Assembly: GCF_004010195.1 (NCBI RefSeq) | Contig: NC_057729.1 | Coordinates: 15,914,344-15,978,343 of the forward strand | Reading direction: 5' to 3' | DNA length: 64,000 nt | From: Chiloscyllium plagiosum | Taxonomy: Eukaryota | Part shown: positions 1 through 64,000 of the stretch, piece after piece | Layout of the letters: every line of letters begins with the position of its first letter | How positions within the stretch are numbered: the stretch's first letter is position 1 | Made by a program: the position numbers and the translations under genes | The notes under the pieces: generated by a model | Databases searched by the model: none | What the model was told of the DNA's origin: nothing | Seen by the model: the letters and a program-made list of their open reading frames with translations, nothing else

Positions 1-620
1 GAGCGGGCTCAAAGGGCTGAATTACTCACTCCCACTCCTAATTTGGTATTACTATATTGATCCTACCACACTCTCTGATCAGAAAGATGCTGAACTGAAT
101 GGGTATAAATTTTGCATTCCACAGACCATTCTTCAGGAGGTACAACTATTAAATCAGAATATCAGAATGAAAGCAGCAGAAATCACAAAGTGACAAGATG
201 AAACAAAAGCATACTTCAATAAGTGAATGCGTGTGCAAGGGAGCTACAACTTGAAGTTGGAGATTGGCTCACATTAACAGATAAGTCTCAACCACAGCTT
301 GCACCACTTTCATGAGGACAGGCAGATATTCCTTTCCAACATTTATGCATTGGAGGAGAACATAAACAGAAATGTCAGAACGCTGATAACAAGGATTATG
401 AGGTTACATTTCCTTTTCTAATGATTGATTGTGATGTTGATCATCTGTGCCATCAGGTGAAATTTTAAAAGCATTGTCATAAAGCACATGTTCACATATA
501 AAACATAGTGATAATCATCTCTGCATATCTCCAAAGCACAAATGCAATAGCCATAAATGACTCTGACTCCTGTTAAAAGTACCATGTTCCACAATATTAA
601 CATGGGCTTTGATGTGTATC

Positions 621-709
621 TCTGACCCAAGTATAGCAAGGTAGCTATTATGGTATGCTTCTGGATCTTCTCTGCAGTTATACGTGTGCTGGACTGACAA
701 TGAACTCAA
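621..709. repeat. 89-bp dispersed direct repeat, copy 1
   Basis: tctgacccaagtatag...gactgacaatgaa(c/a)tcaa recurs at 1293-1381 with 3 mismatches. Confidence 0.95.
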
Positions 710-1292
710 CAATTTTCCAACAAAATGAAGTATAATCTGGAATTTATTTGAAGCATAATGAGCCACAACTTCAAAGATCATTTTGTGTTGAATTTTTTGA
801 CTAAGAAACTACCAATATTTTATATTTAACTGTTATTAAAAATCATTATTTCAAGAGAATTTTGCAAAACAGTTAATTGGTGTTTTTGGCAATGCTACAA
901 TTTTAGCACTGGCAATCTCCACATTATCTGGAATAACCTTACCAGTCCTTGGAAATTCCACCCTTTTCTAGATGGCTTGATGTATTGGGTTATAGTCACG
1001 TAGTTCTGCCACCTAGTTTAATGATTCTTCTTAGAAAAAGCAAGATACAAGGAAAGTTAAAACATTGTCTCATTTACATTTCTCACTCTTGTTGACTTGA
1101 AGAGAAACAGACTCCATGGTATCCGGAAATTATGTGATGCTATTTTTTCTTTAAAAAATTCAATGTTATTTGCCTTATAGCTATCTTTGTACAGACTTAT
1201 GCAAAGGGAAAATACTCTTCAAAACTTAACAATGATGCATGTTGCTTCCTTTAAAAAAAGTTTCAATGGATTTGAAATTGCGAAACTCAATT

Positions 1293-1381
1293 TCTGACCC
1301 AAGTATAGAATGGTAGCTATTATGGTATGCTTCTGGATCTTCTCTGCAGTTATACGTGTGCTGGACTGACAATGAAATCAA
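1293..1381. repeat. 89-bp dispersed direct repeat, copy 2
   Basis: Near-identical to 621-709. Confidence 0.95.
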
Positions 1382-2456
1382 TCATAAAAGACTTTTGCTG
1401 AGTTCAGCTAATGGAGCAATGTATTCTGCAGTATAAGACAGGCTATACTAAAGGACCTCTTATTAATTCACACTTAGGCATAAGGCTGATACTCATTTTT
1501 TTTTTGGCTGTGTGCAAGTTGCATCAAGCTTTCTGGAAATCTTTTTACTGATTGGTACAGTAAGATTTCTCACTGAGCTTACTAAACTCGCTTTATTAAC
1601 TACCTGCCCCACACTGAAGTATCCCTCATGTCAATTCTAGATCTATATTACCACCCATGTTTCTGGAAAATACTCACCACTCACCGGATATTTACTAAAA
1701 GACCTTATGCCCATTCCACCTTTAAAAATTTGTTATGCACCCGGACAAGCATTGGCAATCCGATGTTGTCTCTCAACAATAATGCAATGATATGCAGTCC
1801 TTGACTTGCCATCAGCTCCAGCCCCCTGTCTCTGCCTTCAACTTCTTATGAAAACAAACCTATATCCCACCTGCAGCTGGATGAATGACTCTTGCGAGAA
1901 AGGTCTTATTTTGAAAATATAAGGAGCAGAACAGTTTCTTAGGTGTCAGAAGATTCGGTGGTAGCATACTTTGTAGATGAAGGCTATGTACACTCTTCCA
2001 TACGGTGAGACATTTGGAAACCTGGTAATGAAGGGCATATCTCCATCATTCATTCAGTTCCAGCCTCAGAAAATGCAGCAACTTGGTGAAGGTGGTTTGC
2101 TGGCTGAGTGAACATCTTACATCAAAAGGGAATACCTGCTGACTCCAATCCCTGTCCAGTACCAGGCCCACACCAACCATTCAACTCTTAATTGCACTTA
2201 GAAGCAGCCAACTTTACACTTACAGGCCAGATGATGAAATCTTGCTGTGCACACCCTACCAGACTTTGGAAATTGTACAAGTGATGGGGTCGCTTTTGCC
2301 CAACATTCACCTCTTATGAATTCAATGCTGACAACTTCTGCATCATGCTCATCTTCAATTTATTAGGATCAATGGGATCTTTGATCAACATTTGAATTTA
2401 AGAACATTCACTCTGCTTGCATTGCGAATACATGAAATTGAGAACTGCACAGTCAG

Positions 2457-2589
2457 GAGTGTAGTGCTGAAAAAGCACAGGAGGTCAGGCAGCATCAGCG
2501 ATCCTGATGGAGGGCTTTTGCCCAAAACGTCGATTCTCCTGCTCCTTGGATGCTGCCTGACCTGCTGTGCTTTTCCAGCACCACACTCT
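2457..2589 (+). mobile_element. Penelope-like pLTR fold-back remnant (family A) with decayed hammerhead
   Basis: Inverted arms gagtgtagtgctgaaaaagcacag...ctgtgcttttccagcaccacactc. Core ctgatgg-agggcttttgccc-aaaacgtc at 2504-2531 has mutated CUGAUGA and GAAA. Same family as 29089-29343. Confidence 0.8.
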
Positions 2590-4490
2590 TGCATTGCAAA
2601 TAGCTGAGTAAATATTGTAACGTAAATGTCGCTGGCATTTAAAAACAGATACTTTATCTCATACTTCTGCCTAAAATGTCCTGTGTCCAGCAGATGTGAA
2701 CCCCATACTTGGCCCATCAAAGTGACATTGATTCTGCCCATTCTTGGCATTGTCCTGGTCATTTTCCAGTTAAGCATCTAGAGAAGTATAAGTAATAGCA
2801 CGGAAGGCAGCTTTGTAGTGGACACAGTCAGCACCAGGCCCAACTTGATCATCACATAAGCCTCTACGCCTCTGATTATCTTGCAGTACCCATTTGTACC
2901 CATCCCTCATGTGTAGGCTATCACATTGAACTGCACTCTCCACTGTCCACCCACCACCCAAGCACCAACATTACACCTTAAATGATACCCACCAGCTCCT
3001 CAATGTTTCACTACTTCCCACCTTGGGGCCCACACTGAAGATCACTGCCAATAACAGGCCTTTCAATTGAATACCATGCAAAACAGCAACCAAATCTCAG
3101 GTATCCATTTCACAGCCAATTGTTACATATTTTCAATTTTCAAGTGCACTCTGGGACTGCCATCTGGTCATATACACAGTTGCTTGTAAACTCTCTGTTC
3201 AGAACAGCATTCACTCTCTCTTAAAGTTTCAGTACTTGCCTGCAACTTCATAACACCTGTGAATTTTGTTTCTTTGACCAACCATACACTCTGTGTTTCA
3301 TTCCCATCACCATTCTTATCCTCCCCTCGACAAATGCTTCTGTTTGCTCTATCATTCAGCCTTGACTCCCTCACCCATTTTGACAGTGATTCGTCTTGCT
3401 GCCACTACAGGTTCCCTCTTGTACTTTCCTTAACAATCAATGGACAGACCTCTGTCTGACTTACACAAACAATCCATTGACAGGATTGATCAGAATCCTG
3501 ATTGCTGTCCTTGCAGCTTCCCAACTGATGGCTAATTTCCCTGACTGCTGCTGCATTCCTATGAAACAGAACATTGTCCATTCCTTGGATTGCAGTCAGG
3601 TAGATCCCTTCAATATGACAAGCAGACAACATTGGTCAAGACACTGGATTTTGTATGGACTGACTGACGCAGCATCTTCCTGGACTGAATTAAGACTAGC
3701 CTCCGCTGACTTTGCGATGTGGCCATTTGGATGATTAATGTGATGTTTTCACAGCACAGGAGACTGGAACATGCTGTCGGTGTTATATTGCTGCCTGGAC
3801 ATGTCATACAACAAGAGGTGCCTTGCAGAGAGATCCTTCCTGGCAAGTAGCCCATCTATATTTCAACACAAAAACAGCATGTCAATGTGACAGCAATAGT
3901 AGCCTTCAGCTCTGGCTGATGCATTAATATGGTCATAAGTGTGGCATTGCAAGACAAGGCAAAGTGAGGCATAGATACTGCAAACTTACAGGTAGGAGTT
4001 AAGTTAGGGAGTGAGTGCTGAGTGATCAAATGAGCAGCCCTGACTTGCAGCTTGGTCAAATCCATGAGCTGCACACTTATCCCTGTGTACAAAGCATCCT
4101 TACAGCAGTGTTTCAATACTAGTTGTCAGTGAACATTGTTGTGCAGGTCAGTGAACATTGTGGTGCAGCCTGTGTTTTGTAAATGACCAGCAAGTGGATC
4201 AGAGAGGTGCCAGTATGGTTATGACCAATTGGCTATGGTCAGGTGCCAATGTCTATGGAGAAGGGGTGCACGTGGCAGGTTCTTATGGACCATGCCCTGA
4301 GATGCTGCTTCATGCTGTGCAAAGAGGAGACTCCTAGCAATAAGCTGCGGTGGCGAGGTGCCCACTCTACTTCGATGTCAAGAATTCTCAACATTTAGTG
4401 GGTTTCAGGGAATTTGGTAAGATCGGAAGCTGAATGTTAATCAGGTAAGTTATAACATTAATAAGACATTTAACAAGCTATATTCCCCTT

Positions 4491-4743
4491 TAGATTAGAT
4501 TCCCTACAGTGTAGAAACAGGCCCTTTGGCCCAACAAGTCCATACCGACTCTCCGAAAAGCAACCCACCCAGTCCCATTTCCCTCTGACTAATGTACCTA
4601 ACACTATGGCAATTTAGCATGGCCAATTCACCTAACCTGCACATCTTTGGACTGTGGGAGGAAACCGGAGCACCTGGAAGAAACCCTGCAGACACGGGGA
4701 GAATGTGCAAACTCCACGCAGACAGTTGCCCGAGGCTGGAACT
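4491..4743 (-). mobile_element. HE1-type (V-SINE) tRNA-derived SINE, head truncated
   Basis: Reverse complement of HE1 core (gtttgcacattctccccgtgtctgc, ccaaagatgtgcaggttagg) with (tctaa)n tail. Confidence 0.9.
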
Positions 4744-5035
4744 TGTTGATAACTTGCCACTGCCTAGCGTGAAACCTGTCACATTGCTTAACAAATGCAT
4801 AAACAATACAGTGAGTTACCCCCAAGGCAGGCATCATTGGATTTTGCATGCAACCCTGCCACAAATCTTGTTGTTGTCCTCACCATTCAGGCGCCTGTAA
4901 GATTCTGACTAGAACAGCCAAATGTGTAATTTCTTTATCATTTTTTTGTATTCAGGTTAAAACAATTTTTTGCTGTCATAAATAATTTCCAAAGGAACCC
5001 ATTGTTTAAACTTTAACTTTTCTTGCACCAAGTAA

Positions 5036-5343
5036 GGCACGGTGGCACAGTGGTTAGCACTGTTGCCTCACAGCGTCAGAGATCCGGGTTCAATTCCCGC
5101 CTCAGGCGACTGACTGTGTGGAGTTTGCACATTCTCCCCATGTCTGCGTGGGTTTCCTCCGGGTGCTCAGGTTTCCTCCCACTGTCCAAAGATGTGCAGG
5201 TCAGGTGAATTGGCCATGCTAAATTGCCCGTAGTGTTAGGTAAGGGGTATGGGTGGGTTGCGCTTCAGCGGGTCGGTGTGGACATGTTGGGCCGGAGGGC
5301 CTGTTTCCACACTGTAATGTAATCTAATGTAATCTAAATCTAA
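5036..5343 (+). mobile_element. HE1-type SINE, near full length
   Basis: A box tggcacagtgg, B box ggttcaattcc, V-domain core and (aatct)n tail. Confidence 0.93.
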
Positions 5344-5984
5344 AGTACTTAATAAATGTTACCCTAGTTTGTTCTTGCTGATTGTCAAGGTGCCATACTA
5401 ATCACAAGACTATTGTCAGGCTGAAATGTTTATATTGCATTCAATGGAGCTGCTATTACCCAGATGTTAATGTGATTTTCTCCAGTCCTTGTCATCTGAA
5501 ATTTAATAACGTATCAATACTGATAAAAGAATAATATAATGTTTCTTCTGCTTGTTGAATGAGAACTGACACTATGTCTCCATTCTTTTCTGACAAGAAC
5601 GTTTCGAGCAGGGTTGCAAAAGGATATATCTGTTTGGTTTCATTAAACACTGTAGACTTTTGAAGCAATAGGATCCATGCACACAAACCGATTTGATTAA
5701 CCCACATGTTTATGTCCCTGTCAGGTGGAAAATGCTGCCATGTCATAGACGGTCTGAAAAGAGGTGGGATTCATTCTGTTAATGATCATTAAAGGGTGGG
5801 TAGAGTATATGTTAGAGGGCTGAGGGATGATCATAGAGATGCAATTGGAATCAGATCAGTGATAGAGATGAAGGGTCTGTGATCAAGAATAGGGAATCAG
5901 TGATTACAGGATGAACGGTCAGTGATGGTATGGGGATTTTGATGGTGGAGCAGACGGTGACCATTAGAAGGTGATCATTTGTGC

Positions 5985-6107
5985 CAAACGGTGGCTCTGT
6001 GGTTAGCTCTGCTGCTTCCTAGCACCAGGACCTGGGTTCGATTCCAGCCTCGGGTGAATGTTTGTGTGGATATAGCACATTCTCCCAGTGTCTGCCTAGG
6101 TTCCTCC
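5985..6107 (+). mobile_element. HE1-type SINE, 5' half, interrupted by Gypsy provirus
   Basis: tRNA-like head (ggtggctctgtggttagc, ggttcgattcc); SINE resumes at about 10706. Confidence 0.85.
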
Positions 6108-6110
6108 AGA

Positions 6111-6745
6111 GTTATGGACCAGGCCAGACCCCTCAAAACATTTCAAGAGAGTAGCCTGGACCCTAACTTTGCTAATTGTTTTAAGTAGGTGTACACTGGA
6201 TATTCCAGAAGTGATGCAATTGGTCCAACCACTTTATTTTAAGCAAAACAGAATTTATTTGAAAGATTACTGAATTAAACACAAACAAAAGAGAAAACAA
6301 TATAGAATAACTTAATCTCACCAAAAACCCAATAGATTATCTTGACTTAGTGATGCTGTTCCAAATACTTGCAGCAATCCCCATAAACACTCTTTTGCAC
6401 AAAAGGTAAAATCAAACACAGGGTCTTTCAGGAGAAATGTCAGAGAGATGACAGAGAGATTCAGCATAGAACACCTTCTTCCATGTAACTGTTTCTTTGA
6501 CCAGCAGCCCCAAACTGACTGACTGCTTGCTCTGAACAGCCAGACTGCTAAAACCAAAGCAAACCAAACTAGAGTTAAGCTGAGCTGGGAGAACTGGTCA
6601 CTCCCCTTTCATTGCACAAGTTTATTTTTTAACTTTAAAGCTTCTTCAAGTAGATCAAGCCAGACATTTTGGAATCTGTGTCATAAAACACTTTTGTAAA
6701 AAGGACAAGGACAACATAACCTTGTTAAAGAGCAGCAGCATCACA
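6111..6745 (-). repeat. 3' LTR of Gypsy element
   Basis: Aligns end to end with 10065-10701 (ttatggacc...caca). Confidence 0.92.
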
Positions 6746-6929
6746 AGAGGGCTCTTCCCTTAAAAAAATCAATATCCAAAGATGGCTTCCTTTTGAAACC
6801 CCTTAATTTTAAATTGTTAGTACATTACAACACACACATACATTACATTGACTATAATCATGCAAACATGCACTACTACATTTCTGTTTCAGTCCGTTTT
6901 ACTACAGCCATCAAATGCCTCTGTTTCTC

Positions 6930-7745
6930 ATTCGAGTGCCGACAATACATCGACAATCATGTTTTCTCATCCTGCCATATGCACAATTTTCAAATTCAAT
7001 GGCTGTAACAACAGGCTCCATCTAAACCATCTGGAATTTTTGTCCTTTAATTTCTCCACAAATTTCAATGGGTTATGATCAATGTATATGATTGTCTTGT
7101 TATTACATAATTGGTAACATAAACATTGAAATGTTGTAATGCCAACACCAAACTCAAAGTCTCCTTCTTAATTGTCAAATATTTCTGCTGATGAATGTTC
7201 AATTTCCTGGAGACATACCCGATTGGTCTTTCTACCTTCTTGTCACCTTTCTGTAAGAGCACAGCATCGACACCCACATCACTCGCATCGATGGCCAACT
7301 TGAATGGCTTTGTGTAATTAGATGTGGCTAATATTGGGGCAGTGGTTAACACAGCTTTCAGGCTGTCAAATGCTTTCTAACAGTCTGCTGTCCACTGAAA
7401 CTTCTTGCCTTTCTTTAGCAATTCAGTGAGTGGAGCAGCCACACTGTTAAACTTTGGTACTAATTTTCGATGAAGTCCACTCAATCCCAGGAATTTTAGG
7501 ACTGCTTTTTTGTCAATGGTATGGAAAACTCCCTAATTACTTTTGGTAACATTCCATGGGACTATTTGTCTGTGTCCAATAACATGACCCTGGATGGTGA
7601 CTTGGGCTTTGGCAAATTCAGTTTTAGCTAGGTTTATCACCAAGCCTGCCTTCTGAAGTTAATTGAACAATTGTGATAAAAGTTGCAAATGTTCCTTCCA
7701 TGTGTGACTAAGAAATCACCAGATCCGCAATATAAACTACATAAC
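6930..7745 (-). pseudogene. Gypsy pol remnant: RT C-terminus plus RNase H
   Basis: VVYIADLVI (decayed YIDD), KAGLVINLAKTEF, KPFKLAIDASDVGVDAVLLQ, PIGYVSRKL, DHNPL...RWSLLLQ; stops and frameshifts. Confidence 0.9.
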
Positions 7746-7751
7746 GAGCTT

Positions 7752-8014
7752 TGAGATTTGTAGCTCGGGTTATGGTTCTGGATGTAGGTTTGCTTGCTGA
7801 GCTGGAAGGTTTGGTTTCAGATGTTTCTTCACCATATTAGGTAACATCATCAGTGAGACTCCGAATGAATCACTGGTGGTGTGGCCCACTTTTTATTTAT
7901 GTGTTTAGGTTTCCTTGGGTTGGCGGTGTCATTTCCTGTTTGTGGTGTCATTTCCTGTGGTGATGTCATTTCCTGTTCTACTTCTTAGGGGGTGGTAAAT
8001 GGGATCTAAGTCAA
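7752..8014 (-). mobile_element. Penelope-like element 3' end (family D) inside Gypsy pol
   Basis: Minus strand encodes DLDPIYHPLRSRTGND (PLE ORF C-terminus), followed by a hammerhead-like motif and tail. Confidence 0.75.
7815..7859 (-). ncRNA. Minimal hammerhead ribozyme, decayed (family D)
   Basis: Minus strand reads gtctca-CTGATGA-t-GTTACC-taatat-GGTGAa-GAAAC-aTC-tgaaac; closing pair of stem II and G16.2 are mutated. Confidence 0.6.
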
Positions 8015-8019
8015 AACAA

Positions 8020-9930
8020 TTGGTTTAGTTTTTCATCTTTCTGCTGTCATTCAGTTAATTTCTCTGAACTAAAGATATCTGCTTTGTCATCTGTCTGCTT
8101 TATCTCAACCATCTGATCAAACAGGGTCTGTGCTAATTCCACTTCACTTTTCTTATCTGTGCTGTTTGACCTCTCCTGTTTCAACTGGTGACCTTGTGAC
8201 CCATTTACGATACAGTCAGGAAAACTCCCAGGATGTGTGTCCTACAACAGTTCAGTTACCTGAGTTTCCACTGACCTTTCATCCACAGTAGGCAGGACAA
8301 CTTGTAGTCCTGGAGCTGAGAGTTTGCCCAGTACTCCTACCATGACTTCTCCACTCTTCACTGGACACTGTAATATATATTTGAGTTCTTCTTGTCTCAC
8401 CGCGAATTCCCGTTACTAGTACCTTTTCTAGCAATAGTCCTTCAGAGGTACATATCTCCTCACCGTTCAACATCAAATATTGAGAGCATCCTGTATCTCT
8501 TAATGTTGTAATCTCTTTACCTGCTACCTCCTGGCCTATGCAAGTAAACTTTACCTTTGCAGGTATATGGTTAAGAAGATCTGGCACTTCATCCTTAACC
8601 AAACTCTGACCAGGTTGTACGTTCTGGTGAAGCTTTCTAGCCTCCACTGTGCATTCCGTTACCACTCTAACAAAATTCACTGGCTTATCCTGTTTTCTGA
8701 CATCCTAGATTCCCAGTGCTTTCCTAATCACCAACATTGTGATTTCATGTCGCCTACTTTATTGCAGTGAAAACACCGGAGCTTTGTAACTTCTCTTTCC
8801 CCTTCAAAGGTTTCCTTTTTGCCTGTGGTAAGTCATCCTTATGATCTTTACCGAGATCTACCTTTCCCTTTCCACTCGAGAATTGAAATTAGGCTTGATA
8901 AATTCCTAAAAATTCCACTTGAGGATTGAAATTCATTTTGGAAGCCAAAGTTTGATTTATAGACAAACTCATAATCATCAGCCATTTCACCTGCTATTCT
9001 TGCTGTTTTAATTCTTTGCTCTTCCACATGAGTTCTCATTACTTCACGAAGTGAATTTTTGAACTCCTTCAAAATAATTGTCTCTCCAGTGTCATAAGTA
9101 TGCTCGCTTTTTAGTGCCCATATCCACCTACCAAAATTACTTTGTTTGATCTTTCCAAACTCAAGGTAGATTTGACCAGGGTCTCTCCTTAGTTTCCTGA
9201 AACATTGTCTAAAGGCTCTTGGCACAAGCTCATATGCACTTAAGATGGCTTTCTTCACCTTCCTTCTCATACGCCCCAGGTACCTGTTCTGATAGTGATG
9301 CAAATACCTCACTAGCTCTACCTACAAGTTTGGTTTGGATCAACAAAATCCACATGGTCACTGGCCACTGCATTTGTTTAGCCACTTTATCAAATGAGAT
9401 GAAAATGGTTCCACATCCTTTTCATCAAATTTAGGCAATGCTTGAATATGTTTCAACAGATCCTTACCAGGCCTTTGGCTACCATGAAGTTGCTCATCCT
9501 CACTCTCTTCCTCACTAAACTTACCTTCAGCCTTCATCTCCATCCTTTTAAGCTGACTTTCCTGTCTAAGTGCCAATTTCAGAGGTTTGCTCTCTTTCTT
9601 CCTTTTCTTTCTCTTCTCTCTCTTTCTCTCTCTTTCATCTGCTTTTAATCATAATCCAAACCATTTTGTTTCTGTTGCCCTTTCCTTATCTTTTGCCTCT
9701 CACTTAAGCTTCTTCGTTTTCAATTGCATTTTCGCCATCTCCAAAGATTCTGATGATGTTTCCAGCAAATTTAAATGCTGAGCGATTGCTGTAATAATCT
9801 CTCCTTTCCTCATGGAAGGAGGCAGCTCCGACTCCAGCAGCTTGGCCCATTCACCTATTCCAAGACCCCCAAAGTCACTTCTTCCATCCTCAAAAAATTC
9901 TTGGTGACTGAAAGAGATATTGCTATCCCA
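8020..9930 (-). pseudogene. Gypsy gag (SCAN-like capsid, CCHC knuckle) and aspartic protease remnant
   Basis: ALPKFDEKDVE; KVKKAILSAYELVPRAFRQCFRKL...IILKEFKNSL...ADDYE; CFHCNKVGDMKSQC (~8730-8775); ITTLRDTGCSQ. Confidence 0.88.
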
Positions 9931-10041
9931 AGCACTGTTTAAACCAACAGAATTCAGCACCCAGAACAAAAGATACTAACACCTACCACTCGCTGCCTTC
10001 GAGTCCAGCAACCCTAATCCCAAATCAGAACGATGGAACAA

Positions 10042-10061
10042 ATCCCCGCAAAGAGCCCGCA
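10042..10061 (-). promoter_or_regulatory. Degenerate primer-binding site, tRNA-Pro-like
   Basis: Minus strand tgcgggctctttgcggggat just downstream of the 5' LTR; compare tRNA-Pro PBS TGGGGGCTCGTCCGGGAT. Confidence 0.6.
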
Positions 10062-10064
10062 GTC

Positions 10065-10701
10065 TGATATGGACCAAGCTAGACCACCTCAAAATATTTC
10101 AAAAATGTAGCCCAGGCCCTAATGTTGCTAGTTGTTATAAACAGGTGTGAGGTAGATATTCCAGGAATGATGCAGCTGGGTCCAACCACTTAATTTTAAA
10201 CAAAACAGAATTTATTTGCAAGATTACTGAATGAAACACAAACAAAAGAGAATACAATATAGAATAACTTTACCTGACTGAAAACTCAACAGATTATCCT
10301 GACTTAACGATGCTGTTCCAAATACTTGCAGCAATCCCCATAAATACCCTTGGCACAAAAGGTGAAATCAAACACAGGGTCTTATAGGAGAGAAGTCAGA
10401 ACGTTGGCAGAGAGATTCAGCATGGAACACCTTCTTCCATGTAGCTATTTCTTTGACCAGCAGCCTCAAACTGACTGACTGCTTGCTCTGAACAGTCAGA
10501 CTGCTAAAACCAAAGCAAACCAAACCAGAGGAAAGCTGAGCTGGCTGATCTGGCCACACCCCTTTCATTTACAAGTGTTTATTTTTAAACTTAAAAAAGC
10601 TTCTTCAAGTAGATCAAGCCAGACATTTTGGAATCTGTGTCCTTAAACTCTTCGAAAAATAAACAAGGACAACACAACCTTGTTAAAGGAGGATCACCAC
10701 A
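10065..10701 (-). repeat. 5' LTR of Gypsy element
   Basis: TG...CA termini; homologous to 6111-6745. Confidence 0.92.
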
Positions 10702-10705
10702 AGAG

Positions 10706-10930
10706 GGCTTCAATTTCCTCCCATAGGCCAAAGATGTGCAGGTTCGGTGGATTGATCATGCTAAACTGCCCATGGTGTCCACAGATGTGCAGGCTAGGTG
10801 GGTTAGCCATGGAAATGCAAGGTTACAGATATTGGGTAAGGGGTTGATCTGGGTGGGATGCTCCTCGGAGGGTCAGTGTGGACTGGATGGGCTGAATGGC
10901 TTGCTTTCTCTCTTTAGGGATTCTATGATT
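10706..10930 (+). mobile_element. HE1-type SINE, 3' half
   Basis: tttcctccca..ccaaagatgtgcaggtt..gggattctatga continues the SINE broken at about 6107. Confidence 0.85.
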
Positions 10931-11229
10931 AGTAAGTGGAAAACAAACATCCCATGAAAATATGTATTAAAACAATATCTATAGTTCTACATAATACATT
11001 AATTTACTATAAACCATTTTTCCTTTGTCAGTATCATATTTGTAACAATTAGAACTCCTTATTAGTTCTGTGAAATGTAACTCGATTCACATCATTATGT
11101 GATTGCCATCACCAACCTACTTGATAAAAGTAGTTGGAAAAAGCATGAGCTGTATTTTTAGAGACTGCCAAGTAAGGCACAAGTTCACAAAATGTGACTT
11201 GTCAGTCTTGAAAGATGTGAATTCATCGG

Positions 11230-11660
11230 AACGGACCCATAAATGACGAACTACAAGTTTTGAAAATAGCTTGAAGAAGCTGAGACTGTTTCCCTTGGAG
11301 AGAAGAAACCTAAGGAGAGAATTAAAAGAAGTTTTCAAAGTCATGAAAGGTCTGGACGGAATAGATGGAGAGAAACCTGTTCCCACCTGGAAAAGGACCA
11401 AGTCTGAAGACACATTTTTACAGTAATTTGCAAACAAAGCAAATATTAGGAGAGAAAGAGCTCTTTTTCACACTGAGTTGTTAGTGTGTGGAAGTGTGTT
11501 GTAGGAAGATTAAACTGAAGCATTTAAGAGGGCATAAGGTGATTATTCAAATAGAAGCAAAGTGCCCGTTCACAGGATAAAAGCAGGAGTTTGGTGCGAA
11601 GTCAAAATGATTGGAGAGCCAGTGCAGACACAATGCATTGTAACAATTCTATAATTCTGT
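11230..11660 (+). mobile_element. CR1-type LINE 3' fragment (old)
   Basis: LKKLRLFPLERRNLRRELKEVFKVMKGLDGID, the CR1 ORF2 C-terminal motif, plus tail. Confidence 0.8.
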
Positions 11661-12872
11661 TTGTTCAATACTGTTAATAGTTACAGATATAATCAAAATT
11701 GAAATATTTTACTGCATATTAATTCATGTGGAAGGGACTGAATCATTACGGTTTTAAATGTATCATTCTTGTTAAGAGTGATGAATATGGCTTTACCAAA
11801 TGCTTATACATGGTTGATGAAGAGCAACTAACTGGGGATTATGTATATTCTTTTGTGTTTCATGAACATCAAACGACCTAATTAACATATTAATAAACTT
11901 ACTTTTAGCTAATCTGTTCACACTCAGAAAACTTGCTCTCGCCTTAATTGCTTTCAGCTCAAAGTACATGGTAATTACAGGAAATCAACCATTATTTTGT
12001 TTTCCCTTTTTCCAACTGACTCTCTGCTATTAGAAACAGTTCCCATCATTATCAGTATTGAAACAGTGGAGATGGCTTACTGTTGAAATATGTCTGTAAT
12101 CATAGGCCATTTTGACACTTACTGTAATCTTCGTACCATTTATTCTCTACCATTATTTATTTTCACTATTTCAGCTTTGCTAGTAATTTATTTTTGTGTA
12201 ATTATCTTTCACAGCTTTACTTACATTATTATTAATCATGGCAATCGTCATCTTCTGGAAAGAACCTCGCTATAGCCCAGCTGTTCTCAGCTTAAATGAA
12301 GATTATTTTCTGAGAAAGGTTCAACACAATAGACACAAGATAAAAAAACACTGAATCTTCTAACAATATTGTGTAAAACAATAAGCCCCCAAGTTTGAAT
12401 GAAACTTGAATGAACTCCCAATATTATTTCCTAAATTGAGAAGGATCAGTTCCTATAAAATTTGAGATTTCTGACGTTCAGGACATGGTAAAATTTTGAG
12501 TTGACTACTTGCAAGAATCAATAAGAATAAATAGATGTTGTTATCATCATTTAATATTCATAAATTCTTCATGATGTAATTCCTGATTTTGATTTGCTTT
12601 GTTATTTTCACATGTACGGAGATGAAGTGAAAAGTATTGTTTTACGTGCAATCCAGACAAACAATACCTTACATAAGTACATCAGGGTAATAGAACAGAA
12701 TGCAGAATATAGTGTTAGCATTTGCTCATCTGCTTCTGAGAATGTGTGTACCTTCTGTGCCTTTGCTTCTCATTTGGAGAACATGCCTTCAACCATACAA
12801 GGGAGACATACTTAAGGAACATATGAGTTCAGGTAGATGTGGGGAACTAAGTTGGATATAATTGTCAGCATT

Positions 12873-13704
12873 GAGTCACGGAGTCATTGAGATGCACAGC
12901 ATGGAAAAAGTTCCTTCAGTCCAACTCATCTATGCTGCCCAGATATCCTAACCCAATCTACTCCCATTTGCCAGCGCTTGGTCCATATCCCTCTAAACCC
13001 TTCCTATTCATATACCCATTCAAATGGCTTTTAAATACTGTAATTGTACCAACCTCTACCACTTCCTCTGGCAGCTCATTCCATACATGCACCACCCTCT
13101 GTGCAAAAAGGGTGTCTCCCTAGGTCCTTTTCTATATCTTTTCTCTCTCAACCTAAACCTCTGTCCTTTAGTTCTGGAGTCCCCACCTCAGGGAAAATAC
13201 CTTGTCTATTTATCCTATCCATGCCCCTCATGATTTTATAAATCTCTATAAGGCCATCCCTCAGCCTCCAACGCTCCAGGGAAAACAGCCCTAGCCCACT
13301 CAACATCTCCCTATAGCCCAAATCCTCCAACCCTTGCAACATCCTTGCAAATCATTTTTGAACCCTTTCTAGTTTCACATCTTTCCGATAGGAAGGAGAC
13401 CAGAATTGCATGCAATATTCCAAAAGTGGTCTAATCAATGTTCTGTACAGTCGCAATAGGACCTCCCAACTCCTATACTCAGTGCTCTGATCAATAAAGG
13501 AAAGTATACCAAACTCCTCCTTCACTACCCTGTGACACTACTTTCAAGGAACTATGAAGCTGCATCCCAAAGTCTCTTTGTTCAGCAACACTCTCTAGGA
13601 CCTTACCATTAAGTGTATAAGTCCTTCTCTGATTTACTTTTCCAAAGTGCAGTACCTCACACTTATCTAAATTAAACTCCATCTACCACTCTTCAGCCCA
13701 TTGG
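12873..13704 (-). mobile_element. CR1/HER1 LINE 3' fragment
   Basis: MEFNLDKCEVLHFG; LGLFSLERWRLRDGLIEIYKIMRGMDR; tail repeats. Confidence 0.92.
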
Positions 13705-13987
13705 GAATATGATTGGAAACATCCTCAATGTGTGGATATAATCCAGAGGATGTTGGGTTGTGAGGATGCAGCTCTTGCTGAAGAGGCAGGATAATGATTT
13801 GAACATTTAATTTCAACCAGTATCACCATACTTTAGTGAACATTTAATTTTAACAAGGTACCGGAAGAGGTTGAAAAACAACAATTCATGGGCTACTAAA
13901 AGACAGGAATACAATAACATGTAACACTCACTGCTCATTTCTTTCCATTCTTACCTCCCACCAGGAAAAAAGGTTCATTGAGAATTA

Positions 13988-14155
13988 AGTCAGAAAAAGC
14001 TGGAAATACTCAGTAGATCTGTAAACAGTTATCAAGATGAAAACGTTATCGATATGAAAAATTAAACATGTGCTCTCTGCACAAATGCTGTCCTGACCTG
14101 CTGAGCATTTAAAACATTTTTATATTTCAGATTTCCAGCAGTCACAGTATTTTCA
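13988..14155 (+). mobile_element. Highly decayed Penelope-like fold-back remnant (family C-like)
   Basis: gctggaaatactcag...cctgacctgctgagcattt...ttcagatttccagca resembles 41106-41318. Confidence 0.5.
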
Positions 14156-14194
14156 CTTTGCATGTATTGAGTCTATTTGTATTAAGATGTTAAT

Positions 14195-14520
14195 TCTTGT
14201 GTTCTGGATGGTGTCAAGCATTTTGGGTGTTATTGGAGCTGCAGTCATTACGGTGAGTGGGGAATATGTCTTCAAACCCATGACTTGTGTCTTTTACTTC
14301 TTGGACAGTCTTTAGGGAGTTGGGAGGTGAGTTAGTTGCTGCAAAGTTCCTAGCCTCTGACCTGCACTTAAAGCCCCAGTATTTGTATATGGTCCAGTTC
14401 GGTGTCTGGTTAATGGTTACCCCCAGCATGTTTATAGCAGGATATTTGGAAATAACAATGCAATTAAATGTCATGGGGATCTGTTTTGTTTATTACTTCT
14501 TGGCGATGATCATTGCCTGT
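14195..14520 (-). mobile_element. L2/CR1-group LINE RT C-terminal fragment
   Basis: INMLGVTINQTPNWT; homologous to 26435-26920 and 39895-40600. Confidence 0.7.
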
Positions 14521-14899
14521 ATTATGACCAAGTTTGGAGAGGGGAATAAATTACTGTCATTTCATTCCTGAAGTTGTTTATAACAGGATGTGAATATTTC
14601 AAGAGTTGTGAGTTTTCATTTGAATATATACTTGATTATGACATGCTATCTGAAGAAATATTTTAAAAAATTGCAGCTGCAGAAATGCAAAGTAGACAAG
14701 CAGGAGGCTGGGAGAACACATCTGAAAAAATAAACCAGCCACATCGCTTGAGAGAACAAAAATAAGTGTCAGTTGTATTGCAAAATGCACTCGGGTAAAA
14801 AGCTTAATAAGTCGATATAACCATGACAGATACACATACTCACATGCAAAAACAGAGCAAATTATAGAATGGTGAAGTTGAAAAAAGGTAAACCCATAC

Positions 14900-15047
14900 T
14901 GTTATGATCCCCAGCTGGTATTATTTTTAGGTAAGTCAGATCCTAGTCTGAAATTAGGCTTGATAGATCATATTTCACTTTGTTTTGGTTTTACCCAGGT
15001 GATCTCTCTTTGGGACCTGATTTGTGACATCAGCTGGAATCATAACA
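14900..15047. mobile_element. 148-bp element with ~17-bp terminal inverted repeats (deleted LTR or MITE)
   Basis: Begins tgttatgatccccagctg and ends cagctggaatcataaca. Confidence 0.55.
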
Positions 15048-15496
15048 ACATTGTATACCTGGGCAATTTTCATCAATGCTGAACAGGTATCCATTTTGTA
15101 GCTATACTAGAACAGGTTGGTTAAGGGTGCAATTAGTTCTGGAGAACAATTGTTCAGATGTTGTCAGGGCCCATTGTCTTTTCTGTATTCAGTGCCTTCA
15201 GCTATTTCTTGATGTCACTTGGAACGAATTGAATTGGCTGAAGGTGCTGGAAGGTGTGAGGTTAGGAACCTCAGGAAGAGGTTGAGATGAATTTTCTACT
15301 TGGCACTTGGGGCTGAAAGTGAATACAAATGCTTCAATCTTGTTTGTACTGATGCGCTGGGTTTGCCCATTGCTGAATCTTCTCCCAGTTACTTGTTTAA
15401 TTGCCCACTACCACCATTCACAATTGGATGTGACAGGACTAGAAAATGTTAGTTGTATTTGCTGATTTGGGATCACTTTGTTCTGTCTCTCATGAT

Positions 15497-15932
15497 TTAT
15501 ACAGCACAGAGACAGACCTTTTGGCCCAAATTGGTCCATGCTGTCCACATTATCCAACCACACTCACCACATCTCCCTGCACTTGACCCATATCCTTCTA
15601 ACCCTTTCCTATCCATGTATTTGTCCAAATGCCTTTTAAATGTTGTTAATATGCCTACCTGAACCACTTCTGCTGGCATTCCATATGCATACCACTCTCT
15701 GTGTAAAAATGTTGCCCCTCAGGCTCCCATTTATTCTTTCCCCCTAATCTTAAACTGATGTCCTTGATTTCCAAACTCTGTGAAAGAGACTAAGTGCATT
15801 CACCCTATCCATGCCCCACATGATGTTATACACTTCTATTGCCCCCTCAGTTTCCTATGCTCTAAAGGAAAAGCTCCTAGCTTGTCCAACCTTTCTCTAT
15901 AATTCAGACCATTGAGTCCTGGCAACATCCTC
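15497..15932 (-). mobile_element. CR1/HER1 LINE 3' fragment
   Basis: PAEVVQVGILTTFKRHLDKYMDRKGLEGYG. Confidence 0.88.
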
Positions 15933-15944
15933 TCACATGCTGCT

Positions 15945-16561
15945 TGTGAAGATCTGGATACCCCCCCCCCCCCCCCCCCACCCAGAGGGGCACCCTTGGT
16001 TCGAGATCAGTCAAGAGAATCACTAGGAGTATAGTCTGTTTAAAGCAAGGTTACCAGTTTAATAAATTAAGGCAGCCTGGCGCAGATTTGTCCAGCAACA
16101 TGGTGGTTAAAAGCTTCTGTGTTCCATGGAGAAATGGCACAATTACATTCGAAAATTCACGTTATTTATATATTTTTTTAAGAGGTAGTACAGCCTTAAT
16201 TACAAGAAAAGACCAATCACATATAATAAGGTAACATGATTGACAACAGGATAATCCAGTGATATTTCCTGGGAAACAGATTGTTATACACACAGAATCA
16301 ACCCATGTTTGCTAGTTCAAGGTTAGTTCAAATACCAAATCACTATCTTATAATTCATATTATGAAAAATCCATTGTATTCTCTTATCTTCTATTTAGCT
16401 TAACTCAGCAAAGCAGCAGTACAAGTTCACAGAGTCAAATCATTACTTTCAGCCATTTTGTTGTGTTATTTTAAATTGAAAAGCCATTTTATGATTAATA
16501 AAAATCTACACATATTTGTTGCTTCTGACAACAGCCTAAATTCAAATTTTAGATTCTCACG
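15945..16561 (-). mobile_element. Probable solo LTR (~617 bp)
   Basis: Imperfect inverted ends tgtgaagatct...agattctcacg; interrupts a LINE; TATA-like and ATTAAA-like motifs on minus strand; no clean TSD. Confidence 0.55.
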
Positions 16562-19500
16562 TGTGCTGTTTGACATGCAAGTGGTCTACGTTACAGCTTC
16601 ACCAGGTTGATACCTCATTAACTATGCCTGGTACTTCTCCAGGCACACCCTCCTTCTCTCCCTTTCATTGGGCTCAGTCTCACAGTAAAGGTCTTTCAGG
16701 ACTCAATCAATTCTGTCAGTAGGGGTGCCACTGAGCTACAATTAATGTTCGACATTGAAATCTGTCACCCAGAGTACATTCCATTTCTGTGTTACCTTCA
16801 GTGCTTCTTCCAAAATGTACTCAATGGAATAGTGACTCGTGAGATGAGGGATGCCATTGGAGGTAATCAGCAGGAAATTTCCTTGACTTAATGACTTGAA
16901 CCCTCTTGGAGGTCAGAGTCAAAGTTCATTGAACTCAGCTCCTTCATTTCTCTCATTACAGGAGAAAATAGTCCATAGCAGCAGAAACAGTTAATATAAT
17001 TAGAAGTGTGAACAACTTTAGGCTCGTACCTCTTCGAGGAGAGAATCTTGACCCCTCATAAGAGAAGGCTGGGACTGCTCCTCAGGAATGTGCAACATCC
17101 ATCTCCCACCAACTGATTAAGTACTAATTTTCATTTCACCACAACTCTCACATTGTCCTACTGTCAGTCTCATTGGTTGCCCACCACATCTAACCCATTG
17201 GCAGTATGCCTTCTCTCTCTTTCATTTTGCAAGAACTACCAATACCTCCACCATCTCTACAGTGGAAAGGGTAACTGCCTCAAATGGTACGTTCTTGATC
17301 TCTGAATACAACGGTACTGAGGCTTCAGAGGAAAAATATCAGCAATGCTGCCTTTTGCATCTCCTACATAGCTCAGCTATTGAAACCCTGGTGGGACCAC
17401 CAACGACTGTGCACCTACTCAGGCCCAGGCAGGAGAGGGGCCTGTAGTATCAGCATCCAGATACATCACACACACACACACACAAGTGACTCAAGGCTGC
17501 CTTTTTGAACAGTTCATTGGTGACATGGAGAGTCAAGGCCAGCACCCTCAGAGCCTACTGGAGGTGAGCATCTACATGCACTCCATTGTCCTACCTCGTG
17601 GTCCTCAGGACCAAAAGCATGGCAACAGGGAAGCGGGGAAAATGTCAAATTCTGCAGATGCTGTGTCCTCACAAGGAGGAGGAACCACATACAGGCTCCT
17701 TAGAAGTCTCCATGCAGGACACTGCAGGGGCTGAAGCCTCCACCTCCACAATGCCAATCTCCTGCCCATCCTTGAAACTTTATGTCCTGATTGATCCACT
17801 TGCCTCGGCCAAGAGTAGTCTCAGCATTTCTAAGCCACCCAGATATAAACACATTCACCACCAAACCTTCAGGCTCAAGAAGCTTTGCTGCTGAGTCGTC
17901 TTCTTCTGCTCCAGCTGTAAAGCTGGGAGTGCATTAAGACATAGTGAGAGGGAGAGGATGAACAGAACTTATTGACAGCACTTTGGAAGGACAGATAACA
18001 ATGCACTGTACAGAATTTACCCCCCACTCTTGTAGAAATGGCATTGCACTTATCTTACATCTGGTTGTTTATCTCTCTGTGTAGCTCTGAATGTAACTGT
18101 TTCAGCATGAGGCATGGCCACACTGCATGTGCAATGCATCGATGTCTGTGTTAACAGCTTGCTGCGGCATCTGGAAGGGACAGCGACAAGGAATTTATAG
18201 AACCATGGGTCTTGCTGACACTATTGTCATGTGTCTTACAACTTCAGTTCTTTCCCAATCCTTGGTGCTCAAAAACATTGGTGTGAATGAGCTGATCCAG
18301 AAAGTGCACAGAAACAGGGAGTTAATGCATTTGGATGGCCAGGTATTAGAGACAATGCAGGTCTGGATGGACTTGTGAGTTATGTTGTTTCCCTCTAATG
18401 GTCCTCACATCAGTGGGACCTGCAGCTTCCTCCCTCAAAATTGAGACACTTACCCTGCCCACTCCATGCGTCATCACAACTATTTTCATCCATTTCATAA
18501 TTATCATCCACATTTCTTCTCAGCACGCAGCCCCCAATCCTGAAGAATGACTTGCTGAGTCTCCTTCTCATAGCAACACCCCCTCGTTGTCCCTTATCCT
18601 CACTTCGGTTCCCCTTGGATTCTGTGGATGGGTCCAATGGACTGACTGTAGCCCACTATCTTGAGTAACTTAACCAAACAGCCCCCAGATAAGAAATGCC
18701 TTGGGCTGTAACTGATGGATATGCTTCTCCACGACCATCTTACTCCTACACCCTGGACTGGCTGCTGTGGACTGACCATGATCGACTTTCCAGACTGCAA
18801 AGCCATGGACCCCTGACTAAGAACACTCCCATGTAGATACATGATTGTGGATAATCCCCTGGACTAGTATGAGAGAATGCCATTGATTTATTGAGTCAGG
18901 ACCCCAGCTGACAGGTGTCTCCATAGACTTTGAGATTCGGCTACCCCTTGCTATACATGCAGTGTGTTTCAGTGGAAGCTTCCGGGTGTGAGATTGATGT
19001 GTTACACTGACACACAGCAAGAAGTACACCCCTGACGATGAATTGCTAATTGACAGGCAAAGTGATGGGTGCTGTGAGCCTGTAGGTTGGTGCTAAGAGA
19101 GCAAGCACAAAGAGGGCAAGTGAACAGCCCTGAAATGCAGCCTGGTCCAGACCTTCAGCTAGGTCTCTGGCCGTATGCACAATGTGTTCCTTCAGTAGCT
19201 TTTAAATTCTAGTTGCTAGTGTACCCTGCAATGTAAGTCTATATGTTCAGAGTGCTCTGCGAGAGTATTGAAGAGATTGTGAACAGTTGGAAAATGCCAA
19301 GTACGAATGTCCATGGACAAGGGTGCATGTGGCTGATGCCCAAGAATTCTGCCCTGAGTTGTATTTTGGCCATATGCAAACATGGAGGTCTTTTGGAACA
19401 GGTAGCTTTCTGAATCTGGTGCTCTAAAATCCGTGTCAAGTTCTTTTGATGTCTAGCTTGGTTGGCACATTGAGGAACATTGGATCTGAATGTTAACATG

Positions 19501-19877
19501 TCAAGTTAAGTACTTAGCAAGGTGCTTAACAATGTATAATCCCTTTTGATGGGCAACTCACTGCTGCTTAGCAAGAAACTCACCTTGTCACTCACCAAAA
19601 GCAAAAAACATGGAATGGGTTTTACCTGACATCAAGATAGGCCTCACCAGACTTCCCATTCTGTTAATTTAGAAATAAATCACATGAGAGCCTCACTCCT
19701 ATAAAATCCTGGCTCTAGGCATGGTAGATTTCTCTTTTTGTTTCCTCCTCTCAAGGCTCCATCAGAAATCTGTTTCCTAAAGTTAGAGATCGCATGTCTT
19801 GGGAATACTACCTGTAGGCTTGAATGTTTTTCTGCTGTCTTATTGATCCAAATAGCTGCAACAATGAAGGTGAATCC

Positions 19878-20245
19878 TTGAATCCCTACAGTGTGAAAGC
19901 AGGCCATTTGTCCCATTAAGTCCAGACCAGCCCTCTGAACAGCATCCCACCCAGACCACTCACCTACTCTATCTCTGTAACCCTACATTTCCCATGGTTA
20001 ATCCACCTAGCCTGCATATCCCTGGACACTATGGGCAATTTGTCATGGGCAATTTGTCATGGCCGATCCAGCTAAACTGCACATCTTTGGACTGTGGGAG
20101 GAAGCTGAAGCACCCAAGCAAACCCACACAGACATGGGTAGAATGTGCAAAATCTACACAGACAGTCAGTCAATGGTGGAATTAAACCCAGGTCCCTGTT
20201 GTTGTGAGGTAGCAGTGCTAACCACTGAGCCATCATGCCACCCAC
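19878..20245 (-). mobile_element. HE1-type SINE
   Basis: Reverse-complemented HE1 head, core and tail. Confidence 0.88.
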
Positions 20246-20949
20246 ATGTAAAGTTTGTCCAAGAAATACATGGTTTATCGCATAGTATCTTCTAACATAT
20301 GTTCTACTATTTTAGCTATCAGCTTTGAATTCTATTGTCTTGCTGATTGTGGCATCCCAAGAGCTCAAGATGTCCACATCCATTTATTCATGTTACTAGA
20401 TCTCTTTAATTTTTCCTTCGGCTCTTTCAAAATCATTAGTAACATCATTTATTTTCTCCTGATAAGCAAGGTTTTCACACTTACATATACTTTTACTGGT
20501 TGCTCATGAGCTTGCATGGGGGCAGATGTATTTCCCATCTTGGAAAGTGCTAACAGCTGCAAGATATGTACTTTGAAATTGAGGTTTAATTGAGCTTTTC
20601 TTGAATAAGGGCCTCAGTTGACAGCCTGATCTGAATAGCACTAATGGTGAGCTCTGAGCTGAAAATATTTGACAACCATATGGTAAGCTATTGTTAAATA
20701 GGCTGAGAATAGGAAGCAGATGGTTTGACGTAATCAGCAGCAGGGAGTCCATCTGGTTTGTCTGAGCCACGTCATATCGCTCTCCAGTAGCTTCAAATAT
20801 ATTCTGAAATACAAGGCACTGTGGATAACAGCTGGCAATTGAAACAATTCTCGCATTGTCTCAGTGTCAATGCAAACATGCAAAAAGATCAACAAGGTGT
20901 ATCAGACCTATCAAATGATTTGGAGGAGCCAGTAAAGGATTCTATGAGC

Positions 20950-21068
20950 TGGGGGGGACAAAGTTAAAAATCACACAGCACCAGGTTAGTCCAACAGGTT
21001 TATTTGGAAGCTAATTCTTTCAAATAAACCTGTTGGACTATAACCTGGCATTGTGTGATTTTTAACTT
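20950..21068 (-). mobile_element. Penelope-like fold-back remnant (family B) with hammerhead centre deleted
   Basis: aagttaaaaatcacacagcaccagg...cctggcattgtgtgatttttaactt inverted arms. Confidence 0.8.
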
Positions 21069-21245
21069 AATCCTATCACAAACTGTGTTGATACTGCAAA
21101 GCATAATGACCTTCTCTTCAATAGTATGATCACCTGAAAAAAACTGGGCAATTTCTCTCTCACCACTCCCCTCAAAGGCAGCCCAAATTAGTTCAGTAGA
21201 ACAGTTCCCATGAATTGTATAGCAAATACCAACTTTTATTTGGAT

Positions 21246-21496
21246 TTAGATTAGATTAGATTAGATTAGAGTAGATTACGTACAGTGTGGAAACAGGCCC
21301 TTCGGCCCAACAAGTCCACACCACCCCGCCGAAGCGCAACCCACCCATACCCCTACATTTACCCCTTACCTAACACTACGGGCAATTTAGCATGGCCAAT
21401 TCACCTGACCTGCACATCTTTGGACTGTGGGAGGAAACCAGAGCACCCGGAGGAAACCCACACAGACACGGGGAGAACGTGTAAACTCCACACAGT
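21246..21496 (-). mobile_element. HE1-type SINE, young, head truncated
   Basis: (ttaga)n tail; core nearly identical to 49647-49944. Confidence 0.92.
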
Positions 21497-21519
21497 AGTG
21501 ATATTAGTCATAGCAAGGA

Positions 21520-21830
21520 TTTTCTCCAGCTCCCAAGACTAGAACTAATGGATACAGTATCTTCGATTAAAGGTGGAGATGCGAAGATTTTCCTTTTCTC
21601 TGAGGGCTGTGGAGTTTCAGGAAATCTCTTCCCTGGAAACAAGTGGAAGCAGAGACATTGACTATTATTAAGGTGCATGTGGATAGATTCTTGACTAACC
21701 AGGAAATTGGAGGTTGATGGGAGGACAAAGGATTGTTGTGTTGAGGCCACAGTTAGAATGGTGGACCAGATTTAAGGGACTGAACAGATTTCTACTGCTC
21801 CTAATTTGTACATAGGCATGTATGTTCCAT
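21520..21830 (+). mobile_element. CR1-type LINE 3' end (old)
   Basis: ttctctgagggctgtggag...tggatagattcttgac...ctactgctcctaattt tail. Confidence 0.7.
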
Positions 21831-21957
21831 TTTCAACAGTTACAACAAATCAAATTCACCAAATAAGCCTGCAATTTGCTCCACGTTTTGATGGTCTTCT
21901 GTCTAAGTGACATCTCACTTAGCTCTGCGCTTGCGTCAGTGCTCTGCATGCTCATTT

Positions 21958-23059
21958 TGTTCAAAGTTGTTCAAGTAGTTTAGTTCCGTAGTTGGCCGGG
22001 TGGATCTTAATGAGTATGAGTCTCTTGATTGGAGTTGTTAACCTGGGCCAATCAGGGGTTCTGGCTGACAGATGTAAACAGGAGTCCCCCCTTGTTGATT
22101 TTCTCAAAAACCTCCTCCTCTGCTTTTGGTTGCACTTCAGTCCCACGCTCCTGATCTTCGGGCACCCGGTACGGAGGAGGGAGGGCAGGTCTGAAGACCT
22201 CCTCGTGGGTCTCCTCCTGGGCTTGGCCAAACTGGCCATCAACAGGTCGAGGCAGTGGGCCATGGAGGGGGTCATTAGGGCTGACTGCCTGCCCCTCTTC
22301 CGCGGTTAAGTTAGAGCCCGGGTGCCCTTGGAGAAGGAGCACGCGGTGTCCACCAACACCCTGGAGTTGTTCAGGGAGAGGTGGGTGCCGCAGGGAGTGG
22401 AGTGCATCATTTCTCCCTCCAACTCTATTTTGATTTAGTCCCTACCCTCCCCCTCACTGTTTTTGATCACACAGCACTGCCCTTTGATGTGAAGGGCAGT
22501 GTTTGTCACTGGCCACCCAGGTGTTTTCCTATCTTCCTGGTGGTGGAAATTGAATAAAGATTTGTGCACTTTGTGTCCTTCACTGTGTATCACACCTGCA
22601 CACACACACCAAGGGTGCTGGTGAAAAAATAAGCACTACCGCGGGGTTAGGTGGTAGTGTGGAGAAAGAAAAAAAAAGAAGAAAAAGAAAGAAAAAGAAA
22701 AAAAAACAAAAAAAATAGGAGTCCCCCCTTTTTGATTTTCTCAAAAACCTCCTCCTCTGCTTTTGGTTGCACTTCAGTCTCACGCTCCTGATCTTCGGGC
22801 ACCCGGTACGGAGTAGGGAGGGCAGGTGCACTACCACAGTTAGGCGGTAGTGTGGGGGAAGGGGTTAATAAAAAAAAAGAAAAAAGAAAAGAAAAAGAAA
22901 AAAATATAATCAGGGAATTATCACAAAAAGTAAACAGGAGTCTCAGGGATTTTCCTTACTCAAGCAACTGGCTCTGTGCTGTTAAGAGTCCCTGTACTGT
23001 GTATGTATAAGTGATGGATGATTTGATAAAGAGCTACTGGCCTCCATAGAGTTCATTCA
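21958..23059 (+). mobile_element. Short solo LTR-like element split by the Tx1 insertion (21958-22086 plus 22908-23059)
   Basis: TG...CA ends; CCAAT box (ggccaatcaggg) and TATA-like taaacagg on both sides of the insertion. Confidence 0.55.
22087..22905 (+). mobile_element. Tx1/L1-group LINE, 5'-truncated 3' end with partial second copy
   Basis: FWLHFSPTLLIFGHPV...LLLGLAKLAINRSRQ...RARVPLEKEHAV...FRERW (Tx1 ORF2 C-terminus, premature stop at 22307, end at 22438); AATAAA at 22553; 3' hairpins; two A-rich tails. Confidence 0.85.
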
Positions 23060-23593
23060 AGTTCTATCACCATTTTAAAGACTTCAGTAAAGTAACAACA
23101 TGAAAAGGCTCAGTTTCTTAAGCCTATTATGATATCTAAGAGCTTTCACACTAAGGTTTCAAGTGGTTAATCTCCTTTCCTTCTCCTCACTTGACAACAA
23201 CAGTTTTTTTTGTTTCTTAAAAATATGCCAAATTAATCAATTTTTAACTGCTTATGTGCTGCGATGATGTAAGAATAAATTGGTTTCATTGAGTTTGACA
23301 AGGAAAGAGGTTAGCTTTATTATACTTAAATTGATTTTGTTAAAATGTTAAAATACACACTAACTGGCTGGCACGGTAGCTCAGTGGATAGCAGTGCTGC
23401 CTCACAGTGCCAGGGTCTCAGGTTTGATTCAAGCCTTGGATGGCTGTCTGTGTGGAATTTACACATTCTCCTGGTGTATGTGCTGGTTTCCTCCAGGTGC
23501 TCCAGTTTCCTCCCACAGTTCAAAGATGTGCAAGTTAGGTGGATGGGCCGTGCTAAATTGCCCATTGTGTCCACACATGCACAGGCTAGATAG

Positions 23594-23803
23594 TTAAAAA
23601 TCACACAACACCAGGTTATAGTCCAACAGGTTTAATTGGAAGCACACTAGCTTTCGGAGCGACGCTCCTTCATCAGGTGATAGTGAAGGAGCATCGCTCC
23701 GAAAGCTAGTGTGCTTCCAATTAAATCTGTTGGACTATAACCTGGTGTTGTGTGATTTTTAACTTTGTACACCCCAGTCCAACACCAGCATCTCCAAATC
23801 ATG
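23594..23803 (+). mobile_element. Penelope-like fold-back cassette (family B) with 13-bp TSD
   Basis: TSD acaggctagatag at 23581-23593 and 23804-23816; ~80-bp inverted arms plus ~40-nt unpaired tail. Confidence 0.9.
23645..23679 (-). ncRNA. Minimal hammerhead ribozyme with intact core (family B)
   Basis: Minus strand reads CAC-CTGATGA-a-GGAGC-gtc-GCTCC-GAA-AGCT-A-GTG: stem I CAC/GUG, stem II 5 bp, palindromic AGCU stem III, UA cleavage site. Confidence 0.8.
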
Positions 23804-24799
23804 ACAGGCTAGATAGATTACCCATGGGGAATGTAGGGTCACAGAGGTGGGGCAGGTCTGGGTGGGATGCTCTTTGGAGGGTCAGTGTAGACTCAATGGG
23901 CCAAATGGCCTGCTTCCGCACTATCGGAATCCTATGACTTACACTCACACAAAAAGATAAAGGAATAAACAATTTGCACCTAATGTTGTGGCTGTAGGCT
24001 AAATTTAATATTCTTAATCCTTTCAGTTTAAAGATCCTAATGTTAAACAAAGTCACATGCAGTCACCAAAATCACCAGCATTCACCCCATGGCATGACCA
24101 CGAGTCTATATCATCCTAGATTCAAGGAACATTCAGTGAAAACAGTGATAGCAAACTGCTGCCCCTACTAAAAGGCAACAGAATTGCAAACTAACTACAT
24201 TCCCATTAATTTGATATCCACTTGCTTCCTGCTGATTTTTTTTCCCTTTGAGATTTGCCATGGCTATTTTTCACAAGTTCCTCTTTGACAATGGATGTCA
24301 TTCTTGGACGATGAGAAAAAGACAAATTCCCATCCTCAATGATTGAAGAATTGTTACATTCCATTCATAAGGTTTGTTGGAGAGTCAAAATGTAATTTAG
24401 GTCAGCAGTAAAGCTTGTCCATCAATAATGTTGTAAATAGTATCATTACTTCTCATTTAATTAACACTTAAAGAGAGTTCATTGAGAAGCAAGAAATGAA
24501 AGGTCACTATCTCCAGATCCAGAAGGGCATGAATCAGTCTCATAAAGTAAAGGCATGCAATTGAAGTAATTAAAAAAAAAAGAGATAATGGAAATGTCGA
24601 CCTTTTTGTGGAGAAAATATATAATGCTGACTCTGAAAAACATTTGTGAATGAACCTCAGGCATCACGCAATAAGGGAAAAACTAAATGAGATTACATAC
24701 GTGTCAAGTAGATTCCCAATTCAACCAAACTTCTGATTTTCTCGAAGAAATTTTATAAGCTCTGGAAACAAGCTAAACAAAATTAATGTTGATTAATTT

Positions 24800-25420
24800 A
24801 GTGATGGTCAAAAAGAGGCAAGGAGGCAGATAAAGTGGTGTGCAAGGCACCAAGAAGGATGTGCAAGATCAGAGAGATCTGGATCAATAAATGTGTAACT
24901 TATTAAAGGTGATATGACAGATGGCAAGAGCAGTTGGCTTCATTAGCAGAGGTCTAGAGTACAACAGCAAGCAGGCTACGTTGGATTTGTTAGTCCTCAT
25001 CTGGAGTTTTGTGGAAATCAATGAGCACATTGCAGAGAATACAGAAGACTGGTTTCTGGGTTGAGATCCTTTTGTCATGAAGATAAAGTGGAAAAATTGA
25101 GATTATTTTTCTTGAAGAGGAGAAAGGTAAGAATCACTTGGACAGAAGTTTTCCAAATCATTAAAAGTTTGGAGAAAGTAGATATGGAAAAACTGTTCCA
25201 TTCATACCAGTACTGATGAACAAGAAGGCAAGGATTTAAAGTAATTTGCAAAAAGCAAACATGACGTAAGTAAAAATGTTTTCACACAGTGAGTATTTAG
25301 GCTCTGGAATGTACTGCCTGGAATTGAGATGGCTGTAGATTCAATCAAGACATTCAAGACATCATTTGGTGGTTGTTTGAACAGACACAAGGCACTGGGT
25401 TATGGGGAAACCAAATCGAA
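24800..25420 (+). mobile_element. CR1-type LINE 3' fragment (old)
   Basis: ttggcttcattagcagaggtctagagtac...ttttcacacagtgagt...tggaatgtactgcctgg. Confidence 0.7.
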
Positions 25421-25914
25421 GAAAAAAATCCAATGAGATCACTTACGCTGGCTTAAGAGATCTGATAAGACACAGATTTCATAGGGCTTGTGGAAATGTT
25501 CGATCCGCTTTCTTGTAAAACAAAACTGTCAATGCCAGTGACAGAATGAGTGTTAAGTGAGAAGAATCTGTCAGTAATATGACAGAGAGTCTGAGAAAGC
25601 TTATTTCATCAGTCAAATGACCACAGTGGGTAACAGAATACATCCAGCCCAATCAACAATTCAAGGGAGATAAGCTGTATAAAGTGAGACCAAAATTCAT
25701 AGATCCAAAACAGTCAGGAAGATGTAAGTGTCAGATCTAAGCATGCAGGATAGTAGGAAAAAAAATAATGACTGGTTCTTCCAATTAGAAAATTTCCTGA
25801 TCCAGGAATCCCACACTAGAAATAAGAAAATATTTATTTCAACTGATCAGCTGTTTTTCAACAAGGAAATTCAGGAACTTGAGAGTCCTCCAGGTAAGGG
25901 AAGTTTTTTTTAAA

Positions 25915-26250
25915 ATTAATTCATGGGATGAGAGCATTGCTAATTAGACCAGCATTTATTGCATATGCCTAATTGCCTGGAGGGCAATGAAGAGTCAATC
26001 ATATTGTTGTGGCCCTGGAGTCATATATAGGCCAGACCATGTATGGATGGTAGTTTTCTTCTCTAAAGGACATTAGTGAACTAGATGGATTGTTCCCAAC
26101 AAGTGGCAATGGATTCGTAGTCATCATTAGACTCTTAAATCCATACTTTTATTGATTTCAAATTCCACCAGCTGCTGTGACAAGATTCACAATATTCCCC
26201 GAATATTATCTGGATCTCTGGACTGTCAATCCACTCGGCCATCATCTCTC
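25915..26250 (-). mobile_element. SacSINE1-like DeuSINE
   Basis: Reverse complement of tRNA head, gttcactaatgtcctttag...gactccag core and aataaatgctgg tail. Confidence 0.7.
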
Positions 26251-26434
26251 CAATGGACCATCCACTAGGTTCCATTAACAACATTTTTCATGAAGGGTAT
26301 TGAAAAGACAAAATACTCCCCAGTGGAAAAGTGATCCACAGATCAGAACCAGTGTTAACAGTCCCCAAGCAAGAAATGAACCATTTTTCCAAATCAGACG
26401 AGAATGATTTCAGTGAAAATTATGACACAATTGT

Positions 26435-26920
26435 GACTCGCCAACTGTGATGGAATGGCAGTTTATTTCCAAGTCAGGGTGGTGAGTGGCTTGGAGGGGA
26501 ACTTGCAGGTGGTGTGTTCCCAAGTACCTGCTGCCCTTGTCCTTCTGGATGGAAATGTTCATGGGTTTGGAAGGTGCTATCTAAGGATCTTTGGTGAATT
26601 TCTGCAGTGCATCACGTAGATGGTACATGTTGCTGCTACTGAATGCCAGTGGTGGAGGGATTGAATGTTTGTAGATGCAGGTTGCTTTGTCCTGGATGGT
26701 GGCAAACCTCTTGAGTGTTGTTGGAGCTGCACCCAGCCAGGCAAGTTGGGAATATTCCATCCCACACCAGACTTGTGCCTTGTAGATGGTGGATAGACTC
26801 TAGGTTGTCAGGAGGTGAGTTATTCGTCGCAGTATCCCTAGTCTCAGACATTTTCTTGTAGCCACTGTGTTTTTATGGTGAGTCCAGTTGACTTTCTGGT
26901 CAATGGTAACTCCAAGGATA
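26435..26920 (-). mobile_element. L2/CR1-group LINE 3' ORF2 fragment
   Basis: STIYKAQV...MEYS...WLGAAPTTLK...TIQDKA; NIQSLHHWHSVAATCTIY. Confidence 0.75.
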
Positions 26921-29088
26921 CTGAATGGTCTATTTGCCTATCCTGCACACGCTTTTTGAATAATCCTGTAACATTCACAGACCTGCAATTGTCTGGTACC
27001 TTACCTGAATCGAGTGATGATTGGATAATGATTTGCAGAGATTTTGTTTCTTTCCTCTCTGGCTTCCTTTAACAGCCTTGATAAAATTTATCCATCCCAG
27101 GTGTTGTATCCAAATTTAAGGAGGTCAATTCCATTTGGGAAACATACCTACTGTTCTTATTGAGTCAAACCTACATGTGTTACCAGACAGACAATAATAC
27201 AGTTGACCCTTACCTTTGTTCTAAACTAGTCTAACAAATTGCTCAGTTTCATTCCAGCCTATTATCTTCAATCAATCCAACACCCAATGAATGAAAAAAT
27301 AATGATATGTGGGAGTCTGGTTTGTGATATTTTTAAAAAAATCACATCACACCCAAGCAAAATGCATTTCTTTCGAGTATTTATAATTCCCCCTTTGTTT
27401 CTGAAGATTGGTTTTGTATTTCTGCCTCATCAAGCATATTTGTGTCCTATGTTTCTTATTAACTTGTCAAGGTGAAATAATTTGCTGTGGTCTACATTCT
27501 ATAGTTTCTTTGGAACCCTAAAATTAGTAACTATATCACCTCACAACTTCATTTTTTTTCCCAGTGCGCTCAGATTCAATTTGCATAATCATTCCTCCAC
27601 ATCCAATCTCGCTGTTTCATTTTTGTTCTGGCTGGTCTCTTCAGTCTCATTTCAATTGCAGCAAGGTTGTTTCTGTCTAGTTGTGACCAGAACTGTACAC
27701 AGTGTTCTTAGGGCAGTTACACCACTGATTTATAAAGTGGCAGGATTGCTTCATTTTGTTAACCTTTTAATATAACTCAACAACTGATTTGTTTTATTCA
27801 TGACCACCTACACTGTTGTGCTGTTCCATTCATTATCAATCAGGTCCTCCAGATTTCTTTCATTTTTCCATATAATTTATTTACGTTCAGTTCAAATAAT
27901 AGTTCCTTCCTGGATTTGTTTTTGTTCCCATGTGACGTATTTTGCATTCCTTCATGTTGCCAGCTCAATACCTTTATGTATTTAAAGAGGCAGCTGATTC
28001 AATGTATTGTAGCACAGCTTTCTCTCCCATAAATAAGAAATAGGAGCAGACTTAGGCCATTTGGCCTATCAAAACTGCTCTGCCATTTTTCAATCCTGTT
28101 CTTCTGCATTCTCCCCTTAACCCCTGATCCAATTACTCCGCTTTTAGATGACATTAAGTAAGTTTTTTTTAAAATGCAATAGTTTGTTATCTTTGATTAA
28201 AAACAGGAATAGAATGTTAATTGGCTGAAAATCAGCATATAAAGTAAACAAGCCTGCCACTTTTCTTGGTATTTCATTTTTCATTCTTCAACATTGGAAT
28301 TGCTTCTCCACAATCATTGGAATAAAAGAGAAAATAAATAGAAAAGAACTTGAAGGAATCAAAGAACCATAATCAAAGAGATATTTTCATCTACATTTCA
28401 GTACAATGTTAGGACTTAATTGCATGCAGAACGTTTCAGCAGAATATTCACAAATTTTGTGAAGGGTAGTTCGTGCCTCACAAACCTTATTGAGTTCTTT
28501 GAGAAGGTGATCAAACAGGTGGATGAGGGTAAAGAAGTTGATGTGGTGTATATGGATTTTAGTAAGGTGTTTGGTAAGGTTCCCCATGGTAGGCTATTGC
28601 ACAAAGTACAGAGGCATGGGATTGAGGGTGATTTAGTAGTTTGGATCAAAACTTGGTGAGCTGAAAGAAGACAAAGGGTGGTGGTTGATGTGAGATATTC
28701 ATCCTGGAGTTCAGTTACTAGTGGTGTACTGCAAGGATCTGTTTTGGGTCCACTACTGTTCATCATTTTTATAAACTACCTGGATGACAGCATAGAAAGA
28801 TGGATTAGTATATTTGCAATGGACATGAAGGTCAGTAGAGTTGTACATAGTGATGAAGGGACATTGAAAAGCTGCACAGCTGCGCTGAGAGGTGGCAAAT
28901 GGAGTTTAATGTGGAAAAGTGTAAGATGATTAACTTTGGAAGGAATAACAGGAATGCAGGGTAATGGGCTAATGGTAAGATTCTCAATAGTGTAGATGAG
29001 CAGAGAGAACTCGGTGTCCAGGTAAATAGATCCTTGAAAGTTGCCACCCAAATTGGTAGGGTTGTTAAGAAGGCGTACAGTGTGTTAA

Positions 29089-29343
29089 GATTAGAGTGGT
29101 GCTGGAAAAGCACAGCAGGTCAGGCAGCATCCCTGGAGCAGGGAAATTGACATTTCGGGCAAAAGCCCTTCATCAGGAATGGAGCCCTCCATTCGGGCAA
29201 AAGCTCTCCATTCCTGATGAAGGGCTTTTGCCCGAAACGTCGATTTTCCTGCTCCTCGGATGCTGCCTGACCTGCTGTGCTTTTCTAGCACCACTCTAAT
29301 CCAGACTCTGGTTTCCAGCATCTGCAGTCCTCACTTTTGCCTA
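29089..29343 (+). mobile_element. Penelope-like fold-back cassette (family A) with 13-bp TSD
   Basis: TSD tac(a/g)gtgtgttaa at 29076-29088 and 29344-29356; ~95-bp inverted arms plus ~42-nt tail. Confidence 0.9.
29210..29245 (+). ncRNA. Minimal hammerhead ribozyme with intact core (family A)
   Basis: attc-CTGATGA-a-GGGC-tttt-GCCC-GAA-ACGT-C-gatt, with palindromic ACGU and GUC cleavage site. A mirror copy on the minus strand at 29146-29180 reads GAAAUGUC. Confidence 0.8.
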
Positions 29344-30565
29344 TACGGTGTGTTAACTTTTATTGATAGAGGGATTGAGTTTTGGAACCATGAGGCCAAG
29401 CTACAGGTGTACAAAACTCTGGTGCATCCGCATTTGGAGTATTGTATATAGTTCTGGTCGCCACATTATAGGAAGGATGTGGAAGCTTTAGAAATGGTTC
29501 AGAGGAGATTTACGAGGATGTTGCCTGGTATGGAGGGAAGGTTTTATGAGGAAAGGCTGGGGGACTTGAGGCTGTGTTCATTAGAGAGAAGAAGGTTGAG
29601 ATATGACTTAATTGAGACATATAAGATAATCAGAGGTTTAGATAGGTTGGACAGTGAGAAGATTTTTCCTGGGATGGTGATGGCTAGCATGAGGGGACAT
29701 AGCTTTAAATTGAGGGGTGATAGATATAGGACAGATGTCAGAGGTAGTTTCTTTACACAAAGAATAGTAGGGGCATTGAACATGCTGCCTGCAACAGTAG
29801 TAGACTTGCCATCTTTAAGGGCATTTAAATGGTCATTGAATAGGCATATGGACAAGAATGGAATAATGTAGGTTAGATGGGCTTTAGATTGGTTTCACAT
29901 TGAGGGTTGAAGGGCCTGTACTATGCTATAATATTCTATGTTCTAAATTGAGACCACAAATTGAGGAGCTGTACTCCTGGAGAACAGGATTAAGCTTAAA
30001 CACCTAAAAACTGGTGGATTGAGCTCAGCCCAGGTGTTCAAGTTTAGTAAATCTGAAAGACAAATCCAAGCCACCCCAACCTGCCCATTTGGAAATCTAG
30101 AAATCTGACAGTCAGCCTCAGAAAGAAATTAAGTGTCTTTATGACACAGCTCAAGGGCCAAGAGAAGCAGGAATGCATCCCCTCAACTCTTTTTCACATG
30201 GACCCATGTACAAAGCAATTCAAAGCCAGAATTTGGAATCCAGTTAGGGCTGTGTAACAGAACATGTCAGGACTGAATTGCCTAAGGTCAAGAATTGAAA
30301 ACTCCATTTCATGATCAGATTATACTCACCAGAGTTAGCAAACATTCTGGAATCAGAGAATTGTCTACTCCCCAGTATCCCCCGCCAGCTTCCCAACCAG
30401 ATTGAAAACATATTGGCATCAAACACTCAACGTCCAGAGTCAGGAATCAGACTCCTGCTGATGTCAGGAGTTTAATAACTCACACTAATAGATGTCACAT
30501 TCCACTTTTGGAATTTGCAAAAATCTACCAGGGTTATGGATCAGACCTGTCTATCTTACAGCCAT

Positions 30566-30692
30566 TCCTGATGAAAAGCTTGTGCTCGAAACATCGACTC
30601 TTCTGCTCCTTGGGTGCTGCCTGATCAGCTGTGATTTTCTAGCACCACACTTTCTGACTCTGATCTCCAGCATCTGCAGTCCTCACTTTCTC
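30566..30692 (+). mobile_element. Solo Penelope-like pLTR (family A) beginning at the hammerhead, 15-bp TSD
   Basis: ctgatgaaaagcttgtgctcgaaacatc; TSD ctatct(t/g)acagccat at 30551-30565 and 30693-30707. Confidence 0.82.
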
Positions 30693-31789
30693 CTATCTGA
30701 CAGCCATGACCTGATTCCTGTTTTTCTGACTCGGACCCATGTCCGTCAGTGACCTTGACTCTCAGGAGGAAATCTGTCAAGGACAAAAATGTAATCCATG
30801 GGGTTAACACGCCACAACACGCGGGGGGCCAGGGTACGGTCTGCCTCCAGCTCAGTCTGTGCATGAACCAGAGATGATGGTCTATCCCCTACTTGGGAAG
30901 GACATAGTCACAGGATATGTCCAACTATAGTCTGAGTTGTGGGCAATAGTCAGTCATGATGGGCCATCATGGTCAGGGGTCTGGTCAGTCAAAGATAGTC
31001 AGGGTTCTGGGCTGAATACAGTCCTCGCAGTCTGTGCATTGATCATTCAATTGAGTGCAAGGGGAATTGTAGGGGCAATAGTAAAGGGTTGGAGGAGTCA
31101 AGGTTGATGAGGATTGGAGAATCAGAGACATCTGTACACATGTGGACAAGGATGGTGACGGGGAAGCTCAAGGTAAATGGTTGCTAGGCATAACAGGAGA
31201 CGATGGGTTATTGTCAGTGTCCATGACTGTGATCTCCACAGTGGAGCATAGAAGACCAGGGTGGGTATCAGTAAGGTGTTATGTCAAAGAGCAGAGTGGA
31301 TATTTGGAGGCAATGCTCAACATGATGGGTCTCCTCATGGGAGCATGAGTGGAAATGAACTCTTGAGGTAGTTTAACATAAAAGAGGGCACGGTTATTAG
31401 CAATCGGGCAGAGATCTGTGCTGAATGTCTCCACCTGAGATTTGTTTGCAGCCATCACTTGCCATTCGCTAGATGTGAAATACAACTGGAAATAACCAGG
31501 ACTATGTCCAGAATGAGCAGAGTCAGTTTGATAGCTGAATCCATAGGGTTCCTCTCTGTTGGACGTCAGGACATTGAACGGGAAAATATATGAAACGTGC
31601 ATTTGAAATTTCCAACCACATTTCATTGACAATAATTTCTTCAACCATTTATAATGCAGTCAGAATTAATGTACTTAGGCTTCAAATAATGATCAAAGTC
31701 AAACTTTACCATGCCATTTGGCATCTAAATGCTCCCAAAGTTAGCAGCAATGCCTTAAAAAAAAAGTTAAAAATCATACAATACTAGAT

Positions 31790-31927
31790 TGTAATCCAAC
31801 AGATTTATTCAGGAGCAAGGTTCTGAAAGCTAATACTTCCAAACAAACCTGTTGGATTATAACCTGGTGCTGTCTGATTTTTAACTTTGTCCACCCCAGT
31901 CCAACACCGCCGCCTCCACATCATGGT
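31790..31927 (+). mobile_element. Penelope-like remnant (family B)
   Basis: tccaacagatttatt...aaacctgttggattataacctgg...tttaactttgtccaccccagtccaacacc tail. Confidence 0.78.
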
Positions 31928-32599
31928 TAAAAAGAGATGAATGCCAGCTAAAAATATTTTAATCATTTGTAAAACTTGCAGGGGTGCTGTGAAAAGTACA
32001 TCACCTCATCAAATGTCATGTAAATGTGACAAAGGACTGTACTGAAAAGTTAAATGAATAACGTGGGTCTGAGATGGGAAGGTGCTCAGAGTACAGTAGA
32101 CCTGCAGTTTGTACTCATTTTGTTCATGCTCCCTTTTCTTGACTGTAAATAAAAGTTCCTATATGGAACTGTCCAATTATTAGCAAGATGAAATGTTTTC
32201 CTTCTGAATGAAGACAAGCTGTCCATTGGCATTGGGAACAGAGCAGCAATGATTTACTGAGGGTGTTCATAGTGTGGCTTTGTGTCTGTTGTGCCATTAT
32301 CTTTCTGATGAAGGGTAACATTAGACTTGCAACACTTGTCTGGGTGCACGGTGGCCTTTGAAAAGTGGCACAGGGGCAAGCGATGCTGGTCTTTGGGCAG
32401 ATATCCATTGAGTGGCAACTTCCAGGAACAGTTTGTGGTTAAATGGTATTAGAATTGGATGAGATGGTTGCCATGGGACAGAGTAGACAGTTAATGAGAC
32501 AGGCTTGGTAAAATACAACAAGAAACATTCTAAAAATTTTTGATGCAATTGACACGTAGCCAAACAAACACAAGATATAACAAATGCTTTGCCAATGAA

Positions 32600-32865
32600 T
32601 CAAATGCAAAGAAAGATAAAAGAAAAAAACTTTATGCACATTGAATAGTTCGAGTCTAGATGCACTGTCTGGAAGTGTTGTGGTGTCTGGATCAATTGAG
32701 GCATTCAAGAATGCATTGGCTGATTATTTAAATCTAAATATTGTGCAGGATGACAGTGGAAATACAGGAGCTAGGTACTAAGTTAAAATGCTCAGTGAGC
32801 TTGTGCAGACATGATGGATCAAATGGTATCCTTTTATACCATAACAGTTGTGTGATTCTTTGATT
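32600..32865 (+). mobile_element. CR1-type LINE tail (old)
   Basis: gatcaattgaggcattcaag...gcagacatgatggatcaaatgg. Confidence 0.6.
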
Positions 32866-32896
32866 CACTTTTTTACTTTCTTTATTTGATGTTAAT

Positions 32897-33105
32897 TTAC
32901 TCAGTTAGCTGGATGCAATACAGAGTGATGCGGACTGAATGGGTTCAGTTTCTGCACCAGCTGAGGTTACCATGAAGGACTGTCCTTCTCAACCTCTCCC
33001 CTTGCCTGAAGTATGGTGACCCTCAAGTTAAACCACCACCAGTTGTTTCTCTCTAATGAGAGAGCAACCCTAATGTCCAATGGGACTATGGCAACTTTAA
33101 CTTTT
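32897..33105 (+). mobile_element. tRNA-derived SINE, family unassigned
   Basis: ctcagttagc and gggttcag boxes, then ggtgaccctcaagttaaaccaccaccag...gggactatggcaacttt. Confidence 0.55.
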
Positions 33106-33884
33106 ATGTTACAAACCTAGATTAGGATCACTTACAACTTTTGTGAGATATTATTTCAACATGAGACACAAATACTGCTTTCTTGTTCAGTTTGTCTCAT
33201 GGGTTCCAGGCTGGATGAAGCTTTCCGTACTGTTGTAGGTGGCAGATGTAAAACAACAAACAATAAGCTCAAGTGTCCACCCCAAAATGTTCTTTTGGAA
33301 TTTGAGGATTGTTATTCAAAGTTACAAACAAGAGACAGAGATTGGCCTTGGTGTCTTAAGCGCTTTCACCTCTTGTATGTCTTTCTCAAAGATTCTGAGG
33401 TATTGAATGCAAAAAGCATCTTGGCTGCTACCCAGACTTGTGTCTTTGATGTGGCTGATGCTATTTCTGTTGTCAGATACCACATGCACATGGATTGAGT
33501 GCAAATCCTTTCTGAAAGTGTTGCCAAGGGGTTGATAAGAACTCAATTATACATTGTGTTCTGTCTCTTGGTGAAAGCTCTGCATCTTTCCACAGGATGA
33601 GGATGTTGCTGATTTGCAAATGCAACACTTGTCATATCCCCAGTACTTGTGTGCACTGCATACTGCCTGATGTTGGCAGGCATCGCTGGGACTGGCAGTA
33701 TCTTGTTACCTGGATTTCTAATGTGATGGTAACCTTTACCTCAAAGCTTGCTCCAAAGCTTATCTGTATAATTCCTCAGCAGGCTATCTTGTGAGCAGAT
33801 GCTTCTGTGGAGTATCCAAATATGCGGGAGGCAGCTCAGTGGTGAAAGTGAACAAAAAAGCCTCAGGTGTTGCTGCATCTGGAT

Positions 33885-34150
33885 TCATAGGATTCCTACA
33901 GTATGGAAGTAGGCCATTCAGCCCATTGGGTCCACATAGACCACCCAAAGACCATCCCACCTCGACCCATTCCCTGTAACTCTGCCTCTTGCCACCTTTC
34001 CAGAATATTCCTGCAGCGCAGAAAGAAGCCAGAGGACCTGGAGGAAACCCTCAGACATGGGGAGAGATGCAACTTCTCAACAGACAGTCGCTCGAGGGTG
34101 GAATTAAACCCAAGGCCCTAGCAATGTGAGGCAGCAGTGCTAACCACTGG
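33885..34150 (-). mobile_element. HE1-type SINE (diverged)
   Basis: Reverse-complemented head (tgtgaggcagcagtgctaaccactg) and tail. Confidence 0.75.
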
Positions 34151-34369
34151 CAATGGCAGCAAACTCACCTTCTTCATCAAAATCACTTTCAATGATCATT
34201 TTAGATTGTAATTAGAATACAAACAGTAGTCTAATATAATGGAGGACTGTAGTAAAAGCAGGAGATCAAACAAACACAACAACAATGACATAATCTTATT
34301 TATATGTATTAGAATTAGGACAAACTCCTAGGCTGCATTTTATAGGAGAATTATAACCTCACTGTTGTA

Positions 34370-34661
34370 TGCAAGAAGTCCACACCAACCCACCAAAGAT
34401 TAATCCACCCAGACCCATTCCCCTACCCTATATTTACCCCTGACTAATTCACCTACACATCCTTGAACTATGGACAATTTAGCATGGCCAATTCACCTAA
34501 CCTGCACATCTTTGGATTATGGGAGGAAACCAGAGCACACCTGTGCAGACATGGGGAGAATGTGCAAACTCCACTCAGATAGTCACCCGCGGCTGGAATT
34601 GAACCCGGGCCCCTGGCACTGTGAGGCAGCAATGCTGACCACCGAGCCAACATGCTGCCCT
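34370..34661 (-). mobile_element. HE1-type SINE
   Basis: Reverse-complemented HE1 head and core. Confidence 0.88.
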
Positions 34662-34699
34662 ATGTTGCACCTTTAACATAATTGCCCCTCACATGACTA

Positions 34700-36420
34700 C
34701 TGTAAAGCAGAATTAAACACAAAGCCACAGAGGATAATATTAAAACAAGAGATCAAATGCTTGGTTAAAGCAGTGGATGTTAAGGCCTGTATCAACGGAA
34801 GCTAACGAGTTTGAAAATCTGAAACGTTTGGGGAGGGAATTTGAGATTTTAGTATATGCACGGTTGAACTTAGGGTGACCAAAAATGAAGCAATTAAATC
34901 AGGGATGCCAAACTGACCAGAATTTAATGAGTAGACATATCTTAGGAGGTCAAAGGGGCTGAAGGAAATGACAGAGATAATGATGAGCAAGGCTATGAAG
35001 GGATTGAAAACAAGGTTGAGAATACTAGGATCAGGGCATTCCTTGACTGAGAATTAATGCAGGTCAGTGAGCGAGAGGTGAAAAGGATTTGATGTGATAA
35101 AATCATAGGTAATAAAGGTCATAGTGATTTTAATTTTATGTAAGGTAGAACATGGAAGACTAGCCAAGAATGCATTGGAATAGTCAAGTCTCGAGGTACC
35201 AAAGACATGACTGATGGGTTTAACAGATGTATATGTTCCAGTACTGGGGCAGAGGCAGAAACCAAGTGAATACTGAGGTAATGTTATGAAGATGAAATGG
35301 GCAGTCTTATTGATGCTGTACATATCTGAAATCTCACCTCTAAATCAAATACGACATCAAAGTTGCAAACTGTCTATTTTAATCTTAGATAGTTGCTAGC
35401 TTGGACAAGATGGAGCTAGATCCAAAGACAATAGTTTCAATCTTCCCATTAATTGTTTGTGAAACTGGATGTTGGATAAACAATTTCATAATCTACAGAG
35501 AGTGCATTGAGAGAAGTTGTGGTGACATAGAACGGAGTGTCATCAGCATACATGTTTGCACTAATATTGTACGTTCTGATAATGTCACTGAGGGGTAACA
35601 TGCACATGAGAATAGGAAGGTGACAAGATAATTGAGTGGGAGTAGAAAAGGAAGCCATTCCAAGTGATGTCCAGGCTACGGTTAGATAGATAAGAATGGA
35701 AACAGACAAGTACAACTCCAGCCAGTTGGATGGCAATGGAAAGGTTGGAGGAGGATGACATAGGCAACTGTATAAAAAGCCGCAGAAGAAGGAAAAATGA
35801 TGAGAAGAGAAAGTTTACCTTAATCAACATCACCAAGGAAATTATTTTTATGTTTAATAAGAACTGTTTCAGTACTGTGACAGAAGCAAAAACCCGAATA
35901 GAAGGAGTACTACAAGAACCTTCAGGAAAGGTGGCGTGTATTTGAGAGGCCAAATTTTGTGCAATGACTTTGAAGAGGAAAACGAGTTTGCAAACAGGGT
36001 TGCAATGCAAGGGGAGGTTTTCTGATGGTATATTTAAAAAGGAAAGGCCAATAGTACCTGAAGAACGGGAACCATTAACAATGTCAGTAAGCATGAGGTC
36101 TGTTAGAGGATGTCAGATGATCTGCAGTTCAATGGCAAGATGGTCTAGCGAGCAGAAAATGGCTTTCAGAGGATGAAACCAAAGAGAACAAGAGGGGAAA
36201 TAGGAGAGGAATGACAGAAAAAAAGTGGTTTCCGGGCAAGAACAGGGGAGTTAAAGTCGGATTGGTCTGGAGCACTTGTAGAATGAGGAATGTAGCAAAG
36301 AGAGCGGACAAAGAAATCTGTGAGTACCTTGTACCTGTTGATGGAGGTAATGGTGAGGATATAGGGAAAGGCAGTTAAGATAATTGGCATGACAGAAAAG
36401 AAGCCACAGGCTATCTTTGC
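34700..36420 (-). mobile_element. Old L2-clade LINE ORF2 remnant
   Basis: MYADDT (~35539-35553), FHSYLSNRS, TSRLDYSNAFLASLP. Confidence 0.8.
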
Positions 36421-36469
36421 ATCGCAGGATATTGCTGGAATAATGTTAGTGTAGGACCTTATGAATTTT

Positions 36470-36775
36470 TTTTCATGGGATGGGAGTGTCATTGTTAAGG
36501 CCATTATTTTTTACCATTCTCTAATTGCCCTTGAATTGAGTTGTTTCCTCAGCCTTAAGGGACATTAAGGGTCAATCCCAATCCTGTGTATCTGGTGTCA
36601 CACATAAGCTAGGCCACCTACTGATTTCCTTCCTTGAGTCATTAATGAATTTAATGTGCTTTTATTAAAATTGACAATGATCTCATTCCATCAGCCGCTG
36701 TGATGGGATTTGAATCTATATCTCCCAGAACAAAGTCTTGGCCTTTGGGTGATTAATTCAGTCACATTACAACAA
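36470..36775 (-). mobile_element. SacSINE1-like DeuSINE (diverged)
   Basis: Homologous to 25915-26250. Confidence 0.6.
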
Positions 36776-39700
36776 TGCTCCGAGCAATGATAGTGATTCA
36801 TGCGATCCAACCAGATCTGCTATTGAATTGCTAAGTGAGCTCTCTGCCATATTCCCTTGGACCTAAAGGGAATGGAGATGAAAACTGTACAAGAGAAATA
36901 GGCAGTGTCAACAGAACAATTATTTTATTTGGAATGAAGAAAGCGAGGATGCTGCCAGGTAAAATTAATAGCTGCTGAAATGTCGTGGTCATCAGAAGGC
37001 CAAAGACCAGACTGTTGGGATTTTTAAAGTGCAGTTGTAAATGAATTTATGGTTACTTATTTATCTACCTCAAAATACAAGTCAAGGAATTGGAGGGGCA
37101 AAGTAGCTGACCACCCTTCCTCAAAGGAACCCTTGGTGCTGTGGGTCTAGCTTTGGAAAATTGAGGTCATTGTGATATATTTTAAAACTTACTTTCAAGT
37201 TTCTTATCTTGTTTATCAATCTTTTTCCCTCTCTCATGATTTAATTGCTTTGAAAGTTTTGTTCAAGCTTTTTTTGACATACCTATTTTCCTGACAGAAT
37301 CTATATTCTGTGTTCTCCTGCAATGAATACATACCCGTCAGTCTGGGAAATTGCTCTCAGTGGCCTGAGAAACAGCTGGCAGTAAGCAATTTTAACCCTA
37401 AATGTTCCATGAAATAAATGATTCAGTAACTTATGAGCAAGTACATGTCATTTTTGCAACAGTTTCTATTGGCAACACTACATAAATTGAACGATTTTGT
37501 GAATCAGATTGCAAATCAAAAAAAAACATTTTGACTGATTCATCATTGATTATTTATATAGAAAATGAACTAGTTTTTCTTTGTCTCCAATCAAAGTTGA
37601 TGTGTAACATAAATTAATGAAAAGCTATTCTAACCACACACGACATTATAATGAACCAGTATGCTCATGAGACTTGTTTATAAATCATATTGTCGTGCTA
37701 TACTTTGCTTCTTTAATAAATTAGGCAAACTATTCAACATTTAAATTCATCCTTTCCTGCATAACCTGTTGTCATATGACACCTAGTGGAAGAAATAAAA
37801 TTAAACATGAAAGGAATACCTTCGAATGTACAATCCAGCAGTATACGTGTTTATGTGATCTTTTACTTTTTATTGTCAATTAATTTGGAAGATGAATGTG
37901 CCATGGATTATTTTTAGCATTCATTAAGCTGAGGCAACATTATGTCCACTGCATAATCTTAAAATTGATGCTGAATAATCACAACATCAGACAGTTTTTT
38001 TATCCTTCTTTGGTGGAACATGGGCATCACTGATGAGGTCAGCATTTGTAACCCATAACTAAATGCCCTTGAGAAGATGGAGAAGATGAAACATCTTTTT
38101 AAACCATTCTAATCCATCTGGCACAGGTACACTGCACAGTTTTGATGGGCCAGGAGGTTCTCGGATTTTGACTCAATAATACTGAGTAGTAATCCTTTGC
38201 AGGAGGAAGGGTTCGGACTTTGGATCAGTGGGAAATTGGTTCCCAGGCAGGATGGCTATCAGGTCAGTGTTTGGGGTCCTAAGTGATTTAGGCGAAATAC
38301 AATTGGGATGTGTGTGAGAGAAGTATAGGATCTGTGAATTTGTCCCCCAAATGATAGACCATATATTTAATTTATCTTACTTAACTTTATCCGAGCCCTC
38401 CAAAGAATCTCATTTGAATGGAGACTTGAGAGTTCCACGAGTAAGGGAATTGCCAAACAGAAAATTAAATTTCTTGACCAATACTCTCCAAGTGTGCTAT
38501 GATGCAGTCCTCACATACAGCTCACATCTAAACTGGAATACTGAACATCTGGATGACCAGCTGCTGAATAACTGTTAAACTGACCCCAAGCTTCCCTTGT
38601 CCAGACCACTTACATTTCCTGATCTGACATGCTCAGAATCTGACCACATCCTACACAACCACCCATCCTTCACTTTGCACCCTCTTCACACACCACAATT
38701 TCCACCCACCTCCCACGTTGACCCAACCTGAACCCCCCACCCCACCTAATCATCAGACGCGAACCCCTTCCCCTCTACCTGAATGGGACCTGGCAGAAAC
38801 CCACTGCTGACCCAAATCAATGCTTATACCCACTCCCAATGGTCTTCACCCAACACCCTGCCACCCCCATACCATCTTTCTCCATAGGACCCAAAGCAAC
38901 ACTCCCCTCTTCATACGGCCCTGTCTGGTCCCAGCCCAACCAAATGCTCTGCTGCTCCTTACAGGTAGCTGTCACGAATGTTTGCAAAATGGCTTAGTGT
39001 AACTCTGTGTCAGACATTTTTCAGACTTCCTTGGCCAAAAGAATCACAGCAAGGTTTGGCTTCTACCACAAAGTATTCTTTTCATCTACCACATACATAT
39101 TCCAAATATCCATTTGATTTTTGAACATTATTGCAAAGGTTATTCAAAGGACATTCAGATGAGACATGAAGAAGCAGTGCTGCAGCAACACTGTAGGACT
39201 TTCCATTAGATTCAAAGAAACACCGTACAGTTGAAACTCTGGGAAATTACAATATAAATTGACAAGTAACCAAGAAACAACCATGTTATGTGAAGGAATT
39301 AAACAGTGATCAAACTGATTCCACAAGATGAAAATATTTTGACATTGAAGCAATGTTTTTCTAGCAAGGGGGTGATCAGTGAACACTAGGTGGTTCTTAC
39401 TGATAAAGTGAACCCGAAGAAGACATGAGAGGGATAAGAGTTCAGAACTGTGTGCCCCAGAGATGTTTGACCTGGTAGATGGGTATCCAGCATTGTAATC
39501 CATGAACATAAACATAACAATTTCTAATGGCTGTACATGATCTCAGAGAATAGTGAAGCAAGTTTTCTTTGCCAAGTAGCCTCCTCCTGCTCCTATTTCT
39601 TACGATCATAATTTAAGCCAAAGTTAGAGAATGCATTTGGAGGAGTAAACCCAGACACTGATAGTCAAAAGGTCATTTGAAGAAAAATTCCTTTCGTTAT

Positions 39701-41105
39701 TGATTGTGGAAATTGCAGGACTAACTGCAATACTTTTAAAATGGTTATTGTACTATCTTCTGTATAATATTATACCCTTCAGTGAAAAGATGGCAGGGTA
39801 TTCAGCATCATCTTCCCTTCAATTTATCATTGTTTCTAATGCAGTAAACAATTAAGGTAGACATTACCAGGAATGGACCAGGCTTTATATTTTTTGTATT
39901 CGTTCATGTGTTATGGACATTGCTGGTGAGGCCAATGTTGACTTAACTGCCCTTTCCTAGTTGCCTTTGGGAAAATGGTGATGAGCTCCCTTCTTGAACA
40001 ACTGCAATCTATTTGCTGCAGATAGTCCTACAATGGCATTAGGGAAAGAGTTCCAGGAATTCGACCTATTGAAGCAACTGTGATATACTTCCATGTAAGA
40101 ATGGTGAGAGACTTGGAGAGGAACATGCAGGTGGTTATGTTGCCAGGCATCTGCTGCTCTTGTCCTTCTAGATGAACAGATGCCATAGGTTTGTAAGGTG
40201 CTGTCCAAGGAGCCTTGTGAATTTCTGTACCGCATCTTGTAGATGGTAGTCACCCTTGTTACTGAATGTCAATGGTGGAGGGAGTGAATGTTTGTGGATA
40301 TGGTGCTAATTAAGTGGCTTGCTTTGCCCAAGATGATGTAAAACTTTTGAGTGGTGTTGGAGCTGCAATAAACCAGGCAGGTGAAAGGCATTCCATTACA
40401 GTCCTGACTTGTGCCTTACAGATAGTAAACAGTCTTTGGTGACTCAGGAAATAAGTTATTGCAGGATTCTGAGATTCTGATCTGTTCCTGTAGCCATTGT
40501 GTTTATGTAGCTAGTCCAGTTCAATGCTGGTCTTTCACAACTCTTGGGATGTTGATAATGGGGGATTGAGCGATGCTATTGCAATTAAATGTCATTGTTC
40601 GGAACATAGAATTGTACAGGAAAGGAATATGCCCTTTAGGCCACGATGTTATTCTGAACATGACAACAAATTAAATGAATCCCTTCTGCCCACCCTTGGT
40701 TCATCTCCCTCATTCCTTGCCTATTCATGCGTTTATCTAAAAGTTCCTTAAATTCACCTATCGTATCTGCCTCCACCTCTATCGCTGGCAGTGTGTTTCG
40801 GATTCCTACCACTCTCTGTTACAAAAAACTTGCCCCTCACATCTCCTTTGAACTTTCCCCCTCTCACCTTAAATGCAAATCTCCTAGTTTTAGACATTTG
40901 AACTCTGGGGAAAATATTTTGACCGTCAACCCTGTCTATGCATTTCATATTATAGGCTTCTAACAAGTCTCCCCTCAGCCTTCACTGCTCCATAGTAAAC
41001 AATTGGGTTTTTCTAGTCATTCCTTTCAGGTCATATTCTCTAACTCAGGCAGCATCCTGGTAAATCTCTTCTGCACCCTCTCCAAAGCATCCACATCCTT
41101 ACTGT

Positions 41106-41318
41106 CAGCAGGTCTGGCAGCATCTGTAAGGAGAGAAAAGAGCTGACGTTTCGAGTCTAACTGACCCTTTGTCAAAGCTGAGCTTTGACAAAGGGTCAGT
41201 TAGACTCGAAACATCAACTCTTATCTCCTTACAGATGCTGCCAGTCCTGCTGAGATTTTCCAGCATTTTCTCTTTTGGTTTCAGATTCCAGCATCCGCAG
41301 TAATTTGCTTTTATCTCC
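41106..41318 (+). mobile_element. Penelope-like fold-back cassette (family C) with 12-bp TSD
   Basis: TSD catccttactgt at 41094-41105 and 41319-41330; ~74-bp inverted arms centred on 41180; ~65-nt tail. Confidence 0.88.
41141..41179 (-). ncRNA. Minimal hammerhead variant with U3-A8 core
   Basis: Minus strand reads AGCT-TTGACAA-a-GGGTC-agtta-GACTC-GAA-ACGT-C-AGCT; mirror copy on the plus strand at 41181-41219. Confidence 0.7.
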
Positions 41319-43129
41319 CATCCTTACTGTAACGTGGCAACCAGAATTGAATGCAATACCCCTAGTGTGGCCTAACCAAAGTCCTATATAGGTGTAACGT
41401 GGCATTCTGACTCATGTATTCAATTCCCTGACCAATAAAGGCAAGCCTGCCAGACATTTTCTTTACCACCCTATCTACTTGCATTGCGTTTAGATTCTTT
41501 CTTGTTGGAAATGGTCTTTGCCAGGTGCTTGAGTGGCATGCGTGCCACTTGCCACTTGGCAGTACAAATTTGGGTATTTCCCAGGTCTTGTAGGACTTAG
41601 TGATGCACTGCTTCAGTATTGAAAGAGTTGCAAATGTTGCTGAACATTATGCAAATGTTAGTAAACATCCCCACTTCACACCTATGATGGCAGGAAGTTT
41701 ATTAGGGAAGCAGCTGAAGATAGTTGGGACCTAAAATGATATCCTGAGGAACTCCTGCAGAAATGTTTTGGAGCTGAGATGACTGACCTGCAACAGCTAT
41801 AACCATCTTCCTATGTGCCAGATGTAACACTAACCAGCAGAGAGTTTTCTCCTTGAAAATCAACAATTAACAAAAATGTTTATTGAGTTTCATATTACAG
41901 TCCACTTAAAAACAAATGATGCTGTACACTACCATCTTCTCTTCCTGTTCTGTTTTATGGTTAAGATCCAATAAACTGAACTGGGATTATTGTTAAAACA
42001 AATGTGCACTCCTATGCTGTGTTAATACTTTCCCACAAAATTACTGGAGATTAAAAGGCTGTTTTTCAGTACTTTGGTAACTGCCATGCTTCAAAAGACA
42101 TTAGGGTTGGAAATCAACTTGGTTGAGTCTACATTTCTGTTGCTAAGGGACCTCTTCTTTTGTTCACACTAGTGACTTCACTGTGGGCATGCAATTCAGG
42201 CATGTCCTGCACTGAAGCCATTTGGTAAGGGTCAAACAAGTATTGTATTTTACTCACATCAGAAGCAAGCATTAGGCCACCAAAACCTGTAAATAAGGGG
42301 CCTGTTGGCTCCTGCTCCTTTTTATCGTCTGAGGCAATTGGCAGTCAGCTGATCATCTCTATCTCTGTGGAAAAAGAACATGAAGTAGTGCAGAATGAGA
42401 AAAAAGTTAGAATTCACCTTAATCATTACCATTCCTGATCCCGAAATTACTAATCTGATTCCCAGCTCTGACCTTCAGACAGCTCTAGTCTCACCCAGTA
42501 ATATCCTTGTGTTCGCAATCCCACTCAGCCAATAATACTACAGCTGCCCAAGTTATTCTTTCCCAAATACACATTGAGACCCAGCCAATCTCCCTCCAGA
42601 CCCCATAATGTTATGCTGCCATTTATTTGAGCATCGGTGCTTGAACCTCTGTTGGCCTTTATCAGAGGGTCTGTTAATATCTGAGAGTTCAAATCATGGT
42701 TTTCTTAGATCACTACCTTTGCGTGTGGATTATTAACACTCTGCAGTTGAGGTTTCTAAAACAAATCCAGGCCTAAATGTATTTTACATTGTGGTATTAC
42801 TTGGGAAAATATACTGCCAATGTCACAATGTGGTTTACAGTAGTCGATGATGAAAATATCAGTCTGTAATTTGGGAATCGGGGAGAATATTGCATGTATA
42901 GAAAGGATTATGAGTATTGCTGAAAGAAAGACTAATTTTATCAAAGCTTTTCATCCTATACTTTGAGACAATTTACAAGAAATGCTGATGTAATGTGAAA
43001 ATAATGTTTATGTTGTCTGAGAGGAGAGTCCTGATTGTTTGACAAGAGGACTCTGATTAGTAGAGACATTGTCCTGAAAAATAAAACAGAGAATAGCTGT
43101 CAGCTGTTTTTTTTTAGTTGAAACAAATG

Positions 43130-43312
43130 CAGTGTGTGTAAAAACTCACCTGGTTTATTAAGGAAAGAAATGTACCGTTCTTGCTTAGCCTGGTGTGCAT
43201 GCCACTACAGACCCGTGGGAAAGTGGTTGACTTTTAACTGTCCTCTGAGCAATTAGGGATGGGTAATAAATGCTGGCTGAGCCAGTGAAGTCCACATCCC
43301 ATGAACAAATAA
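43130..43312 (+). mobile_element. SacSINE1-like DeuSINE 3' part
   Basis: gtggttgacttttaactgtcctctg..caattagggatgggtaataaatgctggc..cacatcccatgaa. Confidence 0.7.
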
Positions 43313-43946
43313 AAAGAAATCAAAACAGAAGCACTTAAAAATCTTAAACACTTCAATGGTTGCAGCTTCAAACCGTCACTCCATATATTTTTATTTTAAT
43401 TGAAAAACTGAGTGTTATGTATTAGTCTGGTATTTATTTACAGTGCATCCTTGCAAATTAATTGAATTGCTTTTCAATCTTGAAATATTTGAAATATTCA
43501 TTTTACAAGATTTCTTTTCACTTTAGACTTTATGAATTATTAAACCATACAGCAAAATAAAATGGACATGTCTTTACTACAAATGAGCAACAAAACCTTC
43601 AGCAATGTATTAGATTATTCAGGAAGTATGAAAATCTGAATAAATATTATCAAGAAAGCTCCACAAATTGTCTTCTACTTTGTTGTGAAAAACACCCTTC
43701 CAGGCTTGTCATGAGAGGTATGTGTGATGAAGTGATAAACAGTCTCCCTTTCCTGATGAATCAAACCATAAATGTTTACATTTCAAATGCAGGTGTTTTT
43801 GCTTTCATGGACATGAGATCTCCTGTGATGTAACTCTACCACTGTATTGGAGGCCTTGCAGCAGAAGATGAGGGAACTATTAAAAGGAAAATCCTGCTTG
43901 ACCTCTATCTTACCAAGCTATCTATGAAAAATGCACCTGTTTATTA

Positions 43947-44858
43947 CAGAGGAACCTCGATTATCCGAATACCAATTATCCGAAAATCGGATTATCCGAA
44001 GGACATCTCGAGGTCCCGATAAAAACATTACATCAAACATGTGTTTCCAACACTGATTGTGTCTTTTGTTTACAGTGATTAAACAGGCACCATCTCCAAA
44101 TGACTGACCTCCCGCCCTCTCTCTCTTCCCACACTTTCCATGGAGTTTTACAGAGGGGTGTACCCTAAACCCTCCTTTCCCCAGATAATCTCTTTAATAT
44201 TGTCCTGTACAGGGCAAACATGGAACCTGTCAAAAAGTTGCAGTAAAAATGTGTGTGTGTGTGCATGTGTGTGTGTACACTGTTTGAAGACATACCCCAC
44301 AAAGGCAGCTGCAGCAGTCTTGTTACTGGTGTTCAGTCCAGATGCCCGGGAGAAGGGACGGGGATGGATGGGGGGGTACACGAGGTGGGGAGGGCAGGTA
44401 TGTTGGGGTTTGGGGANNNNNNNNNNNNNNNNNNNNNNNNNNNNNNNNNNNNNNNNNNNNNNNNNNNNNNNNNNNNNNNNNNNNNNNNNNNNNNNNNNNN
44501 NNNNNNNNNNNNNNNNNNNNNNNNNNNNNNNNNNNNNNNNNNNNNNNNNNNNNNNNNNNNNNNNNNNNNNNNNNNNNNNNNNNNNNNNNNNNNNNNNNNN
44601 NNNNNNNNNNNNNNNNNNTGGATGGGGCGGGGGTGGTGTTGAACGGGATTAGCGGAGGGGGGCGGTGTTGGACCAGGTTCGGGGGCGGTGTTGGGGCGGG
44701 GCCTCGTGCACTGTGCACTGCTGCAGTCTCCTGAATGGGGAAAAGAGTTTAAAAACTCTGAGCCCCAGAGGAAAGGCATTTACTCGATTAATCAAATAAT
44801 CGGTTATCCGAATGAAATAGTGTCCACCCATCTCATTCAGATAATCGAGGTTCCCCTG
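43947..44858. mobile_element. Tc1/mariner (pogo/Tigger-like) non-autonomous DNA transposon
   Basis: 23-bp TIRs CAG(A/G)GGAACCTCGATTATC(C/T)GAA; TA TSD at 43945-43946 and 44859-44860; subterminal attatccgaa repeats. Confidence 0.9.
44417..44618. other. Assembly gap (202 N)
   Basis: Run of N inside a G-rich segment. Confidence 1.
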
Positions 44859-44863
44859 TATAG

Positions 44864-45805
44864 AATTGAATTGAATTTATTGTCATGTGTAACGAGGCAC
44901 AGTGAAAAGCTTTGTCTTGCGAGCAATACAGGCAGATCACAGAGTTAAGTAGCATCGATAAGTAAATAATAGGTAAACAGCGGCAAAAACAAAAACACAG
45001 GTACAGGTGAATGGTCAGAGTTTGTGAGTCCATTTAGTATTCTAACAACAGTAGGGTAGAAACTGTTATGAAACCAGCTGGTGCGTGTGTTCAGGCTTTT
45101 GTAACTTCTCCCCAGTTAGATTGTAGAAAAACATTGCCAGGGTGGGATGCTGGCGACCTTTCCTTGACAGCAGGCCTGGTAGATGGATTCTATTGTTGGG
45201 AGGTTGGCTTTTGTGATTGTCTGGGCCGAGTTCACCACTTTCTGTAACCGTCTCTGATCTTGAATAGTATAGTTGCCATACCAGGTAGTGATACATCCAG
45301 ACAGAATGCTCTCGATGGCGCACCTATAAAAGTTAGCAAGTGTATTTGCCGTCATGCCAAATTTCCTCAGCTGCCTGAGGAAGAGACGTTGTTGGATCTT
45401 TGTAAACACTGCATCCACATGAAGAGTCCAAGAAAGCTTGCTGTGGACAACCATTCCCAGGAGCTTGACACTCTCCACTCATTCCACCTCTGTGCTGTTA
45501 ATGTGTAGGGCACAGCAACATCCTGTCGAAAGTCAATAGTGAGTTTTTAGCCTTTGCTGGCATTGGGAGCTAGGTTGTTCTCAGTGCACCATTTTTCCAA
45601 ATCTTCCACCTCCTGTCTGTAGTCTGTTTCATCACCTTCTGAGATTCGATCGACCATGGTGGTGTCATCAGCGAACTTGTAGTGAGTACAGTAGGGGACC
45701 GAGTAAGCACCCCTGGGGTGCTCCAGTATTGAGTATTAGTGAGGATAAAATATTGTCCCCAATCTTCACTGATTGTGGCCTGCGGATCAGGAAACTGTAG
45801 ACAAT
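44864..45805 (-). mobile_element. Rex1/Babar-type LINE 3' portion
   Basis: NTGAPQGCLLGPLLYSL; KFADDTT; QQRLFLRQLRKFG...FYRCAIESILSGCITTWYGN; (aattc)n tail. Confidence 0.88.
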
Positions 45806-45809
45806 GGAG

Positions 45810-45952
45810 CTTGGCCAATTCACATAACCTGCACATCTTTGGACTGTGGGAGGAAACCCACATAGACACGGGGAGAATGTGCAAACTCCAGATAGACAGC
45901 CGCCCAAGGGTGGAATCAAACCCAGGTCCTATGAGGCAGCAGTGCTAACTAC
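45810..45952 (-). mobile_element. HE1-type SINE fragment
   Basis: Reverse-complemented core and head. Confidence 0.82.
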
Positions 45953-46628
45953 TTGTTCAACATTTGTTCAATGACAAATTGAAGAGACCATGTCAGAAGC
46001 AGCATCAGATTTTCCTAAGAATGGGGTGCCTCCCATGAAAGTTATTAAATAGGACTATATGCATACTAAACAGCAGAAGCAGTTAGAAACATTCAAGGTC
46101 TGCAGTGCTGCCACATCATGAATGGTTGGATATTTAACTAGAGTGGATCTCCTCTTCATCAAGTATCAACCATGCCCATGCTCAATGATGGGAGTCCAAT
46201 ATCTTTGTGCAAATTACAATGTTAAAGATTTTGCAATCAATTTGCAAAGAGGAGTACAGTATTTTAAAATGGCACTTACACAGCGGTAATCTGCTCAATG
46301 AGGCTTACTTTAAGTTCTGCCAAGTCCATTCAGCTCCAAGTCAATGTCAGGCCTTCCATACATTCTGTGATCTACCTTGATAAAATATCGTGACATTTTC
46401 TGCTTCTAGCAGCCTCTCCTGCTGTCAGAAAGTCTATATTTGTAACAACTCTCTTACTAAAAGTAAATCCTATTAAAATTTTCCCTTGACTTGACATTAT
46501 AGTTGGCTGTACATTCAATAACTTGACCATAAGTAGTCTAAGAGAATCAATATTCTGTTGTCTCTGGAAAGCAAATTATCCTGCCTGTATCCTTTTTTCA
46601 AGCCATACATTCATGACCAATATAGCAA

Positions 46629-47082
46629 ATAGAGTCAGAGAGTCATAGAGATGTACAGCACAGAAACAGACACTTCGGTCCAACTCGTCTATGCTGACCA
46701 AATATCCCAGCCCAATCGAGTCCCACCTGCCAGCACCTGGCCCATATCGCTCCAAATCCTTCCTATTCATGTACCCACCCAGATGCCTTTTAAATATTGC
46801 AATTGCACCAGACTCCACCACTTCCTCTGGCAGCTCATTCCATACACGTACCACCCTCTGCGTGAAAACATTACCCCTTAGGTCTCTTTTATATCTTTTC
46901 CCTCTCACCCTAAATCTATGCCCTCTAGTTCTGGACTCCCCCACGCCAGGGAAAAGTCTTTGTCTATTTATCCTATCCATGCCCCTCATAATTTTATAAA
47001 CCTCTATAAGGTCACCACTCAGCCTCCAACGCTGCAGGGAAAACAGTCCGAGCGTATTCAACCTCACCATATAGCTCAAATC
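46629..47082 (-). mobile_element. CR1/HER1 LINE 3' fragment
   Basis: LGLFSLQRWRLSGDLIEVYKIMRGMDR...RVVRVWNELPEEVVE. Confidence 0.93.
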
Positions 47083-47305
47083 TTGGCATAATTGATTTGT
47101 TCCTATGTGAAGAAAAATGGCACTGTCTAGCAAAAGCTTGAAAGTTGAAGATCCTCACTGGGTTACCCTAGTTGCTCTAAGTAATAGCAAATCTCCTCAT
47201 GGTTTTCTGCAGCTGTTCAAGAACTGAAAAGACATGCTGTGTTCACTATTAAAGTTGTTGTAATAACTAATGAGTGTCTGGAATCTTTCAGAGTTGAGAA
47301 TATCA

Positions 47306-47805
47306 NNNNNNNNNNNNNNNNNNNNNNNNNNNNNNNNNNNNNNNNNNNNNNNNNNNNNNNNNNNNNNNNNNNNNNNNNNNNNNNNNNNNNNNNNNNNNNN
47401 NNNNNNNNNNNNNNNNNNNNNNNNNNNNNNNNNNNNNNNNNNNNNNNNNNNNNNNNNNNNNNNNNNNNNNNNNNNNNNNNNNNNNNNNNNNNNNNNNNNN
47501 NNNNNNNNNNNNNNNNNNNNNNNNNNNNNNNNNNNNNNNNNNNNNNNNNNNNNNNNNNNNNNNNNNNNNNNNNNNNNNNNNNNNNNNNNNNNNNNNNNNN
47601 NNNNNNNNNNNNNNNNNNNNNNNNNNNNNNNNNNNNNNNNNNNNNNNNNNNNNNNNNNNNNNNNNNNNNNNNNNNNNNNNNNNNNNNNNNNNNNNNNNNN
47701 NNNNNNNNNNNNNNNNNNNNNNNNNNNNNNNNNNNNNNNNNNNNNNNNNNNNNNNNNNNNNNNNNNNNNNNNNNNNNNNNNNNNNNNNNNNNNNNNNNNN
47801 NNNNN
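47306..47805. other. Assembly gap (500 N)
   Basis: Run of N. Confidence 1.
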
Positions 47806-47882
47806 AGGCCTGATAGGTGCTGAGGAAGGAGATGTGGTTGTGGTAGCGAGTCTGTTTGAGGATGTGGCTGAAGAGCTCTAAC
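47806..47882 (-). mobile_element. Possible N-terminal fragment of a Penelope-like ORF running into the gap
   Basis: Minus strand LELFSHILKQTRYHNHISFLST resembles N-termini of shark PLE ORFs (recalled from memory). Confidence 0.45.
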
Positions 47883-48984
47883 TAAAGATTTGATTGTTCG
47901 TAGAAGCCTGTCACTGGTACGAAAGAGCAGATACTTCTCAGCATCTTGATGGAAATTATATGTCAAATCTGATCAAATATTCTGAGACAGGTTGACATTT
48001 AACTTCAGGATCAGAAAGAAAGATTTTTGTAAGAATAAAGTCTCACTGTTCACAATCGTCTCCACATTCCCTCAGGCAGTATTTCTCTTTAACAGCTTAG
48101 CAACCTCGTACAAAACGTACCGTGCTGAAGAAAACACTTCACCCGATAATTTAGACAAGTGTCTGAGTGGCTACATTTTACAAATTGGGCTAGAATTGGT
48201 TCACCGACGCCCACACCGAAGTATGTTTCACCGATGCCCGCACTCCCCCTCCCCTCCCTGCCTCTTATTTGACTGTCTGTAGCACTGGGTCAAGTGGTAC
48301 TTGTTCATCTCCCATGCGACCCAGGGTGCTGGTGGTAGTAACCAGCACATTCCTTTGGAGGGCGTGTGTTCCAGGAAACCTGACTCTCACAGAACCACTG
48401 ATTATATTTAAAGGGGGACTGCAGACTGAAATCCTCGCTGGTGGAAATTGAACCTGAAACATTGGAGGTATTCTGTAGCAAAACAGAGGGTTCAAAACAA
48501 AAGGTGCTAGAGAAACTCAACAGGTCTGCTAAGATCTGTCATGGCAGAAGTAGAATTAACAGAGTTTATGACACTTTCTCGGAAAGGAGAGGGCTCCGTG
48601 GTTTACAGGCACCATAGTAAACTTGGCTTATCCAAGCTTTGCATGTGGGGAAGTTTTAAAGAAACCAGCTGCAAAGGGAGAAGCTTGTCTGGAGACCTGG
48701 AATCCAGCAGCACAGATGTGTTAGCAGTGCAGCAAAGTAATACAATGACTTTGCAACAGTGCTCACGCCCACCACAGCATCAATTTCTCACTCTGTTCTG
48801 TGAAATACACCATCATTCATCCAGCACCACCAGCACTCCCTGCTTCTCAAGACTCATAACTTACATTCATAGACTCCACCCCACCTGCAGTCATTTAATC
48901 AAAGTTGCTAACAGACCCAACTCACCCAGTCTCCATACATCTCCAGCTCATTAGTTATGATAGGCACTTGCCCCAAGCACCGTG

Positions 48985-49399
48985 TCATAGAGTCAGAGAT
49001 GTGCAGCACAGAAATGGACTCTTTGGTCCAACTCATTCATGCTGACCAGTTATCCCAACCCAATCTAGTCCCATTTACTACATTTGTCCATAATTCCCAT
49101 TCATATAGAGAAAGGCTGACTAGTCTTGGGTCTGTTTTCCCTAGAGCTTCAGAGGCTGAGGGTGAGCTTATAGAGGTTTATAAAATCATGAGGGAGTGTG
49201 GATAGGGTAGATAGACAAAGTCTTTTTCCTGGGGTGGACGAGTCCAGACCTGGAGGGCATAGGTTTCGGGTGAGAGAAGAAAGATTTAAAAGGGACCTAA
49301 GGGGCAATGTTTTCATGCAGAGGGTGGTACGTGTATGGAATGGGCTGCCAATGGAAGTAGTGGAGGTTGGTACAAATGCAACATTTAAAAGGCATCTGG
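48985..49399 (-). mobile_element. CR1/HER1 3' end with 5' inversion
   Basis: 48985-49092 is the tail on the minus strand; 49103-49399 is the immediately upstream segment on the plus strand. Confidence 0.85.
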
Positions 49400-49646
49400 C
49401 ACACAATCATTGACACTGTGCCTTCTATTTTGCAGGAGAAGGCCATCCATAACATCAAGAATGTACTGAAGCCCAAAGTCAGGGCAGGGTGCTCTATGAT
49501 TTCAACATCTATTCCCAGCAAAAAAAGCAACCATGGGGCTGAAAGCAACACAATTCCTGGATTCTGGCACAGCAGAGGTGGGCCAGGGTGATGGTAAGTG
49601 ATGGCCTAATTGTTTATTTTATCCCCCACCTCACCCTGAGATGTTG

Positions 49647-49944
49647 ATTAGATTAGATTACTTACAGTGTGGAAACAGGCCCTTTGGCCCAACAAGTCCA
49701 CACTGCCCCGCCGAAGCGCAACCCACCCCTTACCTAACACTACAGACAATTTAGCATGGCCAATTCACCTGACCTGCATATCTTTGGACTATGGGAGGAG
49801 ACTGGAGCACCCGGAGGAAACCCACGCAGACACGGGGAGAACGTGCAAACTCCACACAGCCAGTCGCCTGAGGCGGGAATTGAACCCGGGTCTCTGGCGC
49901 TGTGAGGCAGCAGTGCTAACTACTGTGCCACCGTGCTGCCCACA
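49647..49944 (-). mobile_element. HE1-type SINE, full length, young
   Basis: Complete head gggcagcacggtggcacagt through (tctaa)n tail. Confidence 0.95.
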
Positions 49945-50365
49945 AATGAAGTACAAGCTGAGATAGCATGAAAATCAAGCTTCTGCTTCCCCCCCGATCC
50001 TTTCCCTCAAATCAATCCTTCCCTTCCTGCTTGAATAATAATGCAAAAGAGCTGCTTCATCAACATCCACAGAATAGGCTGGAGGAAGAGAAATAATTAA
50101 CCCACAGCAGTTCTCATCTTATCATCTTATCCGACCTCCAACCTATTTCCTTGTCTAAGTTAAAGACTTTTTCTCATTCAGCTTATTCTGAGAATATGTT
50201 TGAACTAATTTGGAATGGACTTTAAGAAATAACTTGCAAAGTACTGTCAAACTCAACAGGACATGATGTATTAGTCACATCCTTTGTTAGTTTAGAAGAA
50301 GCAGTAGTTGAGATCAGATGTTTTATCTTCAAGTGAGGCAGCAGTGCTAACCACTGTGCCACCAT

Positions 50366-50682
50366 GTGGGCAGCACGGTGGCACAGTGGTTAGCACTGCT
50401 GCCTCACAGCGCCTGAGACCTGGGTTCAATTCCTGCCTCAGGCGACTGACTGTGTGGAGTTTGCACGTTCTCCCCGTGTCTGCGTGGGTTTCCTCCGGGT
50501 GCTCCGGTTTACTCCCACAGTCCAAAGATGTGCAGGGTCAGGTGAATTGGCCATACTAAATTGCCGGTAGTGTTAGGTAAGGGGTAAATGTAGGGGTATG
50601 GGTGGGTTTCGCTTCGGTGGGTCGGTGTGGACTTGTTGGGCCGAAGGGCCTGTTTCCACAATGTAATCTAATCTAATCTAAA
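50366..50682 (+). mobile_element. HE1-type SINE, full length, young
   Basis: A and B boxes, core, (aatct)n tail; preceded by an inverted copy of its own head. Confidence 0.95.
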
Positions 50683-50892
50683 AATCACATAATTATTTCC
50701 CCGATCTGTGTGTAATTTATATATCTTTCTTTTAGGTGTAAATATACCATTCTTGAGTTTTAGGGGCACCACTGTAACATGTTGGATCAATGATTATGAC
50801 AATTTCACTGAGTAGAATATAAGACATGACTCTTCAAATGCAGCAATAAGGAAATAACTGGTGTGAAAGGGAAACATGTAACAAGTGTCAAC

Positions 50893-51135
50893 ATAGAGTC
50901 AGAGTCCTAGAGATGTACAGCACAGAAACAAACCATTTGGTCCTACTCGTCCATGCTGACCAGATATTCTAAATTAATCTCATCCCATTTGACAACACTT
51001 GGTCCATATCCCTCTAAACCCTTCCTACTTATATACCCATCCAGATGCCTTTCAATGTTGTAATTGTACCAGCCCCTACCTCTTCCTCTGGCAGTTCATT
51101 CCATAGACACACCACCCTCCACATGAAAAAGTTGC
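50893..51135 (-). mobile_element. CR1/HER1 tail fragment
   Basis: Homologous to 12873-13110 and 46629-46870. Confidence 0.88.
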
Positions 51136-54100
51136 AAACATATGGAACTAATTTCATAGATCTCTATACACACCATCCCTTCATTTTTGGATCAACGTTA
51201 ACGTGCAATGATTATAAATTCAATCACCAGCTCAGATATTGGCACTATGAGAATCTTCCTGAATACATTGCATTGTGGCCAATGAATGATCAGTCACTGA
51301 GCATGAGGAGGTTACAGCTGAGCCAGGAAACTGAGAACAGCTTGTATACCAGCTTATTAAGGGTGAGGTTGCCAATCAGTACTACTCAAGTGGATTCAGA
51401 TAAAAATCAAAATGGGATGACAGAAACAATAAAAATCTTTGACAATGCACATTGAGTTTCTTGGTGTATTGGCAGGCCTGCCTGATAGCCCTATGCAATT
51501 AGCCAGCAACACGTATGGGCCAATCTTCAATGCGGCAGATGTCATCATACTGAACTAGAACCTATCCTGTCAAGCATGAAAGCCCCCTAGGACAACACTG
51601 CTGAGCCAAAACATAATACAACATTCGATGATCAATGTCTCAGTTTCAAGCACAGTGCAGTTGGAATTATCCTGATATCTCCATGCTGTAGTGAGAGCTC
51701 AGACAGAGGCCATGAGGTCAACGCCTGTTTTCTATCCCTGCTCAGACTCCTGATAACATGGGTGCACAACACATTGGTCAATGGGATATGTCATCTCCCT
51801 GAACAGTCCAGGAATTAGTTCAATAGCAGATTGCCAGGATAGTTGAGTTGCTGTCCTAGGGGATTTATGGATGTTGCGTAGAGCACAAACCTACTGTCTT
51901 CTTTCAGCATGACAGCATTCATGGTCCGACACTGCTACAAGGCAAATATCTTTGATAGCACCTGACAGGGAACCAGTCCTGACTTCTGCCTAGGGTACAT
52001 TTGGAAGTGCAACCCTTAAGGCCCAAGGACATCCTGCATGACCATTTGCAATCTCCCCCATGCAAATCCACAGTAATTTTTTTCACCCATTACTGCATAC
52101 ACGCATTATCTAGTCCAGGAAACTATCCCTGTAAGAGTGACAATGGGAATGTGCAATGAGTTAGCTGTTTTGCTCAGTTGTTCAAAGTGGAAGTAGGACC
52201 ACAATCTAATATTTCACAAAATGTCCAGTTATATGGCATCCTTCCTTCCTCCAGTTGCTCCTCCTCTCTCCCTTCCTTCTGACAGAACATTGGCATATTG
52301 CTGTCTTGTTTCCCTTAATACTGAACCATCACTCTCATACCAGATTGAAAAGTAGCATAGGTTCTACTTACCCTATGAAAGTCTCAAACAGGTTTATTTA
52401 CCAGACAAGTGATAATTTGCAGTTATGAAGAACCTTATTACATATCTTGAGTTGAGTACGCTACTGCTCGGCTTCCTCATAGTTGCTAGTCATATCCAGT
52501 TATCCTGATTCTTGACTCATTAAAGTATTTGGTCTTAAAGGAGTAATACAACAAACTTGCCCTCTCTGCCATCACTGTTCCATTCCATTTACACATGTTA
52601 AAGACAGAAAAAAATGAAAGAGAAACCCCTCTATCCAGTTGAAATGGACATTTCTTCTCCTTTGCCGTGTTACTAAACTGGCAGAAATCACCAACAGGAA
52701 TAAAGCTATCACCAAGTCTGCATGAGTAGAAGTTAGCGAAAATCACTTCACCTTCAATTTGTGAACTGGCCCTCTTGCAACAACACATTTCATCTTTGAT
52801 GAGTGATGTAAAAGGTCATAGATTAAATTTAGAAGAAGAAAGTTTAGTTGTGTGTCCTTTATGTATCATTACACTGTAGGCTGAACAGAAAGCGGCGAGG
52901 ATACAGCCTGCATTTAGTAAGATGCTCAAGGTCTACATACTATTGCAATAAATTACATTACAGGAACCAATAGCCTTGTAAATGTTACTGTTTGATAGCT
53001 CAATAACCAAGAACATGAAGAAACCTTGTCACTCATCATATTGAGCTCACAATACTTTTTTTTAACGTAGGTGCCAAGCATTCATTTATGCAACTGGAAA
53101 TTCAAACACATTGACATTTCTTTGGTGGTGCAAACAATGCTTTATCCAGCTGAATAAAATAAAGATTATAAGATGGACAGATATTCCTGTAGATCAGAAT
53201 TCTGTACACTGTATTGTTACAGGAGTCACTGAACACAGAACATTTAAATTCAGCTCCTGCAGGTTTTCATTGCTAACTTGTTTCTGACATGCCGAAGACA
53301 TTATGTGAGATTTCAATTGCAGTTGACATATTGCATAGAATAAGACGGGTTGAATTTTCCCAGTTTTGGCAGTGTTTTTTCAAGTGAGATTCGTATGTCT
53401 CTCTGGGATCGTTTACTGGAAATCAAATTTCTCTACTGAGTAAGGATTACTATTTATTACAGAAGAAAGCAGATTTCATTTACAAGTAAAGTACTGAAGT
53501 GTCGACATGTAACTCTACCAGTTAAAACTCTAACCCCTTTATGAAACTCCCCTAAACATGTGCTTACAGATGCAGACAGACACAAAAAGAAACATTGGTG
53601 TTAAGGATGGAGTGAAAAACTGGAAAAGTAATTTAATGGCTCCGACCCACAGGGTTCACTGAGATGATCCTTTATGCTTGTCAGAACTCACTGTTTGTCA
53701 ACCAATTCAGCTGTTTTCCAAATCCTTAATGGAGGTGATGAGCAAACGATTCACAAATTATAAGATCTCTGATTGATTGGTTAAAAGCCACAGTTCTCTG
53801 CAACAGGTGAGGGGAAAATAAACTGGCTTACCTCACGCTTTAGGTGTCTTTGCTGTATGGAGATGGACCTATACCCTGCCCACTTCCCAAGGTCTAAAGG
53901 CTTCTGGATAAATCGTTCACATCGACAAGCTACTTAGGTACCTGGCAGCCAATCATATAGTTGTTGTCAGGTAAAAAGAAAGCTTTTGATATCAAAACTA
54001 GTCTCAACTCCACAGACTAATCAGCTGCTTCTAGCCAGTTGAACTCACTTTGCACACGCATCTTGTGCCAGTTCATCTGCAACTAAACGTTCCCCTCAGA

Positions 54101-54637
54101 TACAATATAAACAAGACTTACAGTAGGTGCTGACGGCTAGCTTTTAAAAAGTGCAGCTATTTCTTTCACGGTCTTCATTTCTAATACAGCTATTTTCATA
54201 CTTCAATCTACAATTAAAAATAACGAAACATAAATGGCCTGCTGTGACATTTCTTATGCAGGTGTCCACTGAGCATCTTATTTGTTATACACCTGGCTTC
54301 TACAGCGCCATCTGAAGGAACTATGTGGTAGGATAGATGGAGGTGTTGCTGGTGCTGGGAAGCTCGCTTTTTGGCAATCACGCTGCTCTCACCATGATTT
54401 AATGCCCAGCTACACACTGCTTCAGACGCTGCAAGCCAGGAAGTGCCCTTCACACTGTGACCCTGCACACACTCAGAAATAGCCCAGAGTGTACAGTAAG
54501 CCTGTCAGTTCACCAGCAGGGATCTTAAACTCCTTGTGGATGGGGTGGTGAGGAAGAATGCAATGTTGTATCCTGCTGATTGAAATATAAGCTCATGTCA
54601 CCAGATTCACCCAGCCTGGGTGGAGATAGCAGACCAA

Positions 54638-55330
54638 AATTAGAGTGGTGCTGGAAAAGCACAGCCTGTCAGGCAGCATCCAAGGAGCAAGAAAAGCGAC
54701 GATTCGGGCAAAGGCCCTTCATTAGGAATGAGGCAGGATGTCTCAGGGTTGGAGAGGTAAGTGGGAAGAGGGTAGGGCTGGGGAGGAGGTAGCTAAGATT
54801 GCAATAGGTGGATGGAAGTGGGGATGAAGGTGATAGGTCGGAGAGGAGGGTGGAGTGGATAGAAATGTTCTATGGCAGAAGATGAAGCGGTCTTCCTCCA
54901 GGCAACAGGCAGTGAGGGAGTGGTGGTGGAGGAGGCCCAGGACCTGCATATCCTCGGCAGAGTGGGAGGGGGAGTTGAAATGTTTGGCCATGGGGGTTGG
55001 GGTTGATTGGTGCAGGTGTCCCAGAGCTGTTCTCTGAAGTGCTCTGCAAGAAGGCATCCAGTCTCCCCAATGCAACAGATACAGTAAATGACATGTGTGG
55101 AAGTGCAGGTGAAACTTTGATGGATGTGGAAGGTTCCTTTGGGGCCTTGGATGAAGGTGAGGGGGGAGGTGTGGGCACAGGTTTTGTAATTCCTGCGGTA
55201 ACAGGGGTTTTATGCAGAGTTTGGTGGGTTGGAAGGTGAGGACCGGGGCGTTCTGTCCTTGTTGCGGTTGGAGGGGTGGGGTTCGAGTGCGGATGTGCGG
55301 GACCTGGATGAGATGCATTGGAGGGCCCAT
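54638..55330 (-). mobile_element. Penelope-like element 3' part (family A): GIY-YIG endonuclease remnant plus pLTR
   Basis: CAHT...QSFTCTSTHVIYCIC..IGETG; AKHFNSPSHSAEDMQVLGLLH; decayed hammerhead at about 54697-54729 (CUAAUGA...GAAUC). Confidence 0.9.
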
Positions 55331-55465
55331 CACCAACTCAACCATGACCTCACCTCCCATCACCAACTCGACCATGACCTCAGCCCCAATCACCACCTCG
55401 ACCATGACTTCATGCCCCATCACCAAAGACACCTCCTTCTACTGCCCCTTTGACCATGACCTCGC
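55328..55465. repeat. 30-bp minisatellite, about 3.5 copies
   Basis: Units of ccatcaccaactc(a/g)accatgacctca. Confidence 0.9.
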
Positions 55466-56689
55466 ACCTCCCCCACCCCCCAATCACCAAACCATCATAA
55501 ACCTTTGCCTGGGAGATTTCAGACTAAGTGAGTGCAGTGCCCCAAGTCAAAGGCAATGTGCAACAGTGCAGGAAGAAGGTTAATGATCTTCTGTGCTCAG
55601 CTAGGGTAAATTCCATGACTTTCTCTCTGGTACCTCAGACCGACAGAGCTACCACTCACTCTGCTACTGCACATGAAACTCACCAAAGCTTATTTAGAAC
55701 AACTTTTGCTATTGCACACTTCATGTTCATTCAATGGCTTTCATCCACCTCACCATCTCACTCAAACACCCCTATAAGCCCACTGCACTTCCTACTTATT
55801 CACTAGCGACACCTCATCACCTCCTCTGCTCCTGCTTTACCATTCATTGCTCTTCTGTTCAGTTCCATCATACCCAATTCCCCCCTCTTAGTAGGCCCAG
55901 AGGGCCAAGACTGGCAGTGATGGACATAAGGTTTCTTGCACCATATGACAGAAAAAGATCACGCATTTGACAGACGGAGTGTGTCTTCTCATACGATGAT
56001 GTGGAGATCTCAGGGAGAGAGGCACCCTCAGCTTTACCTCCACCTCTGAGGAAGAAATCACTCACCCTCAGGGGATGCATCAACAAGGCACCCACGGTCT
56101 CCCACAACTCAGACTTTCATCTCACTGGATTCTCTGTGTAGATCAGACTTGGGAGAATAAACTGGTGACTACATCATTGGCATGTCTCAATAGCAGTTCT
56201 GGAAAGAAACGTTTCTGGCATTCAGAGGACTGGTGGACACCAGGTATCGCTCAGACTCAGAGGGAAGATAACCCAGTAATTTTGACTGCTATTGACTTGA
56301 TTCAAATACATGAGCAAAGACACAGGAACATCAGATACATGTGACAAATGCATTTGGCATGCTGGATGGAAGGATGGAGGAGTCCACGAAAGGTATTGGT
56401 GCTGTGTGTATCTTGCACTCTCCATGGAAAGGCTGACTACCCTCCGTCTGAACTACAATATGATCCCCTGATCCATCAGGTTCTCTTTTGTGCTTCTGTA
56501 TGTGGGACCTTAATGACCTTCCATCCTGCCCCATTTCATACGGGGGACAAACTGAATAGGAACAGAAAGTGATTGTTTGGCTCTTCAAACCTGCTCTGCA
56601 ATTCAGTAAGATCATGGCTAATCTGCTTGTGTTCCAAATCCACATTCCCATCTACCCCAGATCTCCTTAACTCATTTATGTAACTACAG

Positions 56690-57560
56690 ATCACAGGTTT
56701 CCTCCTTAGATATTTTTTCCGTACAGTTAGAATGTTCTTAATCTGAAATATTCCTTTAAATCTCTGCCACTGCATCTCTACTTATTTATTTCCAAGCCTA
56801 ATATTTCAGTTCACTTCCGCAAGGTCAACTTTCATGCCTGTATACTTGTCCTTATTGCAGTTTAAAATACTAGTCTTAGAACCAATCTTCTTCTTATCAA
56901 ATTAGATGTAAAATTCAAACATATTATAATCATTGCCACCTAGACTGCCTTTATTCTGAGGGAATTATAATCATTGCCACCTAGACTGCCTTTACTCTGA
57001 GGGAATTAATGAATCCTGTCATTTTATATAATGCAAAGTCTAGTAAAGTTTGCTTTCTGATCTATGCAGAACCATTGCTCTGAAGAAACTATCTTGAAAG
57101 CATTGTATGAGCTCTTCATCGAGGCTACTATTGTCAATCTGATTTTTCCAGTTTATATTTAAATTAAAATCACCCTTGATCATTGCTATTTCTTCTTATA
57201 TGCTTCTTTCTAGGATATGGTCGCTATTCAGGGGCCTGTAGATCATTCCCCAAAGTGACTTCTTCCCTGACTATTTCTCATTTCCACTCAATCCATTTCT
57301 GCATCACAAACCAAGGTCATCACCAAGTGTTTAACTAATACCATCTTTAATTAGGAGCACTTCTCATTCCCCTTTATGTAGCTTCCTATTATTCTGGAGT
57401 GTGATAAGCTTCTCAATATTCAGAACATGATCCTTGCCATTCTGCAGCACATCTTCATAACAGCTAGCAAATCATATTTATTCACCTCAATAGGTACTAG
57501 CAATTCATTTGCTTTGTTATGAATGCTACTGGCATTCATACACAGACATTTTAATTTTAT
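56690..57560 (-). mobile_element. CR1 ORF2 APE-endonuclease region remnant
   Basis: KLKCLCMNASSIHNKANELL...YDLLAV, the CR1 endonuclease N-terminal motif. Confidence 0.78.
56923..57004. repeat. 41-bp tandem duplication
   Basis: attataatcattgccacctagactgccttta(t/c)tctgaggga x2. Confidence 0.95.
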
Positions 57561-57629
57561 TTCAACGTGGTATCCAGTCTTGAATGCTGGTATATGCAAG
57601 TACAATTCTAATGTGGGTGCAGAAGCAGA

Positions 57630-58305
57630 TGGATCAGTGCACAGATCATTGAAAGTGGAAGTAGAAGTGTAAAAAGCCATTAATACTCAACGGTGCCCTA
57701 TGCTCCTATTGATCAAGCATTATTGGCTTTATTACTAGGGGTAGAGAGCACAAGAGCAGGGAGTTGATGTTGAACTTGTACAAGGCACTTGCTAGACCTC
57801 AACTGTGTGTAACTGTAGGCGTCACATTTTTAAAAAAGGTGTGAATGCATTGGAGAGAGTACAGAAACAATTTACAAGAATGGTTCCAGGAATGAGAAAC
57901 TCCAGTGAGGAGGATAGATTGAAGAGGTTGGGACTGTTCTCCATGAAGAGAAGAAAGCTGAGAGGAGATTCGATCGAGGTTTTCAAAACCATGAGTAGTC
58001 TGTACAGAGTAGATAGGGAGAAGTTGTTATCTCTCATAAAAGAAAAAGAACAAGAAGGTTTTAAAATGATGTGCAAATGAAGTAAGGTTGCTTCACATAG
58101 CAAGTAGTGAGAGTATGGAATTAACTTCCTGGAAATGTAGTGGAGGCAGGTTCAACTGAGGCGTTCAAGAGGGCACTAGATAACTGTCTGGATAGGAATG
58201 TTGTGCAGAGAAATGGGGAAAAAGGCAAGGGACTGGCACTAGTAAATAGAACTAATTCAGGCATGATGGGCTGAATGGCCTCATTCTGTGGTTCTATAAT
58301 GTTCT
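57630..58305 (+). mobile_element. CR1 LINE 3' fragment
   Basis: ALERVQKQFTRMVPGM...LGLFSMKRRKLRGDSIEVFK. Confidence 0.9.
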
Positions 58306-59577
58306 TGGGTTACTTTCTCCAACTGTCCCGAATATTTCCTCCCCTTTATTCTCCACATTAGTATTTTGATTTCCTGCCTTGATTCTAACCAATGATTTGT
58401 TATCTTGCCCAAACTTGATATCTCAATTCTCTTGTTTAGCTTAAAAGCTCTTGCCACTTCGCTAATTATGCAACTTGTGAGAGCGCTGGCCCGATTATGA
58501 CTCAGGTGGAGACCATCCCAATGGCACAGATCCCACTGTCCCTAGTACTCGTACCAGTGTCCCCAAGATTATAATGAACCCTGTGTCAATCAAAGGTCAC
58601 AGTCAATTTCTTCTGAAAATTATGTTCAACTTACCCCTCCTTAAAAAACAGTTAAATCTCTAACTTTTTTGATAATGGTCTGATGAAAGCAGGACAGCAT
58701 TCCTGCACACCCCCTATATGTGACTTGTCCAAAACAAATTTAATATTCTGCATCAAAATAAGTGAGGTATCAAACACAGAGTTTGCAGTGTAATACTTTT
58801 AACCAAAGTAGTCTGAGTGTTCAAAAGCCACTGAGGCTATTTGGAGTTATCGGCCATGCTTTGCCATACCACCAGGTGGCAGGCATGTAAAGGTGGTTTG
58901 ATATGTTCTGTGTGCATAACTCTTTGAAGTTGATTTTATATTTATGCTTCTTGTCATTGCTGTGATGTTATAATCTACCTTTGGGAGCGCTGGTGCTTCA
59001 TCACAGTGCCAAAGCAATATCTCCCACTATGACAGACCTTGTGCCAGCTAAATGAATCAGTCATTTAAATTACAGTAAAGAATGAGTCAATAATGTACAG
59101 CAAATGGGAGGAACAAGAGATTATAGCATTGAAACGTGATGTGAATATGGTCAGGAGGTGAAAACAGCAAGGATTGCTAAGGAGAGAGGCGCGTTTTATC
59201 TATATAATTCCGGATTTTCATCGTCCCCCACAGGGTTACACAGTAGATAAAAACTACATGCTCGGCACATGTCAATTAGACAGAAGGGCATATTATGCAG
59301 TTCCTATATATTATTTCAACAGTAGGGGGATGAAAGGGCAATTGCCTATAGACCAGGCACGTTCTCAGACCTGTTTCCATTCTGACATAACGTCTGTTGA
59401 AACTGTGATGTAAACCGTGTTTACTCATTTATTCTGGGTTTCTATTGTATTGCGTGGAAATTAATAACAGTTGAAGTTATCACTAGCTTCAATGCTTCTG
59501 TTACAGCCTCTTTCGAGATAGATGTTGGCCAAACCTTTAGAAAGTCACAATGCATCTGTCAGCACAGAGAGCACTTC

Positions 59578-59712
59578 ATAGGAACAGAGGAACAGGAGTA
59601 GGCCGTTCAGCCCATTAAGCTATGGCATCATGGCTGATCTGCCACCTAACTCCTATATCTTGCTTTGACCTTTACCCTTGAATATCTTCACTGATAAAAA
59701 AAAGTCTATCTC
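59578..59712 (-). mobile_element. CR1 tail fragment
   Basis: aggaacaggagtaggccgttcagccc...atcatggctgatctg. Confidence 0.6.
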
Positions 59713-61077
59713 AGATTTTCAATGATGAAAAGCAGGAGATAGTTGTCTAATTTCACCACTTTGCTGAATGTATAAGAAAATATTTATGAAGCCTAAGATT
59801 GTAATGCGGGCCTTCCTAGCAAAAGCTCTGCGACTATCGTCACCATTTTATCCTTCTCATCTGTCTACCCCCACTGCAGCCTCTTCAAGCATATAACTCA
59901 CACCCTGTTGGATGGTTGTAGTTGTACTCAGCTGCACACATGGATGAGAGGTTCTCAGGATATTGTGGCCCTGTCTTGCTTCTGGCTGGTTAGCAGGCCA
60001 GTTACAACGAAAGAAAAGAAATACAAGTTAGAATGTTAATTATTCTAGCCATTTACCACCCCTTCAATCGTAAGAATTTGTCTTGCTTTCCATCCTGAAT
60101 TTACATTCCACTCATTTCTATTTAATTTCACTCTTTTGATTTATTGTTAATCAAAATCAGGGTTAATCTTATTTATAGTTAATTGAATGTTTTTGCTTGC
60201 TGTCACAACGTCCACTGAATCAGCCCAATTTGCAATTGCTCAGTTTCTCTAATCCTACTTTATCGTATTTCTCCAACACTATATTACTTCCATTGAGTAT
60301 TTTTGTGATCTTAGAAAAAAAAAGAATGCATTATTCCAAGTGTAACCTGAAGAATGCATTTTACAGTCAATGCAACGTCTGTAGATTTAGACTGTACATA
60401 GTCTTGGTTTTACATCTTACCAATCATTATTTTAAAATTTTGTTTCCACTAATTCTGCGATTTAAAAATGACTTTTCCACTGTTACTCCGAACCCTCTTT
60501 CTAAATTTTCCTGTTCTTAATTCAATTTCATTCATTATAGCCTTTAGGCAGGAACTAATTTTAACGCATGAATCATGTATATTTCTGGTGAAAGTGGCTG
60601 GCAAATTGGAGTTCTATGTCAATCAACAGGCAGCCATCTTGGGTACAAAAATACAGTTGTGACTAGTTTGGTTATTCATCATGGGGAGGTTATGAACAGA
60701 TGCACAGATCCATTTGGATCAGGAGATGGGCACCTTCCCATCAACATCATTGAAAAATTCTCAAAAGTAACACTGTCATTTCAAGATTTGCTATTAATTC
60801 ACCCACTGGAATTGCGAGAGGCAGCTTCAGGATACCCAGGGTTCAACTCCAGCACTGTCAACTCATTGATAACATCAAGAAGCACAATTCATACTAAAAA
60901 TCACACTATTAAACATCTTGAGGTTTGAAAAAATCCAAGAAGTTTACTTTTACTCTCAGGTTTCTCTGAAACTTTTGCAAACTGCTTGGTACATTTTGTA
61001 TTACTTCCCAAAATGAGGAATTTGGAGTCCTTCCAATACAGTAAATTATTGGTGAAATTAATTATATGTACTCCATT

Positions 61078-63911
61078 AGACCATGATATATAGGAGCAGA
61101 ATTAGGCCATTGGGACCTTTGTATCTGCTCTGCCATTTGATCATGGCTGAAATGTTTCTCAACCCCATTCTCCTCCCTTCTCCTGTCACCTTTGATTCCC
61201 TTATTAATCAAGAACTTATCTTTCTCTGTCATAAATACACTCAAAGACTCGGTCTCCACAAGCTCTTCCAACAATGAGTTACACAGATTCAGCACCCTCT
61301 GGCTAAAGAAATGTCTCCTCCTGAAGGTAGTCATGCTTTGGAGATGCCGGTGTTGGACTGGGGTGGACAAAGTTAAAAATCACACAACACCAGGTTATAG
61401 TCCTACAGGTTTATTTGGAAGCACGAGCTTTTGGAGCACTGCTCCTTCATCAGATGGTTGTGGAGTATAAGATTATAGGACACAGAATTTACAGAATTTA
61501 TGATGTAATTGAAATTATATTTTGAAAAAAAAAACAAGGATTGTTTGTTAAGTCTCTCATCTTTTAGAATGGGCATGTTGGTTTCAGTTCTTTCATATGT
61601 AATCTCAGAAATTTCTTAAACTTACAGTTTCAAGTAAACTTTAACAATAGGTGCTATGTTGGCCCAGATAACACATTAAAGGTATAAGGTGCCCGGTGTG
61701 AGGCTGTCTATGCTATAATGTTCAGACTGAATCGAATCAAAAAAGGGATTTACAAAATCTTATATGGATTCAAGCAGTTTTTGAACAAAATCAAATGTAA
61801 TTTTGCAAGTATAAATTCACCCCACAAACTTTTATGTGTATGTGCATGTGGGTGTGTGTACAGGGGGTTATGAGTGTCTGTGAGAGAGTACGTGGGAGAG
61901 TATGTATATGTGTATGCATGTGAGTGAGTGTAAAGGGTTATTGGTCTGGAAGAGAGTGCATGTGAGTGTGGAAGTGTATATGTGCGCATATGAGAGAGGG
62001 TCAGTGTATGGGTCTCTAGGAGTGTGTATGTGTCTGTAGGACTATCTGTGTGTGTGAGTGTGTGTAGTGTAGTGGGGTCACCTGTAGTGTGACATGAACC
62101 CAAGGACCATCTTCCAAGGCAGACAACAACGTAAAGTGGCTGAATAGAGGTTGTTAGCCAAGCTCGGTGCCCATGGGGATGGCCTCAACCGGGGCCTTGT
62201 GTTCACATCACACTACAGGTGCACTACACACACACACACACACACACACTCCTATAGACCCACATACTCCCACAGACCCTCTCTCATATACTCACATACA
62301 CTCCCAAACTCACAAGCATGCACGCTCTCACAGACTTTTACCTCTTTACACTCACACAAATACACATACACACACTCTCACAGACACTCATACCCCACCC
62401 CGTGCACACACACACACACACACAAGTTTGTGGAGTGAATTTGTACTTGCAGAATTACATTTTATTTTGTGCAAAAACTGCATGATTCCATGTAAGATTC
62501 TGTAAATCCCTTTTTCAGATTAGAATCAGTTTGAACACTGGGGCACAGACAGCCACCTCACACTTCAATGCATTATCTGAGCCAACATGGCACCCATTGT
62601 TAAAGTTCACTTGAGAATGTAACTTTAAGAAAGTTCTGAGATTGCATATGAAAGAACTGAAACCAACATGCCCATTCCAAGAGATGGGAGACTTAGCAAA
62701 CAACCAATATAATTTCAGTTACATCACACTGTAAACCTTTGCTATAAATTTTGTGTCCGATGATCTTATACTCCACAACCACCTGATGAAGGAGCAACGC
62801 TCTGAAAGTTAGTGCTTCCAAATGAACCTGTTGGACTATAACCTGGTGTTGTGTGATTTTTCACTTTGTCCTCCTGAAGGATTTTCCTTTGGTCCTAGAC
62901 TGTCCTACTCTTAGAAACATCATCTCTACATGCACGCTGTTCAGGCCTCTCAGAATTCTGTAAGTTCCAATGAGATCGCCCTTCTAAACTCTATCCAGTA
63001 CAGCCCCAGAGTACACAACTGCTCCTCATATGACAATCTCTTCAATCCTGGGATTATTCTTATAACCCACCTCTGGACCCTCTCCAGGACCAGCGCATCC
63101 TTCATTAGATATTGGGCCCAAAGCTGCTCACAGTATTCCAAATGTGGTCTGACCAGAACCTTATATAGCCTCAGCAGAGCATACCTTTTTTTTGTTCTTT
63201 TCCTCTTGAAATTTTCAGCAAAACTACCAAGTTTTACAAAGTGAGAGTGGTGTTGTACTGTGGGCTTGGCATCACAAGGCATTGAGTTGAGTTTGTCGTT
63301 GGATAATCGAGTTAACATTTGGAAAATAATTTCCAGTTTGACATCTATCTTAAAAATATTCAATGGCCTTTGACAAGGTGCCACACAGGAGATTGCCAAA
63401 TAAGTTAAGAACCCATGGTGTTAGGAGCAAGGTATTGGTGAGGATAGAGGATTGGCTGACTGACAGAAGGCAGAGATTGGGGATAAAGGGGTCTTTTTCA
63501 GGATGACAGCCAGTGACTAGTAGAGTTATGCAGGGGTCAGCGTTGGGGCCACAACTATCACATTATACACTAATGATCTGCTCGAAGAAACTGAGGGCAT
63601 TGATGCTAAGGTTGTACAGGACACAAATATAGGAGCAGGGGCAGTTAGTACTGAGGAAGTGGGGAGACTGCAGAAGCATTTGGACAGGCTAAGAGAGTGA
63701 CCAAGAAGTAGCAGATGGAACATAATGTGGAAAAGTGTGAGACCATGCACGTTGGTAGGAAGAATAGAGACATACACTATTTTCTGAATTGGAAAGGGCT
63801 TTGGAAATTTAAAGCACAATGAAACTTAGGAGTCCTGGTTAAGGATTTCCCAAAGTTTGACATACACGTACAAATTGGCAGTTAGGAATGCAAATTCAAC
63901 ATTAGGATTCA
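61078..63911 (-). mobile_element. CR1 LINE with 5' inversion, interrupted by a PLE
   Basis: Minus-strand part at 61078-61327 plus 62871-63212 (LYKVLVRPHLEYCEQLW); inverted plus-strand RT part at about 63240-63911 (AFDKVPHRRL, QGSALGPQL). Confidence 0.85.
61328..62870 (-). mobile_element. 1.5-kb Penelope-like fold-back element (family B) with 10-12-bp TSD
   Basis: TSD (tc)ctcctgaagg at 61316-61327 and 62869-62880; long inverted arms; central GIY-YIG C-terminus QRKVAE*RLLAKLGAHGDGLNRGLVFTSHYR; hammerhead motifs at about 61422-61456 (-) and 62780-62814 (+). Confidence 0.9.
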
Positions 63912-64000
63912 ACTGGTTTTCCTGAGTTGGGTTTGGGGAAACTGGGATTTTCCCAACTCTGTGCTTCTGACTTGGGAGGTTAAATTTGGACATGGGGTCT

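Follow-up and report, generated by a model that had tools for sequence, protein, structure and literature searches.

The 213 bases at 41106–41318 of the window (the whole 64,000-nt stretch of Chiloscyllium plagiosum DNA analysed here) form an insertion with two hammerhead copies arranged head to head, each carrying U3-A8 in place of the canonical C3-G8 core pair. Taken together, it is probable that this is a terminal-repeat insertion of a Penelope-like element, that its U3-A8 core comes from an abundant subfamily that would retain the 3-8 pair and weak, dimer-type self-cleavage, and that the copy itself is inert. A 12-bp direct repeat sets the exact borders, and the parts are as follows.

41094–41105, plus strand: left target-site duplication, 12 bp, identical to 41319–41330
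41319–41330, plus strand: right target-site duplication, 12 bp, identical to 41094–41105
41106–41179, minus strand: inverted arm of the terminal repeat, shortened at its 3' end, 74 nt
41176–41184, no strand: fold-back axis, with both stem I 5' strands around base 41180, read from the sequence
41221–41318, plus strand: downstream part of the terminal repeat, common to the C3-G8 siblings (alignment A1, blastn)
41045–41105, minus strand: host repeat broken by the insertion and resuming past 41330 (depth, joints, translation)

The fold-back arms are 41106–41179 and 41181–41252, and a further ~66 nt (41253–41318) belong to the plus arm only, with no counterpart in the minus arm. The predicted fold of the fold-back has an energy of −122.1 kcal/mol (z −21.8), which none of 200 shuffles equalled. 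The arms are taken as one event because only 4 substitutions and one 2-nt gap separate them over 74 columns; this agrees with the caution in the original prediction that both come from one template, and they are scored accordingly. Of the two, the minus arm seems nearer to the majority state of the family. The arm differences that can be polarised (41213, 41217, 41245) all lie in the plus arm, although these are few events and the bias is possibly chance.

Four of 24 listed public runs (X1, X11, X16, X21) were aligned to 41000–41420 at 80% likeness. X1, X11 and X16 represent three organisms, X1 and X11 being DNA runs of two of them, while X21 is a single-cell poly(A) RNA run of which about 2 in 100 reads were used. 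All four sequencing runs contain empty-site joints, which skip 225 nt and leave 12 letters ambiguous. As these joints skip the element together with one copy of the duplication, the element is an insertion into another repeat. The flank at 41045–41104 has very high read depth and the joints run across the insertion. This interrupted host repeat we take to resemble the 3' part of a CR1/L2-type LINE ORF. Pfam searches of four window stretches including the flank returned nothing in all four cases, and an Atlas protein search with the flank gave only unnamed clusters carrying no family name.

The fold-back architecture is not confined to this locus. A variant without 5 nt at the axis (41176–41180) is a perfect palindrome, found in three of the runs (15, 11 and 2 contigs), with a depth of 3,842 of 38,507 in X1. 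The abundance of this shorter form implies that the mirror arm arises here in more than one register. Among the pieces listed, six contig pieces with 6–11 differences each cross the axis, which together with the many contigs of the shorter form indicates that the fold-back recurs at other loci.

Each arm contains a hammerhead motif, and only that of the minus arm is intact.

41141–41179, minus strand: intact minimal type I hammerhead motif (hammerhead numbering, descriptor match, predicted fold of stems I and II)
41179–41176 with 41144–41141, minus strand: stem I, AGCU/AGCU, 4 bp (numbering and predicted fold)
41167–41163 with 41157–41153, minus strand: stem II, GGGUC/GACUC, with a 5-nt loop (numbering and predicted fold)
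41175, 41170, 41168, 41152 and 41145, minus strand: U3, A8, an extra A, G12 and C17, respectively (numbering)
41149–41146, minus strand: ACGU palindrome (numbering)
41181–41220, plus strand: decayed second hammerhead copy, with U3 at 41185 and A8 at 41190

The UUGACAA that the original prediction had placed in both arms is indeed read at core positions 3–9 in each, and the minus-arm stem I, stem II, GAAA, ACGU and GUC that it had called intact are all present by hammerhead numbering. The minus-arm core runs U3 U4 G5 A6 C7 A8 A9, an extra A, stem II, then G12 A13 A14. The extra A, between positions 9 and 10.1, is absent from the first description. Apart from the U3-A8 swap all core positions are kept, and the arm has the full core of a minimal hammerhead: boxes 3–9, G12-A13-A14, A15.1-U16.1, H17 and a Watson-Crick 3-8 pair. 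Stem I is short, G10.1-C11.1 closes stem II, a single base lies between 9 and 10.1, helix III is absent, and 15.2–16.2 is palindromic. In the plus arm, G16.2 has become A at 41213, a stem I pair is broken at 41217 (G in 92% of X1 depth at this position), and the ACGU palindrome is broken.

Across the window, a minimal-hammerhead descriptor gave the minus arm as its sole U3-A8 match, and 100 dinucleotide shuffles of the window gave none; this descriptor is strict, recovering just one of the seven C3-G8 sibling cores described below. Rfam models at E values up to 5 gave seven matches in 36000–46000, all below threshold, which were microRNA models or other chance resemblances and included no hammerhead model. 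A loose pattern match at 22906 was dropped as a chance hit.

The core swap itself is known. Several natural hammerheads show covariation of C3-G8 to U3-A8 (Perreault et al. 2011, PMC3088659). In Penelope-like elements, the Cercyon element of Schistosoma led to U3-A8, and a dedicated descriptor gave ~1,300 matches (Cervera and De la Pena 2014, PMC4209133). The suggestion that the present motif defines a new, overlooked class of hammerheads is thus superseded, the swap having been in print since 2011 and, for Penelope-like elements, since 2014. The alignment of 56 motifs in PMC4209133 contains two U3-A8 rows and one U3-G8 row, with no cartilaginous fish among the species names listed in the portion available. 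What may be new here is a vertebrate (shark-like) U3-A8 subfamily. No report of a U3-A8 hammerhead in sharks was found in the literature searched, subscription papers being largely outside its scope. One cartilaginous fish is included in the sampling of a 2026 preprint (10.64898/2026.07.22.740005), whose supplements may contain the present family. Background only came from PMC7151607 and PMC6155905.

The closest counterparts are the minimal U3-A8 hammerheads of Cercyon in Schistosoma mansoni, which share the same swap, the type I form, a stem I of 4–5 bp, and an extra base between 9 and 10.1. They also share G10.1-C11.1, a palindromic 15/16 and the absence of helix III, and the majority of the Cercyon copies are truncated elements, either solo or inverted, as here (PMC4209133). 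The present motif differs in its shark-like vertebrate host and in its stem sequences. The natural variants of PMC3088659 share the U3-A8 covariation, but the section describing them makes no tie to retroelements, whereas the motif here has no helix III and would need a dimer. Such minimal hammerheads of Penelope-like elements are thought to be weak dimer cleavers acting via the palindrome (PMC4209133, review PMC6765202). The insertion as a whole resembles those of Penelope (Arkhipova et al. 2013, PMC3846280) in its head-to-head inverted terminal repeat (pLTR), one shorter arm, junction palindrome, tail, and short duplication. It departs from them in having no ORF between the repeats and a duplication of 12 bp vs. 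8–10 bp. PAc Poseidon of Anolis, likewise a vertebrate Penelope-like element with a hammerhead, has had its 3-8 pair examined through swap and rescue, but its core is canonical C3-G8 and the rescue was G3-C8, not U3-A8 (PMC11167929). There the G3-C8 swap gave partial rescue and cleavage required the protein of the element.

The link to Penelope-like elements runs through related copies. Seven more hammerhead-like cores lie in the window (2504+, 29214+, 29176−, 30568+, 54725−, 23676− and 61453−), all seven with C3-G8, and five of them have the downstream repeat in common with the insertion. One is part of a longer remnant.

54640–55330, minus strand: Penelope-like remnant with a C3-G8 motif (C3 at 54725; G5 lost) and a decayed GIY-YIG piece at 54991–55197

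The motif lies ~270 nt downstream of this decayed endonuclease piece, which matches the Chiloscyllium protein P0001 with 66% identity across 76 aa. P0001 carries an RT-type YIDD motif, and its GIY-YIG match scores 17.7 bits, below the Pfam cut-off of 22.6. A Penelope-like origin is proposed because this sibling both has the downstream repeat in common with the U3-A8 copy and lies near the P0001-like piece. Judged by these sequence relationships, the hammerhead module is likely Penelope-associated by way of its sibling family. The association made in the original prediction is thus borne out for the C3-G8 sibling near the GIY-YIG piece, but not by any coding sequence on the U3-A8 copy, which has no ORF. 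At 29100–29345 and 2465–2590 the C3-G8 siblings are likewise head-to-head inverted pairs, and the short spacer at 29176–29214 is rearranged with a third partial copy of stem II. At 23620–23800 and 61340–61460 lies a third repeat family, distinguished by its own stems and a CUGAUGA core; within it, 23620–23760 is an inverted pair with one arm truncated within the core.

Read depth and covariation bear on whether U3-A8 is the state of a family or of one copy. At 41176, the neighbour of U3, depth sums to 38,507 in X1, 17,100 in X11, and 4,897 in X16, with 30 reads in X21. The median depth of contig pieces (eight listed) is 5.3 in X1 and 19.3 in X11, such that the core stands at ~3,600–7,300 and ~440–890 times the median piece, respectively, where summed depth is not a copy number. 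Depth falls on entering the core bin, from 192,094 to 66,075 in X1 and from 565,241 to 65,709 in X11, partly because other families have the downstream part in common. No difference at 41170, 41175, 41185, or 41190 appears among the difference rows listed (40 of 177), each of which attains a share of 29% or more in one run or another. If the rows are ranked by share, an inferred ordering, C3 and G8 would be minorities among the aligned pieces.

Alignment A1 comprises seven rows, five of the seven siblings and both arms of the insertion. Its 3-8 pair is C-G in five rows and U-A in two, and never mixed. Both sides change in six of ten pairs, and 87.7% of cells pair compared with 15–42% in slid controls. 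Only one independent 3-8 change can be counted in the window, because both U-A rows represent one event. Exact-pattern scans of the viral_contigs, metagenome_contigs and genome_contigs collections, in which shark DNA is not expected, returned no matches.

The most likely reading of this evidence is that U3-A8 represents a paired change at the family level and not decay. The earlier claim of covariation in preference to decay holds as to the family-level state, given the depth, the absence of a listed difference and the A1 pairs, but with a single independent change behind it. The converse, that decay put C3U and G8A into one copy of an ordinary CUGANGA family, either earlier or later than the formation of the mirror arm, is highly improbable. 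The seven other cores of the window are all C3-G8, as that account would predict, and the difference rows beyond those listed leave space for C3 or G8 copies (in X1, five A>G and three T>C places fall outside the 40 of 177), as does clipping, by which pieces with C3 or G8 could go uncounted. Against this stand the otherwise unchanged core of the minus arm, the lack of any difference at 3 or 8 among the 40 of 177 rows listed, and a core depth exceeding that of single-locus pieces by a factor of hundreds to thousands in X1 and X11, DNA runs of two organisms.

A more serious alternative accepts U3-A8 as the family state but holds the ribozyme to be dead or irrelevant, both changes having drifted into one successful parent and spread along with it. 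The single independent change is compatible with this, as is the nature of the mutations, since C3U and G8A are both transitions and G8 following C7 makes a CpG, a mutation hot spot. Minimal hammerheads are, moreover, poor cleavers (PMC4209133), and in the Anolis system cleavage was dispensable for in vitro insertion and read ends were absent from the cut site (PMC11167929). Yet the other core bases, the stems, the extra base, ACGU and GUC are all intact in the minus arm, and its stems differ from those of the siblings via paired changes. Schistosoma elements and further natural hammerheads carry U3-A8 as well (PMC4209133, PMC3088659), and the swap is stated to be active in vitro (PMC3088659). 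A dead or irrelevant ribozyme is therefore considered improbable, and we infer selection for the U3-A8 pair. Function in the parent is nevertheless not assured, because hammerhead mutants left in vitro insertion of the Anolis element unaffected (PMC11167929).

In the preferred reading, the active parent element would have carried the U3-A8 core and so kept the 3-8 base pair. Its RNA would cleave after GUC once two sense copies pair via ACGU, possibly assisted by the protein of the element, as in Anolis. At this locus, reverse transcription may have copied just the terminal repeat up to stem I, after which the mirror arm would have been added, as in Penelope insertions. It could be speculated that G8A came first and C3U followed as a rescue, an order suggested because C7 with an ancestral G8 would make a CpG.

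A more specific proposal is that a shark Penelope-like subfamily gained U3-A8 independently of flatworms, perhaps through CpG-driven loss of G8 and rescue by C3U, and then spread to thousands of copies beside its C3-G8 siblings. This is put forward tentatively, as a possibility that we hold to be less than even. If true, it would be natural evidence of selection on the hammerhead catalytic pair in living vertebrate Penelope elements, although cleavage was dispensable for in vitro insertion (PMC11167929). The insertion as a whole is of modest weight and would add a vertebrate high-copy case of a known core swap. Searches restricted to CUGANGA and Rfam models overlook such families. The presence of C3-G8 and U3-A8 siblings in one genome offers a natural pair for asking if Penelope hammerheads must cleave in vivo.

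The present copy is predicted to be inert and locked in a hairpin, because by computation the hammerhead fold of the minus-strand transcript costs 56.3 kcal/mol relative to the hairpin. In that transcript the antisense arm is made first, and a read-through transcript of the locus would zip into a 74-bp hairpin burying the core. No dimer can form within one transcript, because the arms are on opposite strands. Folded in isolation, an arm is no more stable than shuffles (z −0.71). The two-monomer cofold minimum is not the ACGU-bridged dimer, a result given no weight because the core lies outside what nearest-neighbour folding models. We regard the locus as a probable relic.

That the locus itself has a function, be it ribozyme activity or the supply of small RNAs from its hairpin, is the least probable of the readings. 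The hairpin is very stable, it has weak Rfam matches to microRNA precursor models, and RNA reads of the family occur on both strands. The X21 run gave 532 such reads, with no pile-up of starts or ends, in a library type that is blind to cleavage ends. Just 9 of the 532 are at least 99% alike to the locus, the plus arm has decayed, and the cost of the hammerhead fold and the early synthesis of the antisense arm weigh against an active ribozyme. The Rfam scores lie far under the gathering thresholds and reflect any long hairpin; with 66.7 vs. 140 bits and 37.4 vs. 90 bits, a microRNA precursor was rejected. A non-LTR retrozyme was also rejected, as 38000–45000 contains no tandem direct repeat and the copies are head to head. 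A separate inverted repeat at 43945–44860 has 26-nt arms lying 864 nt apart across the assembly gap at 44417–44618.
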